Notes: generated from the sequence alone by a model not told the origin. Shown: positions 1-64,000, counted from the stretch's first letter. The stretch is DNA of 64,000 nt from an uncultured Ignavibacteriales bacterium (GCA_964464605.1 CAYXJN010000006.1:124001-188000); one strand, 5' to 3'. Numbers and translations: made by a program.

Positions 1-141
1 AATATGTTCACCTTGATTACGGTGGAATGTCTCGGCTCCTGCGCGACCGCCCCGATGATGCAGATTAACGATGATTTTCATGAAAATCTGACCCGCGCGA
101 AAGTCGATCAGATTTTGGATGAGTTACGGAGAAAAGGATGA
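1..141 (+). CDS. nuoE: NADH-quinone oxidoreductase subunit E, C-terminal part (truncated by window edge)
   Basis: Frame 1 reads [31 protein letters not shown]...RRKG*. CLGSC is the 2Fe-2S motif, and the stop overlaps the nuoF start (ATGA). Confidence 0.93.
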
Positions 142-1478
142 GTTTTTATTCTCCCGTCATAACGAACGCGAATGAAGTAACCGCAAGCAATAAGCTGCAT
201 CTGTTCAAATATGTCGAAGATCCGAAGCAGCATGAAGTTGACACCTTTGTCGCCCATGGCGGGTACAAAGCCTGGCGCAAAGTGCTCACCGGCGGCATGA
301 CGCCCGATGCGGTTATCGACGAAGTGAAAAAATCAGGTCTGCGCGGACGCGGCGGCGCCGGATTCCCGACCGGTATGAAATGGAGTTTTGTCCCGAAAGG
401 TTCTCCCAAGGCACGCTACTTGTGCTGTAACGCCGATGAAAGCGAACCGGGAACCTGCAAAGACCGCGTACTGATGGAACGTGACCCGCATTCGATGATC
501 GAAGGAATGGCGATAGCTTCGTACGCTATCGGCTCACATCTCATGTTCTGCTATATCCGTGGTGAGTTCGGCCATTCGATCAAACGGGTAGAAGCTGCCA
601 TGCGGGAAGCATACGCCAAAGGACATCTTGGTAAAAATATCTACGGCTCCGGTTACGATCTGGACATGATCGTTCATACCGGCGGCGGTGCCTATATCTG
701 CGGTGAAGAGACCGGGCTTATCAATTCTATTGAAGGTGAAAAAGGGATGGCGCGTATTCGTCCGCCGTTCCCGGCTATCGAAGGTCTGTACGCCAGCCCG
801 ACAATCGTCAACAATGTTGAAAGTCTCGCTGCCGTCCCGTTCATTATCAACAACGGTGCCGACTGGTACAAATCGATGGGGACGGAAAAATCAGCCGGTA
901 CAAAATTGTTTTCACTCTCCGGCCATGTGAACCGTCCCGGTAACTTTGAAGTCGAACTCGGCTTCTCGCTGAAAAAAATGATTTATGATCCGGGATACGG
1001 CAACGGCATCCTCGGCGGCAAAAAACTGAAAGGTGTTATTCCGGGTGGCGCATCCACGCCGTTTTTGACGCCTGACATGATCGATGTCAAACTCGATTAT
1101 GAATCTCTCGCCGCCGCCGGTTCGATGCTCGGCTCAGGCGCGATTATCGTGTTCCATGAAGAGACCTGTATCGTCTGGACTATTTATAAGCTGATTCATT
1201 TCTTCCGTCATGAATCATGTGGTAAATGCACTCCCTGCCGTGAAGGTACCGGTTGGCTGGAGCAGATTGTAAAACGTATCGAACATGGACAAGGGAAGCC
1301 GGGAGATATTGAAACGATGGAAGAGGTCTGCGCCAATATTCTCGGCCGCACGATTTGTCCACTTGGTGATGCCGCGGTAATGCCGATTCAGTCTGCTATC
1401 AAACATTGGCGGGATGAATGGCAGTACCATATTGACCACAAACAATGTAAAGTGCGTTCACACTATCATTTTAATTAA
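138..1478 (+). CDS. nuoF: NADH-quinone oxidoreductase subunit F
   Basis: [33 protein letters not shown] and [12 protein letters not shown] (N3 cluster) motifs. Confidence 0.97.
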
Positions 1479-1481
1479 ACT

Positions 1482-3986
1482 ATGGCACAGGAAACGAAAA
1501 TAGATTTCCCGATTCCGCCGCAAACGACGGAAATGATTACGTTCACGCTGGATGGCCGTCAGTTGACCGTTCCGAAAGGAACGACTGTTTTACAGGCGGC
1601 AATCGCGAGCGGTATCACCGTCCCCTTTTTCTGCTGGCATCCGAAGTTGAAACCGGTCGGTGCCTGCCGTATGTGCTATGTCGAAATCGAGAAGATGAAC
1701 AAACTGCAGGTTTCTTGCGCGACCGAAGTGTCTAATGGGATGGTCGTGCATTCCTCATCCGATATGGTCAAGCAGGGTCGCAAAGCGGTTATCGAGTTTA
1801 CACTCATCAACCACCCCCTTGACTGCCCGACCTGCGACAAAGGCGGCGAATGTGATTTACAGAATCTGACCTTCGCGCACGGATTCGATGACAGCCGGTT
1901 CGCCTTTTCCAAAATGCGGAAAAATCTCGGTGCTGAACGTTCGACCTTCGATGACAAACGTATCGGTCCGGAAATCGTGCTCAACCGGAATCGTTGTATT
2001 CTTTGCTACAAATGCGTTCGTGCGAATAAGGAAGCATTCGGTGAATATGATCTTGGCGCCTACGAGCGCGGCAATATCACCGAGATCGATGCCGAGCCGG
2101 GTGGGGCGGTGGTGAATCCGTTCTCCGGTAACTTGGTCGAAATCTGCCCGGTTGGCGCATTGACCAATACCGATTGGCGGTACAAGATTCGCGTTTGGTT
2201 GACTAAGACCACGCAGTCGATTGATCCGTTCGGTTCATCGGGTGCGAATATTCTGTTCTATAAGGAAGATCACAAAAATCATATCTATCGCACGACCGGT
2301 CGTCGCAATGACACTATTGATGACGGTTGGATTGCCGATGTCACCCGTTATGGCTACCAGATAGTTCATTCGCCGAACCGTCTCAAAACGCCGCTTATCA
2401 AGAAAAACGGCAAACAGGTGGAAGCGACATGGGAAGAAGCGCTCGGTTACGCTCAAAAACGGTTGAGCGAAATTAAAGAGAAAAAAGGTGGCAGCGCCTT
2501 AGCCGGATTAGTGTCACCGTCTTTGGATATCGAAACACTGTTCTCATTCTCGAAGTTGATGCGCTCGGTACTCAAAACGAATAATGTCGATTACCGAATC
2601 GATTATCGTCAGTTACCGACAGGCGATTCGCTGTTCAGTACGTTCTGCGAGCAGCCGTTCAAAATTGCCGATATTGCGACTTCTGATGTTATCGTGACTT
2701 TCGGTTCCGACTTGCATCGGGAACACCCGAATGAATACCTGCACATCCGTAAAGCGCGCAATTTCGCTGCGCCGCGCATTTACACAATGAATCCGTATAC
2801 GGTGAAATCATCGGATATCGCGGATACATCGATTGTTTACACACCGGGAACCGATGAAGCGGTTATCTCCGGTATCTGTTTAGCGGCTGCCGAAGAAAAT
2901 CTCGGTCAGAATGCCGCCGCAGTAAAAGGTAAATTGCCGTTCAATTCTATCGCCGAAGCAGCCGAAGCTGCCGGAGTTGCTGAAGACAGCCTTCGTTATG
3001 TCGCCCGCGGTTTAGCGCAAGGAAAGAAGATTACATTTATTATCGGCGAACTGATTACACGCTCATCGGCGCGGGAATCAATCGCCGCTGCACTTGCCAA
3101 TCTAAACCAGATATTCGGTATCACCAATCACGGTCAGATGGCGGTCTTAGCCCGGTACAGCAATTCAGTCGGCGCGCAGAAGTTGGGGCTGGTAACCAAC
3201 GACGGGCTCACCACCGACGGTATTTTCGCCGCGATGAAGAAAGATGAAATTAACGGTTGTGTGATTATTGGAACTGATCCGGTTAGTATGTATCCGGATC
3301 GCCATTTTGCAAAAGAAGCGCTCGATAAAACGGAATTTGTTGTCGCTGCCGATATGTTCGAAACGCCGACTACGGTGCTGGCCGATGTCGTTCTCCCGCT
3401 CGCAAGTTGGGCGGAAGCGGATGGGCACTTTATCAATCTTGAGGGCAGAATGCAAAAAGCGAACCGCGCGATTCGGCCGTTATATCAGGCTAAACCGGGT
3501 TCAGAGCTGCTCAGCGATTTAGCGACGCTTTTTGGAACAGCATTATTTACTTCCGATACCGAACGTAAACGGCAGATGGAAGTCCTGCTCTCAAATTACC
3601 AGACCCCATCGTTGCCAAGTTCAGTGGTCGAAGTGAAAGCAAGCGTAGCGCAGGGAACCGCAGGGGAAGGATTACCGCTGTTCATTGTCGATGATGCGCA
3701 TCACTTTGGGTATATCACTGAGCATTCTGAATCGCTTACCAATTTTGCGAGCGAAGGTTACGCTGAAATTTCTGCATCGTTTGCCAAGAAACAGGGAATC
3801 AAGGCTGGTGATACGCTACGTTTGGAATCGGCGACGGGCAAGATTCACGTAAAGGCAAAAGTTTCACGCACACTTACGAGCGATGTCGTATTAGTGCCGC
3901 GCAATTTCTCGGCCTGTCCGGCCAATCAATTGGTCGAAGCGCGTCATCGCGTTGACTGGGTAAAAATCAGTAAGGTGGATGGTTGA
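1482..3986 (+). CDS. nuoG: NADH-quinone oxidoreductase subunit G
   Basis: GACRMC, HPLDCPTCDKGGECDLQ and RCILCYKCVR...EICPVGAL motifs, molybdopterin-oxidoreductase-like C-terminus, operon position. Confidence 0.95.
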   Translation: MAQETKIDFPIPPQTTEMITFTLDGRQLTVPKGTTVLQAAIASGITVPFFCWHPKLKPVGACRMCYVEIEKMNKLQVSCATEVSNGMVVHSSSDMVKQGRKAVIEFTLINHPLDCPTCDKGGECDLQNLTFAHGFDDSRFAFSKMRKNLGAERSTFDDKRIGPEIVLNRNRCILCYKCVRANKEAFGEYDLGAYERGNITEIDAEPGGAVVNPFSGNLVEICPVGALTNTDWRYKIRVWLTKTTQSIDPFGSSGANILFYKEDHKNHIYRTTGRRNDTIDDGWIADVTRYGYQIVHSPNRLKTPLIKKNGKQVEATWEEALGYAQKRLSEIKEKKGGSALAGLVSPSLDIETLFSFSKLMRSVLKTNNVDYRIDYRQLPTGDSLFSTFCEQPFKIADIATSDVIVTFGSDLHREHPNEYLHIRKARNFAAPRIYTMNPYTVKSSDIADTSIVYTPGTDEAVISGICLAAAEENLGQNAAAVKGKLPFNSIAEAAEAAGVAEDSLRYVARGLAQGKKITFIIGELITRSSARESIAAALANLNQIFGITNHGQMAVLARYSNSVGAQKLGLVTNDGLTTDGIFAAMKKDEINGCVIIGTDPVSMYPDRHFAKEALDKTEFVVAADMFETPTTVLADVVLPLASWAEADGHFINLEGRMQKANRAIRPLYQAKPGSELLSDLATLFGTALFTSDTERKRQMEVLLSNYQTPSLPSSVVEVKASVAQGTAGEGLPLFIVDDAHHFGYITEHSESLTNFASEGYAEISASFAKKQGIKAGDTLRLESATGKIHVKAKVSRTLTSDVVLVPRNFSACPANQLVEARHRVDWVKISKVDG

Positions 3987-4981
3987 TGGAAATAGTCATC
4001 ATCTCAATGGTCAAGATTGCGCTGGTCATTTTCGTGCTATTGACCGCCTGCGCCTATTCAACCTGGCTGGAACGAAAAGTTATGGCGCATATGCAGCATC
4101 GCATGGGGCCGATTTTTCCGGGTCCGTTCGGGTTGCTCTTGCCATTGGCCGACGGTATCAAGCTCGCCTTCAAAGAAGATTTTGTACCGGATCAGGTAGA
4201 GAAGACGACGTACCGGCTGGCGCCGATTATTTCGTTTATTCCCGCAATTTTGACCTTTGCGGTTATTCCGCTTGGACCGACGCTTGATGTCTTCGGCCGT
4301 CAGATCGATGCCGTTATTTCGGATCTGAATATCTCGGTGCTCTTTATTTTCGCAATAACCTCGCTCGGTGTCTATGGCATCGTGCTGGCGGGGTGGTCAT
4401 CCGGCTCGAAGTACTCATTATTGGGCGGTATTCGTTCCTCCGCGCAGATGATTTCCTATGAAGTCGCTTACGGCCTTTCGATTATCGGCGTTATCGTGAT
4501 TGCCGGAACGTTATCGCTGAAAGAATTGATCGCCCAGCAGGATAGTGTTCTGCATTGGTATATCTGGAAACAGCCGCTTGGCTTTTTGCTCTATTTGGTT
4601 TGTGCTATCGCCGAAACCAACCGCGCACCGTTTGATCTGGCCGAAGCTGAGTCGGAATTGTGCGCCGGATTCCATACCGAGTATTCTTCAATGCGGTTCT
4701 CGATGTTCTTTATCGGCGAATATGCCAACATGATGGCGGTTTCCTGTGTCGGTTCCGTGTTGTTTTTAGGCGGCTGGAACGGCCCGATGGTAGACCAGAT
4801 TCCGCTTTTGGGTTTCCTCTGGTTTGCCTTGAAAGTATTTTGTTTCATGTTTTTCTATATCTGGCTGCGGGCCACATTCCCGCGTTTCAGATATGATCAG
4901 TTAATGAATTTTGGCTGGAAGGTACTGTTGCCGTTGGCGCTGATCAATGTTATGGTCACGGCAGCATTTGTCATATTCTAA
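3986..4981 (+). CDS. nuoH: NADH-quinone oxidoreductase subunit H
   Basis: ERKVMAHMQHRMGP, ADGIKL, AETNRAPFDLAEAESEL, PRFRYDQLM. ATG at 3986 overlaps the nuoG stop. Confidence 0.97.
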   Translation: MEIVIISMVKIALVIFVLLTACAYSTWLERKVMAHMQHRMGPIFPGPFGLLLPLADGIKLAFKEDFVPDQVEKTTYRLAPIISFIPAILTFAVIPLGPTLDVFGRQIDAVISDLNISVLFIFAITSLGVYGIVLAGWSSGSKYSLLGGIRSSAQMISYEVAYGLSIIGVIVIAGTLSLKELIAQQDSVLHWYIWKQPLGFLLYLVCAIAETNRAPFDLAEAESELCAGFHTEYSSMRFSMFFIGEYANMMAVSCVGSVLFLGGWNGPMVDQIPLLGFLWFALKVFCFMFFYIWLRATFPRFRYDQLMNFGWKVLLPLALINVMVTAAFVIF

Positions 4982-4998
4982 GAAGGTGGTGTAAAACT

Positions 4999-5508
4999 AT
5001 GCGAGATATACTCAAAGCGTTTGGTAATGTGTTCCTCAAAATGCCGAAAGGGTTTGTCGTCACATTCTCGCATCTGTTCCGCAAACCGGTCACCATCAAT
5101 TATCCGACCGAGAAAAAGCCGATGGCTCCCCGCTATCGCGGAAAGCATTACCTTGAACGGTACGATGACGGCTCCGAGCGCTGCGTGTGCTGTGGTTTGT
5201 GCGCGGCGGCCTGTCCGGCGGATGCAATTTATATGGAGCCAGAGGAAACCCCCGGCGGCGAACGAAAAGCGAAGATTTACGAAATCAATTTGCTCCGCTG
5301 TATTTTCTGCGGCTATTGCGAAGAAGCCTGCCCGGAAGAAGCGATTTTCTTAGGACGGGAATATGAGTTTTCGGATGATAAGCGGGACAAGTTCATCTGG
5401 ACAAAACAGGATATGTTAGTACCGCATCCGCGCCGGGAGAACCCGTTCAAGCGGATGTACCGGAATGTTCGCAAAGTGTACGGCGTAACGGATAAGAAAG
5501 CCTCATGA
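4999..5508 (+). CDS. nuoI: NADH-quinone oxidoreductase subunit I
   Basis: Two CxxCxxCxxxCP 4Fe-4S motifs (RCVCCGLCAAACP, RCIFCGYCEEACP). Confidence 0.96.
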   Translation: MRDILKAFGNVFLKMPKGFVVTFSHLFRKPVTINYPTEKKPMAPRYRGKHYLERYDDGSERCVCCGLCAAACPADAIYMEPEETPGGERKAKIYEINLLRCIFCGYCEEACPEEAIFLGREYEFSDDKRDKFIWTKQDMLVPHPRRENPFKRMYRNVRKVYGVTDKKAS

Positions 5509-6098
5509 CCTTAGATCAAATCATTTTCGGCGTTTCCTCGGTTGTCGCTATTTTCGGCGTCATTATGATGCTGGCACAGCGCAATCCGGTGGCGTCAGTG
5601 TTGTATCTGATTCTCTCATTAGTATCGCAAGCGGTGCTCTATATCCAGTTGAGTGCGGTCTTTTTAGCGGCCGTGCTGATTATTGTCTATGCCGGCGCGA
5701 TTATGATTCTGTTCCTCTTCGTTATCATGCTGCTCAATTTGCGCGGCACAGAGGATTTAGGGCCGGGCTCAAAACCAATCGGCAATCTAACCAAGTATTC
5801 TGTCTCTGCGTTGTTGTTGGCAGAACTCGTTTTCATGATTCGAACCAGTTTCTTTGCCAATCCGGGCGGTACCGGTGTTGGTGCTTTGGTGCCGGATGGT
5901 TTTGGATCGGTCAAACAGATCGCGACCATATTCTTTACCAAATATCTCTATCCGTTTGAATTGGTGAGTATTCTTTTGTTAGCTGCAATTGTCGGCGCGG
6001 TCGTGATGGCCAAGAAAGATTTGGAAGGGCATCCGGAACCGCATGAACTGGCACAGTCATCTGATACTGACGAAAAGAAAGAGGTTGCCAAAATATGA
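5505..6098 (+). CDS. nuoJ: NADH-quinone oxidoreductase subunit J
   Basis: IVYAGAIMILFLFVIMLL and PFELVSILLL, hydrophobic, operon order. Confidence 0.95.
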   Translation: MTLDQIIFGVSSVVAIFGVIMMLAQRNPVASVLYLILSLVSQAVLYIQLSAVFLAAVLIIVYAGAIMILFLFVIMLLNLRGTEDLGPGSKPIGNLTKYSVSALLLAELVFMIRTSFFANPGGTGVGALVPDGFGSVKQIATIFFTKYLYPFELVSILLLAAIVGAVVMAKKDLEGHPEPHELAQSSDTDEKKEVAKI

Positions 6099-6397
6099 TT
6101 CCAATACCAGCATATTTGACTATAGCCGCGATTCTCTTTGGCTTGGGTGCTTTAGGTGTGTTAATCAGCCGGAATATTATTGTCATGTTCATGTCGGTTG
6201 AAGTCATGCTCAATGCCGCGAACTTGGCGATTATCGCTTTCTCGCGGGCGTTGAACGTGGCCGATGGGCATGTCATCGTGTTTCTTGTCCTCACACTCGC
6301 AGCGGCGGAAGCGGCGGTCGGGTTGGCGATGATTATCACGCTGTTCCGCAACAAACAAACCGTCAACATTGACCAGTTCAGTATACTTAAAGGATAA
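6095..6397 (+). CDS. nuoK: NADH-quinone oxidoreductase subunit K
   Basis: MSVEVMLNAAN and AAAEAAVGLA, 100 aa with about three TM segments. Confidence 0.96.
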   Translation: MIPIPAYLTIAAILFGLGALGVLISRNIIVMFMSVEVMLNAANLAIIAFSRALNVADGHVIVFLVLTLAAAEAAVGLAMIITLFRNKQTVNIDQFSILKG

Positions 6398-6399
6398 CG

Positions 6400-8346
6400 A
6401 TGTCAGATTTCCTGTATCTCATACCGATTTTCCCGCTCGTAGGATTTCTGATCAATTTCCTGTTTTTAGGTAAGGTGCCGAAAAACTTAGTCGGCGTTAT
6501 CGGTGCCGGTTCAGTGTTTCTTTCGTTCGTGCTGGCGGTCACGCTCTTTTTTGAACTCAAAGGGCTGCCGGTAGAAAGCCGTTTTATCGAACAGACCCTG
6601 TTTGCCTGGATTCCATCCGGCGTACTTAATGTTAATTTCGGATTTTTGCTCGACCCATTATCAGCAGTCATGATTTTAGTCGTTACCGGTGTCGGGTTTT
6701 TGATTCATGTTTATTCAATAGGATACATGAGCCATGACCCCGGATTCGGACGATTCTTTTCGTATTTAAATCTCTTCACTTTTTCGATGCTCATGCTGGT
6801 ATTAGGGAATAACTTCCTGCTCATGTTCGTCGGCTGGGAAGGGGTAGGACTTTGTTCGTATCTGTTAATCGGCTTCTGGTTTCAGAAGAAATCGGCCTGC
6901 GATGCAGGGAAGAAGGCGTTCATTGTCAATCGTATCGGTGACTTCGGATTTTTGCTCGGGATGTTTATCATTTTCTGGCAAGTACAGTCACTCGATTTCC
7001 GCAAAGTTATAGAAGTCGGCCCGACCGTTTTTGAAGCTGGTGGTATGTTGATTACCGCTGCTTGTCTCTTGTTGTTCGTCGGTGCGGCCGGTAAATCGGC
7101 ACAGATTCCGTTATATGTCTGGTTGCCGGATGCAATGGAAGGCCCCACGCCGGTTTCTGCACTTATCCATGCGGCTACAATGGTTACCGCCGGTGTGTAC
7201 ATGATTGCCCGGTTGAACGGCCTGTTTATTATGGCGCCGGATGCTTTAATGGTTGTCGCCATTATCGGTGCCGCTACGGCGTTCTTTGCCGCGACGATCG
7301 GCTTGGTACAGAATGATATCAAACGAGTCCTGGCGTATTCAACAGTCTCACAGCTTGGGTATATGTTTTTAGCCTGCGGTGTTGCCTCGTTTACAGCCGG
7401 TGTGTTCCATCTGATGACTCACGCCTTTTTCAAAGCGCTGTTATTCCTTGGCGCAGGATCGGTCATTCACGCCATGTCGGATGAGCAGGATATCCGCAAG
7501 ATGGGTGGCCTCAAAAAGTATCTCCCGATTACCTACATGACTTTCTTTATCGCGACGTTAGCGATTGCCGGAATTCCCGGTCTTTCCGGATTTTTCTCCA
7601 AAGATGAAATTCTCTGGAAATCATTTTCATCGGAACATGGACATATCATTTTCTGGGTAATTGGATTTGCCACTGCCGGTATGACTGCGTTCTATATGTT
7701 CCGTCTGTTCTATCTGACCTTCCACGGCACCGAACGGATGGACGCCCACACCAAATCGCATATTCATGAATCGCCAAAAACGATGACCATTCCGTTGATC
7801 GTTCTGGCGGTGCTGTCGGTTGTCGGCGGCTATGTCGGCTTGCCGCATATTTTCGGAACGCATAATTATTTCGAAGAATGGCTCGCTCCTGTGATGGCGC
7901 ATAGCGGCGGGGGGGAAGCACACGCGCTTGCTTCCGCTGGCGGCGATGCCTCAATGGAATGGCTCTTAATGGGACTTTCTGTAGCGCTGGTCATTGTCGC
8001 TATTCTGTTCGCCCGGTATCTGTATAAGCAAAATCTTTCGGCAGCCGGTGCGATTAAAGCAAAACTCTCCGGACTGCATCATCTGTTACTGAACAAATAC
8101 TTCGTCGATGAAATTTACGGCGCAATTATTATCAAGCCGGTTATTCTCTTTTCGCTCTTCTTGTGGAAAGTAATTGATGTGGTCGTTATCGACGGCTTTA
8201 TTAACGGTTTGGCGAATCTGTACGACGGTATTTCCGAAGCAATGCGCTGGTTCCAAACGGGGCGTGTTCGCACCTACGCGACCGGTTTTGTCTTTGGCGT
8301 CTGCGCGATTATTTTGTATATCGCCTATTGGGGAGTGAGCAGGTAA
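6400..8346 (+). CDS. nuoL: NADH-quinone oxidoreductase subunit L
   Basis: [55 protein letters not shown]. Confidence 0.97.
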
Positions 8347-8347
8347 T

Positions 8348-9913
8348 ATGGAATCATCTATTCTTACCCTGCTGACCTTCCTGCCCGCCGTTGGGGCGTT
8401 TATTCTCGCGCTGGTACCGGCGGAAAAGACCAATCTTATCAAACAGATAAGTCTCGGCGTGTCGCTCGTCGTCATGCTGCTTTCATTCGTGCTCTATGGC
8501 ATGTTCGATCCGGCGGCTGTCGGCATGCAGTTCGTGGTCGATGTTCCGTGGATTTCTTCCATTGGCGTCAGTTACCACATGGGAATCGACGGCATTTCAC
8601 TCTTATTAATTGTACTGACCGCTATTTTGACTGTGCCGGCGATTCTCTGTTCATGGCACTCGGTCGAAAAGGGAGTGAAAGGGTTTTACATATCCCTGTT
8701 GTTTCTCACGACCGGTATGATCGGTGTGTTCTGCGCGCTTGATTTGTTCCTGTTCTATGTGTTGTGGGAAGTGATGCTCATTCCGATGTATTTCATCATC
8801 GGCGTCTGGGGTGGTGTTCGCCGTGTCTATGCGGCAATTAAGTTCGTGCTCTTTACTATGTCCGGCTCACTGTTGATGCTGGTTGCTATTTTATACCTGC
8901 TGTTTGCCTATCAGGGCCAGACCGGTGAATTTACGTTCGACATGATGAAGCTTTCTGAAATGTCGATCCTGCCCGGCCCGCAGATGTGGCTCTTCGCCGC
9001 TTTCGCTTTAGCCTTCGCGATAAAAGTCCCGCTCTTTCCATTACATACCTGGCTGCCGGATGCGCACGTGGAAGCCCCTACCGCCGGTTCGGTGATTTTG
9101 GCCGGTGTGCTTTTGAAGATGGGAACGTACGGCTTTATCCGTATCTGTATGCCGATGTTTCCGGATGCGACCGTCGCGTTCATGCCGTGGATTGCGGTCT
9201 TATCCGTTATCGCGATTATCTATGGCGCGCTCGTTGCGATGGTGCAGAAGGATGTTAAATCCCTCGTCGCCTTTTCATCCGTTTCACATATGGGTTTTGT
9301 CATGCTCGGTCTGTTCGCGTTCAACATGCAAGGGATGCAAGGCGCGATTTTGCAGATGATCAACCACGGCGTTTCAACCGGCGCGTTGTTCTTGTTGGTC
9401 GGAATGATTTATGACCGCCGCCACACGCGTATGATCGATCAATTCGGCGGCATTGCCAATGTCATGCCGATTTACGCGACCTTTTTCCTGATTGTCACGC
9501 TTTCCTCGATCGGCTTGCCGCTTACTAACGGGTTTGTCGGCGAGTTTTTGATTTTGTTAGGCGCGTTCAAAACCAATATGTGGTACGGCGCTTTAGCCGC
9601 GACCGGTGTTATTCTTTCGGCGGCTTACATGCTCTGGATGTTTCAGCGGGTGATTTTCGGTAAAGTGACGAACCCTGAAAATGAAAAACTGCTCGATATC
9701 AACTGGCGGGAAAAAGTCATTCTTATACCGCTCATTGTGTTGATTTTCTGGATCGGTATTTATCCTAAACCGTTCTTTGACCGTATCGAACCGGCTGCTC
9801 AGCGCGCCTTGACCGAAGTCGGTCAGGCGGCCTCGGTTGATATCAATGATCAGTTCGAGATTACCAAAAAGGGTACGCTCACCCAAACGGATACGGAAGA
9901 GGCCGGCAAATGA
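8348..9913 (+). CDS. nuoM: NADH-quinone oxidoreductase subunit M
   Basis: [37 protein letters not shown]. Confidence 0.97.
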
Positions 9914-10134
9914 GCGCGGAACTGATTATCTATACCAAAACCGGCTGTCCGTATTGTGCGGCGGCAAAAAAGCATTACACGAATTTAGGAAGAACGTTTA
10001 CGGAAATTAATATCACCGAGAACCCGTCGGAGAAAGCGAACCTGCTCAAACTGAGTGAAGGAATGAGCATGGTACCGGTTATCGTCGATAACGGCCAGGT
10101 GCAGCTTGGCTTCGGCGGCGGGTGAGGGTTTTGA
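9910..10134 (+). CDS. Glutaredoxin-like protein, probable selenoprotein of the Uxx-star type (C-terminus GFGGG-U-G-F-stop)
   Basis: N-terminal CPYC active site and MVPVIV cis-Pro motif. In-frame TGA at 10123-10125 is followed by GGG TTT TGA TAA, with a hairpin just downstream. If UGA is a stop, the CDS ends at 10125. Confidence 0.8.
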
Positions 10135-10140
10135 TAAAAG

Positions 10141-10158
10141 ACGCGGCGGTCGTCGCGT
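10141..10158 (+). promoter_or_regulatory. Candidate bacterial SECIS hairpin
   Basis: ACGCGGC-GGTC-GTCGCGT forms a 7-bp stem (one G-U) with a GGUC loop about 22 nt after the in-frame UGA. It resembles the GGUC-containing apical loop of the E. coli fdhF SECIS. Confidence 0.65.
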
Positions 10159-10178
10159 GAGGAACTAAGAAAAGCGAA

Positions 10179-11645
10179 ATGGATTATTCATTAGCCGCAT
10201 TTAACTGGAGCCTGATCGCTCCTGAAATCGTACTTGCCGTATTCGCCTCGGTGATTTTCATCTGGGCGGCGCGCCCGTTTATGTACAAATGGGGCGTCGA
10301 TATTGCATTAGTCGGTTTGCTGACTTCGCTCGGTTTTGCCATTAGCCAATGGAATTTCGGCGGCACCGGTTTCTACAATATGGTGCTGGTAGACAACTTC
10401 GCGGCGGCATTTCGGATTCTGAGTATTATCACGTCGATTTTGGCGGTGATGATGAGTTACCGGTTCCTGCAGGTGAAGGGGATAGACCGTCCGGAATTTT
10501 TCGGGCTGATGCTCATTGCGACGCTCGGGATGCTCGTGATGGTCAGCAGCAGTGATTTGATTGTTATGTTCCTCGGGCTTGAAATCATGTCGGTTCCGTT
10601 ATACGTCTTGGCCGGGTTTGCCCGCCGTTCGCTCGCCTCAAATGAAGCCGGTATCAAATACTTTATTATGGGAGCGTTTGCTTCGGCCTTTTTGCTTATG
10701 GGAATTGCCTGCGTTTTCGGTGCAACCGGCAGTACCGACTTAAAAGTGGTTTTGAGCAGAGCGTTATTTATGGCGATGTCAGCTACGCCAGAGAATCCGA
10801 GCCTCTTGGCCTATCTCATAGCCGGTGTGGCGTTGATATTGGTCGGCTTTGGATTCAAAATTGCCGCTGTACCGTTTCATACCTGGGTGCCGGATGTGTA
10901 TCAGGGCGCACCGACACCGATTACGGCCTTTTTCTCTGTCGGTCCAAAAGCGGCCGCCTTTGCCGTGTTGCTTCGCATTTTCACGTTTGGTTACACAAAT
11001 ATTCCGGTTATCGCTCAGGCGTTTTGGATACTCGCCGTGTTAACGATGTCGATCGGTAACATTCTCGCACTGAGGCAAAGCAATGTGAAGCGAATGCTTG
11101 CCTATTCATCGATTGCCCATGCCGGCTATATCCTCGTTGCCATGACCGCCGGAGGGCCGCAGGCGGTCTCCTCAGCGCTCTTTTATTTAGTGGCCTACGC
11201 GATGTTCAACCTCGGCGCGTTCGCGATTCTGGTGCTCTTAGAAACGCGCACAGGCTGTAAATCGGAGTTCTCCGAGTTACGCGGCATGGCGGCATCGCAT
11301 CCGTGGCTGGCCGCACTGCTTGCGTTGTTCATGTTCGGCCTGTCCGGTTTTCCGCCCTTGGTTGGATTCTTTGGAAAATTCTATGTCTTCAGCGCCGCGG
11401 TGCAGAACGGTTTTATCTGGCTCACGGTCATCGGCGTACTGAACTCCTTTGTCTCTGTCTATTATTACTTACGCGTTGTCAAAGCCTGTTATTTCGAGAA
11501 GGCAGAAGGGTACTTCCCGCCGGTCACGGTCAATCCCTTTATGGCGATCGTGCTGGTTATTACCGCCGTCGGAACGCTCGCGTGGGGGATATTCCCGCAG
11601 CAGTTGCTCGATTTTTCACAACAGGCTATTTTCGCTCTACGCTAA
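10179..11645 (+). CDS. nuoN: NADH-quinone oxidoreductase subunit N
   Basis: EAGIKYFIMG, FKIAAVPFHTWVPDVYQGAP, KRMLAYSSIAHAGY, GFFGKF. Confidence 0.96.
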   Translation: MDYSLAAFNWSLIAPEIVLAVFASVIFIWAARPFMYKWGVDIALVGLLTSLGFAISQWNFGGTGFYNMVLVDNFAAAFRILSIITSILAVMMSYRFLQVKGIDRPEFFGLMLIATLGMLVMVSSSDLIVMFLGLEIMSVPLYVLAGFARRSLASNEAGIKYFIMGAFASAFLLMGIACVFGATGSTDLKVVLSRALFMAMSATPENPSLLAYLIAGVALILVGFGFKIAAVPFHTWVPDVYQGAPTPITAFFSVGPKAAAFAVLLRIFTFGYTNIPVIAQAFWILAVLTMSIGNILALRQSNVKRMLAYSSIAHAGYILVAMTAGGPQAVSSALFYLVAYAMFNLGAFAILVLLETRTGCKSEFSELRGMAASHPWLAALLALFMFGLSGFPPLVGFFGKFYVFSAAVQNGFIWLTVIGVLNSFVSVYYYLRVVKACYFEKAEGYFPPVTVNPFMAIVLVITAVGTLAWGIFPQQLLDFSQQAIFALR

Positions 11646-11690
11646 AATGATTCCATCACCGATTTTGTATATGCATGTGAAAGGTTAGGC

Positions 11691-12662
11691 ATGGTGCCTG
11701 TAGAACCGGTTTCCGTATCAGTGTGGATTTGGGTAAGTTTTACCGTCTTCATCCTTTTGCTCTTGCTGGTCGATTTAGGGTTGTTCCAACGCAACGCGCA
11801 CGCGGTTTCCGTAAAAGAATCTCTGGCCTGGACATTTGTTTGGGTTGTTCTCGCCTGTGGATTCGGCGGCATTATGTACTGGTGGCACGGTTACCACGCC
11901 GCGCTTGAGTTCTTTACCGGGTATATCATAGAGTACTCTCTCAGTGTCGATAATCTGTTCATTTTCATTCTGATTTTTACCTATTTCAAAGTTCCGGACA
12001 AATACCGACATCGTATTCTATTCTGGGGGATATTAGGCGCACTGATTATGCGTGGTGTTATGATCGGTGTCGGTGCGGCGCTGATTTCGGCCTTCCACTG
12101 GATTATTTATATCTTCGGCGCATTTCTGATTATTACCGGTATCCGTATGTTCTTTCATAAAGATGAAGATATCGACCCATCCAAAAATATTTTAGTGCGC
12201 TGGGCGAAAAAAGTCTTTCCGGTTACGCATGAATATCACGGCCAGCATTTCTTTATTCGTGAAGCAGGGCGACTTACGGCCACGCCGCTGCTCTTGGTGT
12301 TATTGGTAATTGAATCGACCGACTTGATTTTCGCCGTCGATTCAATTCCCGCTATTTTCGCCGTCACGCGCGATCCGTTTATCGTGTTTACCTCAAACGT
12401 TTTTGCCATTCTCGGGCTGCGTTCGCTCTATTTCGCGCTGGCAGGGGTGATGGATATGTTCCATTTCCTCAAGTACGGACTCGCCTTCGTATTGGCCTTC
12501 GTCGGCGTGAAGATGTGCGTATCCGGCTATTATCCGATTCCGATTACGCTTTCTTTGGGTATAGTCGTCGGAGTGCTCGGATTGTCAGTGCTGTTCTCGC
12601 TTATCTTCCCGAAAAAGTCGAAAGAGCTCGCCGAAGTTCCTCACCATCACAAGAAGCATTAG
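11691..12662 (+). CDS. TerC/Alx family membrane protein (metal homeostasis)
   Basis: EYSLSVDNLFIF and ESTDLIFAVDSIPAIFAVT...FTSNVFAILGLRSLYF are TerC signatures. Confidence 0.92.
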   Translation: MVPVEPVSVSVWIWVSFTVFILLLLLVDLGLFQRNAHAVSVKESLAWTFVWVVLACGFGGIMYWWHGYHAALEFFTGYIIEYSLSVDNLFIFILIFTYFKVPDKYRHRILFWGILGALIMRGVMIGVGAALISAFHWIIYIFGAFLIITGIRMFFHKDEDIDPSKNILVRWAKKVFPVTHEYHGQHFFIREAGRLTATPLLLVLLVIESTDLIFAVDSIPAIFAVTRDPFIVFTSNVFAILGLRSLYFALAGVMDMFHFLKYGLAFVLAFVGVKMCVSGYYPIPITLSLGIVVGVLGLSVLFSLIFPKKSKELAEVPHHHKKH

Positions 12663-12738
12663 CGCCACTTTTACGCTGACAGCGCACTGATTCCTCCCTA
12701 TCTTCCGGCATCGTTCGTTTCCCAAGAGGGTTCGATGT

Positions 12739-14721
12739 ATGGAACATGATTTTTCATTACTAATTGACATCATTGTCGTTCTCGGCGTCTCGGTGCTGGT
12801 TGTATTCCTGTGCCAGATTCTCCGTATACCTGCTCTGGTCGGGTTTCTTTTGTCCGGCGTTCTAGCGGGGCCATCGTTATTGGGGCTTGTCTCAGACACG
12901 CATCAAGTCTCCACGCTCGCTGAAATCGGCGTCTTATTGCTTTTGTTCATGATCGGAATGGAACTGTCGCTCGATAAGCTCTGGAGCGCGAGGCGAACGA
13001 TATTGCTGGGGGGAACTATCCATGTCTGCTCCATGATCGCGGTCTTCACCGGTTTAGCGATGTTGGCCGGGTATCGGTTCGAAGAATCCCTCTTTTTCAG
13101 CTTCCTTATCAGTCTCAGTAGTACTGCTATTGTCTTCAAGCTGCTGCAGGACAGAAGGGAGGTCGATGCGCCGCATGGCCGGGCGAGCACGGCGATAGCG
13201 ATCTATGAAGACGTCATGATCGTGCCGATGATGCTGGTCACCTCACTTTTGACGGGACAAGCCGGAGGGGAAGGACAGTCGGTATGGATGCTGATTGCGA
13301 AAGTTGTCGTTATTCTTGTTGTCTTAGGCTTGCTCGCTAAATGGGGGGTGCCATGGATCCTGCATCAGGTGGCCAGAACGCGCGTGCGAGAACTCTTTTT
13401 GCTCTGCGTTATTATTCTTTGCTTTGTTATCACTTGGCTGACCTCAACGGTCGGGCTATCGCTTGCCTTAGGAGCATTCGCCGCCGGTCTGATTATTTCC
13501 GAATCTCCGTATTCGGAGCAGGCATTGGGGTTGGTGCAGTCGCTGCGGGATGTGTTCGTTTCATTCTTTTTTGTCACCATCGGGATGCTTATCGATGTTA
13601 ACTTCGCGCTCGACAACATGCTGTTGTTACTCGGACTAACGGCCGCTATTATCCTGATAAAGATCGCTATCGCTACCTTTTCAATCAGACTTTCGGGGCA
13701 TACGATACGGACTGCTCTGTTAACCGGTATCTATCTGGCACAGGTAGGAGAGTTTGCCTTCGTGTTGTCCGCTGTTGGTATTACCGCCGGGCTGTTGAAT
13801 TACCATAGTTATCAGATATTTCTTTCGGTTTGTTTACTTTCCATGATGGCAACCCCGATTCTCGTGGTCATGATTCCGCGTTTGTTCGTCAAACTGCGGC
13901 CGGAGTATAAACCATCCGGTTCGGGGCATGGCGGCGAAGCTGCATTGTCTGATCATCTTATTATCATCGGTTATGGCGTCAACGGCCGCAATCTGGCGCG
14001 CGCCAGTAAAGCGGCGAATATTCCGTATGTTATTCTCGAAGTAAATCCGGATGTGGTAAAAGAAGAATCCGCAAAAGGGGAGCCGATTTTGTTCGGTGAT
14101 GCCGGCACCGAAGCGGTGCTTGAAAAAGCTGGTGTGGAACATGCGCGAATCGCCGTGGTCGCGATTTCCGATCCACCCAGCACGAGGCGCACGATTAAGT
14201 TAATTAAGCAGATGAACTCCTCTGTGCAGGTGATTGCCCGTACCCGCTATATTAATGAAATGCAGATTCTCTTTGAGCGCGGGGCGGATGAGGTGATTCC
14301 CGAAGAGTTTGAAACATCGGTTGAAATTCTTAATCGCGTTCTGCGCGCCTATCTGATTCCGCAGAGCGAAATTGAACGCTTTATCGATGAAGTTCGTTCT
14401 GACGGGTATGGCATGTTTCGTTCGTTGCATTCACCAGCGGAAACTTCTGCTGATTTGCGCCGGTATATGCCCAATATCGAGATCGATTCGTACCGGGTTG
14501 AACATGGTTCTCAATTAGATGGGAAAACATTCGGTGAAGTTTGGCTCCGTTCCAGCTATGGCGCAACCGCTCTGGCGGTAAAACGGGAGCAGGAGACAAT
14601 ATCGAACCCCGGCCCGAATGTGCGGGTTGAGGCAGGGGATGTCGTCATCGTCATGGCTGACCGGGACAAATCGGCGGCGATTTCAGAATTGTTCAAGGGA
14701 ATGAAAATTGATTTGGAATGA
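12739..14721 (+). CDS. CPA2/Kef-type cation:proton antiporter with RCK_N (TrkA-N) and RCK_C domains
   Basis: LSSTAIV..LL, LGAFAAG, LAQVGEFAFV, IIIGYGVNG Rossmann motif, C-terminal TrkA-C-like segment (SNPGPNVRVEAGDVV). Confidence 0.9.
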   Translation: MEHDFSLLIDIIVVLGVSVLVVFLCQILRIPALVGFLLSGVLAGPSLLGLVSDTHQVSTLAEIGVLLLLFMIGMELSLDKLWSARRTILLGGTIHVCSMIAVFTGLAMLAGYRFEESLFFSFLISLSSTAIVFKLLQDRREVDAPHGRASTAIAIYEDVMIVPMMLVTSLLTGQAGGEGQSVWMLIAKVVVILVVLGLLAKWGVPWILHQVARTRVRELFLLCVIILCFVITWLTSTVGLSLALGAFAAGLIISESPYSEQALGLVQSLRDVFVSFFFVTIGMLIDVNFALDNMLLLLGLTAAIILIKIAIATFSIRLSGHTIRTALLTGIYLAQVGEFAFVLSAVGITAGLLNYHSYQIFLSVCLLSMMATPILVVMIPRLFVKLRPEYKPSGSGHGGEAALSDHLIIIGYGVNGRNLARASKAANIPYVILEVNPDVVKEESAKGEPILFGDAGTEAVLEKAGVEHARIAVVAISDPPSTRRTIKLIKQMNSSVQVIARTRYINEMQILFERGADEVIPEEFETSVEILNRVLRAYLIPQSEIERFIDEVRSDGYGMFRSLHSPAETSADLRRYMPNIEIDSYRVEHGSQLDGKTFGEVWLRSSYGATALAVKREQETISNPGPNVRVEAGDVVIVMADRDKSAAISELFKGMKIDLE

Positions 14722-14740
14722 TCAGTTTGCCAAAGGGAAC

Positions 14741-14777
14741 AAAAAAGACCGCGCTAAACCGGCGCGGTCTTTTTTTT
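14741..14777. terminator. Bidirectional intrinsic terminator
   Basis: AAAAAAGACCGCGC-TAAACCG-GCGCGGTCTTTTTTTT between convergent genes. Confidence 0.85.
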
Positions 14778-14794
14778 CGATGTTTTGGGTAATC

Positions 14795-17545
14795 TTAAAA
14801 ATACGTAAAGAATCCGCACGGTGTCGGACCGCTGTTGAACAGGAAGCTGACGATATAGGTCAAATCCGCAACGGTAATGTTCCCGGTGCAATTCACATCT
14901 GCTGATTGCAAAACTGGCGGTGTCGGGCCGCTGTTGAACAGATAACTGACGAGATACACCAAGTCAGCTATAGTGACACCACCCACGTTGTTGACATTAC
15001 CGGCCTGCTGATAGGAACCCAAGAGATTGCGGAATCGTATGGCGCGGCCGTTGGCCGGTTGATGCGCCGGTATGTCGCCGCCGTCAAAATAGCCCAGCGC
15101 TTTACAGTCGATTTCAGAAATGCCGGTGAGCGCGGTACCCGCTAATCCGGTCGTGCCGACATTTTGATACTGGAAAGTAATATTGCCGTTCTTAGTCAGA
15201 ATAATTTCGAAATTGGTCATCGTATCGGACGGGCTGTTGAAATTGGAGGGGCGATACCATTCGATAACGGTCGTATCTTTTTTCGCGTTCCAATAGATGT
15301 ACAAACCGGCATCCGGAACCGTGCCGTCATTGAAAATCAAATCATTCCAGAACGCCGACACAAATGTCGAGAGAGAATTACCGGGGATATCATGCGCTTC
15401 AAAGAATCCGCTCGGATCAAGTAATGTGTCGGTAAATGACAGACCGCCGTTGACACCGATATAGACACTATCGACAAAGTTTTCATAGAACGGAAAGTCG
15501 AACCGAATCGGCCACGGCCCGGTAGAGCCGTCATCTTTCGGATCTGAACCGTTCGTGTAAAGCGTGTTATTGAGCACTTTGAAGCCGAGTGTTTTAGCCG
15601 AAATCCAGTTGAAAGTCGGGCCGCCGACTTCTGTTGATGCGAGCACTTCATAGCTCATGTCGTTACACGGCACGGTCACATAGACCGGTACGTACAACAG
15701 GGAGTCGGTAAATCCGGTCAGTCCCCATGAAATCTCAAGAATCCCTTTGTAGCGCGTACTGGCATCATCAATAACCGTTGCATCCAACGTGACGGTTACC
15801 GCAATGGAATCAAGCGGGGAAATTGTTCCTGAACTCGGCGATGCTTGGAGCCAGTCGGCGGCGGCAAAGGCAAGTGAATCGTTGTCATTGATGCTGTAAT
15901 CAAAACTGAGCGAATTGGAGCGGTTGTGCAGCCAGACCGTTGCAGTTCCAACCGTGTTCACATCAATTGTCGTGTCCAGCAGTATCGGCTCGGCATAAAT
16001 TGCAGAAGGAGCAGGCATCGCCGCTATCGCCGCGAACAGATTCGGACGGGGACCAATATGTTGTAACCCATTCGGTACTTGCGGCGTACCGGTAGTATTG
16101 AGCAGCTTTCGGATTTGGTCGGAGTTTAACACTGTGCCGTAGGTCGCTTTGTAATGTCCCTGTAAACAGGCGATTGCGCCGGTTACTATCGGTGAAGCCG
16201 ATGATGTCCCGCTGAATGAACTGGTATACCAGTTATTTTCATTCGAGCCGGCCAAACCACCATATCCGGTTGAATAGACCCCGGAGCCATATCCCTGCAG
16301 GTTGACACGTTCACCGTAATTGGAAAAGCTCTGACGCTGGAGCGTTTGTGCCGATGCCGCGGGATAACCTGCTCCGGCAACTATCGCGTGGGAATTGCGA
16401 TAGGTAGTATCGAACAGCTGACCATAGAGTGCGCCGTCATCGAAATTCTCCGCGCCGTTACCGGCAGCTTGCACGACTACTATCCCTTTTGCCCATGCAT
16501 ATTGAATGGCATCGAAATTTTCCGGCCAGTATTCCATACAGATATACCCAAGCTGGTCGGGTCTGCTCTGAAAATTGAAGTGGGGGCCGGGTGCGTGCAA
16601 TTCGATAAGAATCAAATCCCCTTGCGCAAGCGTATCAAGAGCGAGCATAAATGCTTCCGGCAATGAGAAACTGCCAATAGAAGCCATTCCGGCGTCGGCG
16701 GCATAACTGATTCCGGTAACGCCCAAACCATTGTTCGAGCCTATCATTTCCCCCAAAACGGCAGTACCGTGATTACGCCAGCTCAGATCATTTATCATTG
16801 AGCCACCGAGCAAACCGCCCAGGGCGTTGCCTAAATCTTCATGTGTGTCCCGCCAAGCGCCTTCGATATCGACAATCATGATACCGGAGCCGTCACCACC
16901 GGGAAGGGTGTTTGCGTAGTCGGCATCCACACCGGCGGGTGCCGCTTCACGGTAATCCTGAAATGATGTATAATCGACCATCGAGAATTGCTCAAATGAT
17001 CCGGCCGGTTCAGGGGTCGGCTGTAAGTAGGCGACTTCGACTTCATCCAAACGATTCAACTGATTGATAAGCTGTTCTGCTTCGACAACTGAACTGACTT
17101 CGATTTTGTAATAGGTATTCAAATCCGCGAGTTCATGGCGGGAGCGGTATTGCAGAACGTCACGTTCACGGTCTAATTTTTCTTCGGTAAAATTTCCTAT
17201 CAACCGTTTCAAGCGTTGTCCGCTTAAATAGGGGGAAAGGACCGATTCAGCCTGTTTAATCGATGTATTATTGAATGACTGCAGATTGCTGCCGCGCAGA
17301 CGTACCTGGGTTTCATCTTTGAATTTCACCACGACATGGGAAACTTTGGCCTGCGGAGAAATCGAGACGGATCGCTTTTGCGCCAATGTCCGCGGTTTAA
17401 GTTGTATAGAAGATTCGGAAATGGTCGTGCTGGTCGGGTTGTTTTTGGGAGCGGCGGCAGAAAAAAGGGATGACGTTCCTGTCAAAAGACTCAGAACCAC
17501 GAACGTGGTAATGGCACGGAATTGCATTGATGAAGACCTTTCCAT
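14795..17545 (-). CDS. Secreted S8 (subtilisin-like) serine protease with C-terminal dockerin-type domain
   Basis: Signal peptide, DIEG / HGTAVLG / AAGNG / GTSSASP catalytic motifs, duplicated tail GNVNNVGGVTIADLVYLVSYLF...ADVNCTGNITVADLTYIVSFLF. Start may be ATG 17524. Confidence 0.88.
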   Translation of the reverse strand: MERSSSMQFRAITTFVVLSLLTGTSSLFSAAAPKNNPTSTTISESSIQLKPRTLAQKRSVSISPQAKVSHVVVKFKDETQVRLRGSNLQSFNNTSIKQAESVLSPYLSGQRLKRLIGNFTEEKLDRERDVLQYRSRHELADLNTYYKIEVSSVVEAEQLINQLNRLDEVEVAYLQPTPEPAGSFEQFSMVDYTSFQDYREAAPAGVDADYANTLPGGDGSGIMIVDIEGAWRDTHEDLGNALGGLLGGSMINDLSWRNHGTAVLGEMIGSNNGLGVTGISYAADAGMASIGSFSLPEAFMLALDTLAQGDLILIELHAPGPHFNFQSRPDQLGYICMEYWPENFDAIQYAWAKGIVVVQAAGNGAENFDDGALYGQLFDTTYRNSHAIVAGAGYPAASAQTLQRQSFSNYGERVNLQGYGSGVYSTGYGGLAGSNENNWYTSSFSGTSSASPIVTGAIACLQGHYKATYGTVLNSDQIRKLLNTTGTPQVPNGLQHIGPRPNLFAAIAAMPAPSAIYAEPILLDTTIDVNTVGTATVWLHNRSNSLSFDYSINDNDSLAFAAADWLQASPSSGTISPLDSIAVTVTLDATVIDDASTRYKGILEISWGLTGFTDSLLYVPVYVTVPCNDMSYEVLASTEVGGPTFNWISAKTLGFKVLNNTLYTNGSDPKDDGSTGPWPIRFDFPFYENFVDSVYIGVNGGLSFTDTLLDPSGFFEAHDIPGNSLSTFVSAFWNDLIFNDGTVPDAGLYIYWNAKKDTTVIEWYRPSNFNSPSDTMTNFEIILTKNGNITFQYQNVGTTGLAGTALTGISEIDCKALGYFDGGDIPAHQPANGRAIRFRNLLGSYQQAGNVNNVGGVTIADLVYLVSYLFNSGPTPPVLQSADVNCTGNITVADLTYIVSFLFNSGPTPCGFFTYF

Positions 17546-17566
17546 GTAGTAGACAATTATCTGTCT

Positions 17567-17594
17567 AATATAGAGATAAGTCGGTTTTTGTCAA
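17567..17594 (-). promoter_or_regulatory. Sigma70-type promoter of the S8 protease gene
   Basis: TTGACA-N16-TATATT on the minus strand. Confidence 0.6.
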
Positions 17595-17638
17595 ACGTTG
17601 CTTTACGGGCAGGAATGGGGAAATTGGTCAGTTTTTGA

Positions 17639-19036
17639 CTAATGCTCGAACTGGTACTTGGTGTTGTTGGTGTTCACCTTCATCGGATATTTCCCCGAAA
17701 AACAGCTGGAGCAGAAGGTGGTATCCGGCAGGGAGGACATGGAAAGCATCCCCTTCAAGGACAAGTAGCGCAGCGAATCAACACCCAGGTATTGTTCGAT
17801 CTGCTTGACCGACATATTGGCGCCGATCAGTTCTTTTTTAGTCGGCATATCGATACCGAAAAAGCAGGGAGAGATAATCGGTGGGGAAGAGATACGCAGA
17901 TGGACTTCCTTCGCGCCGGCATCACGGATCATCTGCACCAATTTTTTAGAAGTCGTTCCCCGGACGATTGAATCATCTACAACCACCACGCGGCGGTTGT
18001 TCAGCACTCCGCGCACCGGGTTGAATTTTACTTTAACGTCCAAGTCACGGATATTTTGCTGCGGGTCAATAAAGGTGCGGCCGACGTAATGGTTTCGGAT
18101 TAATCCGATTTCGAAGCGGAGTCCCGATTCTTCGGAGTACCCAAGCGTAGCCGTATTTGCAGAGTCGGGAATACCGATAACGATATCTGCATCGGCCGGA
18201 TGTTCTTTCGCCAACTGTCGTCCCAGGCGTCTGCGGATTTTGTCGACATTTTCACCGAAGACAATCGAATCGGGACGGGCGAAATAGATATACTCGAAAA
18301 TACAATACGCATGTTTCGCCGGTTTGAGCGGATGGTATGAGGCAATTTCTTTTGAGGAAATCTCGATTACCTCGCCCGGTTCGACATCGCGGATATATTT
18401 CGCGCCGATAATATCAAACGCGCAGGTTTCTGAGGCAACCACGGTGGTGCCATTGTATTGTCCGACCGCAAGAGGACGGAAACCGTACGGGTCACGGGCG
18501 GCAATAATTGAGTTTTCAGTCAAAAATACGAGTGAATATGCGCCCTGTACCTGCGAAAGGGCTTCGGCGATTCGTGAAACATACGTACGCTTTTTCGATT
18601 TGGCGATGAGGTGTAAAATAACTTCTGTATCGGAAGTCGTCTGGAAAATAGAGCCTTCCGCTTCCAGTTTTTTCCGCAGTTCCACGGCATTTGTCAAATT
18701 GCCGTTATGACCGACCGCCAGATTGCCGGTGTGATTCGTCATAATCAACGGCTGGATATTGATCTGCGAGGAGGCTCCGGTGGTGCTGTACCGGGTATGG
18801 CCGATAGCGTGACTCCCTTTGAGCTCGGCAAATACCTCTTCACGGTTGAAGATATCCGGTACCTGCCCCATTCCTTTATGGATATTAATTTTTCCGTTGT
18901 CGCAGGTGACTATCCCGGCAGATTCCTGTCCCCGGTGCTGAAGCGCATACAGGCCGAAGTAGGCGAGTTTGGCTGCATTCCTGTTGCCAAAGAGACCGAA
19001 AATTCCGCACTTATCGTGGACCATCGTGTCGAGCAT
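17639..19036 (-). CDS. purF: Amidophosphoribosyltransferase
   Basis: Propeptide ending HDK|CGIFG, LQHRGQES, GHTRYST, HNGNL, VDDSIVRGTT PRPP-binding motif, C-terminal CSSCF. Confidence 0.96.
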   Translation of the reverse strand: MLDTMVHDKCGIFGLFGNRNAAKLAYFGLYALQHRGQESAGIVTCDNGKINIHKGMGQVPDIFNREEVFAELKGSHAIGHTRYSTTGASSQINIQPLIMTNHTGNLAVGHNGNLTNAVELRKKLEAEGSIFQTTSDTEVILHLIAKSKKRTYVSRIAEALSQVQGAYSLVFLTENSIIAARDPYGFRPLAVGQYNGTTVVASETCAFDIIGAKYIRDVEPGEVIEISSKEIASYHPLKPAKHAYCIFEYIYFARPDSIVFGENVDKIRRRLGRQLAKEHPADADIVIGIPDSANTATLGYSEESGLRFEIGLIRNHYVGRTFIDPQQNIRDLDVKVKFNPVRGVLNNRRVVVVDDSIVRGTTSKKLVQMIRDAGAKEVHLRISSPPIISPCFFGIDMPTKKELIGANMSVKQIEQYLGVDSLRYLSLKGMLSMSSLPDTTFCSSCFSGKYPMKVNTNNTKYQFEH

Positions 19037-19063
19037 ATTGTTTTCCCCCAAGGGGAAGCCCCC

Positions 19064-19091
19064 AAAATATCGGCGGAGGGCGGGAAGTCAA
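19064..19091 (-). promoter_or_regulatory. Sigma70-type promoter of purF
   Basis: TTGACT-N16-TATTTT on the minus strand. Confidence 0.5.
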
Positions 19092-19251
19092 ATCCTTTCC
19101 TCATATATGGAGGAACTCATATGAACAATCTTGCAGTACTTCTGTTCCCCAAAGGGATAAAAAGCCGGCCGGGTATAGCTTTCAGGCCAGTTTCCCACTA
19201 TGTTTGAGTCGGATACAGCTTTTTTCATCCATGTCCAGTTCCTGCGCAGAA

Positions 19252-19267
19252 GGGCATTTCATTTGCT
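19252..19267 (+). promoter_or_regulatory. Candidate sigma54 (-24/-12) promoter
   Basis: GGGCAT-TTCAT-TTGCT has the exact spacing of TGGCAC-N5-TTGC, about 35 nt upstream of ATG 19301. Confidence 0.4.
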
Positions 19268-19300
19268 CAGGACTGGTATGTACCCACCAATTTTTGGATT

Positions 19301-20068
19301 ATGACAAACAACAACGACCGCACCAATTTTGAAGTATTACACAGGTTAGCCGTCAGTTCGGCCGGCGGCGGTAATCTGGCTGAACTTGCCCAGCAGGCCT
19401 TGGAAGGGGCGGCTGTGTATCTCGGCCTTGATGCCGCCGCGCTGATCTTGTGGGACGGTTCATATAGGGTAACATTGGCGGCCTCTCATGCTGTTTCCGA
19501 CGATGCCAAATCATATCTTTTAGCGCAGGAATCAGAACTCTTCAAGTCATTGCGGGAAAAACGGGGATTAGTCACGGCACGGCTTTCTTTTGCCGGGCCG
19601 GTGCCGCACCATCTGTTTACGCTGCCGCTCCAATACAACGAAGCAGTCTATGGCGCGGTAATCGGCTATCAGCGGGGGAAAGAGATGTCTGCATCTGCGG
19701 ATTCATTCTTAGCCACCCTTGTTGCATTGTTAGCGCTGCATGTTGCGGCGACCAATTCCGAAAACAGTTCATCTGTCCCTGAGCTTATCGAGCGGGAAAA
19801 ATTAGCGGCCGTTATTCAAACCGCAGTGACGGTTAACCATGAAGTCAATAATCCGCTCACCGCTATTTTAGGAAATGTCCAATTACTGCTTTTGAAACGG
19901 GCTGATTTGGATGATGAGCTTCGTGCAAAATTGAAGACGATTGAAGAGTCTGCAATGAAAATAAAAGAAGTCACCCACAGGCTGTTGCAGCTTACCGCCG
20001 TTCGCACCAAGCAATACAGTGAGGGGACGCAAATGCTCGATCTTTCCGGTAACGAGGAATCAAAGTAA
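19301..20068 (+). CDS. GAF-like plus HisKA (DHp) domain protein lacking an HATPase domain
   Basis: H-box VTVNHEVNNPLTAILGN near the C-terminus. The protein ends about 75 aa later without N/G1/G2 boxes. Confidence 0.75.
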   Translation: MTNNNDRTNFEVLHRLAVSSAGGGNLAELAQQALEGAAVYLGLDAAALILWDGSYRVTLAASHAVSDDAKSYLLAQESELFKSLREKRGLVTARLSFAGPVPHHLFTLPLQYNEAVYGAVIGYQRGKEMSASADSFLATLVALLALHVAATNSENSSSVPELIEREKLAAVIQTAVTVNHEVNNPLTAILGNVQLLLLKRADLDDELRAKLKTIEESAMKIKEVTHRLLQLTAVRTKQYSEGTQMLDLSGNEESK

Positions 20069-20079
20069 CGCACCGGCTG

Positions 20080-21228
20080 TCAGATAACGTTTATCTCTTC
20101 GACTGTTTTTCCTAAAGCAAATCGTTCCGGGGAAAGGGGACTGATATCGATACTCGGCGTTTTCCCCATAACCATTTCCGATGTCACCATTCCGGCTGCC
20201 GGAGCATGCATAAAGCCATGTCCGGAGAATCCGGCGACATGAAAAAATCCGTTCAATGACGGCTCCCACCCGATTATCGCATGATGATCCGGCGTTGTTT
20301 CATATAATCCCGCCCAGACATTCGCGATTTCCGCAACTTCCAACTGCGGCATCCGATTTAATCCCCGCTCTAAAATAGCATCGGTGTAGTTCGGGTCGAT
20401 GGAAATATCGAACGACGGTTTCACCGTTTTATCTGCCCATCCCAACAACATCCCCTGAGATTCTTTGTGGCAGTACAATCCGGTAGAAACATCGACCACC
20501 ATCGGGAAAAACGGCTTCACGAAATCAAGCGCGCCGGTCGTGACAATCTGCCGTTTGAGCGGTTCAATCGGAATGTTCCGACCGATCATCTGCCCGATCA
20601 ATTTCGAAAACGGCCCGCTGCAATTGAGCAACAAAGGTGTGCTGATTTCGCCGTTTGGTGTTTGAACACCAACGATTTTATCGGCTGCTAAGTTGATGCC
20701 GGTGACCGGAGAATCTAAAAGAATTTCCACGCCCATTCGCCGGGCAGCTTCTGCATAGCCGGATAGAAACTCGTACGGATCTCCCAACCCATCCTTCTTG
20801 CAGAATGTCGCCAAGAGGATATCATCAAGACGAACGTGCGGCGCATATTGCGGAATGTCGGATGGCTGCAAAAGTTCGGCGGGAAGGCCAAGCGAACGCT
20901 GGAGTTCGTAGTGCTTTTTGTAGGCGGCGACATCGGCTTCATTATCCAGTAAGAACAAATAACCGACCTGATCGAACAGGGCATGGTAGCCGGTATCTTC
21001 CTGAAACCGTTCGAACAACGATTCGGATAGCATCGACATTTCGATATTAACTTTAGTCGAAAACTGGGCACGGATACCACCGGCTGCTTTGGAAGTCGCG
21101 CCGGAGCCGAGTACCGGCTCTTTTTCCAAAAGGACTATCGAACCGAATTTTGCTTTCGCTAAATAAAAGGCGACGGCGGCGCCGATAATCCCGCCGCCGA
21201 TTATTACGACATCGGCCTGTTTTTTCAC
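20080..21228 (-). CDS. FAD-dependent oxidoreductase, DAO/sarcosine oxidase beta-subunit-like
   Basis: VVIIGGGIIG, GATSKAAGGIR, WAGLYETTPDHH, GFSGHGFMHAP. Confidence 0.88.
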   Translation of the reverse strand: MKKQADVVIIGGGIIGAAVAFYLAKAKFGSIVLLEKEPVLGSGATSKAAGGIRAQFSTKVNIEMSMLSESLFERFQEDTGYHALFDQVGYLFLLDNEADVAAYKKHYELQRSLGLPAELLQPSDIPQYAPHVRLDDILLATFCKKDGLGDPYEFLSGYAEAARRMGVEILLDSPVTGINLAADKIVGVQTPNGEISTPLLLNCSGPFSKLIGQMIGRNIPIEPLKRQIVTTGALDFVKPFFPMVVDVSTGLYCHKESQGMLLGWADKTVKPSFDISIDPNYTDAILERGLNRMPQLEVAEIANVWAGLYETTPDHHAIIGWEPSLNGFFHVAGFSGHGFMHAPAAGMVTSEMVMGKTPSIDISPLSPERFALGKTVEEINVI

Positions 21229-21377
21229 TCTCTCTCCAGCAACTCATCATACTGCGAATTCATGCGACAGAAAGTATGCACCAACCGGGAAGTCGGCAAG
21301 GGTAATTCGCGGGAAAATGTTGCGGAGTATTATCTTGTCCGGCTGTACGGCAGGGCGTACCATTTCAGGCACTACGT

Positions 21378-23684
21378 ATGCATTACCCGCGTGTCCGAAC
21401 CGATTTAGAGCATGTCCAGTCGACGATCGACGGACAAACATTCTACACGATCAAAGACCCGATTACCGGCACATTCTTTCGGGTGCGTGAGCCGGAGTTC
21501 TGGATACTTTCCCGACTCGACGGGCACACCTCGTTCGAAACCATCGCCATTCAATTTTCCGAAAGATTCGGTGCCACCCTTTCGACGCAAGCGGTGGAGC
21601 AGTTCACTAATCGTTTGGGTACGCTTGCTTTTTTAGAAACGAACAGCAGCGAGCGAAAAGTAGATGACGCCAAAGAAAGCCAGGCGAAGAAAAAATCTGC
21701 CCTTTCCCGTATTCTGTATATCAAATTAGGGAGCGTTAATCCGGCTAAAGTTCTGGCTCCCTTGGCGCGCTGGTATCGCCCGTTTCATTCTATCTATCTG
21801 TTCCTCTTGGCAACGGCGATTATTCTCTTCGGACATCTTGTTTTATATCTCAACAGCGCTTCGTTTACGTTCGATTTGATGTCCTTTGCGACCGTCAACT
21901 CCATCGTTATTATTCTCTTGTCATTATTCATTCTCGTGACCATCCATGAATTTGCCCATGCTGTTGTCTGCCGCTATTACGGGGGAGAGGTGCGTGATAT
22001 GGGGTTTATGCTGATGTACTTTCAGCCCTGCTTTTATGCTGATCTTTCCGATGCCTGGATGTTTCCGAAAAAAACGCATCGCTTAGCCGTTACCTGGGCG
22101 GGGCCGTTCGCGCAGTTTGTATTGACTGCGCTTGCCGTAATCGTCTGGCGCGTGACAGTACCGGGCACGTGGGTGAACCATCTTGCCGCTGCTATTACGG
22201 TTATTTCATGGGTAACGATTCTCTTTAATTTCAATCCGCTGATTAAGCTCGACGGATACTACCTGCTTTCCGATTGGGTGGAAATTCCGAATCTGCGTGC
22301 GAAATCATTCGCCTATCTTGATTATCTGTTCCAGAGGCATATCCTCGGTTGGCCGATTGAAAAGCCGGATGCCACCCCGCGGGAGCGAACAATTTTTCTT
22401 TTATACGCCATACTGGGAATGATTTTCTCGGTCGCGCTCGTGGTGTTGTTCTTCATGACAGCCGTTAAGTTCGTGCATGCGCAGTTCGGGGGATTCGGTT
22501 TGGGCTTGTTGCTTCTGCTGGTTTTGTATACGTTACAGCCGGCGATATTCGCGCTTGGGCGTGGAGTAGTGCGCCATATATCAGTTATGAAATCACTTGT
22601 CTCCCGTCCTTTACGTTTAGTGCGAACACTTGTCGTGATCGTGCTGCTTTTTATTGTGCTTGTTGTCATACCGTTTCCGCATACGGTATCCGGCGATGTC
22701 ACCGTACAGCCGATTGCCAAGTTTGATTTACTCTTAAATCAACTCGGATTACTTGAAAGCAAAGTTTCGTTCGGCGGTGCTGTACGGGAATCGAAATCGA
22801 CTTTCTTGCAAACGACAGTTGATGAAATGTCCCGCCTTGACCTCGTTCCGTTAGTACGGGATGGGCAACAGGTAAAAGCGGGGGACACGGTGGCAGCGTT
22901 GTCATCGACCCATGTGAACAAAGAAATCGAGCAGGCTGTTTTCGAGCTGCAGCGCTTGAATGATCAACTTGCCCTCTTGCAATCTCCGCCGAAGAAAGAA
23001 GCAGTTGCGCAGGCGGAAGCGGAAGTGCGCGCATCCAAAGTCAATCGTGATCAATCCGAGCGTGAATTGAAGCGTTTGAAAGATTTGGCGGATAAAAAAC
23101 TGATAACGGCAGAACAATTGGAAGCCGGTCAGACAGCGTTCGATGTTGCCTCGGCCGATGTGAGCAACAAAGAGTCTCGTCTGCGTCTTTTGAAGGCTCC
23201 GCCCAAGAAAGAGGAGGAGGCGGTCATCCGTTCGCAGATCGGGATGCAGGAAACAAAGCTCCAGTACCTTCGCATTCAGGCGGCTTCGCAATCTTTTACG
23301 ACCCCGATTTCCGGAACGGCCTCGACTTTTGCAAATAACGGCAGTGTCGTCAGTGTGGCAGAGGTCAATAAAGTTGAAGTGCAGATACCGGTGTCAGATT
23401 TTGACATCGCATTGATCGATACCGGGCAGGAAGTAAAGGTCCGCGTACGTTCCGATGCCGAACGTGCGTTTACCGGAACAGTTGTGCATATTCCCAAGCT
23501 TGCAACGGAAGTTAATGGCCAAGCACGATTTATGGTGACCGTACAGCTGGATAACAGTGACGGCGCTCTAACCAGCGGCGTCAGCGGCTATGCGAAGATA
23601 GTCGTTGGCAGGCGTTCACTTGCCGCTCAGGGCTTACGCAAATTAAAGTCACTGTTTAGGGTCGAATTCTGGTCTCTTTGGTAA
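21378..23684 (+). CDS. RRE/PqqD-like domain + M50 (site-2) zinc metalloprotease + HlyD-type membrane fusion domain protein
   Basis: N-terminal ~85 aa (IKDPITGTFFRV...LSRLDG...FTNRLGTLAFLE) is PqqD/RRE-like. HEFAH, WAGP and NFNPLIKLDGYY are M50 motifs. VRDGQQVKAGD lipoyl half, coiled coil and TPISG are HlyD features. Confidence 0.85.
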   Translation: MHYPRVRTDLEHVQSTIDGQTFYTIKDPITGTFFRVREPEFWILSRLDGHTSFETIAIQFSERFGATLSTQAVEQFTNRLGTLAFLETNSSERKVDDAKESQAKKKSALSRILYIKLGSVNPAKVLAPLARWYRPFHSIYLFLLATAIILFGHLVLYLNSASFTFDLMSFATVNSIVIILLSLFILVTIHEFAHAVVCRYYGGEVRDMGFMLMYFQPCFYADLSDAWMFPKKTHRLAVTWAGPFAQFVLTALAVIVWRVTVPGTWVNHLAAAITVISWVTILFNFNPLIKLDGYYLLSDWVEIPNLRAKSFAYLDYLFQRHILGWPIEKPDATPRERTIFLLYAILGMIFSVALVVLFFMTAVKFVHAQFGGFGLGLLLLLVLYTLQPAIFALGRGVVRHISVMKSLVSRPLRLVRTLVVIVLLFIVLVVIPFPHTVSGDVTVQPIAKFDLLLNQLGLLESKVSFGGAVRESKSTFLQTTVDEMSRLDLVPLVRDGQQVKAGDTVAALSSTHVNKEIEQAVFELQRLNDQLALLQSPPKKEAVAQAEAEVRASKVNRDQSERELKRLKDLADKKLITAEQLEAGQTAFDVASADVSNKESRLRLLKAPPKKEEEAVIRSQIGMQETKLQYLRIQAASQSFTTPISGTASTFANNGSVVSVAEVNKVEVQIPVSDFDIALIDTGQEVKVRVRSDAERAFTGTVVHIPKLATEVNGQARFMVTVQLDNSDGALTSGVSGYAKIVVGRRSLAAQGLRKLKSLFRVEFWSLW

Positions 23685-23709
23685 TACTTTAAGCGGAATA
23701 TTTTTCCCG

Positions 23710-23793
23710 TCACATTGTAACAGATTGTTTTCCAATGCGATCATCGCATTCGCCCGGGTGATCGCATTGTAAAATCACATTTTCCCCTTGACG
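23710..23793 (+). promoter_or_regulatory. Array of TCRCATT boxes with a palindrome, upstream of a TTGACG -35 box
   Basis: TCRCATT at 23710, 23744, 23762 and 23775, inverted copy at 23734-23740 (palindrome AATGCGAT-C-ATCGCATT, 23734-23750), TTGACG at 23788-23793. Confidence 0.5.
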
Positions 23794-23921
23794 TTTTTTC
23801 ACTTTTACGTTTCTTTTTAGGCAGTGAAGACCAAGACCAGTAAACCCTGCGGTGGTCTTGTACGTTGTTGGGATAACTACGCGCAGGTACACGATGAATC
23901 ATTTGGAAGGAGGTGACCCAA

Positions 23922-23996
23922 ATGGAATACACACTGACAGTTGAAGTGTTGGAGGCCCGTATCGCTCCGGTCGGTATTTCCCAGGGCGGTCAGTAA
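23922..23996 (+). CDS. 24-aa peptide MEYTLTVEVLEARIAPVGISQGGQ (LExRIAP leader-like motif), putative precursor peptide
   Basis: AAGGAGGTGA SD ending 5 nt before the ATG, clean ORF ending TAA, followed by an intrinsic terminator, adjacent to the RRE-M50-HlyD gene. Confidence 0.8.
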   Translation: MEYTLTVEVLEARIAPVGISQGGQ

Positions 23997-24022
23997 TACG
24001 ACCCTCTAAACAATAACGAAGA

Positions 24023-27000
24023 TTATTGTTCGGGCAATCGCGTAGTTTGCGATTGCCCTTCTTTTTTTCCACCCAACCGTTCGTTGAGCTTACGGATCTC
24101 CAACATCAACTTTTGAATCGCGGGCATGTTCTGAAACTGTTCTTTATCGGTTGTCGAGCGAATGCTATCCCGAATCTGTCCCCAGACCTGCAATGCTTTT
24201 TTGTACATGGCGAATGCGGTCTCATACTTTTTGGCGTAAAACGATATTTCACCTTTGATCGTCATGAGCGCTGCCATCTCGGGCAGCAGCGAACTTTTAT
24301 CGGCCAGTGTGATGCCCCGCTCAACGGCAGTCGTTGCCTGTTCAATTTGACCGGTGAGCATGAAAGCCCGGGCGAGTACCTGGCAGATAAAAGGAAGCTC
24401 GATATCCTCGTTCATATTTTGTGCTGCAGAATATAAACCGGCAAGCAGTGCCGTATCAATCGCATTGGCATCACTTGCTTCAAGCGACCGCTCCAGCTTG
24501 ATCGCCATAAGAATCGTACGTTCACGGGTAAGATGAAGCTGCTCTATCAACTGTTCGGCATCGGGAATGATGCTTGCGTCCTTCGATATTTTCGCCAACA
24601 GGAACAATGAGTTGAGCGCATTCTGCATGTTATCCAGTTTTCGGGATTCGGCGAGTGTGCGGACTGCCACTGCTTCAGCTTTGGTTACGTCGCCGACATG
24701 GTAGCGTAAGCCGGCTTCGGTAATATCAGCCTCGATTGTGACATTCGGATCATCGATTTTCGAAAGAATAACGCGAACCTGACCGAGCACATTTTCGGCG
24801 TCACCGTACATGCCGATACGTTTCATCACCGATGCTTTCGCTAAACTCATAACACCGGCGCGGGGGAGGTCTTCAAGTACCTGACAAAGCTCCAAACCTT
24901 GCTTGATATAGGCAAGTGATTCACGAAGGCGGCCGGCCATAATCATGACCGCGCCGAGATTTTCAAGATTGAATAAAATCTCCCGCTTACTGCCGATACG
25001 CTGATTCAGTTCGAGTGATTCTTTCAAACAGACAACGCCCTGCTGCGGGTTGCCGGACGTGCTATACACATAGCCGAGATTATTCAGTGTTCGCGCGATT
25101 TCACCACCCAATCCTAACTCTTTCTTAAGCGCCAGACTGTGATTGTAAATACGAATGGCACGGGGGTACTGTCCACCGAGGGCGTAAACTCCGGCGATAT
25201 TGTTCAGTGTCGAGGCAACCTCGGCATCCGCTTTCATCGTTCGCTGCAAGCGCAGCGCCGCTCGGTAATTCGTGAGTGCCGATTTCAAATCAGCAGCTAC
25301 CCAGTACATATTGCCAATATTGTTTAGGGTATGCGACGCGCCAAGTTTGTCGCCGAGTGAATCGTAAATCTCCTGCGCTTTGCGTAATGATTGAATCCCA
25401 GCTTCGAACTGATGTTTCATCTTATAAATGTCACCGACATCTTTATACGTTTCGGCGAGCAGCTTGTCCGGTTTGGCATTTGTGTAGCTGTCGATAATTT
25501 GCTGATAAACCATCATCGCCGGTTCCATATTCCCCTGTTGCTTGAGAATATCGGCTTTTGCCATCAGCACAGAGCGGGTTTGCGGTATTTGACGGCACAG
25601 TTCTGCAAGTTCGATAATACCGGTGAGAAGCTGCAATGCCTCCGTGTTTCGATTTTCATTATGGAGCTGGTTTCCGCTTTCTACGCCCAATGATGCCGCG
25701 CTAACGAGTGAACCCGCAAAGGTAAAGAGTCGGGCGGCTGAGCCGTATCGTCCGGCATTATCCTCTGTCCGTCCAAGATGAGCAGCTATTCGCTTGACCT
25801 GACGATAGGAAAGCAAGGGAAGTAAAAGCATCGCGCTGGCGTAATCTTCGCTATTCGATTTAATATGCGCCTGATTTATTTCGAATCGGGTTGAGTTTTG
25901 TAAGAGGGCTAAGCGAAGCTGATGCTTCTTTTTTTGCAGCGGTGCCTTTGCAAAGTTATTCAGGAAATAGCGGCGAACCCGATTTGGCCAAATGACCGTT
26001 TTCGCAAACCGGAATTTTGTGCCGTCAAAGCGAAGCGTGCCGCGCCGGAAATTGCAGGTGAGCACACAGCGCAGATGTTCGGTATGTAAAGCGGTAATAC
26101 AATCGAGCCGCTCTCTTTCAGGTGCGTTGAGCACAAGGATGTTTTCAATGATAGACGTATACGTATGCTCTGCATCTACCAGATGACACGCCCGCAGTGC
26201 TTTCTGATACGGATAGGCTGCACCGCACTGTTGCAACAGCTCGCATACCTGCCATGCGCTGGTTAATCGCTTTTCCGGAGTTTTTGCCAAAAGCAAATTT
26301 ACCAGTTTTATCACAGTCGCAGGTAAATCTGAACGCAATTGTTCAAGCGGCGTCGGTTCTGATTCACGAATCCTGCTGTTTACTTTAACTGGGTCAGCAT
26401 CTTCCTGCATAAAAGGGTGTTGTCCCGACAACACCTGATATGCAATAATACCGAGGGCAAAGAGATCACTCTGATGCGAGGTCTGCCCATTCGCGATCGT
26501 TTCCGGCGCCATATAACCGACACTTCCTAATCCGGCACGGGCTGATTCCGGTTCAGCGGTAAGTCGGCCAAACGCGAAATCGGAAAGCTTGGTATAGAAC
26601 AACTTTGCTCCGGTCTGTGATTGCCAGTCACTCGGCAAAAAGAAATTATGCGGCTTTAAGTCAGCATGGATGATTCCGCAGGCGTGAAGATAGGCAAGAT
26701 CAAGAGCGAGTGCTGAGAGCACATTAAGCGCCAGCGGAAGTGATTCGATTTTTCCGACTCTATCCAGCGTCGGCCCCTTGCAGAGCTCCATTGCCAGACC
26801 CTCTTCCGGTTTCATGCCGGTATCCAGAATACGGACTAAGCCAGGAAAACGACGTCCCATGATAAGCTGTTGTTCGCGGGCAGCTAATTTAGCAAAGGGG
26901 ATAGCGGAAGCGGATTCGCCGGGAAGCGGACGTTTCAGCGCGATATCGGTGTTAAGCTGCGGGGAAAATAGACGAACGACTTCAGCCGTTCCGCCTTTAC

Positions 27001-27049
27001 CAAGCGGAGTGCCGGGTGCGTCGGAAAGGAGAGTATCGGGACGGCTCAT
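24023..27049 (-). CDS. Ser/Thr protein kinase with C-terminal TPR array
   Basis: LGKGGTAEV, IALK, HADLKPHN, SDFA, GYMAPE and SDLFALG kinase motifs. Repeats such as SHTLNNIGNMY, ASTLNNIAGVY and ARTLNNLGYVY are TPR-like. Confidence 0.88.
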   Translation of the reverse strand: MSRPDTLLSDAPGTPLGKGGTAEVVRLFSPQLNTDIALKRPLPGESASAIPFAKLAAREQQLIMGRRFPGLVRILDTGMKPEEGLAMELCKGPTLDRVGKIESLPLALNVLSALALDLAYLHACGIIHADLKPHNFFLPSDWQSQTGAKLFYTKLSDFAFGRLTAEPESARAGLGSVGYMAPETIANGQTSHQSDLFALGIIAYQVLSGQHPFMQEDADPVKVNSRIRESEPTPLEQLRSDLPATVIKLVNLLLAKTPEKRLTSAWQVCELLQQCGAAYPYQKALRACHLVDAEHTYTSIIENILVLNAPERERLDCITALHTEHLRCVLTCNFRRGTLRFDGTKFRFAKTVIWPNRVRRYFLNNFAKAPLQKKKHQLRLALLQNSTRFEINQAHIKSNSEDYASAMLLLPLLSYRQVKRIAAHLGRTEDNAGRYGSAARLFTFAGSLVSAASLGVESGNQLHNENRNTEALQLLTGIIELAELCRQIPQTRSVLMAKADILKQQGNMEPAMMVYQQIIDSYTNAKPDKLLAETYKDVGDIYKMKHQFEAGIQSLRKAQEIYDSLGDKLGASHTLNNIGNMYWVAADLKSALTNYRAALRLQRTMKADAEVASTLNNIAGVYALGGQYPRAIRIYNHSLALKKELGLGGEIARTLNNLGYVYSTSGNPQQGVVCLKESLELNQRIGSKREILFNLENLGAVMIMAGRLRESLAYIKQGLELCQVLEDLPRAGVMSLAKASVMKRIGMYGDAENVLGQVRVILSKIDDPNVTIEADITEAGLRYHVGDVTKAEAVAVRTLAESRKLDNMQNALNSLFLLAKISKDASIIPDAEQLIEQLHLTRERTILMAIKLERSLEASDANAIDTALLAGLYSAAQNMNEDIELPFICQVLARAFMLTGQIEQATTAVERGITLADKSSLLPEMAALMTIKGEISFYAKKYETAFAMYKKALQVWGQIRDSIRSTTDKEQFQNMPAIQKLMLEIRKLNERLGGKKEGQSQTTRLPEQ
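24032..24068 (+). terminator. Intrinsic terminator of the peptide gene (overlaps the 3' end of the convergent kinase gene)
   Basis: GGGCAATCGC-GTAGTTT-GCGATTGCCC-TTCTTTTTTT: perfect 10-bp stem plus U-tract. Confidence 0.8.
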
Positions 27050-28872
27050 GCCGGTTTCTCAACCGGTTTCTGTTGGAAGCGCGGAAGCAGGAGCGTAAAG
27101 GTCGTCCCCTGTCCGAGCGTCGATGAAACCAAGAGCTCTCCATGATGATTTTCGTTGATAATCTTCTTGCAGTGATAGAGCCCAAGTCCATGGCCGGTTT
27201 TCTTTGTGCTGTAGTAGATCATAAAGATCTTCTTCATTGTTTCTTCGGACATTCCTATTCCGTTATCGCTGACATCGACCCGAATACGGTCGTGGAAGGC
27301 GTCGAACGATGCTGAGATGCTGATCTCACGGGTAAAGTCGAGTCCCTGCTTGGATGAGGTAACCGCGCGCTCTTCCGTAGCATCAGCTGCATTGTTAAGT
27401 AAGTTCAACAGTACCTGCTGGATTTGACCCACGTCGATTTCGCAGGTCGGCAGCTCTTTGGCCAAATCAAGGCTGAACTGCATATAGCGGAAACGGGTGT
27501 GCGGGCGGAGCGAAAAGAGCAGGTCCTCGATCAAATGACGGACATCGTATACAATATGTTCCGTTTCGACTTTCAATGAATCATTGAGTCCGTCGACGAA
27601 ACGCTTGATTCTAAAGATATTTTCGACAATAGCGTTGCCGCTGAATTTTGCTTTTTCATAATTCTTGGCGTCGATATTCATGGAAAGCAATTCAGCATTG
27701 GTGGCCGCAATCTGCAGATAATTGTTCAGTTCGTGGGCGATTGTCGCGGCCATTTCCCCTTTGGCGACCAGCTTTTCAGACAGAATGAGATGTTTCTCGA
27801 TAACCACTTTTTCAGTGACATCTTCAATCGCCATAATCAGACCATCACCGCCGTCGGGCAACGATGAAATAGGGGAGATCTTGATAGAAAGCGCTTTTTC
27901 GACAAAGGCGGTGTTATGGAAAAATCGGGCGTCGGCATATTCGGTCTTGGTGGTTAAGGCAGTGTTAATCATATACTGCCAGCGGGCACGCTCACTGTCC
28001 GGAAGTAATTCGACAAAGTAAGAAGCGTGGCCGCTATGTCCGTACATTTTCACTTTGCTTCGGTCGAGCTCAAAAATTTCAAGTGCAGCCGGGTTCATGG
28101 TGGCAACCCGTCCTTTCGTATCAAGCACAATAATACCGACCGGTACGGTTTCGACAACCGACGTGGTATAATGTTGCAGACGGTTGACGGCGCTGTGGAT
28201 TTGGGCGTTGTGCAGGGCGTTGGCAGCCATTTGCGCGTAGACCTGGAATAAGGACAAGTCGGACTGTAGGAACATCCCTTTTTCGTTCGAGTTATCAAGA
28301 TAGATAACGCCGATGATCTCTTCTTTGAGCTTGATCGGAACGCACATAATAGAGCGCAGGTTCAGTTCGGTGATTGAAGGGATATCCTGATATTTTTCAT
28401 CCGACTGGGCGTCGCTGGTATAAATAGCTTCGCCGGTAAGGGCTACTTTGGTGGCGATAGATTTGGAGAACCGGACATCGTCGTCACTCATGCCGCTTTT
28501 GCTGAATTGATGCGCCTCATGGAATTTGAGGGTGCCTTCTTCAACCGGGATAATCATACCCCGTTCGGCATTCATTAATTCGATCGCCCGCTCCATAACT
28601 TTTCTGAGCACTTCCCGCAAATCAAGCGAGGAGTTGATGAAGAGAGAGACTTCGAGAATTTCCTGAAGGTTCTTTAAGGCAAGTCCGTTTTGCGGCTGTT
28701 CATCGATACGCGGAGCTGCTTCGGTAATCCCTTCCATGATGCTGTTCGCTTCCTGAAACAGGTCAACCGGGCTGGTCGGACGCTTTTCGGTACTGTCTAA
28801 CGGATTGGATGATTCATCCGAGAGAAGCTTCCGAATATCTAATTTTCCAGTGCCTTTTCCGAAATCTTCCAC
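27046..28872 (-). CDS. Cytoplasmic GAF-PAS histidine kinase
   Basis: GAF (LRSIMCVPI..IGVIYLDN), PAS-like segment, IAHELNN H-box, QVLLNLLNNA, VSDNGIG, GHGLGL, GQGTTF. Confidence 0.92.
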   Translation of the reverse strand: MEDFGKGTGKLDIRKLLSDESSNPLDSTEKRPTSPVDLFQEANSIMEGITEAAPRIDEQPQNGLALKNLQEILEVSLFINSSLDLREVLRKVMERAIELMNAERGMIIPVEEGTLKFHEAHQFSKSGMSDDDVRFSKSIATKVALTGEAIYTSDAQSDEKYQDIPSITELNLRSIMCVPIKLKEEIIGVIYLDNSNEKGMFLQSDLSLFQVYAQMAANALHNAQIHSAVNRLQHYTTSVVETVPVGIIVLDTKGRVATMNPAALEIFELDRSKVKMYGHSGHASYFVELLPDSERARWQYMINTALTTKTEYADARFFHNTAFVEKALSIKISPISSLPDGGDGLIMAIEDVTEKVVIEKHLILSEKLVAKGEMAATIAHELNNYLQIAATNAELLSMNIDAKNYEKAKFSGNAIVENIFRIKRFVDGLNDSLKVETEHIVYDVRHLIEDLLFSLRPHTRFRYMQFSLDLAKELPTCEIDVGQIQQVLLNLLNNAADATEERAVTSSKQGLDFTREISISASFDAFHDRIRVDVSDNGIGMSEETMKKIFMIYYSTKKTGHGLGLYHCKKIINENHHGELLVSSTLGQGTTFTLLLPRFQQKPVEKPA

Positions 28873-28922
28873 GTTCGTACCAAAGTTCTCTTAATTAAAA
28901 ACAGTTGAGGTTTTGAGAATAA

Positions 28923-28949
28923 TTATCGGCGTTCGGCGAAAGACCTTAA
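28923..28949 (-). promoter_or_regulatory. Candidate sigma28 (FliA/WhiG-type) promoter of the HK-STK pair
   Basis: TTAAG-N14-GCCGATAA on the minus strand, about 50 nt upstream of GTG 28872. Confidence 0.5.
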
Positions 28950-29122
28950 CCGCAAGTATTGATTACTTTTAGGTTCAATTGCCAGTTTGGCTGACTTTCA
29001 GTCAGACTTGCTTTTTAACAAACCAACTGCCAGTAGATGACACCCAAAGCAGTGTTCGAAAAGCTAATGGACTGTCTTGCAGTATGTTACGTAATGGCAG
29101 GGAAGCGGTGAGTCAGGAAATG

Positions 29123-30880
29123 TTAGAAGCCGAAGTTGATACGGGCGTAATAGACCGGTTTTTTGCCGTCCGGGTTGTTTACCCCCACAGGCCAACCGAT
29201 AGAAAGGATACCCTTCTCATTAAACAGATAAAATGAAAGGCCAACATCTTCATACGAATACCCATTTAGCTCGGTAGTGCCGGTGGAATCCTCCTTTCTA
29301 ATCATGTTCATAGCGAAATCATAGAAGGCTGAAAGGGCGAAGGGGGTTGTAGGAATCTTTTCCCGAAACTCAAAATTGAGCATACCGATGCCGTTTCCAA
29401 TAATTCGGTTGGGCTTGTATCCGCGCAACGATACCGGGCCGCCGGTGAAAAATTGTCTGTGCAGCGGGAGTTCATTTTCAGAAAGACCGAAATAATAGTT
29501 AATAAACAATGAACCCCCTTCATGCAGTCTTTGCATGCGAGCCGTTAGCATTTCATAGCGCACATAGTCGAAATCGGAACCAAAATCCGGAACCCCGTAC
29601 CACAATGAAGCGCTAACCAGCCAGGATGAGGCGTCGAAGAATTTCTCTTTTCGGGTGCTGTACTGGATCGCCAGCTCCAGTTCACCGTTAACGGAGCTAT
29701 CGATCTCTTTTATACCGTTTGCGAACAGGGTTGAATCGGCGTAACGGTAATTGCGGGGGAAGCATTTGCTGCCGCCGAATAAGCTCCAGAGATTCTTGTG
29801 CGCATCCAGCCAGTTCGTTTCTTCGTAGCGATAACCTAATTGTATCAAGAGCGTTTTGTTCGGATAGACAGCCGCCCAGATCGACCCGCCGACTCGCTCG
29901 TAATATTCGTGGAAATCCTCTTTCGCCAGCAACGCAGCCAGCGTGTTTTCATTGGTCGAAATATTGAAATCACCGGAAGGCTGTAAGCCGCGATAAAATT
30001 CCGCGCCGACCAATATTGGTGTTTTGCGGGATAAGAATTGTTTGGCAGTTGCATGAAGGCGGAGACGCTTTGATGCAAACGCATAGCCGAGGGCAAAGGA
30101 GAGCTCCGGCGTGGTTGAATCCGGATTATTCAGTTTCATATAGCCCATCGGCGCGGCGCCATCGACGCGGTTATAGCTGAACCGTGCGCCGACTGAAAAC
30201 TTATCCGAGAAACTCAGACTATAACGCTGTTTGCCGCGGTGACTGATCGATGCCCCATAGCTTTCTCCGTATACCGCGCTTGCCCGGTCGATGTGTAGCT
30301 TACCGGTAAGCGTAATGACATTGCCGCGCACAACTGAACCCGGTTTTAACGAAATATCTTGAAACAGGGAGACGACTGAACGGTTGACTTCCCCTTCAAT
30401 GGTTACCGGTCCATCGACTGAGAAAACCATCCCGCGTACAAAGTCCCCGGCCGGAACGCTCACGGAATCGGCAAAACTTCTTCGGTTGCCGCGCAGCTTG
30501 GTCGAACCAGGGGAGACTGTTTCCCGTTGGAGGAATGTAACCACCTGCAGTTTCGATTCACTCTGTTCAAACTGCACATCGAAAATCATATCATAGGCGA
30601 TTACCGCTGATCCGACACGTAGACTGTCTTTTTCAAAACGAGCCGTGCCGATTTGTATACCATCCTTGTCGCGGGTGATTGCAGAGAGTTTGCCGGTTGC
30701 GGTTGGTTGGAGAGGTTCAGAGAAGATATTGATACCGATATAGTCCCCATCGGTTCGTATTTCAAACAGCGGTTTGCGCTCCGGCGGAGTTACTGCGGGT
30801 GTCGATTGCGAAAACGTATCTCCCGCAAATAATGCGACAAGCAGTACTGACAAGAGAGCCGGCCATTTGGGGTGAATCAT
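29123..30880 (-). CDS. Omp85/BamA-TamA-like outer membrane protein with N-terminal bactofilin-like beta-repeats
   Basis: Signal peptide, VRGMVFSVDGPVTIEGEV...VVRGNVITLTG repeats, YNRVDG, GGPVSLRGY loop-6 motif, terminal Phe (INFGF). Confidence 0.65.
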   Translation of the reverse strand: MIHPKWPALLSVLLVALFAGDTFSQSTPAVTPPERKPLFEIRTDGDYIGINIFSEPLQPTATGKLSAITRDKDGIQIGTARFEKDSLRVGSAVIAYDMIFDVQFEQSESKLQVVTFLQRETVSPGSTKLRGNRRSFADSVSVPAGDFVRGMVFSVDGPVTIEGEVNRSVVSLFQDISLKPGSVVRGNVITLTGKLHIDRASAVYGESYGASISHRGKQRYSLSFSDKFSVGARFSYNRVDGAAPMGYMKLNNPDSTTPELSFALGYAFASKRLRLHATAKQFLSRKTPILVGAEFYRGLQPSGDFNISTNENTLAALLAKEDFHEYYERVGGSIWAAVYPNKTLLIQLGYRYEETNWLDAHKNLWSLFGGSKCFPRNYRYADSTLFANGIKEIDSSVNGELELAIQYSTRKEKFFDASSWLVSASLWYGVPDFGSDFDYVRYEMLTARMQRLHEGGSLFINYYFGLSENELPLHRQFFTGGPVSLRGYKPNRIIGNGIGMLNFEFREKIPTTPFALSAFYDFAMNMIRKEDSTGTTELNGYSYEDVGLSFYLFNEKGILSIGWPVGVNNPDGKKPVYYARINFGF

Positions 30881-30943
30881 ATTCAGATAAAACAACAGGA
30901 GTTCACTCCGGTCAAGTTTGTGTTCTGTTTATTACTATACAAT

Positions 30944-31498
30944 TTAGAGAGAAAATCGTTGCCGGTAATCGGCCAGCGCTTTCTCGTGCGCTTCGAATGC
31001 GATATCATCCGGCAGTTTCGAAAGGGGGAACCATTTGAGTTCAAGGGCATCATCGGAAGCCGCCAATGTGCCGCCGGTTATATGCGCTAAGTAGAGCACT
31101 AATACGGCGTTCGTTCTCGGATCATCATCACCACAATAGACTTCGAACAGTTCATCAAGCTCGATAATAGCCCCGGTTTCTTCACGCACTTCCCGAATCG
31201 CGGTTTGCGATGGATGCTCTTTCCATTCCATAAATCCGGCCGGAAGACACCACCAGTTTTTGCGTGGTTCATGCGCCCGTTTGACTAACAGCACATTGCC
31301 ATTCTCGACGATAATAGCTCCGGCTGCCGGAACCGGGTTTTGATAGAAGATAAACCCGCAGTTTTCATCTGAACAAGCCATGCGGATATGCCCATCCAAC
31401 CGCTGCTCGACCAATCGCTTTGCGCAGCGCGGGCAATAGGTATAGCCGAGATGGTGCAGCTTGAGTTGTTGAAGTTTCTCGGCGTCGAATTCTTTCAT
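30944..31498 (-). CDS. NUDIX hydrolase with N-terminal zinc ribbon
   Basis: YCPRC...CSDENC and Nudix box GFMEWKEHPSQTAIREVREETG. Confidence 0.9.
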   Translation of the reverse strand: MKEFDAEKLQQLKLHHLGYTYCPRCAKRLVEQRLDGHIRMACSDENCGFIFYQNPVPAAGAIIVENGNVLLVKRAHEPRKNWWCLPAGFMEWKEHPSQTAIREVREETGAIIELDELFEVYCGDDDPRTNAVLVLYLAHITGGTLAASDDALELKWFPLSKLPDDIAFEAHEKALADYRQRFSL

Positions 31499-31505
31499 GC
31501 GGTGT

Positions 31506-33749
31506 TTAGAGAGCGTTTATTTTAAGCGCAATAATCGTGCGGTCATCCCGCGGCGGTTCGGTCGGGTCATAGCTGCGGACATCGGTAACAAGCTTGTTGA
31601 TTAATGTGTCAGGATCGCATTCCCGGTGTGAATGGACAAACTCCTGAACCCGCTGCTCGCCGTATTCGACTTCCTGTTCATTCATTGCTTCGGAGAGCCC
31701 GTCGGTAAAAAAGAGTAACATATCTTCCGGTTCGAGCACGACCGATTCGGCGGTGTATTCCATATTCGGCAAAGCGCCGATAATCGGTCCGCCCGTTTTC
31801 AACGGCTCGACTTTGCCGTCCTTCCGAACCAAGAGCGGATAGTTATGTCCCGCGTTGGAGTAGTTGAAGACAAACTTTTCTCCCTGCAATTCGCCGTAGA
31901 AAAGCGTGACATAGGCTTCCGTCGATGATGACTGTACTAGCAGCTGGTTCATGTTGCGCATCATCGCGCTGATCGAATTACCGTTGTTCACTTCGCTGCG
32001 AATCATCGCCTGTATCTGCGCGATCATAAGCGCAGCGGGCATCCCTTTACCGGAAGCATCCGCGATGACCATTCCCCAGCGATCGTTCGGCAGGCGAATG
32101 AAATCATAGAAGTCACCTCCAACCGTTCGGGAGGGGGTCGAGTGAACGGAAACTCGGAACTTGTCATGTTTCGGCGGAGCAGCGGGGAGGAGTCCCAGCT
32201 GAATCTGCCGCGCCATGGAGACTTCTTCCTGCAAACGCAAACGTTCAAGCGAATCGGCATATAAACGTACACTGTTCAAGGCCGCAACCATCTGATTGGA
32301 AAGTACACCCATTAAATTCAAATCATCCGAGGAAAACCGGTAACTGCCGATTTTATCGGAAAGGGCAAGAAAGCCAAGCAGATTTTTTGAGTCTTTGAGC
32401 GGCATAATCAGTTTTGCTCTGCGCTCATCTAACAAACCGGAGAGTGCCGAACCCTGCGAATATTCATTCAAAGATGAATAATAAGTCGGCGAATCAAGCA
32501 GGTTGATGCCGCGCAGCATAAGGTCGGTGCGTTCAAGCACGACTCGTTTGTCGAAATCCTCACTTGGCTGAACGGCGTATTCGTTGACGGTGTCATCGTA
32601 CAGCACGAAATAAACCTGCTCGACTAAGAGTGTGGTTTTGAGCGTTTCTTCGATAACGCTGCGCAGCTGCCGTTGATCGAAAATCGTAATAACCTGCCGT
32701 GAGAATTTTTCAAGCACATTGCGGTGGTCGGTACGGGTACGGATAAACATTGCCCGAATCAGATTATCGAGCCAAGTGTTAATCGGCTGGAAAACGAGCA
32801 GAGCCAGAATAATGAGTACATACGCAGCGATATCCGCCCGCTCACCCGCTAACGGCCTGAGCCAGTTCTTTGCCTGAAACGCGAGTACGATATAGCTGCC
32901 GACCAGCGAGGCGGAGGCAATCGCCGATACGAACGACTGCCGGAAAATCAGACTGAGATCAAGGAACTGGTATCGGATCGTTGCATACATAAAAATCACT
33001 GCGCCGATAAAGGTCGCCACGAGGGTCATGGTGGTTTTGATATTCGGCGTAACCGTTTCCGGCAGAATCAGCCAGCCGATTACGGCAAGCAGGTAGATAC
33101 CAAGTCCGATACGAATCGACCAGAGGATGAATGTCATCTGCGAAGCGAGTCGCGGATTCGTGACGAACCGTTTGCCGTTTTCAAACAGATACCAGGCGGT
33201 GGCGGCAAAAAAGATATTGATAAAAGCGAAAATCTTCGGACTGTTGGTCCCAATAAACGTGACCAGGATCAAGAGCCATGATGCGAGCTTGGATAACGGC
33301 TGCATGAGAATGGAAGCAAAGCCGCTATCGCTTGAGTAGGCGGCGAGTGAGGCCATTACGCTGACGATTTCATCGAGAAATCCGGTGATAATAACATGCG
33401 CGACAGCCGGCAGGAAAAGCAGATACCACAAGCGCGGGTAACGAATATTGCGATACCGATCGATCGGATAGGAAAGGGAGAACAAAATCAAGCAGGGAAA
33501 AAATAGCTCCCAAATACTCTGAAACCGAGAGAGCATAGAGGTTCCGGAACGGATATCAGAAAATATGGCAATACCGAGCACACCCGACACACCGATAAAA
33601 AGCGGTCCCAGCCCTGCGAAAAAGAGGGTTGCTCCGGCGAGACGGTTCAAGCGACTGCTGAAATTATCACGCGCAATTGCTACCGCCAGGAAGATCATTA
33701 ATCCTCCCATCAGAAAGTAAAGCAGCGACTGTATGAGCGTTCCGTTCAT
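31506..33749 (-). CDS. Membrane-bound SpoIIE/RsbU-type PP2C phosphatase with GAF domain
   Basis: About nine N-terminal TM segments, GAF-like segment, VGGDFYD, IADASGKG, SNAGH, FFTDGLSEA, DDRT. Confidence 0.9.
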   Translation of the reverse strand: MNGTLIQSLLYFLMGGLMIFLAVAIARDNFSSRLNRLAGATLFFAGLGPLFIGVSGVLGIAIFSDIRSGTSMLSRFQSIWELFFPCLILFSLSYPIDRYRNIRYPRLWYLLFLPAVAHVIITGFLDEIVSVMASLAAYSSDSGFASILMQPLSKLASWLLILVTFIGTNSPKIFAFINIFFAATAWYLFENGKRFVTNPRLASQMTFILWSIRIGLGIYLLAVIGWLILPETVTPNIKTTMTLVATFIGAVIFMYATIRYQFLDLSLIFRQSFVSAIASASLVGSYIVLAFQAKNWLRPLAGERADIAAYVLIILALLVFQPINTWLDNLIRAMFIRTRTDHRNVLEKFSRQVITIFDQRQLRSVIEETLKTTLLVEQVYFVLYDDTVNEYAVQPSEDFDKRVVLERTDLMLRGINLLDSPTYYSSLNEYSQGSALSGLLDERRAKLIMPLKDSKNLLGFLALSDKIGSYRFSSDDLNLMGVLSNQMVAALNSVRLYADSLERLRLQEEVSMARQIQLGLLPAAPPKHDKFRVSVHSTPSRTVGGDFYDFIRLPNDRWGMVIADASGKGMPAALMIAQIQAMIRSEVNNGNSISAMMRNMNQLLVQSSSTEAYVTLFYGELQGEKFVFNYSNAGHNYPLLVRKDGKVEPLKTGGPIIGALPNMEYTAESVVLEPEDMLLFFTDGLSEAMNEQEVEYGEQRVQEFVHSHRECDPDTLINKLVTDVRSYDPTEPPRDDRTIIALKINAL

Positions 33750-33775
33750 GGAATCCGGTTATACTGTCCGTTTGG

Positions 33776-34198
33776 TTACTGAATAGTTTTGGTTATGGTA
33801 ACCGTTGTTCCGCTCGCGCTTGCTGCAATGTCGACTTTGTCCATCAACTGCCGAACGATAAATACGCCGCGACCAACATCCTTGAGCAGATTCTCATCCG
33901 CCAGTGGATCATTGATCTCCTGCGGATTGAATCCGTCCCCCTGATCGGTGACGGCAACACTGACGGCGCTGTTGGCGCGGGAAACCCCGACAGTAACCGT
34001 TTTCTCCGGATTGAGTTTGTTGCCATGGCAGATCGCATTGTTGACTAACTCGGAAACGGAGATTGCGATGTCTGCGATAATCGATTCATCAAGGCCGTAT
34101 CCGCGCAAGATACCCTCAACGAACAGATCAACATCTGCCAAATGTTCCGTGTTTGAAGGAACAGTGATGATGTTTCCGGTGATACTGGGTTTACTCAT
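33776..34198 (-). CDS. RsbW/SpoIIAB-type anti-sigma factor Ser kinase
   Basis: SELVNNAICHGN, VTDQGDGF, GRGVFIV. Confidence 0.9.
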   Translation of the reverse strand: MSKPSITGNIITVPSNTEHLADVDLFVEGILRGYGLDESIIADIAISVSELVNNAICHGNKLNPEKTVTVGVSRANSAVSVAVTDQGDGFNPQEINDPLADENLLKDVGRGVFIVRQLMDKVDIAASASGTTVTITKTIQ

Positions 34199-34212
34199 AG
34201 ATTGTATGCTCC

Positions 34213-34246
34213 AAAAAAACAGGCAGGCCCTACGGAACCTACCTGC
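34213..34246 (-). terminator. Intrinsic terminator between the STAS gene and the RsbW-like gene
   Basis: Minus strand CAGGTAGGTTC-CGTA-GGGCCTGCCTG-TTTTTTT. Confidence 0.65.
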
Positions 34247-34275
34247 TCATACGTTTTCTCGTCAACGGTGTTGCC

Positions 34276-34617
34276 TTACTGGCTGAATGATTTTGCGGCG
34301 TCTTCTACGGAGTCGTAGGTTTTGAACACCGAAATCAATTTCGTAATAGTCAAAAGCGATTGAATCTTGTCGGTCACATTGGCCAGTTTCAAATCCCCAT
34401 TGTGATTCCGCAATGTGGTATAACTGGAGATGAGAATGCCCAGACCGGTTGAGTTCATCCAGTCGACTTGCGCAAGATCGATTATCACCTTGCGTTTGTT
34501 CTGTTCGATACACTCATGCAGTTTGTCGTGCAAAAGACTGGCATCGGGACCACCCATGATTTTTCCTTTCGGCTCCAAAATCATAATGCCATCCATTTCA
34601 CGATTCGTTAATTTCAT
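34276..34617 (-). CDS. RsbV/SpoIIAA-type STAS anti-anti-sigma factor
   Basis: IDLAQVDWMNSTGLGIL contains the phosphorylatable Ser. Start ATG 34617 has a GGAGG SD. Confidence 0.92.
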   Translation of the reverse strand: MKLTNREMDGIMILEPKGKIMGGPDASLLHDKLHECIEQNKRKVIIDLAQVDWMNSTGLGILISSYTTLRNHNGDLKLANVTDKIQSLLTITKLISVFKTYDSVEDAAKSFSQ

Positions 34618-34740
34618 ATACGTACGCCTCCACCACCGATATGGCTGTCGCGGCAAGCCCTGTGCGGCCTGAAACGATCACCAATGCGGCGTCATCGGTT
34701 TATTCTCAAGTCCTTGTGAAATCATAACTTCGCAGACATT

Positions 34741-34769
34741 AATCTGCCCGCCAAGCGGGGGCAAGTCAA
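34741..34769 (-). promoter_or_regulatory. Sigma70-type promoter of the STAS/RsbW/RsbU cluster
   Basis: TTGACT-N17-CAGATT on the minus strand. Confidence 0.45.
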
Positions 34770-34815
34770 GCCTTTTTCTTTACTCATCTGCTTTTGCGGG
34801 CGATATTGCCCCCCT

Positions 34816-35655
34816 ATGAAATTCCTCACTCTTGTTCGGACGTCTATTCCCTTGTTTTTGGCAGCCTTTTTTGTGTTCTCCTGCTCGAAATCTGAAAAGA
34901 AAGCAGAGCCGCAATCAGTCGCCGAGCCGCAGCAAGTGAATGCCGCACAGTATCAGTCATGGGAAGTCTTTAGACATAACAAGATTCAGATTCTTCACCC
35001 AAAAGACCACCATCTGGCCTATTCGTTCCCTGAAATGGCGGACTGGTATGAAAAACATATTCCCCCAATATGCAATTATTTAGGCTTACCGGCGTACGCC
35101 GACACACTGCGGATTTACTACTACACCGGCTATGGGCAGGGGGAGGCAATGACCGGACGGGGTTACCCGTTTGCCACGCCGAATGTCATTCATTTCTGGT
35201 TACCGAGTACCTATGGTCCGCCCCTTGTTGAGTTTTTGCTGCAACAATGGAAGCTTGGAAATCAGGAACAGAAGTTCCTGAAAGAAGGATTGAAAACCCT
35301 GTTTGATTATTCAGGAAAAAACTACTATGCCGTCGCCCGGTACTATCAAAGTAAAGATTCGGCGCTATCGCTTCGTCAGTTGATTGAAGATCCTCATATC
35401 AGTGCAGACTCCGAACGATTTCAGTCGGTATTTGCCGCAACGTTTGTCGATTTTATTGGCTTTAATTATGGCCCAGCCAAATTAAAAGCGCTCTATTTTT
35501 CAAATGATGACTTTGCCGACGCGCTTGAAGCAACACTCGGATTCGATGTGGACAGCGCGGAAATATTGTGGCAGCGCTTTATTCAGGAATCGTTTCCGGA
35601 CGCTCGCTATAACCCATCGGACACCAATAAGATAATCGACGTTCCCTTGCATTGA
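34816..35655 (+). CDS. Lipoprotein of unknown function (degenerate peptidase MA/gluzincin-like)
   Basis: Lipobox FVFSC. FLKEGL resembles the gluzincin WxxEG motif, but no HExxH is present. Confidence 0.6.
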   Translation: MKFLTLVRTSIPLFLAAFFVFSCSKSEKKAEPQSVAEPQQVNAAQYQSWEVFRHNKIQILHPKDHHLAYSFPEMADWYEKHIPPICNYLGLPAYADTLRIYYYTGYGQGEAMTGRGYPFATPNVIHFWLPSTYGPPLVEFLLQQWKLGNQEQKFLKEGLKTLFDYSGKNYYAVARYYQSKDSALSLRQLIEDPHISADSERFQSVFAATFVDFIGFNYGPAKLKALYFSNDDFADALEATLGFDVDSAEILWQRFIQESFPDARYNPSDTNKIIDVPLH

Positions 35656-35680
35656 CACGTACGGCAAAAAACCGTATTTT
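35652..35680 (+). promoter_or_regulatory. Sigma70-type promoter of the S8/FG-GAP gene
   Basis: TTGACA-N17-TATTTT. Confidence 0.55.
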
Positions 35681-35757
35681 TTTGAACTGGGACGCTGAAC
35701 ATACCGCCACTCCCGGCGTCTTAACACTACATCGCTCCCTCACTACGAAAGGACAGA

Positions 35758-38700
35758 GTGCCAAAGGTCCGGCGACGTGTCGCATGCTTACTTCCGGTCA
35801 TCTGGGGAGGCCTGTTGGTATTGGCCTTTTCTCAATCCATTTTTTCTCAAATACCAAAACAGTCGGGGCCGATTCCCGGGCGATTCATTGTCAAACTTCA
35901 ACCGAATACCGAACCGGACAGAATGCGAATGGCTTTGGGAAACGGTTTTGCATTGAACAGGCTTATTCCTGCGGCAACGGCGCTTGCATCAACTTCGGGG
36001 AGTGATAGGTGGCGACAGTACTTTATACTCGAAGATGAAACCCAATTGCAGACAATGGCGGATATCCAGAATCGATTGGGGAAAGATATCGAATGGATCG
36101 AGCCGGATTATTATATCGAGTTTTTTGATTTTCCGACCGATTCATTGTTCCCTCAGCAATGGTATCTGTACAATCATGGACAATCCTATCTCGGTATCGA
36201 CCGGTACGAGGGATTCGAAAACGACTCCCTGGTTGTTAAGCAGGGGATAGCAGGGTTCGATGTAAACCTTGCGCCGCTCTATCAATCCCCGCAGCCTGAG
36301 GCAACGAAAGTAGTTGTGGCGATTATCGACACGGGCGTCGATCCGACTCACCCTGAATTGCAGGGGCAGTTTTGGGTAAACAGTGATGATATTCCACGCA
36401 ATCGCATTGATGATGACCACAACGGGTTTGTCGATGATACGCTCGGTTATGATTTATCCGGAAACCGTATTACCTTTTTTACACCGGTGGGGGATAATGA
36501 CCCGACTGATACGGTAGGGCATGGAACCCATATTGCCGGAATAATCGCCGCGAAAGAAAATGGCGTCGGCATAGCCGGTGTTGCTCCGAATGCAGCCATC
36601 ATGCCGTTGAAAATTTATCCGAATGCATTTACGTCACTCGGCGCAGCTGCGATAGTGTATGCCGTAGTAAATGGCGCGGATGTGGTCAGTATCAGTTGGG
36701 GGAGCCCGTTCGTCTCCGGGGTACTTCGCGACGCCTTGTTGTTCGCCCGTGAAAACAATGTGTTTATCGCCATAGCTGCCGGCAATTCCGGTTCGAACGA
36801 TCGCTTTTTCCCGGCCGGGTATGACTCATCATTTGTAGTAGGCGCATCAAATTCAGACGGTGAAGTGACGACGTTTTCTACCTTCGGTAATCATATCGAT
36901 ATCGTTGCGCCGGGGCTCGATATTTTATCCCTTCGCGCCAAAGGAACTGATATGTATGCGGCTGCCGGTGAGCCGGAGATTCGCATTATCGATTCTCTGT
37001 ACTATCTTTCTGATGGAACCTCCATGTCGACACCAATCGTCGCGGCTGCCGCAGCGCGAATTTTGGCGCTGCATCCGAATATGACTATTCAGGATATTGA
37101 AGCTTCTCTGTTATTGTCCGCCGATGATATGATTGATCCGTACGGCATCGGCGATGAGTTTCCCGGCAAAGACAGTATTTCCGGTTACGGAGCACTCAAT
37201 ATCGCCCAAGGCGTCAATCTCGCGGGAACGGGCGGTCTGTTTTTGTTTGAACCGGAATCTTCACGAAGATACACCGCTGATTTCACCGTGAAGGCGGTTT
37301 CATTGCAGGGGTATACCGGGGCATGGACATTGTATCGGGCGTTCGGGTATTCGAAAGAGCCGATGGTGGAAGTAGCCGCCGGAAGTTCTGTACCAACCGA
37401 TTCGATTTTGTTCACGCAAACCGGAACTGACATTCAAGGGGCGGTGACCTTCCGTCTTGTCGATGCTTTAGGGCGTGAACATGAAAAAACGTGTATCTAT
37501 GCGCCGGTGCAGCGCCTTGAAATTACTTCACCGACACGCGGGCAGGATGTGCAATACAACATTCCGATTCGCGGCTGGGCGGGTGGTCCAGGTTTTGATT
37601 CTCTGGTCTTGCTCTACCAGCGGCCGATCGGTGCGCAGCTTCGCCTGCTAAAAACAACCGGTGAGTATTTTGATTCGCTGCTTTTTCCATGGACAGTATC
37701 GGGAGCCGATACCGGCATGTTCAAAATCACCTTACACGGGTATTTCGGAGCTACGCGACTGACGGATACGCTCAGTGTGCATGTCACATCGGCGTTTGCT
37801 CTGGGTTGGCCGCAATCTTTTTTGAGCCAGGGCGGTATTTCGCCGGTCGTCGCGGATTTAGCCAACGACGGATCAAAGGAAGTTATTCTTGCGACTACGA
37901 CGGGACTCTACGCATGGGAGCAGACCGCTGTAGGTTCCCGTTTGCTTGTCGGGTATCCTGTCATGGTTGGAGATTCCGATATGCAGGGAATACCGGCTAT
38001 TTATGATATCGATAAAGATGGCGTGAAGGATATCATCTGCACTAACAAAGATGGACTGCATGCCTTCAAATACGACGGCACATACGTTGAAGGTTTCCCG
38101 CGCTATTGCTACACCGGACAGATACCATACGGTTTCGGATATCCGATCCCGGTTATAACCAAGTTGAATGCAGGGGAAGATTCAGTCATTATCTTCCTTA
38201 ACAAGCGCGGAGAGATTAACGCCTTTCGCTTTGACGGCAGCCCCTATTTTTATTCATTAAAAGGTCTCTATTCTTCTCTTGATCCCCGTATTTCAGAGTT
38301 CTATTCGTACGGCGGATTCACCTGGCCCTGTGTTTCGACCGCTGATCTGAACGGGGACGGCACTATTGAAGTTATCAGTTCGTATGAATCCGGCGCTCCT
38401 CCTTATACCGGTATTTCTTTATTAGAAGGGAGAACAGGGAGGATTGCCTGGGGGATGGAAAGCGCACTCGTGCTTTCTCAGCCGGTAATTCACGGCACTG
38501 TCCTGGCGGATATTACCGGTGACGGTTTGGCGGATATTATCACGGCCGGAACTGATACGTCGAATACGCCGCACGTTTGGGTGAAAACAGAGGGGAGAAT
38601 TGATGCGCCCGGCTGGCCGGTTACAATGCCGAATACGGAGAATTGGGTGGCTACATATCCTGCTGTCAGTGATTTGGATATGGATGGTTCGCTTGAAATT

Positions 38701-39201
38701 CTCGTTTCTTTTTTTGATTTTGATGTCGGCTCGATCTACGCATTTCGCTCCAACGGCCAACCGTATGTTTCAAAGCCAGGACGTCCGACCGCAGAACTGT
38801 TTTTTGTCGAGGCAACGCTCGGCACACCGGTCATTGCCGATGTAGTCGGTGATGAGCACCCGGAAATTGTCGTGCGTACCGGTTATGTGTTGCCCGGTAC
38901 CGGCAATGAAAAGTTGTATGTGGTTGATTATCAGGGAAACGTCGTGCCGGGGTATCCGATTATTACGCCGACAAGCACAAGCACCGTTTTCTCATCGCAG
39001 TTCGCGCCTTTGGTGGATGATATCGACAGTGACGGATTAGTTGAAATTGCGCTGGTCGGGGATGGTAATTCATTGTTCGTATGGAATATGACCACATCTT
39101 CGCGCAACGGACAAAATGTCGGCCGCCTTTTTTTTGACAATTGCAATAGCGGTGTTTATCCGGTTAACGGGCAGTTCCCCGTCTTTCATGGAGGCAGATA
39201 A
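35758..39201 (+). CDS. Secreted S8 serine protease with FG-GAP/VCBS-like repeats
   Basis: IIDTG, HGTHIAG, AAGNSG, GTSMS. Repeated ADLNGDG/DIDKDG/DLDMDG..EI motifs, each with GWP/GYP. Confidence 0.9.
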   Translation: MPKVRRRVACLLPVIWGGLLVLAFSQSIFSQIPKQSGPIPGRFIVKLQPNTEPDRMRMALGNGFALNRLIPAATALASTSGSDRWRQYFILEDETQLQTMADIQNRLGKDIEWIEPDYYIEFFDFPTDSLFPQQWYLYNHGQSYLGIDRYEGFENDSLVVKQGIAGFDVNLAPLYQSPQPEATKVVVAIIDTGVDPTHPELQGQFWVNSDDIPRNRIDDDHNGFVDDTLGYDLSGNRITFFTPVGDNDPTDTVGHGTHIAGIIAAKENGVGIAGVAPNAAIMPLKIYPNAFTSLGAAAIVYAVVNGADVVSISWGSPFVSGVLRDALLFARENNVFIAIAAGNSGSNDRFFPAGYDSSFVVGASNSDGEVTTFSTFGNHIDIVAPGLDILSLRAKGTDMYAAAGEPEIRIIDSLYYLSDGTSMSTPIVAAAAARILALHPNMTIQDIEASLLLSADDMIDPYGIGDEFPGKDSISGYGALNIAQGVNLAGTGGLFLFEPESSRRYTADFTVKAVSLQGYTGAWTLYRAFGYSKEPMVEVAAGSSVPTDSILFTQTGTDIQGAVTFRLVDALGREHEKTCIYAPVQRLEITSPTRGQDVQYNIPIRGWAGGPGFDSLVLLYQRPIGAQLRLLKTTGEYFDSLLFPWTVSGADTGMFKITLHGYFGATRLTDTLSVHVTSAFALGWPQSFLSQGGISPVVADLANDGSKEVILATTTGLYAWEQTAVGSRLLVGYPVMVGDSDMQGIPAIYDIDKDGVKDIICTNKDGLHAFKYDGTYVEGFPRYCYTGQIPYGFGYPIPVITKLNAGEDSVIIFLNKRGEINAFRFDGSPYFYSLKGLYSSLDPRISEFYSYGGFTWPCVSTADLNGDGTIEVISSYESGAPPYTGISLLEGRTGRIAWGMESALVLSQPVIHGTVLADITGDGLADIITAGTDTSNTPHVWVKTEGRIDAPGWPVTMPNTENWVATYPAVSDLDMDGSLEILVSFFDFDVGSIYAFRSNGQPYVSKPGRPTAELFFVEATLGTPVIADVVGDEHPEIVVRTGYVLPGTGNEKLYVVDYQGNVVPGYPIITPTSTSTVFSSQFAPLVDDIDSDGLVEIALVGDGNSLFVWNMTTSSRNGQNVGRLFFDNCNSGVYPVNGQFPVFHGGR

Positions 39202-41393
39202 TGCGCATTCAGAAACGTATTATGCTGCTCCTGCTGGTTCTTTTGCCGTCTGTGGGAAATGCCTATTTTCCGACCGGGCCGAACCATACGCTCGATCAAC
39301 CGTCGTTCAACTTGCTGGCGAATAAGTTCCTGGTTATTAAAAACCTCGGATATTTTATCCTCGGTGTTACCGAAGACGGATTTCTGCTCTACACGATCAG
39401 CACTACCGATTCCGTTTTAGTGCCGGTCAGAAAAACCTATACCGATTTTACGACCGCTTCAGTTCGCTTAGTCGACAATCAGTTGATTTTCCGCAGTGAC
39501 AGCAATGTGCTCTATTTTTATGACATTACCGATTTGCCGGATGTCGTGTATCAGGGAAAGCTTGATCTGGATATTCCGTTCGCTGATTACGCAATCGACG
39601 GACGCTACATTTATGTTTCACGGTGGTACGACGGTATCAGCCGCTATCGGATAAACAGTTTCTCGAATGTCGTATTTGCCGATTCCAGTATGAAGGGAGT
39701 GCTGGTTACCGATTTAGCCATACAGGGACGCTACTTGTATGCGCTGGATGAATACAACGGCATAATGCGGTATGAGTTGGGCTCAAACTTCTTTGGGAAT
39801 TTTGTCGACTATCTCTATCTCGGTGAACGGGCGTATACCTTTTTGCTTTCCGGTACAACGGCTTTAGTGCAAACGAAGAGTCCGAATGTGTACCGCGGAG
39901 AGATGTTTCTGAGTGATACTCTGGTTCACATGGTTATCGATTCAATAGGGGTATCGACGACAAACCGGCAGATGCTGCGCGATGATAACCGTTTGGTGTT
40001 GATTAGTGAACGAAGCGTGGAAGTTATCAACACGCCAAAACCGATGATGCATATAAAGGATTATGATATCGACGACATTCTTCCCAATGGTGATATTGTC
40101 CATATCGGTACGAAATCCTTTCTTTTACTTCCCGGCAAAACAAACGGCGCACTGTTCGTTCCCCTGGGAGGATTAGGGGGAGAGCCGTTTCCTGCTCTCA
40201 GCCGTCCCGGTATTATTACTGGTTTGACTTTGTACGACGACGCTCTGGTTACAGCCGGAGCGGCGAACCCGATAGACGTGTATGATTTCGATTCACTACA
40301 GGAGCCGGAATTTGCCTACACGATTCCGAATACGCCGTCGAGTATTCGCAGTTTTGACCGATCAGGTGACACGCTTGCGATTCTTTACTCGCCGGAAAGC
40401 CGAATCGATTTGATTATACATCCGACGATGCAGGATTCGCTTGACGTGCTTTCGTATCCATACGCCCGTACCGCTTCAGCGCAGTCGATTCAGTTATTTT
40501 CGAGCCTGCTCGATTCACTTCCAGCGGTTGTGGTGCAGCATGCCAATGAATTGCAGATGATCCCCTGGCCGAGCGGTGATACCGCCGACGTGCTGCCCAA
40601 AACGTGGGAAGTACCGACACAGATCAATGATTTCTTCATTCATGATTCGCTGCTTCTGGTTGCTACAACGAAACGCACGATTGTATGCTACAGTATCGAT
40701 AGCACGTTTGAAACGAAGTATCGGACAACCTTGAACTTTCTCAACAACGTTACCGACTTCTATCTGCTCAACGACCAGCAGGTACTGCTGTTCAATGAAC
40801 GGCTGATTTCCCGGTGCGATATTTCCAATCCGTATATGCCGTCGGTCGATTCCACTATCGTTTTACCCATCTCTATTACCGATGTGGACGAAGAAAACAA
40901 CGTGCTTTTCGGCGTCGGACCGAATGGCGTAGGTGTATTTTCACTCAAATCATCAATGCCGGTGCTCATAGACAAAGGCGGGAAGTGGGGGATGGAGATT
41001 TCGGCGCTGAACACTACTATCGCCACGACTGACGGCGCACAGATTCATTTATATCACCTGCGTGATTACAGCAATGATTCGCTACCTGCGCCACCGCCGG
41101 AACCGATTGTACCGGTTTCATTCGCGTTGAAACAAAATTATCCAAACCCGTTTAACGGGAAAACACATATCTCTTTCGATGTGCCAGCCACTGGTGCAGT
41201 CAAAATAATCGTCTTTAATATTTTGGGTCAGCACGTTGCTACCCTGTTTGACAGAACTGTCGAAGCAGGGACATATGATATTACCTGGGATGGGAAAACA
41301 GACAGCGGTAACGAAACCGCAAGCGGCGTTTATTACTACCGTTTGACGACCCCCAAGACGCGCTTGACCAGGAAAATGATTTTAGTAAAGTAA
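39201..41393 (+). CDS. Secreted beta-propeller-like protein with FlgD-Ig/T9SS type A-like C-terminal domain
   Basis: Signal peptide, LVIVD-like repeats, tail LKQNYPNPFN...IFNILGQ...WDGKTDSGNETASGVYYYRL...KMILVK. Confidence 0.8.
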   Translation: MRIQKRIMLLLLVLLPSVGNAYFPTGPNHTLDQPSFNLLANKFLVIKNLGYFILGVTEDGFLLYTISTTDSVLVPVRKTYTDFTTASVRLVDNQLIFRSDSNVLYFYDITDLPDVVYQGKLDLDIPFADYAIDGRYIYVSRWYDGISRYRINSFSNVVFADSSMKGVLVTDLAIQGRYLYALDEYNGIMRYELGSNFFGNFVDYLYLGERAYTFLLSGTTALVQTKSPNVYRGEMFLSDTLVHMVIDSIGVSTTNRQMLRDDNRLVLISERSVEVINTPKPMMHIKDYDIDDILPNGDIVHIGTKSFLLLPGKTNGALFVPLGGLGGEPFPALSRPGIITGLTLYDDALVTAGAANPIDVYDFDSLQEPEFAYTIPNTPSSIRSFDRSGDTLAILYSPESRIDLIIHPTMQDSLDVLSYPYARTASAQSIQLFSSLLDSLPAVVVQHANELQMIPWPSGDTADVLPKTWEVPTQINDFFIHDSLLLVATTKRTIVCYSIDSTFETKYRTTLNFLNNVTDFYLLNDQQVLLFNERLISRCDISNPYMPSVDSTIVLPISITDVDEENNVLFGVGPNGVGVFSLKSSMPVLIDKGGKWGMEISALNTTIATTDGAQIHLYHLRDYSNDSLPAPPPEPIVPVSFALKQNYPNPFNGKTHISFDVPATGAVKIIVFNILGQHVATLFDRTVEAGTYDITWDGKTDSGNETASGVYYYRLTTPKTRLTRKMILVK

Positions 41394-41398
41394 GTGAA

Positions 41399-42535
41399 TT
41401 AGTGTTTCGGCTGCGGCTCGGTTTTTTCAAGCTTACGGTCACGTTTACGTAAATCATGCAAATAATACCGGGAGCTTCGTTCCGGATTGCCGGGATGCAA
41501 TGAATCAACTTGAATACTGACGCCACCCGGATACGCTTCGGTTGAAATGCTCTTAACCGCTTCATATGCTGTTCGGTAGTACGTGGCATTGAGTACCGGA
41601 TCCCACGCGACTGCTTCGGCCGGCAGTGCATTTTGCGCCCGTCCCTCCATACGGAAAGTATAGGTTCCTTTTTCTACAAAATACGGGCGAGTGACATACA
41701 GAGGAAAATAGTTCGAGCCGGTATTCACATATCCGCTTAATCCGGCAAGCACATAGTAGGGGAATTGTGCGCTGCCTCCTTCATCGGTATCAAGTTGCAC
41801 TACCGCGCGGTTAACGCCGGTTGTGCCGCGCAGTTCGACATAGCACTTCCCTTCGAGAATAAGATAACCGTCATCCGGTACGGTTATCTCCAATGTTACG
41901 ATATCGGTCATCATACCGGTCAGCAGAGTTACGGGTTCGGTATTGATGTAAACCGTAATTCCCGGTTCATCTTTAATTTCATCTGATGAAACAGCATCAG
42001 ACGGCAAAATAACCGCACTGTCTCCAACAATGCCTCCGCGAAGTATGATAGCGGTATCCCCGGCTGGAGTATTGATAACGAACGTAGCGCTGTCGGCAAT
42101 CGTGCGCATTACTATTTTTTGCGTTGATGCGCGAACCAAAAGCCCGCCGCTTTGTAGGGCATACGGACTGCTGAAAAGCCGTGTGCGCGGTGTCAGCGGA
42201 ATGGAGCTGATTAGTATTTCCAAGAAAAGCGTATCTCGAGATTCAAACAGCCCTGCCGGAAATGGCGTTATCGAACCGAGAGTATGGGAAAAAGAACCTG
42301 CGTCTGTGGTTATTGCCGCGCTTTCATTCCAAACGGATGTTCCTCCGGCAAGAACACGGTAAAGGCCGAACGTTACCGCATACGTTGAGTCAGCCACCGG
42401 CTGTCCGAGCGCATCGGTAAGTATTCCCTGATAGCTAATCTGATTCGGAACGGCAAACAGCGATGTGCTGAGAATGAGCGGGAACAATAAGCCGACGAAA
42501 AGAGAAGGGATATGTTTGCGGATACGTTGTTTCAT
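41399..42535 (-). CDS. Secreted hypothetical protein (N-terminal 'ISYQGxLTD...PYAL' module)
   Basis: Signal peptide ending SLFA, then VPNQISYQGILTDALGQP...RTRLFSSPYAL, a module common in secreted fibre-like proteins of FCB-group bacteria. Confidence 0.65.
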   Translation of the reverse strand: MKQRIRKHIPSLFVGLLFPLILSTSLFAVPNQISYQGILTDALGQPVADSTYAVTFGLYRVLAGGTSVWNESAAITTDAGSFSHTLGSITPFPAGLFESRDTLFLEILISSIPLTPRTRLFSSPYALQSGGLLVRASTQKIVMRTIADSATFVINTPAGDTAIILRGGIVGDSAVILPSDAVSSDEIKDEPGITVYINTEPVTLLTGMMTDIVTLEITVPDDGYLILEGKCYVELRGTTGVNRAVVQLDTDEGGSAQFPYYVLAGLSGYVNTGSNYFPLYVTRPYFVEKGTYTFRMEGRAQNALPAEAVAWDPVLNATYYRTAYEAVKSISTEAYPGGVSIQVDSLHPGNPERSSRYYLHDLRKRDRKLEKTEPQPKH

Positions 42536-42597
42536 CTGATTCAAAACTCTGTGTATTCAACGCATGATGATAGGCTGAAGTTCCGGTATCGGCAAGA

Positions 42598-42630
42598 CAG
42601 AAAAGGGATGGGTTTGCGTACCCATCCCTT
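42598..42630 (-). terminator. Intrinsic terminator
   Basis: Minus strand AAGGGATGGGT-ACGCAA-ACCCATCCCTT-TT, just after the stop at 42658. Confidence 0.65.
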
Positions 42631-42657
42631 CCGGTGATTTCATATCGCTTAAGGCGA

Positions 42658-45237
42658 TCACATGATAACCATCAGTTTGCCGATCTGTGTTTTTCCGTCT
42701 TCCGGTTCAACCGTCCAGTAATAAAGCCCCGAAACGATGAGCTGCGTATTACGGGTAATCATATCCCATGAAGCATGGCCGGAGGTCGGATCAGACGGGT
42801 CTTTATCATGTTTGATTTCTTTGATCAAGTCTCCATCCAGCGAATAAATGCGAATGGTGCATTTTGCCGGCAAGTTGGCAAAATTGATTGCACGAATTCG
42901 GTCGGCCGCTTTGTCGGTCTGGGCACGTCCTTCGAAACCAGCACCTTTGTAATCAGCGTCGATACGATACGGGTTCGGGTAGACGTAGATCGGCAAGTTG
43001 TTGGCCATAGCATCTGCAGCGCTGCTTGAGGCATAGGCGACTTTAGCGCCGTTGGTAACGGAGGATTCGAGGGAGGGAAGTCCCGAAGCAGGTGAACCGT
43101 AGTCGAAAGTGGTAATGTTCACATGGTACGGAACTGTCGGGAGCAAGTCGATGATAGTAATTTCATACTCAAAATACTTGAAATACCCGTCTTCCGTCAG
43201 TTCATCCGCCAGCGCAGAGTCAGGATTCAGCGTGGAGGGGAAGGGAGCAGTCGGATATACCTTGCTGATCGGGGTGCTGACTCCTGGGTCATCCGTATTG
43301 TAATCCTGTCGTTCAAAATAGAACGTAGATTCGGTGGTATCAACCATGAACGAATACGGGAACACGCGGGTGTAGTCGAGCGGATGGAATGTCGTATCGC
43401 TGCAGGAACTGCCATACAAACAACGGAGTGAGTCAAGCGAGAACGGCGGATTCAAAAGCACGTAATTGCGGGTCGCCCGGTCGTAAATCCATTTGTTGTA
43501 GTCTTCACGATCGTAGGAAGCGATCATCGTGTAGCTCGACGGACGTTCATCGCGTGCATAGTAAACGCGATACCCTTCAAAATCGTACAAGCGTGAAAAG
43601 TTATCGCGGGTCGTTTCGGAGCGGAGGCCGTTAAAACGTACATGCAGTTTTCCGGTTTCCGGCGAAGTTAGCCAGAATTCGGGAGACGGGGGTGGTGAAG
43701 CGCCTTTGAAATCCGGTACGCCGTCACCGGTGACGTAGATAGTATCAACGTTCGTATAGATATATCCACTGTCAGTATCCATTGATTCACGGGCGCAGGT
43801 AATGAAACGACCGATATAACCGTCGCCATCAGTATCGACTCCCGGGTTATCATAAATCCATGACGCCCAGCGTCCATTTTCCGCCAATCCGGAGAAATTC
43901 AGATTTGAGTAGTACGTGCCGGGGTCAGCCGGAAGATTCAGATGGTTGTTCGGGACTTGGTGGAAATTTTCACCGCCGACATAGGCAAAGGAGAGCGGGA
44001 GCTGTTCACCAGGGTTGATGTCGAACGGTCCGAAGGAAAGCAGATAGCGAGTATCAAAACCGTCGGCGATAATCGGGCCATCCTGCGGATCGGGGGGGAG
44101 CCACAGCGTGTCACTCTGGTTAATGACACCGCTAAACGCCTGGTCGTAATCGAACTCCTGATTTCTCAGCACATAGTATTTATTGCGGTCGTTAGCAGGT
44201 GTTCCCAAACCACCGGTTCCGTAGTTTCTGAATTCTTCCTGCCATCTTCCTTTATACGGTCGTTCGCGCGGGCCGAAGTCCGGGGTTGGTACCCACCAGT
44301 TAAAGGAAACGTCAAGGTTGGTTGCGGGTGTACGAACAATACGTGACGCCGTAACGTTCGGTGCCGGATTGTCGCCGTTCAAGTCGCCGTCGTTGTCGGC
44401 TATCCAAGCAAGGTTGACCGTGTCAAGGTAGTCGCATCCGGCAAAGCTGTTGGTGAAGGTTTCGACGAATCCGCACACGTCATCGTCATACCCCTGTGTG
44501 TTTCCTTCCCAGTGAACGTCGCAATCAACGTAGACACCCATAAATACCTGCTGGAGCGGTTGGGTTCCGATGTTTCTGATCTTGTAGTCGAAGAGTATAA
44601 AATCATCCGCGTACGGATATGACCAAGAATAGGAGTTTTGCGAAACTTCTACGTTTAAGGGAATATGCCGGCGATTATTATCGTCGGGGTCTGTGCCGGC
44701 GGCAATAATGTTCGTGTCGGTATAGATAGCGACATAGTCCTGCTCGGAAATTGCGCCCGTGTATTCGAAATCGTTGGAAGGGTCAATGATCGAACGGCGG
44801 CGCATCTGACCGAAATTGTCTTCACAGGGGGGATTGAATTCCTGTGTACTGACCCAGCCGTCGTGACCGGTGGAAACCAGCGTGTCACGGCCGACTACAG
44901 CGCCGATCCAGAATGAACCACCGAAGAGGTACTGAATGTTCGAAAATTTCGGATACTCGCATGACGGGACTTCCTCACCGGTAAAACAGTCGGTAGCGCC
45001 GGCACTTCGGTAATTACTTCCGAATGTTCCGTTATTACTGACACCGAGCACAATTTTACCGATATCATGTTTCGCCAAACAATGCTCCGGCACCGAGCAA
45101 GATTGGGAATACGAGGTGCCGCCTTCCTTGGAGGGGGTAACCGCGTTTGGGGATGTTCTGGCCGCAACAGAATGAGCAAGCGCTCCGAAAAGCAGAACGC
45201 AGGCTGTGAGCGTTTTTGATTGTGTGAACTTCGTCAC
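42658..45237 (-). CDS. Large secreted hypothetical protein with 'VYPNPY...IRIYSLDGDL...SGLYYW' C-terminal domain (paralogue A)
   Basis: Signal peptide, DxDGDG Ca-binding-like motifs, T9SS/FlgD-like tail. Confidence 0.75.
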   Translation of the reverse strand: MTKFTQSKTLTACVLLFGALAHSVAARTSPNAVTPSKEGGTSYSQSCSVPEHCLAKHDIGKIVLGVSNNGTFGSNYRSAGATDCFTGEEVPSCEYPKFSNIQYLFGGSFWIGAVVGRDTLVSTGHDGWVSTQEFNPPCEDNFGQMRRRSIIDPSNDFEYTGAISEQDYVAIYTDTNIIAAGTDPDDNNRRHIPLNVEVSQNSYSWSYPYADDFILFDYKIRNIGTQPLQQVFMGVYVDCDVHWEGNTQGYDDDVCGFVETFTNSFAGCDYLDTVNLAWIADNDGDLNGDNPAPNVTASRIVRTPATNLDVSFNWWVPTPDFGPRERPYKGRWQEEFRNYGTGGLGTPANDRNKYYVLRNQEFDYDQAFSGVINQSDTLWLPPDPQDGPIIADGFDTRYLLSFGPFDINPGEQLPLSFAYVGGENFHQVPNNHLNLPADPGTYYSNLNFSGLAENGRWASWIYDNPGVDTDGDGYIGRFITCARESMDTDSGYIYTNVDTIYVTGDGVPDFKGASPPPSPEFWLTSPETGKLHVRFNGLRSETTRDNFSRLYDFEGYRVYYARDERPSSYTMIASYDREDYNKWIYDRATRNYVLLNPPFSLDSLRCLYGSSCSDTTFHPLDYTRVFPYSFMVDTTESTFYFERQDYNTDDPGVSTPISKVYPTAPFPSTLNPDSALADELTEDGYFKYFEYEITIIDLLPTVPYHVNITTFDYGSPASGLPSLESSVTNGAKVAYASSSAADAMANNLPIYVYPNPYRIDADYKGAGFEGRAQTDKAADRIRAINFANLPAKCTIRIYSLDGDLIKEIKHDKDPSDPTSGHASWDMITRNTQLIVSGLYYWTVEPEDGKTQIGKLMVIM

Positions 45238-45319
45238 GTTCCTACCTCAGTTATAATCCATACCTTCATCATCAACGTTAATTCCGCCCAACGGCCGTCG
45301 GCCGTCAGGCGGAATCGCA

Positions 45320-45348
45320 AATCTATCAATCAATTCTGCCGCCGTCAA
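45320..45348 (-). promoter_or_regulatory. Sigma70-type promoter followed by a 5' stem-loop (45281-45315)
   Basis: TTGACG-N17-TAGATT, then ATTCCGCC...GGCGGAAT inverted repeat in the leader. Confidence 0.5.
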
Positions 45349-45379
45349 GCGGGTAGAAAACCTGACTTTTTTATCTCTG

Positions 45380-47695
45380 TCAGCAGCCGCAGGGGGCCGG
45401 ACCGCCCGCAAAGAGGAAGGAAACAAGCCGTACTAAGTCAGCTACAGTCACGGAATTAGTACAATTGACGTCTGCCACTGAAACCGGTGAAGGGGACGGG
45501 CCGTTGTTGTATAAGTAACTTACCAAATAGACCAAGTCTTGAATGGTTATACTACCGCTGCCGTTAACATCACCGCGCTGTCCGCAGACGCTAATGGTGG
45601 AAAGTCCAGCGACCGGCTCAAAATCCGGGTAGATACCGGAATATTCGCAGTCATGCCCGGAATAACCTGACAGATTAATATGCGTGACTTGTCCCGCTTC
45701 CGCCGAGCCTGGGATTCTGAAATAGAGCTTCATCAACGGACCGTTACCCGGAGCCAAAGGGGTCGAGGCGCTGTTTACCCTGAGGGTGAACTGGCTGTTC
45801 GGGGCTACAAAGTGAGAAATCGTCGGCATACCCATAAACGAGGTTCGGCAGCCATTCGTTGAAAAACTTTCGAGCGAAGCGCCTAAATCTCCGGCCAAAT
45901 CGACCGCAATTTTGAATGAGGTCAGCGGGACGGTATTGTTGCCGCTGATAACCACTTCAACCAGACTGTCTGGAGCGCCGGAAACGGATGAGCCTTTAAT
46001 CGAATCAGCAACCACAGCGATATATTGCGCCCGGTTCTTTTCCTTCACATTGGCTCCGGCGGTGACTTCGATACCGACATCGAATATCCCGGCATCGGTA
46101 TAGACATGGGACGGATTCTGGACAAATGCGGAGTCCCCGTCACCGAACGACCAGGCCCAGCTATCCACGGCTAATCCGGAAGCGGCAGAAAAATTAACGG
46201 GAAAAGGGGCAATGCCAAAGACAGTATCAGCTGAGAATGAGACACCGATAACTTCGTCAACTGAACCGCGAAGATTCGGCATCGGACCGATGTTTCGCGC
46301 GGACGGCACTTGCGGTGTGGAATAGGTGCGAAGCAGCGAACGCATTTCAGTGTGATCGATTACCGTGCCGTACGTAGCCTTATGTATTCCCTGAAGCACC
46401 GCGCATGCGCCGACAATAATCGGGGATGCACTTGAAGTACCGCTGAATCCGGCTGTGTAGTAGTTCGTGGTATCGGAACCGAAAAGGTCACCATAGGCAA
46501 GGGTGTATACCTGTTCGCCATAGGCATGGACATCGACGCGCTGACCATAGGAGCTGAATCCTTCCGGAAAATGGCTCGGGTTTGCGGCGCCGACCATGAT
46601 TGCGCCGGAGAAACGGAAAGAAGGATTGAAGAGGTTGCCGTACCATCCGGCATCATCAAGATTTTGCCCGCCGTTGGCGCCAGCTTCGACAATGATTCGC
46701 CCCAGCGCAGATCCCTGTAAAATAGCATCGAAAGTCGCCTGTTCATATTCAACCGGCACGTAGTTGCCGCCGTTCGGGCCGCCGATTTGCAATTCCAGAA
46801 GAATGACATCACCGGCAATGCAATTTGATACCGCGGTATTAATCGCGTTGCCTATCGACATGCTGCCGACTGAAACGGTACCAAGGTTTACCTGATAGGC
46901 GATACCGGTCATACCGGAGCCGTTTGAGTCAGAGGCAATTTCTCCGAGCACTGCGGTCCCATGCATGTACCAGGTCGGATCATTTATTTTTGCACCGGCG
47001 ATATGGAAACTGGTCGCGCCGCCGCGGAGATCTTCATGATGTTCCACCCAGTTACCTTCGATGTCGATGACTTTGATATTCTGTCCTTTACCGCCCGGAT
47101 TTTCCCACGCGTAGTAAGCATCAACGCCAGCCGGAGCGGGGGAGAGATAAAATTGAGAATTTTGCCAGTTGGGTGCGGAAGATGCCTTCGCGGTAGTCGA
47201 AGTCATCTTTTCTACCGGCAGTTTCGGAATAGCGGGGAAATAGGCGATTTCGACGATATCAAGCGCGTTGAGTTCGTTAATCATCGCGACCTTTTCGCTG
47301 TTTGCTAAAGAAGCATCCACTTCGATATCGTAATAGCGGGTTAAATCGGCAAGCTCCGTGGCTGCCTTGGCGGAGGCCATGCTACGCAGGGATTCCAGTG
47401 TCCGCTTATCCTGTTTGAAGAATGGCGCCACCGTTTTGGAAGCGGAGGCTTTTTCAAGCAGACTGTTTATTTTCGACCATTCGGGAGTAGATGAATTAAG
47501 GAACCGGTTGCCGGAAAGCACCGGAGCTTCGGCATCTTCCTTAATCTTTAGAACGATCATGTCACTGTTGAGATGATCGCCGATTACGGTGTAGGTCGGC
47601 TTAACGACCGTTCCGCGTTTAAGTTGTTGGGCGTTTGCTGCTGAGACGGTTAAGACCGCTAAACTCAGGGCGATAAGACAATTTCGCAAGATCAT
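45380..47695 (-). CDS. Secreted S8 protease with PKD, cohesin-like and dockerin-type domains
   Basis: DIEG / HGTAVLG / GTSSASP, PKD motif WSFGDG...NPSHVY, beta-rich cohesin-like segment, GDVNGSGSITIQDLVYLVSYL tail. Start ATG 47695 has a GGAGG SD and a signal peptide. Confidence 0.88.
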   Translation of the reverse strand: MILRNCLIALSLAVLTVSAANAQQLKRGTVVKPTYTVIGDHLNSDMIVLKIKEDAEAPVLSGNRFLNSSTPEWSKINSLLEKASASKTVAPFFKQDKRTLESLRSMASAKAATELADLTRYYDIEVDASLANSEKVAMINELNALDIVEIAYFPAIPKLPVEKMTSTTAKASSAPNWQNSQFYLSPAPAGVDAYYAWENPGGKGQNIKVIDIEGNWVEHHEDLRGGATSFHIAGAKINDPTWYMHGTAVLGEIASDSNGSGMTGIAYQVNLGTVSVGSMSIGNAINTAVSNCIAGDVILLELQIGGPNGGNYVPVEYEQATFDAILQGSALGRIIVEAGANGGQNLDDAGWYGNLFNPSFRFSGAIMVGAANPSHFPEGFSSYGQRVDVHAYGEQVYTLAYGDLFGSDTTNYYTAGFSGTSSASPIIVGACAVLQGIHKATYGTVIDHTEMRSLLRTYSTPQVPSARNIGPMPNLRGSVDEVIGVSFSADTVFGIAPFPVNFSAASGLAVDSWAWSFGDGDSAFVQNPSHVYTDAGIFDVGIEVTAGANVKEKNRAQYIAVVADSIKGSSVSGAPDSLVEVVISGNNTVPLTSFKIAVDLAGDLGASLESFSTNGCRTSFMGMPTISHFVAPNSQFTLRVNSASTPLAPGNGPLMKLYFRIPGSAEAGQVTHINLSGYSGHDCEYSGIYPDFEPVAGLSTISVCGQRGDVNGSGSITIQDLVYLVSYLYNNGPSPSPVSVADVNCTNSVTVADLVRLVSFLFAGGPAPCGC

Positions 47696-47780
47696 GGGTT
47701 GGTGAAACCTCCGGTGAAAAACAGTAGTATTATTACTGCTGCAAAGGTAACGCCAACCCCGGGTTTCCCCAAAGGAAAAC

Positions 47781-48701
47781 TTAGTGCGGCGGCGGCCCGC
47801 CGTTAAAGAGATAGCTGACCAAATAAACCAAATCTGCAATAGTCAGATTTCCGGATCCGTTGGCATCGCAATTCAGGGTCGGGCAGCCGGTAGGAAATGC
47901 CTCAATAAAAAGGTGGGCGACGATACAGGTGAGATCGGCAACCGTAACCGTTCCGCTGGCGTTATTGTCACAGGTAAGTTGTCGTAAGGTAATAGCGCCG
48001 TCATCGATGATAACTACCTCCGGGTCCAAGCAGCCGAGGTTAGTCGTGTCGATGTACATGTAGTCATACCCTTCGCTCGTGTCGGTTACTTCCTCCCAAT
48101 CAATGCAGCTGTCTCCCAGATATTCCAAACAGCGCCAGTAGGAGGTGTCATACACCGGGCAGACATACGCGCCGATAGAGGTGCCGAACGGGTCGGAAAA
48201 GTCGGTCGGTTTTTCAAACACAATATCGCAGCGGAAACCAAGACTTTCAGCCGGAAGTCCGAAGGTGCGGAAGGGGACACGAACTGCCAAACCTCCCTGT
48301 TGAATCGGCACCGGCGGATGTGTTCCCGGTACGAATGGGTCATTTGCTATACAGCGAAACCAGTACTCGGTGCTGTCACCGGCACGGTTGATCGCTTGTA
48401 CATATTGAAACCCACCCACCAACGTTCCGGCGGTGTCGATCAGCCCCGGGCCGAACCGGAATTTAAGCAGATCGGGTCGGGTCGATCGCAATACGAACTG
48501 AAACCCGGCGATTTGATCATTGAAGTTGTCCATATAGACTTTGAGAGAGCCGTTGCTGGTATAGGCAGGGGCGGTCGTGTCGGAAACTACCATCACGATA
48601 CGCGGGGTAGAGTGGCCGTATGAAGCAAATGTTGTGAAAAGTAGGGCGAGAGTAATACCAATCCGTTTGGTATATCTACTAATCGAACTTATCCAGATCA
48701 T
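47781..48701 (-). CDS. Secreted cohesin-like plus dockerin-type domain protein
   Basis: Signal peptide, VSDTTA...KVYMDN...IAGFQF cohesin-like strand pattern, Cys-rich insert, CDNNASGTVTVADL / CDANGSGNLTIADLVYLVSYLF tail. Confidence 0.7.
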   Translation of the reverse strand: MIWISSISRYTKRIGITLALLFTTFASYGHSTPRIVMVVSDTTAPAYTSNGSLKVYMDNFNDQIAGFQFVLRSTRPDLLKFRFGPGLIDTAGTLVGGFQYVQAINRAGDSTEYWFRCIANDPFVPGTHPPVPIQQGGLAVRVPFRTFGLPAESLGFRCDIVFEKPTDFSDPFGTSIGAYVCPVYDTSYWRCLEYLGDSCIDWEEVTDTSEGYDYMYIDTTNLGCLDPEVVIIDDGAITLRQLTCDNNASGTVTVADLTCIVAHLFIEAFPTGCPTLNCDANGSGNLTIADLVYLVSYLFNGGPPPH

Positions 48702-48845
48702 GGTCATCCTTTGCTGATGAGTTCTCAATCCGTCGTTTCGATTACCAATTCGTCGATGCTTTGAATAATCCTTTGAAAAAAGTCTTACTGAGAAATGGTC
48801 ACTGGACGGAGGTAATATAGGAGGTTTTGGCGGGCAGTCAAGCAC

Positions 48846-51449
48846 TTACCGTATGACCATGAACTTGCCCATCTGCACGTTACCGGATTCATCTTCAACC
48901 GTCCAGTAGTACAAGCCGGAAACGATAATCTGCCGGTTCCGGTTGATTAAACTCCAATAGTCATGCCTGCCGGTCGGATCGCTCGGGTCAGTGTCATGTT
49001 TCTTCTCAACCACCAAATCACCATCCAGCGTGTAGATCCTGATCGTGCATTTGTACGGCAGATTGGCGAAATTGAGCTGCCTTACTTTATCGTTCGGGAA
49101 ATCATCACGGGTGCGCCCTTCGTATCCTTCTGAACGGTAGTTGTCATCAATCCGGTACGGATTCGGATACACATACACTTTGAGAGTGTCGCCTGCTACT
49201 TCCGCTTCCGATGATGCCGCAAACGCCTGCTTGATGTTGAGGGTTGGTGATGTTTCCAGCGCTTCAAGGCCCGATATCGGAGAGCCGAAATCAAAGGCCG
49301 TTACATTCACCCAATACGGAACGGTCGGCAGAAGATTTTTGATTTTCATTTCATACTCGAAAAACTTCAAGTGTCCATCTTTGGTGTAGTCATCATCGGT
49401 CAATTGATCGGTTGGGATTCCTCTGGGGTCTCGGGCAGCTGGATATGTCTTTGTAATCGGTGTAGTAACGCCCAATTCGGATGTGTTGTAATCATGTTGT
49501 GAGAAGTAAAACGTGGAATCCCCCCATTGCAGCGGCTGGTAATTCGGATAATCGAGCGGGTCGAAAGTGGAGTCATCGCACGGGTCAATTCCCGATCCGT
49601 ACAAACAGCGCAGTTGTTCCACTGTTTGCGGAACATCCCGGATTTCGTAGCGGCCGGTTATGAACCCGCTGTCATCGACACTGCTGATAAAGACCCATTT
49701 GTCGTAATTCTCTTTGTCGTAGGTTGCTATCGTTGCCAAACTGGTGCGGCGTTCATCCCGTCCCCAATAAACCCGGTACCCTTCAAAATCCGGAATCTGG
49801 GTGAAAATATCTTTTTCCGTTTCGGTTCGTTCACCATTGAATCGCACGTTCAATCCATTCAAGGTCGGAGTTACCCACACATAAGGAGCGGGGGGAGGGG
49901 AAGCTGCTTTCCAGTCGGGGATACCATCACCGCGGTACCACTGCGTATCGGACGCGACCGGTATCCATGCGCCGTCAACGAACGATGAATCAGTTACGCA
50001 AATTCGTGATTCGCCGAAATAGCCGTCTCCATCCGTATCGACACCTGGGTTATCGTAAATCCACTGTGCCCATGTTGCGTTTTTGACTAAGTCTGAGAAA
50101 TCGAGATTGTCTAAATATGTACGCGGATTATGAGGCATATTGTTTTCAAAATTGTGTGGGTCGTGGTGGAAGTTTTCTCCCATAACAATTGCAAATGCAA
50201 AATCAATACTTGCTCCCGGTTCAACAGTGAACGGACCGTAAGTGAGCATTTCGCTACTATGAGCTCCCATGGCAACGCTATCGATAGCATGCCCATATTG
50301 ATACGTCCAAGTTGGATTGTTTCGATCGATATATGCAGTATATGCTTGATCGAAATCAATTTCCCCATTGCTCATTGCATGATATCCGTTTCTATTCCCA
50401 ACCGGCCATCCCGGAAAAGGATTATCGGCTTTAAAATCCCTAAAGGAGCTTCTTTCTTGCGGGTTGAACAATTCAAATTGTGGAGGTGTAAATTTTGAAC
50501 CGAACCAATTGAACTGGAGTCTTTGCTGGGATTGAAATTGCGTAAGAAACTTAATACCTGCTACGCCAGTTGGTGAAATAGACCAGCCAACATTTGGTAT
50601 GTAATAAGAGTTTTGAGCGAAACTTCCATTGATTGGCCCGCCGTTGTTATCTGCTGCCCACATAATATTCACAGTGTCAAGGAAATTACAGGTAAGCGGT
50701 GAACTGTACGTTTCACGGAAGCCCACCATGTCATCGTACGAACCGTCCGAAACATTTGGTACGCCTGCAAAAATATCACCAAACCAACCGACATAAACAC
50801 CCTGCCACATTTTTTGAGTTGTGTTGGTGACAGTCATGTCGATAATAATAAAATCTTCTGCATACCGATACGACCAAGCATACGACCTATATGTCACATT
50901 CATTCCCAGTCGTTTATTAAAACGGAGAGTAACCGGGTCTCTCGTTTGCGTTCGAAGGGTATCGGTTAAATGTACGATGAAATCCTGTTGTGAAATGGCT
51001 TCGTTAAAATAAGGATTTTTCGTGTCAACGGTCGTGCGGTATACGATATCGCCAAACGGTGATTCGTCGGGAACTAATTCTGGAAATCCTTCCAAGTTAG
51101 TTAATCCAATATAAGCGATGGTGTCACTGCCGATAACGCCGCCGATAATTGGTGATCCAAAGGAAAAATATCTGGCAGGAGTTCCCCGAGGATAGGAGTG
51201 CCTTTCGTAGAATTGATTAACACTGAAACATGGAATGTGTACATCGGAACGCAAGGTGGTCGTTCCCATCATTTCCATCGTGGTTTTGAACGGCATAACC
51301 AACTTTCCGATGTCATGTGTGAAAATACAAGTTGGAGCAGGAGTGAATTGGTTATGAGCTACTTCAGCTGCATTTATGCGTGAAAATGACTTGCACAGTA
51401 ACATTGATATGAGAAGAGCCGCTTTTAAAGAAAATACGGGAGCTTTCAC
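48846..51449 (-). CDS. Large secreted hypothetical protein (paralogue B of 42658-45237)
   Basis: Shares HDIGK, IS(E/Q)QD, SYxWSYxYAxDFI, WIYDNPGVDTDGDGY, FEGYRVY and VYPNPYRID blocks with paralogue A. Confidence 0.75.
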   Translation of the reverse strand: MKAPVFSLKAALLISMLLCKSFSRINAAEVAHNQFTPAPTCIFTHDIGKLVMPFKTTMEMMGTTTLRSDVHIPCFSVNQFYERHSYPRGTPARYFSFGSPIIGGVIGSDTIAYIGLTNLEGFPELVPDESPFGDIVYRTTVDTKNPYFNEAISQQDFIVHLTDTLRTQTRDPVTLRFNKRLGMNVTYRSYAWSYRYAEDFIIIDMTVTNTTQKMWQGVYVGWFGDIFAGVPNVSDGSYDDMVGFRETYSSPLTCNFLDTVNIMWAADNNGGPINGSFAQNSYYIPNVGWSISPTGVAGIKFLTQFQSQQRLQFNWFGSKFTPPQFELFNPQERSSFRDFKADNPFPGWPVGNRNGYHAMSNGEIDFDQAYTAYIDRNNPTWTYQYGHAIDSVAMGAHSSEMLTYGPFTVEPGASIDFAFAIVMGENFHHDPHNFENNMPHNPRTYLDNLDFSDLVKNATWAQWIYDNPGVDTDGDGYFGESRICVTDSSFVDGAWIPVASDTQWYRGDGIPDWKAASPPPAPYVWVTPTLNGLNVRFNGERTETEKDIFTQIPDFEGYRVYWGRDERRTSLATIATYDKENYDKWVFISSVDDSGFITGRYEIRDVPQTVEQLRCLYGSGIDPCDDSTFDPLDYPNYQPLQWGDSTFYFSQHDYNTSELGVTTPITKTYPAARDPRGIPTDQLTDDDYTKDGHLKFFEYEMKIKNLLPTVPYWVNVTAFDFGSPISGLEALETSPTLNIKQAFAASSEAEVAGDTLKVYVYPNPYRIDDNYRSEGYEGRTRDDFPNDKVRQLNFANLPYKCTIRIYTLDGDLVVEKKHDTDPSDPTGRHDYWSLINRNRQIIVSGLYYWTVEDESGNVQMGKFMVIR

Positions 51450-51635
51450 GATTTGCCCATGTTGAAATTCAAAATTCTATTCATTAAGATAATCACATTG
51501 TTGGCAGCAGCAAGAAAAATTGCTTGACGGTCAGTTAACCGGGCGCTATGCCAACGTGTAACTGCCGGGCACAGTCAAAGGGCGTCCGGGTGGCAGAATT
51601 CAGATATAGGAAACTTTTATTGGTGAAGAGCGGTC

Positions 51636-52214
51636 ATGAAACGACTCAAGTTGATACTGTTTGGTTTCGTAGTCACGGCAATCACAATTTCGTTTGCAGT
51701 ACTAACGGGAATTTATGCTTCCAGTTTGTATGCCGATTGGCAGTTCAAGGAAGAACGGCAGAAACTAACTGACATTGTTCTTGCTGAAATGGGAACAATT
51801 TCAAATGGTGATACTCTTCGAAGCTACCCACTTTTAGAAGTTAATGAGGGGAGCAAAGTTTTTTTGCAATCGTTAAACAAGGACGGGCTTCTTGTTTTCT
51901 TTGTTCAATCTTCGTGCGGGGCTTGTGAGCAACAGCTTGCGATCTTAAAGTCGGGTGCTGTGAGCGCTGTAAACATGAAACGGATAATTCTTGTTTTGAA
52001 TGGAAGTATTGAAGAAGTCACAAATTATCAAAAACGACATAACACATCATGCTCAGTTCTGAGTGACATTGACATGCAATATCAATTAAACTATCGAATA
52101 TATGATAGTCCATTTGCGCTTGTTTTAGATGGATCGATGTGCATCAGAAATGCTTTTGTTGGAACGATATCCGGAAATGAAATTAACGAATTATTTAATG
52201 ATCTAGACTCTTGA
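51636..52214 (+). CDS. Membrane-anchored thioredoxin-fold (TlpA/redoxin-like) protein
   Basis: N-terminal TM helix, FFVQSSCGAC CxxC, YDSP cis-Pro-like motif. Confidence 0.7.
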   Translation: MKRLKLILFGFVVTAITISFAVLTGIYASSLYADWQFKEERQKLTDIVLAEMGTISNGDTLRSYPLLEVNEGSKVFLQSLNKDGLLVFFVQSSCGACEQQLAILKSGAVSAVNMKRIILVLNGSIEEVTNYQKRHNTSCSVLSDIDMQYQLNYRIYDSPFALVLDGSMCIRNAFVGTISGNEINELFNDLDS

Positions 52215-52272
52215 GGTTGTTATGTGACTTGTTTCGTTCTCCATATTGGAAAGAAGGGAGGTGATTGTTAAA

Positions 52273-52527
52273 GTGAGAAAGCAGATTTTGATAGGTTGTG
52301 GGCTTTTGTTTGTGTTTGCTGCAACTTTTACATTTACATTTGTTGTTTCATCGAATGTTTACGCGTTCGAATGCCCTGTTCCATTTCCGAAGCAATACTC
52401 ATGTTGTACACGACCCAATGGCTTACAAGGGCTTCGTCAGACTGACGATGGAATATGTTCTTGCACTGGTGGTATAGCAGGAGAAAATCCTTGCGGATGT
52501 CCACTGGTTTGTCCTCCCGGTAGTTGA
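52273..52527 (+). CDS. Small secreted cysteine-rich protein (8 Cys in the mature part)
   Basis: GGGAGGTGA SD 8 nt before GTG 52273, signal peptide ending NVYA, mature FECPVPFPKQYSCCTRPNGLQGLRQTDDGICSCTGGIAGENPCGCPLVCPPGS. Confidence 0.75.
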   Translation: MRKQILIGCGLLFVFAATFTFTFVVSSNVYAFECPVPFPKQYSCCTRPNGLQGLRQTDDGICSCTGGIAGENPCGCPLVCPPGS

Positions 52528-52585
52528 TCGACATCATTGCGGACATTCTTATTTGTTTGAAGCCCTCGTAAGAGGTCTTTTATTT

Positions 52586-52912
52586 TTACAAAAACTTCAA
52601 CTTCTCAGCGCCTTTGTTCGACAGAAAATGCAAATGTACATGATCGATTTCCTGACCGTAGCCGTTGTTGATCTGCAGGCGGAAATGTTCGCTGATGCCC
52701 AGTTTTTCAGCAACCAACTTTGCAGTTTGATTAAGCAGATCAAGTGTCACTTGCGGGGTTTCGTAAAAGTTCTTCGTTTCCGTTTTGGGAATAATCAAGA
52801 GATGCACGTCGTCCTTGGGGCGGATGTCGGCGATGACGATAACCTCGTCTGTTTCATGAAAAATCTTCGCCGGAATTTCCCGATTGATAATTTTCGTGAA
52901 TAGCGATGCCAT
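52586..52912 (-). CDS. HIT (histidine triad) family protein
   Basis: SLFTKIINREIPA, HLLIIPK, QEIDHVHLH. Confidence 0.92.
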   Translation of the reverse strand: MASLFTKIINREIPAKIFHETDEVIVIADIRPKDDVHLLIIPKTETKNFYETPQVTLDLLNQTAKLVAEKLGISEHFRLQINNGYGQEIDHVHLHFLSNKGAEKLKFL

Positions 52913-53056
52913 GCGGAAGTATACAGCGGCCGTGGGCCGTTCACAAGTGGCTATTCAATCATCAGTTAGCCCTCTTGCGCAAAGCCGGGCTATCTTGTAG
53001 ACTTAGGGCGATTAGTGCGAATATGTAGTGTGTAAAAATAGAAGGAGTAGTCGGCC

Positions 53057-53806
53057 ATGTCCGGTCATTCAAAATGGGCAACAATCAAACGGAAAAAGGG
53101 AAAACTGGATGCTGCCCGCGGCCAGGTGTTTACCCGTCTTATAAAAGAAGTAACTGTCGCCGCCCGCGAAGGGGGAGGAGATCCAGACGGGAATCCCCGT
53201 TTGCGTACAGCTATTGCCGCTGCAAAGGCAGCCAATATGCCGCAGGATAATATCAAGCGCGCTATTTTAAAAGGAACCGGTGAACTGCCCGGTGTGACGT
53301 ATGAATCGATCACCTATGAAGGATACGGTCCGGCTGGTGTGGCGGTATTTATGGAAGTGATGACCGATAACAAAAACCGCACGGTTGCGGAAATTCGCCA
53401 TATGCTCACCAAATACGGCGGTAATCTTGGAGCTAACGGCAGTGTTTCCTGGCAGTTTGAAAAGAAAGGTGTTATCGCCATAGATGGCGCCGCCACTAAC
53501 GAAGATACGCTGATGGAAGTGGCAATCAATGCGGGTGCCGAAGATGTGACCTCCGACTCCGGCGTGTTCGAAGTTACCACTGCTCCGGGAGATTTAGAGC
53601 CGGTTCGTGCCGCTATCGAAGCCAAAGGTATCAAGATGGAAGATGTGCAGGTCACCATGGTGCCAAAAACCTTTGTGAAACTTGCTTCCGAATCCGAGGC
53701 GAGCAGCATGCTCAAGCTGATGGAACTGCTCGAAGAGCTCGACGATGTGCAGAAGGTATATGCGAATTTCGACATAGATGCCGCTTTGCTTGAAAAACTT
53801 GCCTGA
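53057..53806 (+). CDS. yebC: YebC/PmpR family protein
   Basis: MSGHSKWATIKRKK, NPRLR, YEGYGP, TDNKNRT. Confidence 0.96.
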   Translation: MSGHSKWATIKRKKGKLDAARGQVFTRLIKEVTVAAREGGGDPDGNPRLRTAIAAAKAANMPQDNIKRAILKGTGELPGVTYESITYEGYGPAGVAVFMEVMTDNKNRTVAEIRHMLTKYGGNLGANGSVSWQFEKKGVIAIDGAATNEDTLMEVAINAGAEDVTSDSGVFEVTTAPGDLEPVRAAIEAKGIKMEDVQVTMVPKTFVKLASESEASSMLKLMELLEELDDVQKVYANFDIDAALLEKLA

Positions 53807-53809
53807 GTT

Positions 53810-54586
53810 GTGACTGATTCCAAACTGCGCGGAGTTTTATTAGATTTAGATGGTGTGGTCTTTGTCGGCGACACAGCGATACCGGGTGCAGCCGATGCCC
53901 TCAATCAACTCCGCGCTCAGGGGCTGACGCTTCGATTTCTCACCAACAATTCCACTCGTTCATCGGAAAAGCTGCATAGCGACATGGTAGCCATAGGGCT
54001 ACCGATTGAACGCGCGGAAATTATCAACACGCCGAAAGCGGCATCACTCTATCTCAAGCAATTTGATAATCCGTCACTCTATTTAGTCCTGACCGACAAC
54101 GCCAAGCAGGACTTTTTCGGATTCAAGCAGAGCGATACCAAGCCGGACTTTATCGTAATGGGGGATATCTACAACGGGTGGAGTTATGACCTGCTCGACA
54201 AGATTTTCAATATGATGATTACCGGTTCGCAGTTGATAGCGCTTCACAAAGGTAGGTATTGGCTGACTCAAAAAGGATTGCAGGTAGACGTAGGGTTGTT
54301 TGTCGCCGGATTGGAATATGTAACCGGTCACGAAGCTGTAGTTTTAGGGAAGCCTTCAAAAACATTCTTTGAACTTGCACTTGCTGATGCTGGAATGAAG
54401 GCCAGTGAAGTGGTGATGGTCGGGGATGATATCGACACCGATATCGGCGGTGCACAAGCGGTCGGAATACCGGGAGTGCTGGTCAAAACCGGGAAGTATC
54501 GGCAGGATTTGGTAGCGAAATCCTCGGTTCGGCCGGCTTATGTCGTCGAATCGATAGCTGGATTACCAAAGCTACTGGCAACATGA
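53810..54586 (+). CDS. HAD-superfamily subfamily IIA hydrolase (LHPP-like)
   Basis: DLDGV, LTNNS, GKPS, MVGDDIDTDIGGA, VKTGKY. Confidence 0.9.
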   Translation: MTDSKLRGVLLDLDGVVFVGDTAIPGAADALNQLRAQGLTLRFLTNNSTRSSEKLHSDMVAIGLPIERAEIINTPKAASLYLKQFDNPSLYLVLTDNAKQDFFGFKQSDTKPDFIVMGDIYNGWSYDLLDKIFNMMITGSQLIALHKGRYWLTQKGLQVDVGLFVAGLEYVTGHEAVVLGKPSKTFFELALADAGMKASEVVMVGDDIDTDIGGAQAVGIPGVLVKTGKYRQDLVAKSSVRPAYVVESIAGLPKLLAT

Positions 54587-54668
54587 TAGCCTGATTTCAG
54601 AAATCACATTAATCGATCTTACCCCGTTTTTTCTTGATAATGTAATGGCGCAGTTGTTCCTTCATGCC

Positions 54669-55163
54669 ATGAGAACCCTTGGTATCGACCCCGGATTGCA
54701 TATCACTGGATATGGCCTGCTTGATGAAAAGCGAGGGGAGATTTCCCTTGTCGAGGCCGGTATTATCAAGACCAACCGGGAAGCGGAACTCACCACCCGC
54801 CTTTTGGAAATAAGCCGGGAGTTGGGGGATGTTATCGCGCAGTTTTCCCCCGATGCGGTCGCAATAGAAGAGTTGTATTCTCATTACGATCACCCGAAAA
54901 CATCGATTATTATGGGACACGCCCGCGGTGTCATTTTCCTGAAAGCGGCGGAAGCCGGAATCCCGGTGTTTGCCTATGCATCTACCCGAATCAAAAACAC
55001 CCTTACCGGTTACGGACGCGCCTCCAAGCAGCAGATGCAGATGATGATGCAGTCGACCCTCGGTTTGAAAAAAATGCCGGAACCGCCGGATGTGGCGGAT
55101 GCCTTGGCCGTTGCTCTGTGCCATTGCCGGGCGGCATCGGTTAGTGATATGGTGTCGGTATGA
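54669..55163 (+). CDS. ruvC: Holliday junction resolvase RuvC
   Basis: LGIDPG, AIEE, ARGV, TGYGRASK, DVADALAVA. Confidence 0.95.
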   Translation: MRTLGIDPGLHITGYGLLDEKRGEISLVEAGIIKTNREAELTTRLLEISRELGDVIAQFSPDAVAIEELYSHYDHPKTSIIMGHARGVIFLKAAEAGIPVFAYASTRIKNTLTGYGRASKQQMQMMMQSTLGLKKMPEPPDVADALAVALCHCRAASVSDMVSV

Positions 55164-55816
55164 TCAGTCGTATTCGCGGCATACTGGAACGGGTGGCGGA
55201 TGGACACGCCTTAGTGCAGAATCAGGGGTTATACTATGAAATCATGCTCCCATCGGCGCTTTCCGAACGCCTGAAAGAGAGCGATACGATTGGGAATGAT
55301 ATCACGCTTGAAACGATCTATTACATCGAAGCCGGAGATAAAAAGGCGAGCCATATGCCGAAATTAGTCGGCTTCACTGATCCGCTCGATCGAGAATTTT
55401 TCTCATTGCTTACACAGGTCAACGGGATGGGTGTGAAAAAATCGCTCAAGTGTCTTACGTTGCCGATTCGTGATGTCGCCACCGCTATCGAAAACCGGAA
55501 CACAGCGACTCTTTCCCGATTGCCCGGTGTTGGTGGGCGACTCGCAGAAAAAATTATCGCCGAGTTGCATGGCAAAACCGCAAAGTTTGCCTTGGCCAAA
55601 GAATCGGAACCGCTCGCAACAGCGAAACCGCCCAAAACGCAATTCGAGTCAGATGCAGTGGAGGTGCTGATGCAATTGCAATATCGCCGCCCAGAAGCAG
55701 AAGAAATGGTGCAGGCTGCGCTCAAGCAGAATCCGAAACTGGATAGCGTCGAAGATGTCATCGCAACAGTATTTAAACAGGAGCAGGCAAAGCCTGTGGT
55801 GAAGTCACATGCGTGA
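55160..55816 (+). CDS. ruvA: Holliday junction branch migration protein RuvA
   Basis: MISRIRG start, HhH motifs VNGMG and LPGVG, position between ruvC and ruvB. Confidence 0.92.
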
Positions 55817-56840
55817 ACGATTAGTAGCAGGTGAAGTTGCCGATATGGCGGAAGAGGCAGTACAGGTATCGCTTCGTCCGAAGCTGCTCGCTGAATATAT
55901 CGGGCAAAATGAACTCCGCTCGAAACTGCAGATTGCGCTTGATGCCAGCAAAGCCCGCAACGAAGCGATTGAGCATGTGCTGTTATACGGTCCTCCCGGA
56001 TTAGGGAAGACCACTCTTGCCCATATTATAGCCAATGAAATGGGAACGAAAATTTATGCGACAGCCGGCCCGGCATTGGGGCGCACCGGGGATTTGATGG
56101 GGATTCTGACGAATCTGAATGATGGGGATATTTTGTTTATCGATGAAATTCACCGCTTGTCGCCGACCATCGAAGAGTTTTTGTATCCGGCGATGGAGGA
56201 TTACAAAGTCGATTTCGTGGTCGATAAGGGCGCATTTGCGAAAGTTATCAATGTCCCGCTTAAGCGGTTTACGTTGGTTGGAGCAACGACGCGCGCTGGA
56301 ATGTTATCAGCGCCGCTTCGGGACCGGTTCGGCCTGTTTTATCATCTCGATTTTTATCCGGCGGAAGAACTGCAGGAAGTGGTTAACCGCTCCGCCCGTT
56401 TGCTCGGCAGCGGAATCGAAACGGAAGCATCACTCACGATAGCAACTCGCTCACGCGGAACGCCGCGAATAGCGAACCGGCTGTTACGCCGTGTACGCGA
56501 CTATGCCGAGGTAAAAGGGAACGGCGGAATCGACAGCGCGATTACCAAAGCAGCGCTCAGTGCCGAAGGGATTGATGAGCGCGGGTTGGACGAGCTTGAT
56601 AGGAAAATGCTTAAGATCATTCTCGATTTCTATAAAGGAGGGCCGGTCGGTATAGAAGCATTAGGCGCAACGCTGAATGAAGAAGTCGATACGTTAGTCG
56701 ATATGGTAGAGCCGTTCCTGTTGAAAATTGGGTTTCTTCAGCGCACACAGCGGGGAAGAATCGCCTCGCGCATTGCCGCTGAACATCTGGGTGTCAAATT
56801 CCCGGCTTCACAGGCAACTTCGCAAGAGAGTCTGTTTTAG
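55809..56840 (+). CDS. ruvB: Holliday junction helicase RuvB
   Basis: [43 protein letters not shown]. Confidence 0.97.
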
Positions 56841-56860
56841 CCGCTTGTTTCTTGTATTCG

Positions 56861-57892
56861 ATGGATATCTCCCTTTTTGATTTTGATCTGCCGCGTGAAC
56901 TGATAGCGCAGCATCCGGCATCATGCCGTTCAAAGTCGCGACTGTTAGTGCTTAATCGCAACGACAGCTCACGAACTGTACAGACATTCAAAGATATCGT
57001 TAAGTACTTTCGTCCCGGTGATGCACTGGTAGTGAACACCACTAAAGTGTTCAAAGCGCGGTTATTCGGAACGAGAAAGACGGGTGGTACTGTTGAAGTT
57101 TTTCTTATTCGCCCGGCCCAATCAGGTATCCAATGGGAAGCATTAGTAAGTCCGTCGCGGCGGCTGAAAACGGGAGAGAGCATTCAGTTTGGAGATGATA
57201 CGATTACCCTGCAGGAATATTTTCAAGATGGGCGCTGGATTGTCCGCTTTCAATCCGAGGCGAAACGGAAAAAGGTTATCGCAGCTTTTGGTGAGTTGCC
57301 CTTGCCACCGTACTTGCGACGCGAAAATGTACCCGCCGATTTGAAGCGATACCAGACAGTGTACGCAGATAACGAGAAAACCGGTGCCGTAGCGGCTCCG
57401 ACTGCCGGGTTGCATTTTACCCGGTCTTTACTCGATGAACTGCGTACAAAGGGAGTAACTATTATTCCGCTTTGTTTGCATGTCGGACCGGGAACGTTCA
57501 AGCCGGTCAGTGTCGACAAAATTGAAGATCACACCGTCGATCCGGAATTCGCTGAACTATCAGTTGAATCAGCAAAGCTGCTAAATAAAACCCGCGAAGC
57601 GGGGGGAAAGGTGTTTGCAGTCGGGACAACTTCGGTGCGGACACTTGAATCAGCGCCGATAACGAACGGCCAAATACAACCGTTTACCGGGATGGTCAAT
57701 TTATATATCAAACCCGGTTTCAAATTCAATATCGTAGATCACTTGATAACCAATTTCCATCTACCGAAATCATCGCTCTTGATTTTAGCAAGCGCATTTG
57801 CCGGGCGGGAGTGTATACTCGACGCGTATCACTATGCCATAGCCGAAAAGTTTAGGTTTTACAGTTACGGCGACGCGATGCTGGTTTTATAA
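56861..57892 (+). CDS. queA: S-adenosylmethionine:tRNA ribosyltransferase-isomerase
   Basis: FDFDLPRELIAQ, PLPPY, AAPTAGLHF, VGTTSVR, TNFHLP, FYSYGDAM. Confidence 0.97.
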   Translation: MDISLFDFDLPRELIAQHPASCRSKSRLLVLNRNDSSRTVQTFKDIVKYFRPGDALVVNTTKVFKARLFGTRKTGGTVEVFLIRPAQSGIQWEALVSPSRRLKTGESIQFGDDTITLQEYFQDGRWIVRFQSEAKRKKVIAAFGELPLPPYLRRENVPADLKRYQTVYADNEKTGAVAAPTAGLHFTRSLLDELRTKGVTIIPLCLHVGPGTFKPVSVDKIEDHTVDPEFAELSVESAKLLNKTREAGGKVFAVGTTSVRTLESAPITNGQIQPFTGMVNLYIKPGFKFNIVDHLITNFHLPKSSLLILASAFAGRECILDAYHYAIAEKFRFYSYGDAMLVL

Positions 57893-57933
57893 TTTCGATG
57901 TTCTCAAGCTGAAGGACTGAATATATTGCCCGT

Positions 57934-58635
57934 ATGTCTATAGCCGCAGTTATTGTTGCCGCCGGAAAATCCGACCGTCTTACCGGAGCACTGCCGAAAC
58001 AATTTCGTGATGTTGCCGGTAAACCGCTTTTGGCCTGGACGCTCAGCCGCTTCGAACAGGCGAAAACAATCGATACGGTCGTGATTGTGGCATCGGAGGA
58101 GTTTCTGCTTTTTTCGCAGGAGATAGTTGATCGTTTTAGTATATCAAAAGTCAGCAAAATCGTTACCGGCGGGAAAAATCGGTATGACTCGGTACGCTTG
58201 GGGCTTGAAGCCCTGCCGAAACAGACGGCGCATGTGGCAATCCATGATGCCGCTCGTCCGTTGGTGGCACCTGATGATATCGACCGGGTCGCGCAGGCAG
58301 CAGTTGAATCCGGCGCGGCACTGCTTGCGATACCAGTGGCAGATACAGTCAAGCAGAGTGAAGAAGGACGTGTGTTTCGCACCGTATCTCGTGAGAATCT
58401 TTATTTAGCGCAAACGCCGCAGGTCTTTCCGTATGCGAAAATATTATCGCTGCATACGGCATATGCCGAGCATGGCAGCACCAATGAAATCACCGATGAT
58501 GTTTCTTTAGCCGAAGGAAACGGGTTACCGGTACGAATCGTCGAACCGAACGGTCCGAATTTCAAACTGACTACGCCGCGGGATTTGATCGTCATCGAAG
58601 CAATTTTAGAACGGGAGAGCCGTGGTGGATATTAG
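57934..58635 (+). CDS. ispD: 2-C-methyl-D-erythritol 4-phosphate cytidylyltransferase
   Basis: VAAGKS.R...KQF, IHDAARP, QTPQ, TDD, NFKLTTP.DL. Confidence 0.94.
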
Positions 58636-59107
58636 AGTCGGCGTCGGATACGACGTGCATCGCTTGGTAATAGGCCGAAAATTAGTATTGGGCGGTGTGA
58701 CAATTCCGTTTGAAAAGGGACTCGAAGGGCACAGTGATGCCGATGTGCTGTTGCACGCACTTATGGACGCCCTGCTTGGTGCAGCCGGTTTGCCGGATAT
58801 CGGGCAGCAATTTCCCAATACCGACGCCCGCTATAAGGATGCCGACTCCGGAATGCTTTTAGCGCGGGTATTACAGCTTATCAGAGAGAATGGATTTGCA
58901 CAGGTCGTCAATGTCGACGCGACAATTTTAGCTGAACAGCCAAAAATCAGTCCGCATATTGCTGCCATGAAAAAGGAGATCGCCGAAATTCTCTGTATAG
59001 AGCAGGCACGGGTGAACATCAAGGCGACCACGATGGAAAAACTCGGCTTTGTAGGCAGAGAAGAAGGAATCGCTGCTCAGGCGGTCTGCCTGATTGCAAA
59101 ACAATGA
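58622..59107 (+). CDS. ispF: 2-C-methyl-D-erythritol 2,4-cyclodiphosphate synthase
   Basis: [30 protein letters not shown]. Confidence 0.96.
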
Positions 59108-59730
59108 ATGAATTCGGCGGCAATGTTAACGAGCTTTTAGATACCGTCTTTTCACACGGGACATTCTGGGTCTATCTGGCAATCTGCATCGGCTGCTTTA
59201 TCGAAAATCTTCTCCCGCCATTTCCCGGTGATGCGTTCATTTTAGCGGCAGGTGCATTAGCCGCTGCCGGACGTCTTGAACCGGTAACGGCAGGGTTAGC
59301 AGCGTTAGTTGGCGGGATGCTTTCTGTTTTTATTCTCTATTTTATCGGGCGGCGGTATGGGCGGGAGTATTTTATACGAAAGAATTTTCGCTTTTTTAAC
59401 GCTCAGGATATTCATACCACCGAACAGAAATTCGAAAAATGGGGAGCGTTGATTTTGCTTGTCTCCCGCTTTCTGTTCGGCATTCGTTCGGCCGTTTCGG
59501 TCACGGCCGGGATTGTTAATTATCCCCGGTTCCAGATGCTTTTGTTTTCCGGAATCTCTTATGCAATTTTTATCACGCTTTGGATGCTCTTAGCCTCCGG
59601 GGTAGTGGCAGGAATAAGCGATTGGCAGGCAATCATTACGAATTATGGAAAAATTATTGGGTTTATTGCGGTCATAGCCGTTATCGTGTATTTCATTCGC
59701 AATTGGTTTGAATCGAAACAGGAGAAGTAA
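59104..59730 (+). CDS. DedA family membrane protein
   Basis: [26 protein letters not shown]. Confidence 0.88.
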
Positions 59731-60746
59731 TGCGTGTTTTGTTGTTAGCGGGTGGGGAATCTACCGAGCGGGAAGTATCCCTTAATTCCGGGCGTTCCGT
59801 TTTTCAAGCGCTGCAGGAACTGGGGCACCAGGTAATAGCTGTCGATCCCGCGACCGGCAAATCGCTACAAGATTTGTCCGGTAAATACGTTTCCGAGATT
59901 GTCGCGCTGCAGTCTATCGCCCACACTAACGGCAAACAGCTCGATATTCTTCATGAAATAATCGAAACCTATCGGGACAAAATCGATATTGTTTTCAACA
60001 CCCTCCATGGCGGCATCGGGGAGAATGGGGAGATACAATGCGTATTGGATTTAGCAGGTATTCGTTATACCGGAGCCGGAATGACCGCTTCTGCTGTCGC
60101 GATGGACAAAGCGCTCACCAAAAGATTGTTCATCGGTAACGGCGTCCCGACACCGAAATGGAAACAGTATCAGATTACCAACGTGAACGAAATTTCTGCA
60201 GCAGCCGAAGAAGTCGCCGAGCAATTACCCTTTCCCGTAATCGTGAAGCCGAATGATGGCGGTTCGACGGTCGGACTGACCAAGGTATCCTTGTTTTCTG
60301 AATTATCCGACGCTATTGCCAAAGCAGCAAAACTCACCCCGAACGTATTGGTGGAAGAGTTTGTACAGGGAAGGGAGTTGACGGTTACGGTATTCGATGG
60401 CGTCGCCTATCCGCTGGTCGAAATCAGTCCGCTTGGCGGATTGTATGATTACGAAGCGAAGTACACCAAAGGAAAATCAGAATACTTCTGTCCGGCAGCG
60501 GTTCCGGAACCGGTTGCCAAGAAAATTCAGGAAGCGGCGGTGCGAGCGTATCATCTAATCGGTGCGCGTGGTTTAGTACGAATCGATTTTCTCTTGGGTC
60601 ATTCAAACGAATTCGTCTGTCTTGAAATCAATACATTACCGGGAATGACCTCATTGTCCTTAGCGCCGATGGCGGCCAAAGCGGTCGGAATCGATTTCCC
60701 CCAGCTAATCCAAAAAATTCTCGACTCTGCGCTCGCTGAGTCATGA
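59730..60746 (+). CDS. ddl: D-alanine--D-alanine ligase
   Basis: GGESTEREVSL, LHGGIGENG, KPNDGGS, YDYEAKY, EINTLPGMT. Confidence 0.95.
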   Translation: MRVLLLAGGESTEREVSLNSGRSVFQALQELGHQVIAVDPATGKSLQDLSGKYVSEIVALQSIAHTNGKQLDILHEIIETYRDKIDIVFNTLHGGIGENGEIQCVLDLAGIRYTGAGMTASAVAMDKALTKRLFIGNGVPTPKWKQYQITNVNEISAAAEEVAEQLPFPVIVKPNDGGSTVGLTKVSLFSELSDAIAKAAKLTPNVLVEEFVQGRELTVTVFDGVAYPLVEISPLGGLYDYEAKYTKGKSEYFCPAAVPEPVAKKIQEAAVRAYHLIGARGLVRIDFLLGHSNEFVCLEINTLPGMTSLSLAPMAAKAVGIDFPQLIQKILDSALAES

Positions 60747-61480
60747 GCAAACTCGACGTTTCCGCCGTTCTTTTCGACCTTGGCTCGACGTTAATCGAGT
60801 ATGAACCGATTCCGTGGGAAGAGCTTACTGTCGAATGTTCCGCCGCCACCCATGATTTTCTGACTTCGCTCGGTCATTCACTACCCAACAAAGACGAATT
60901 CCACACTCTGTTTGACAGCGTTAAGCAGCCGCTTCGTAATGTTGCCGCTTCGGAGTATATCGAGTGGACCGTACCACAGGCCACCGAATCACTGCTCACT
61001 TCACTCGAAATTCACCTTGAACGGCACGAACACGATCAGTTTTTCGATGCCTATTACGAACCGATTGCCTGCAAATTGACAGTGTACGATGACACATTGG
61101 CGACTCTGGAGCGAATCGTTTCACAGTTCGGGAAAGTCGGTCTGATTTCCAATACGATTTTTCCGGAACGGGTACATCGCGGAGAATTACAACGCTTCGG
61201 TATCGAGCCGTATCTCAAATTCGCGATTTTCAGTTCGACTTTTCAACTGCGCAAACCGCATCCGGATATTTTTCGGGAAGGGGCAAAACTGGCCGCAGCA
61301 GATCCGGCAAAGTGCGCCTACGTAGGAGACAGGTATCTTGAGGATATCACCGGCCCGGCGAAAATCGGTATGTCGGCTATTCTCAAACAGGTCAAAAACC
61401 GGGATTATCCGCAGCCGTTGCCGACAGAGTTACGCACTATTCACAGCCTTTCTGAGCTGGTTAATCATCTCGACATTTAG
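60743..61480 (+). CDS. HAD-superfamily hydrolase (subfamily IA-like)
   Basis: FDLGSTL, ISN, RKPHP, YVGDRYLEDI. Confidence 0.85.
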   Translation: MSKLDVSAVLFDLGSTLIEYEPIPWEELTVECSAATHDFLTSLGHSLPNKDEFHTLFDSVKQPLRNVAASEYIEWTVPQATESLLTSLEIHLERHEHDQFFDAYYEPIACKLTVYDDTLATLERIVSQFGKVGLISNTIFPERVHRGELQRFGIEPYLKFAIFSSTFQLRKPHPDIFREGAKLAAADPAKCAYVGDRYLEDITGPAKIGMSAILKQVKNRDYPQPLPTELRTIHSLSELVNHLDI

Positions 61481-61571
61481 GTAGCCAGTCAGGCCGCCGA
61501 TACATATATTTCTCGACTTATGGATAAACGTTTTACCGGTGCATACAGAATGAGGGCTGCAGTGCGGAGGA

Positions 61572-62648
61572 ATGATGGATAAAACTGAAGCATTACTAAA
61601 AGAGCTGACCGAAGCGAACGGCGTTTCCGGTTACGAGAGTGAAATCCGGGCTATTATGGCGCGGGAACTGAAACCGCTTGCTGATCGGATTGAGTATGAC
61701 AAGCTCGGATCGATTATGGGCGTCAAACGGGGCACGACTGATTCTCCCAGAGTAATGATTGCCGGTCACATGGATGAGATTGGCTTCATGGTTCGGGAAA
61801 TCACTCCTGAAGGGTATATCAAATTTTTACCGTTAGGCGGTTGGTGGGGGCATGTTGCCCTTGGCCAGCGTATGCGCGTTATCACATCGAAGGGGCCGGT
61901 ACTCGGTGTTATCGGGGCGCGTCCGCCGCATCTGCTTCAACCGGCCGAGCGGGAAAAAGTGCTCCCGGTGAAAGAACTCTTCTTAGATGTCGGCGTGGTA
62001 GAAAAATACGACGTGAAAGCCAAGCTCGGTATCAAAGTCGGTGATCCGATTGTACCGGACAGCCAGTTTACCAAACTGGCCAATGAAAAAATGTATATGG
62101 CCAAAGCGTTCGATAACCGTTCCGCCTGTGCGGTCGTTGTCGATGCGCTCCGTGCACTCCAAAAGGTAAAACATCCGAATACGGTATTGGGGGCTGCCTC
62201 AGTGCAGGAAGAAATCGGTTTGCGTGGTGCAACAACGTTGGCGCACTTAGCTGACCCGGATGTCTGTATTGTGGTTGATACGGGAATCGGGCAGGATATT
62301 CCACCGGCCGGATTTAAAGTCGCCGAAAAACTCGGCGCCGGCCCGGTGATTTTGATTATGGATGCGGTTATGATTCCAAATATCAAACTGCGTGATTTAG
62401 TTGTCGAAACGGCGAAAACCAAAAAGATACCGTTCCATATGAGTTATATGGATGCGGGCGGCACAGATGGCGGCAAGGTGCATATCAGCCGCCTGGGTGT
62501 TCCGTCTGTAGTCGTAGGTCCGCCGGTTCGCTATATTCACAGCAATAACGCGATCATGTATCGCCCCGACTATGACAACACGGTCAAATTAGTTGTAGAA
62601 TTGATTAAGAAATTAGATAAGAAAACGGTTCAATCCCTAACGAGATAG
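61572..62648 (+). CDS. M42 family metallo-aminopeptidase
   Basis: GVSGYE, GHMDEIG, KAFDNR, VQEEIGLRGA, GGTDG, RYIHS. Confidence 0.93.
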   Translation: MMDKTEALLKELTEANGVSGYESEIRAIMARELKPLADRIEYDKLGSIMGVKRGTTDSPRVMIAGHMDEIGFMVREITPEGYIKFLPLGGWWGHVALGQRMRVITSKGPVLGVIGARPPHLLQPAEREKVLPVKELFLDVGVVEKYDVKAKLGIKVGDPIVPDSQFTKLANEKMYMAKAFDNRSACAVVVDALRALQKVKHPNTVLGAASVQEEIGLRGATTLAHLADPDVCIVVDTGIGQDIPPAGFKVAEKLGAGPVILIMDAVMIPNIKLRDLVVETAKTKKIPFHMSYMDAGGTDGGKVHISRLGVPSVVVGPPVRYIHSNNAIMYRPDYDNTVKLVVELIKKLDKKTVQSLTR

Positions 62649-62650
62649 TT

Positions 62651-64000
62651 ATGCCGCTTCGGTTTAAAAACAGTCTGACGCAAAGTTTTGAAGAGTTTCG
62701 CCCGTTAACGCCGGGAAAGGCTCGTATTTATTCTTGCGGACCGACGGTGTACAATTTTGTTCATATCGGTAATCTGCGCGCGTTTATGTTCGCTGATCTG
62801 CTTCGCCGCTATTTGAAATACAAGGGATACGAAGTAGAGCATGTCATGAATGTCACGGATATTGATGACAAGATTATCAAAAAGTCCCGCCAGGAAAAGC
62901 GTTCACTTCGGGAATTCACCGAAGAATATACCAATGCTTTCTTTGCCGATTGCGCATCGGTCGGGATGGAAAAGGTAGAGCAAAATCCGCGGGCGACTGA
63001 TCATATCAAAGAGATGGTGGATATCATCAAAGCGCTGGTGACCAAAGGCGTCGCGTATGAGCATAACGGCAATTACTATTTCCGTATTTCTGCTTTCAAA
63101 GATTACGGAAAACTGGCGCATTTGGATATGGAAGGCCTCAAGGCCGGTGCCCGTGTCGCGGCAGATGAGTACCACAAAGATGCCGTCTCCGATTTCGCGC
63201 TTTGGAAAGCGTGGGACGCTGATGATGGTGATATTTTCTGGGAAACGGAAATCGGTAAAGGTCGTCCGGGCTGGCATATTGAGTGCTCCGCGATGTCGAT
63301 GAAATTTCTCGGCGAAACATTCGACATTCACACCGGCGGTGTGGATCTGATGTTCCCGCACCATGAAAATGAAATCGCGCAGTCACAAGGTTCGACTGGT
63401 AAAAAGTTCGTCAATTACTGGCTGCACAATGAGCATTTGATTGTCGAAGGACGCAAAATGTCCAAAAGCGCCGGTAACTTTTACACCCTGCGTGATATTT
63501 TAGCCAAAGGACATTCCGGATTGGCGGTGCGGTATTTGCTAATGGCGACACATTACCGCCAGCAGTTGAATTTCACGTTCCAGGGGCTTGAAGGCGCAGC
63601 TAATGCACTGGAACGGTATAACGATTTCATATCCAATTTAGCCGCTCACCCCGGCAACCAAACCGGAGGAGAGGCAGCGAAATATATCGAACAGGTGACA
63701 AGCGGGTTTGAGTCGAATCTCGATGATGATCTTAACATCTCCGGCGCGCTCGGTGCGATTTTTGATTTTATCCGCGATATCAACCGTATTAAAGCGGAAG
63801 GAAAACTTACCGCGCAGGAGCGGGACAAAGTGCTGGACGTGATGAACAAGTTCGACAAGGTGCTCAATTTTATCACCAAACATGATAATCTTGATGCGGA
63901 AGTTGAAAGTTTGATTCAGAAACGGACTGACGCCAAAAAAGCAAAAGATTTTGCTACCGCGGATTCACTGCGCAAACAGCTTGCGGATATGGGGATTATT
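62651..64000 (+). CDS. cysS: Cysteine--tRNA ligase (3' end beyond window; absent from ORF track)
   Basis: Read directly from ATG 62651: CGPTVY, HIGN, DFALWK, GRPGWHIECSAM, FPHHENE, KMSKS. Confidence 0.96.
   Translation, partial: MPLRFKNSLTQSFEEFRPLTPGKARIYSCGPTVYNFVHIGNLRAFMFADLLRRYLKYKGYEVEHVMNVTDIDDKIIKKSRQEKRSLREFTEEYTNAFFADCASVGMEKVEQNPRATDHIKEMVDIIKALVTKGVAYEHNGNYYFRISAFKDYGKLAHLDMEGLKAGARVAADEYHKDAVSDFALWKAWDADDGDIFWETEIGKGRPGWHIECSAMSMKFLGETFDIHTGGVDLMFPHHENEIAQSQGSTGKKFVNYWLHNEHLIVEGRKMSKSAGNFYTLRDILAKGHSGLAVRYLLMATHYRQQLNFTFQGLEGAANALERYNDFISNLAAHPGNQTGGEAAKYIEQVTSGFESNLDDDLNISGALGAIFDFIRDINRIKAEGKLTAQERDKVLDVMNKFDKVLNFITKHDNLDAEVESLIQKRTDAKKAKDFATADSLRKQLADMGII

Follow-up and report, generated by a model that had tools for sequence, protein, structure and literature searches.

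What does a gene for a peptide of 24 residues do between a membrane protease and two kinases? The question is raised by a locus at positions 21378-28872 of a stretch of 64,000 nt, hereafter the window, from an uncultured Ignavibacteriales bacterium (GCA_964464605.1 CAYXJN010000006.1:124001-188000). The original prediction placed four elements there, an RRE-M50-HlyD fusion, a 24-aa ORF, a Ser/Thr kinase-TPR protein (STK-TPR) and a GAF-PAS histidine kinase (HK), and all four were found where it had put them. The features are:

21378..23684, + strand: RRE-M50-HlyD fusion gene (768 aa; Pfam and NCBIfam matches)
23788..23816, + strand: candidate sigma-70-like promoter of the small ORF (a consensus match only)
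23837..24005, + strand: small transcript, 85-nt 5' UTR and small ORF (contigs from RNA libraries)
23907..23916, + strand: Shine-Dalgarno sequence AAGGAGGTGA, separated from the ATG by 5 nt
23922..23996, + strand: precursor peptide gene, 24 aa (conservation, coding-type variation, leader motif)
24032..24068, + strand: terminator-like hairpin (24032-24058, 11 pairs) and T run of the small ORF
24023..27049, - strand: STK-TPR gene (1008 aa; Pfam matches)
27046..28872, - strand: GAF-PAS-HK gene (608 aa; Pfam matches)

The two kinase genes converge on the small ORF; their 4-nt overlap makes a common operon probable. The terminator-like hairpin of the small ORF overlaps the 3' end of the STK-TPR gene, inside its final codons. 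Besides the two kinase genes, the neighbourhood from 14.8 to 33.7 kb has genes for an S8 peptidase, PurF, a GAF-HisKA protein, a DAO-type flavoprotein, an Omp85-like protein, a NUDIX protein and a SpoIIE phosphatase; Pfam and NCBIfam showed no DapB/C/D/M-type tailoring genes among them.

The fusion protein has seven hydrophobic segments (Kyte-Doolittle scan), and its full-length model has a pLDDT of 82.3. Its parts, from N- to C-terminus, are:

about aa 1-90 (nt 21378-21650), + strand: RRE domain (RRE-only structure model)
about aa 135-400, + strand: six-helix M50 core, carrying H190, E191, H194 and D292
aa 414-432, + strand: TM7, a hydrophobic segment
about aa 433-768, + strand: periplasmic HlyD-type adaptor, ending in the conserved C-terminal motif RVEFWSxW

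The RRE fold proposed for the N-terminus was borne out by the RRE-only model (strands 11-17, 20-26 and 33-37; helices 38-46, 53-64 and 70-82), which matches the lasso B1 protein 6jx3_B with a Z of 11.4 (rmsd 2.4, 83 aa), as well as TbiB1 5v1u_A (Z 10.5), 8vpo_A (Z 9.9) and 5sxy (Z 8.7). Pfam PqqD matches the N-terminal domains of 11 out of 13 homologues (E<=1; best 1.6e-5), the window's own domain falling below the cut-off. The M50 protease had been described as intact, and its motifs are indeed present: Peptidase_M50 (PF02163) matches aa 179-257 with 41.4 bits (cut-off 27.2), HEFAH occupies aa 190-194, NFNPLIKLDG aa 284-293, and H190, E191, H194 and D292 are invariant in 18 homologues, as are HExxH and NxNPLxKxD. 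The RRE-M50 half also matches the NCBIfam daptide leader peptidase model daptide_HExxH (NF041824) over aa 24-387 at E 1.6e-67, with 228.3 bits against a cut-off of 300.

The adaptor part carries Pfam HlyD domains over aa 461-734, and NCBIfam adaptor models extend to aa 747, all of them far below their cut-offs on this protein (21.8 bits against 208.65 for the type I secretion model TIGR01843). Its fold resembles MacA/EmrA (Foldseek; 9qgy_G, E 2.7e-15; also 3fpp_A and 8zar_B) and includes a conserved alpha-hairpin, with the difference that it is fused to a protease and not paired with an ABC or MFS pump. No ABC ATPase was found among the ten neighbouring genes scanned with Pfam and NCBIfam, in agreement with the original prediction; to its companion statement, that no TolC is adjacent, it must be added that the genome has at least five TolC/OEP genes elsewhere. 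One SecA_DEAD match in the genome exceeds the cut-off (a 1011-aa frame on another contig), and a second is sub-threshold at 21.8 bits.

The small ORF encodes MEYTLTVEVLEARIAPVGISQGGQ, made up of the leader MEYTLTVEVLEARIAP and the predicted core VGISQGGQ. The leader is acidic, and the 24-aa peptide has no hydrophobic signal sequence. Because the leader consensus LxxExLEx[RK][IV]AP recurs across Zixibacteria and third-position variation is of the coding type (mean per-position entropy of 0.63, 0.38 and 1.48 bits at codon positions 1, 2 and 3; 14 codons, 39 copies), the small ORF is a true gene. Across 44 copies of the peptide, five leader positions never vary, namely L(-12), E(-9), L(-7), E(-6) and P(-1), and at least 90% keep A(-2). 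In 36 of 38 copies of the ORF, a GGAGG occurs no more than 20 nt upstream. At the level of DNA, a degenerate leader pattern was found in 97 of the 121 genomes of the phylum, against 22 of 121 for the reversed control pattern. The gene is nearly phylum-wide and mostly present once per genome, with two to four copies in some, and one genome (G073) has a degenerate copy lacking AP.

Upstream of the ORF, the window has TTGACG at 23788-23793, 134 nt before the ATG, with a weak -10 element. A TTGACN-N16-19-TATAxT-like pattern recurs in 22 of 33 loci at -107 to -144 from the ATG (at -170 in one). RNA of the small ORF is present in RNA libraries: within the 2801 bases of the window that were compared, metatranscriptome contigs with 100% identity are limited to the small-ORF region (X1, 23837-24005; X2, 23849-24003; X6, 23861-24002; X8, 23932-24100). 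They come from four runs in four studies (that X6 is RNA is a guess) and are assembled contigs rather than raw reads, carrying no strand, ends or level and possibly including DNA carry-over.

The four genes travel together. A small ORF with LExRIAP had been predicted next to homologues of the protease, and in 29 of the first 30 loci it follows that gene; it also adjoins the protease gene in 7/7 loci of families f2/f3 and in six further loci. The STK-TPR gene adjoins the small ORF in 18 of 20 loci of family f1, in 7/7 f2/f3 loci and in L047, and the other f1 neighbours (purF, DAO, Omp85) are not retained outside f1; the expected synteny with STK-TPR and GAF-HK genes is conserved also where general synteny is gone. 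The peptide gene keeps its place beside the two kinase genes even where the protease gene lies elsewhere. All 18 protease-unlinked loci that were fetched have a real small ORF, with an STK-TPR match adjoining 17 of them (the exception, L090, being a short contig), and five more protease-unlinked small ORFs adjoin kinase genes.

Presence and absence follow the same lines. The protease occurs in 108 of the 121 genomes, and 107 of these 108 have an STK-TPR match, whereas ten of the 13 protease-less genomes have none and the other three have weak TPR-only matches; the peptide is absent from all 13. Neither a small ORF nor a full STK-TPR was found near the HK homologue in the nine protease-less genomes (of the 13) whose HK neighbourhood was fetched. 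A single HK match at E<=1e-60 was found in 117/121 genomes, and the HK or a close paralogue is kept in nine of the 13 genomes lacking the other three genes, so that the HK is less tightly tied to the module. Among the points against a circuit are two exceptions to the linkage: in family f10 (G036 and G037) the small ORF lies by the protease, with the kinases some 120 kb distant or on a different contig, and G104 has the protease and tandem small ORFs with no STK-TPR match. Overall, the locus pattern is real and far above chance, and the peptide gene, the RRE-M50-HlyD protein and the two kinases form one inherited unit across this uncultured phylum.

Both kinases look functional. In the STK-TPR protein a Hanks-type kinase domain (aa 15-265) precedes a long TPR array (about aa 460-950), and its catalytic residues K39, E59, H128, D130, K132, N135, D157 and P182-E183 are kept in at least 97% of 48 orthologues; in the HK, H380, N490, N494, D536, G540 and G560/562/564 are kept in at least 97% of 45. 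Neither protein has a hydrophobic segment or a signal sequence. They are cytoplasmic and could not sense an outside peptide directly, a point to add to the original prediction; such sensing would require an importer, and none is adjacent.

The predicted cores of the 44 copies are 6-17 aa long, uncharged in 36, and strongly conserved from family to family, although the leader is conserved best. Their consensus is xGxSxGGQ, and 42 contain Ser or Thr (AGYAGGGL is one that does not); they end in Q, G, P, S, L or D, never in Thr. Beyond Zixibacteria, the fusion and its leader peptides are found in many phyla, often with several precursors per locus whose cores are long, variable and of low complexity, and many of these loci have no adjacent kinase. 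The locus is thus one form of a very large family related to the daptide protease and precursor, not a peculiarity of Zixibacteria. In Acidobacteriota, four loci with short peptides of this type share a large neighbouring protein of one cluster, and the member at L161 reads in Pfam as kinase-STAND-TPR-GAF-sigma54 activator.

Of known systems, the daptide pair (MpaA/DapA with MpaP/DapP; Ren et al., bioRxiv 10.1101/2023.03.08.531785) is closest. There too an RRE is fused in front of an intramembrane site-2 protease, and the leader motif ELExMEAP, cut after P(-1), shares L(-7), E(-6), A(-2) and P(-1) with the present one. Daptide precursors, however, end in an invariant Thr and come with DapB, a decarboxylase resembling alcohol dehydrogenases, an aminotransferase and a methyltransferase; here the protease carries a HlyD adaptor, the partner genes are kinases and the host is a diderm. 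The M50 proteases of epipeptides (EpeP/YydH), which according to a review (PMC10885120) probably both cleave and export a small ribosomal peptide, match weakly (NF058609, 47.7 bits against a cut-off of 225); they have neither RRE nor adaptor fused on, and no radical-SAM epimerase is present here. RRNPP systems of Firmicutes (Rap/Phr, NprR/NprX, PlcR/PapR, PrgX) likewise encode a small, processed peptide beside a cytoplasmic TPR protein, but their propeptides are Sec-exported and the TPR protein acts through an HTH or phosphatase instead of a Hanks-type kinase. The Agr locus (AgrD/AgrB/AgrC) also combines a small precursor, a membrane endopeptidase that probably processes and exports it, and a histidine kinase, but without homology: AgrC is a membrane receptor, and nothing here implies thiolactone chemistry. 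Kamneva, Poudel and Ward (2015; PMC4452313) noted computationally a conserved secretion-related locus of membrane proteins with M50-like and HlyD domains, with a GAF-domain protein and no ABC transporter; they describe no RRE, leader peptide or kinase, and their loci include a second SecA_DEAD protein. No published account of the peptide-kinase circuit was found.

Those checks proposed with the original prediction that were run came out in its favour, and VGISQGGQ agrees with the daptide precedent of a cut behind the leader's last Pro. The favoured reading, held at about even odds, is a leader-dependent module for peptide maturation and export wired to a cytoplasmic kinase pair. The precursor, made from a promoter of its own and a strong ribosome-binding site, would dock by its leader, as a strand, on the cytoplasmic RRE. 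The M50 domain would cut behind the invariant Pro, keeping the 16-aa leader inside and releasing the uncharged, Gly/Ser-rich octapeptide VGISQGGQ, which the adaptor and an unlinked TolC-family channel would export. The kinases would form the signalling arm, with the TPR array reading precursor, freed leader or re-imported core in the cytoplasm, and may also govern production. Against export stands that no ATPase or other energy source is adjacent.

Three other readings are less likely. The first of them, still a minority view, is regulated intramembrane proteolysis with no export: the peptide would inhibit or activate the STK-TPR from within the cytoplasm, and the M50-HlyD protein would sense the state of the envelope, its periplasmic domain gating cleavage of the RRE-bound peptide and so switching the kinases. 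In its favour are the cytoplasmic kinases, the especially close linkage of the small ORF to the STK-TPR gene, the lack of an adjacent ATPase or importer, the single SecA, the well-conserved leader that would stay inside, and the classical role of M50 site-2 proteases in signal transduction. Against it are the full MacA/EmrA-like adaptor, which is an export architecture, the seemingly secreted precursors of other phyla, and the nearest characterised relatives, the daptide peptidase and EpeP. Unlikely is a phosphopeptide product in which the STK-TPR binds the precursor by its TPR array and phosphorylates the core Ser or Thr before the leader is removed and the product exported. This has on its side the Ser/Thr in the cores, the conserved catalytic residues, the shared inheritance of protease and STK-TPR, and NCBIfam similarity, far below cut-off, of the kinase domain to lanthipeptide synthetase kinases and of the TPR part to a RiPP TPR protein; against it are the sigma-54 activator fused to the Acidobacteriota counterpart, which marks a regulator, the core lacking Ser and Thr, the kinase-free loci of other phyla and the absence of any lyase or cyclase. 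Very unlikely is a bacteriocin with a dedicated maturation and export protein beside unrelated kinases: such modules are typical of bacteriocins, and precursors in other phyla are multi-copy with variable cores, but the Zixibacterial core is short, mostly uncharged and conserved, the gene is nearly phylum-wide and mostly single-copy, no immunity gene was seen, and the kinase linkage outlasts rearrangement while the genes are lost together.

The four-gene locus of the original prediction was confirmed. Its features and neighbours are listed below.

Features of the locus and its surroundings (window positions, strand, description).
19301-20068, +, GAF-HisKA protein of 255 aa without ATPase domain, between purF and the DAO gene; conserved in f1, one of the families of the Zixibacteria sample
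20080-21228, -, DAO/glycine-oxidase-type flavoprotein, divergent from the fusion gene; kept in f1
21378-23684, +, RRE-M50-HlyD fusion gene, 768-aa product
upstream of the small ORF, +, Shine-Dalgarno sequence AAGGAGGTGA
23922-23996, +, small ORF (sORF) of 24 codons, product MEYTLTVEVLEARIAPVGISQGGQ; start 237 nt downstream of the fusion gene
24032-24058, terminator-like hairpin downstream of the small ORF
24023-27049, -, STK-TPR gene, 1008 aa, Ser/Thr kinase with TPR array
27046-28872, -, GAF-PAS histidine kinase (HK) gene, 608 aa
31506-33749, -, membrane phosphatase of PP2C (SpoIIE) type, eight hydrophobic segments plus a GAF-like region; lies 2.6 kb past the HK

As had been proposed, one protein joins an RRE, an intact M50 protease and an HlyD adaptor, and profile matches, motifs and models agree on this. 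Residues 24-387 match the NCBIfam model of the daptide intramembrane metalloprotease (E 1.6e-67) at 228 bits, which, unlike the daptide protease, stays under the equivalog cut-off of 300 bits. Pfam Peptidase_M50 is matched above its cut-off at residues 179-257, the motifs HEFAH (190-194) and NFNPLIKLDG (284-293) are present, and H190, E191, H194, N284, N286, P287, L288, K290 and D292 are invariant across 18 fusion sequences. Pfam HlyD domains cover residues 461-734, NCBIfam adaptor models extend to residue 747, and the C-terminal part resembles the tripartite-pump adaptors MacA and EmrA in Foldseek searches (9qgy_G, E 2.7e-15; 3fpp_A; 8zar_B). The adaptor has two helical hairpins, the turn of each being PPKxEE. 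A hydropathy scan gave seven hydrophobic segments, six within the protease core and one (residues 414-432) ahead of the adaptor, and from their placement we infer a cytoplasmic N-terminus and a periplasmic adaptor. In the full-length model (mean pLDDT 82.3, built with an 18-homologue alignment), residues 1-82 form three strands and then three helices. Modelled by itself (pLDDT 82.7), the N-terminal domain adopts the anticipated RRE fold: its closest solved structures are RiPP recognition elements, namely lasso peptide B1 with leader (6jx3_B; Z 11.4, rmsd 2.4, 83 aligned), TbiB1 with leader (5v1u_A; Z 10.5), TigE (8vpo_A; Z 9.9) and PqqD (5sxy; Z 8.7). Of 13 N-terminal domains, 11 match Pfam PqqD at E<=1 (best 1.6e-5); the one encoded in the window scores 12.6 bits, under the cut-off. 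The claim that TolC is not adjacent held for the locus itself, but the genome has at least five TolC-family genes outside it.

The separately terminated ORF downstream of the fusion gene recurs among the Zixibacteria homologues: a small ORF with the same LExRIAP-type motif lies directly downstream of the fusion homologue in 29 of 30 loci. The copy in the 30th (locus L068 of genome G073, near 7631, - strand) is degenerate, being intact through LESRI with AP and the Gly-rich core replaced (MTDYKLTVEVLESRIETTHFSWGSE), and lies next to intact genes for the protease and both kinases; a frameshift, sequencing error or decay could account for it. The entropy of 14 leader codons in 39 copies averages 0.63, 0.38 and 1.48 bits for the first, second and third codon positions, a pattern that points to selection on the protein, and 36 of 38 copies have GGAGG at most 20 nt ahead of the ORF (counted from table rows). 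With its recurrence, codon entropy, GGAGG and hairpin, the small ORF is, as judged from sequence, a gene. In an alignment of 44 copies, numbered back from the predicted cleavage site, L(-12), E(-9), L(-7), E(-6) and P(-1) are invariant and A(-2) is kept in at least 90%. The residues after AP number 6-17 and are 39% Gly; they include Ser/Thr in 42 of the 44 and GG in 39, and are uncharged in 36. Some genomes carry two or more sORFs in tandem (loci L024 of G104, L039 of G001, and L092 and L093 of G080 and G003); those of G104 have divergent cores (SKYGTDG, SKYGANG), and this genome lacks an STK-TPR match, while its HK match is shortened. Near 61215 (+) of contig G000:C6, outside the window, an 18-codon stop-to-stop frame without start codon (LRIAPLENRLAPVDFAAR) is probably due to chance.

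Of the words sampled from 21300-24100, only about a twentieth occur in RNA-library runs. We examined contigs from four such runs in four studies, one run being RNA by guess only: they are 100% identical to the window and cover only 23837-24005, 23849-24003, 23861-24002 and 23932-24100, with no cover of the 2.3-kb protease gene. Recurrence of the same piece of about 160 nt across the four studies is consistent with a short and abundant transcript at the sORF, bearing in mind that assembled contigs show neither strand nor level and that DNA carry-over is possible. Of 33 loci, 22 have a promoter match of the TTGAC type 107 to 144 nt ahead of the ATG (170 nt in one of them), at 23788 in the window, and none of the 33 has a strict -24/-12 sigma-54 match upstream of the sORF. 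The 5' end of the transcript is predicted near 23823-23837. Rfam gave no riboswitch before the sORF on 23650-24100; its sole match there, Qrr, was treated as chance (23.5 bits, gathering score 50, E 0.045). The 5' UTRs (window 23840-23905; loci L056-L091) mostly have a short GC-rich hairpin after AAAC(C), about 25-45 nt ahead of the Shine-Dalgarno sequence, and several stems are CCUCC...GGAGG. The fold z-scores average only -1.6, with 10 of 33 below -2, and we make no claim of a structured element.

The two kinase genes face the sORF as predicted, converging on it from the opposite strand and overlapping each other by 4 nt. The hydropathy scan found no hydrophobic segment in either product. 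Catalytic residues are kept in both the Ser/Thr kinase (K39, E59, H128, D130, K132, N135, D157 and P182-E183, 48 sequences) and the histidine kinase (H380, N490, N494, D536, G540 and the G2 box, 45 sequences). Using tblastn with the window's neighbour proteins, we found the synteny that had been anticipated in close relatives: in f1 the STK-TPR lies next to the module in 18 of 20 loci (it is absent from the locus in G060 and G012) and the HK in 19 of 20, and both kinases adjoin it in all seven loci from families f2 and f3, as well as in L047 of f18. The PurF, DAO flavoprotein and Omp85 neighbours are retained inside f1 only. The DAO flavoprotein still adjoins the sORF in f4 (L081, L082), even with the protease gene relocated some 22 kb off, and could be a tailoring candidate or mere ancestral synteny. 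The SpoIIE-type phosphatase is syntenic in several f1 loci, and in G016 (L048), where the protease gene is unlinked, it adjoins that gene; it might act as antagonist to the Ser/Thr kinase.

In more distant families, 12 loci have the protease gene without an adjoining kinase, and 11 of these also lack the sORF there. A degenerate DNA pattern of the leader matched in 97 of 121 genomes, against 22 for a reversed control (counted from the table), and in these families its matches lie elsewhere in the genome, away from the protease gene. Among 20 unlinked sites that we fetched, 18 are real sORFs with a Shine-Dalgarno sequence; a convergent STK-TPR match lies alongside 17 of them, and the HK as well in 15 (within 10 kb), the one without an STK-TPR match (L090) being on a short contig. 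The pattern matches in G081 and G073:C3 lie inside long ORFs and were rejected as false positives. In genomes missed by the pattern, the sORF adjoins the protease gene in six more and the kinases in five more. In f10 (G036, G037) it lies by the protease gene, with the kinase pair about 120 kb off or on another contig. Because different rearrangements keep the sORF by the kinases or by the protease gene, the peptide gene is tied to each partner separately.

The genes are also inherited together. Named matches of the fusion protein are mostly Zixibacteria, and 108 of 121 genomes of the phylum sample have a homologue at E<=1e-20, a single one in 104. A search with residues 301-1008 of the STK-TPR, outside its kinase domain, gave matches at E<=1e-15 in 110 of the 121, including 107 of the 108 protease-bearing genomes, G104 with its tandem sORFs being the exception. 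Ten of the 13 protease-less genomes have no such match, and the other three (G113, G091, G062) have weak TPR-only stretches (E about 1e-16) in frames of different size. These 13 span at least 10 genera in 6 families, and the counts include kin and are thus not independent. Of the 121 genomes, 117 have a single HK match at E<=1e-60, nine of the 13 protease-less ones included, so the HK is less strictly tied to the module. In these nine, the neighbourhoods of the HK homologue have no sORF (hmmsearch, E<=5) and no full STK-TPR alongside; one genome, G081, retains a kinase-domain fragment near it.

The fusion family is large, with 2444 cluster representatives (50% identity) at E<=1e-30. From about rank 21 on these are 680-950 aa long and align mainly over the RRE-M50 part; of eight scanned, all have M50 and HlyD, and three PqqD as well. 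A single window protein gave no match in the search for loci in species genomes; an alignment of distant homologues succeeded, and at least 594 of 599 candidate stretches, from many phyla, were confirmed. The 16 distant homologues aligned end in RVEFWSWW, an aromatic C-terminal motif of the fusion proteins that is conserved across phyla (window 23670-23684; alignments A1 and A5). We examined 80 loci outside Zixibacteria, among the matches listed, from Verrucomicrobiota, Acidobacteriota, Gemmatimonadota, Planctomycetota (including Adhaeretor mobilis), Proteobacteria, Nitrospirae, Rokubacteria, Eisenbacteria, Bacteroidota, Ignavibacteria and others. About 90 ORFs in these loci matched, at E<=1, an HMM built from the Zixibacterial peptides, with the leader MKxLxLx[IV]EELE[EQ]RIAP before a low-complexity core rich in Gly, Asn, Pro and Ser; there are often several per locus, mostly directly upstream of the fusion gene. 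By a strict regular expression, 49 of the 80 listed loci have at least one leader-bearing ORF. The window's STK-TPR and HK lie next to the fusion in only two of the 80 (L161 and L187, tblastn), besides a few weak HK matches. Judging from these listed loci, the kinase link is therefore not general outside Zixibacteria.

Those two loci and two others of Acidobacteriota (L168, L201) encode short peptides together with a large protein of one cluster, in which Pfam recognises a kinase, a STAND ATPase, TPR, GAF and a sigma-54 activator (L161). By its domain content, a second phylum ties the short leader peptide to a kinase-TPR-GAF signalling protein with a putative transcriptional output. The sigma-54 activator in this protein argues, by analogy, that the Zixibacterial kinases would be regulators rather than tailoring enzymes. 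In 17 of the 80 listed loci (among L127-L197, e.g., L155:10882-11937), a protein of about 335 aa without Pfam match directly follows the fusion gene and may be a further component of non-Zixibacterial systems. In Planctomycetota (L198, L157, L172, L188), a leader RFxIExLEERIAPS heads longer Gly-rich proteins; in the cultured Adhaeretor mobilis (L198, NZ_CP036263.1), a leader-headed frame of 257 codons at 6594-7364 adjoins the fusion gene.

One of the closest known systems is that of the daptides, in which an RRE is N-terminally fused to a site-2 protease and short ORFs with the leader motif ELExMEAP (P = -1) co-occur, according to the parts consulted of Ren et al. (bioRxiv 10.1101/2023.03.08.531785). 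The window leader, xLEx[RK][IV]AP, has L(-7), E(-6), A(-2) and P(-1) in common with the motif described there. Unlike daptides, the cores lack a C-terminal Thr and no tailoring genes lie among the neighbours. By homology to the daptide system, the cut should fall after Pro16, releasing VGISQGGQ (744.377 Da). The corresponding [M+H]+ values are 1834.96 for the 16-aa leader and 745.38 for the core. No NCBIfam or Pfam model recognises the leader in 18 precursors, the cores giving low-complexity matches only, and literature searches for LEERIAP, LEQRIAP, LEARIAP, LEEKIAP and LEXRIAP returned only chance matches inside unrelated words. In the literature searched, neither the RRE-M50-HlyD fusion with its peptides nor the kinase link is described; daptide or RRE-Finder supplements may list the RRE family. 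Kamneva et al. 2015 (PMC4452313), in the parts consulted, report a conserved locus that encodes M50-like/HlyD proteins alongside a GAF protein and a second SecA_DEAD protein, and propose a secretion role; RRE, leader and kinase are not described in those parts, and the window's genome, unlike that locus, has one SecA only.

The best-supported reading, on the basis of homology, linkage and co-inheritance, is the mechanism originally proposed. It would begin with the RRE-M50 part processing this peptide, which is probable. Export through the adaptor is the slightly favoured next step. Somewhat short of an even chance is that the kinases read or control the peptide. The chief rival is intracellular regulated proteolysis, with the peptide not exported; it avoids the main difficulty of the proposed mechanism, the sensing of an exported peptide by two soluble kinases. 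The proposed export mechanism would be directly testable because it gives an explicit predicted substrate, cut site and product mass.

In its widest form, the proposal is of a new kind of peptide signalling in Zixibacteria and some Acidobacteriota. An unmodified Gly/Ser-rich peptide of 6-17 aa would be freed from a daptide-like leader and leave in an ATPase-less M50-HlyD-TolC conduit; a cytoplasmic Hanks-type kinase would read it or the leftover leader, with the TPR array as peptide receptor, and would signal to the GAF histidine kinase or, in Acidobacteria, to a sigma-54 activator instead. The same RRE-M50-HlyD machine would serve many diderm phyla as a general, undescribed leader-guided export route; taken whole, this proposal is rather doubtful. 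If true, the circuit would be the first of peptide signalling to be described in an uncultured phylum of the FCB group, and the first with a eukaryote-like Ser/Thr kinase and TPR array as candidate peptide receptor. The RRE, known as a handle for RiPP tailoring enzymes, would also guide plain processing and export of unmodified peptides, in a secretion route with an intramembrane protease in place of a tripartite ABC, MFS or RND pump.
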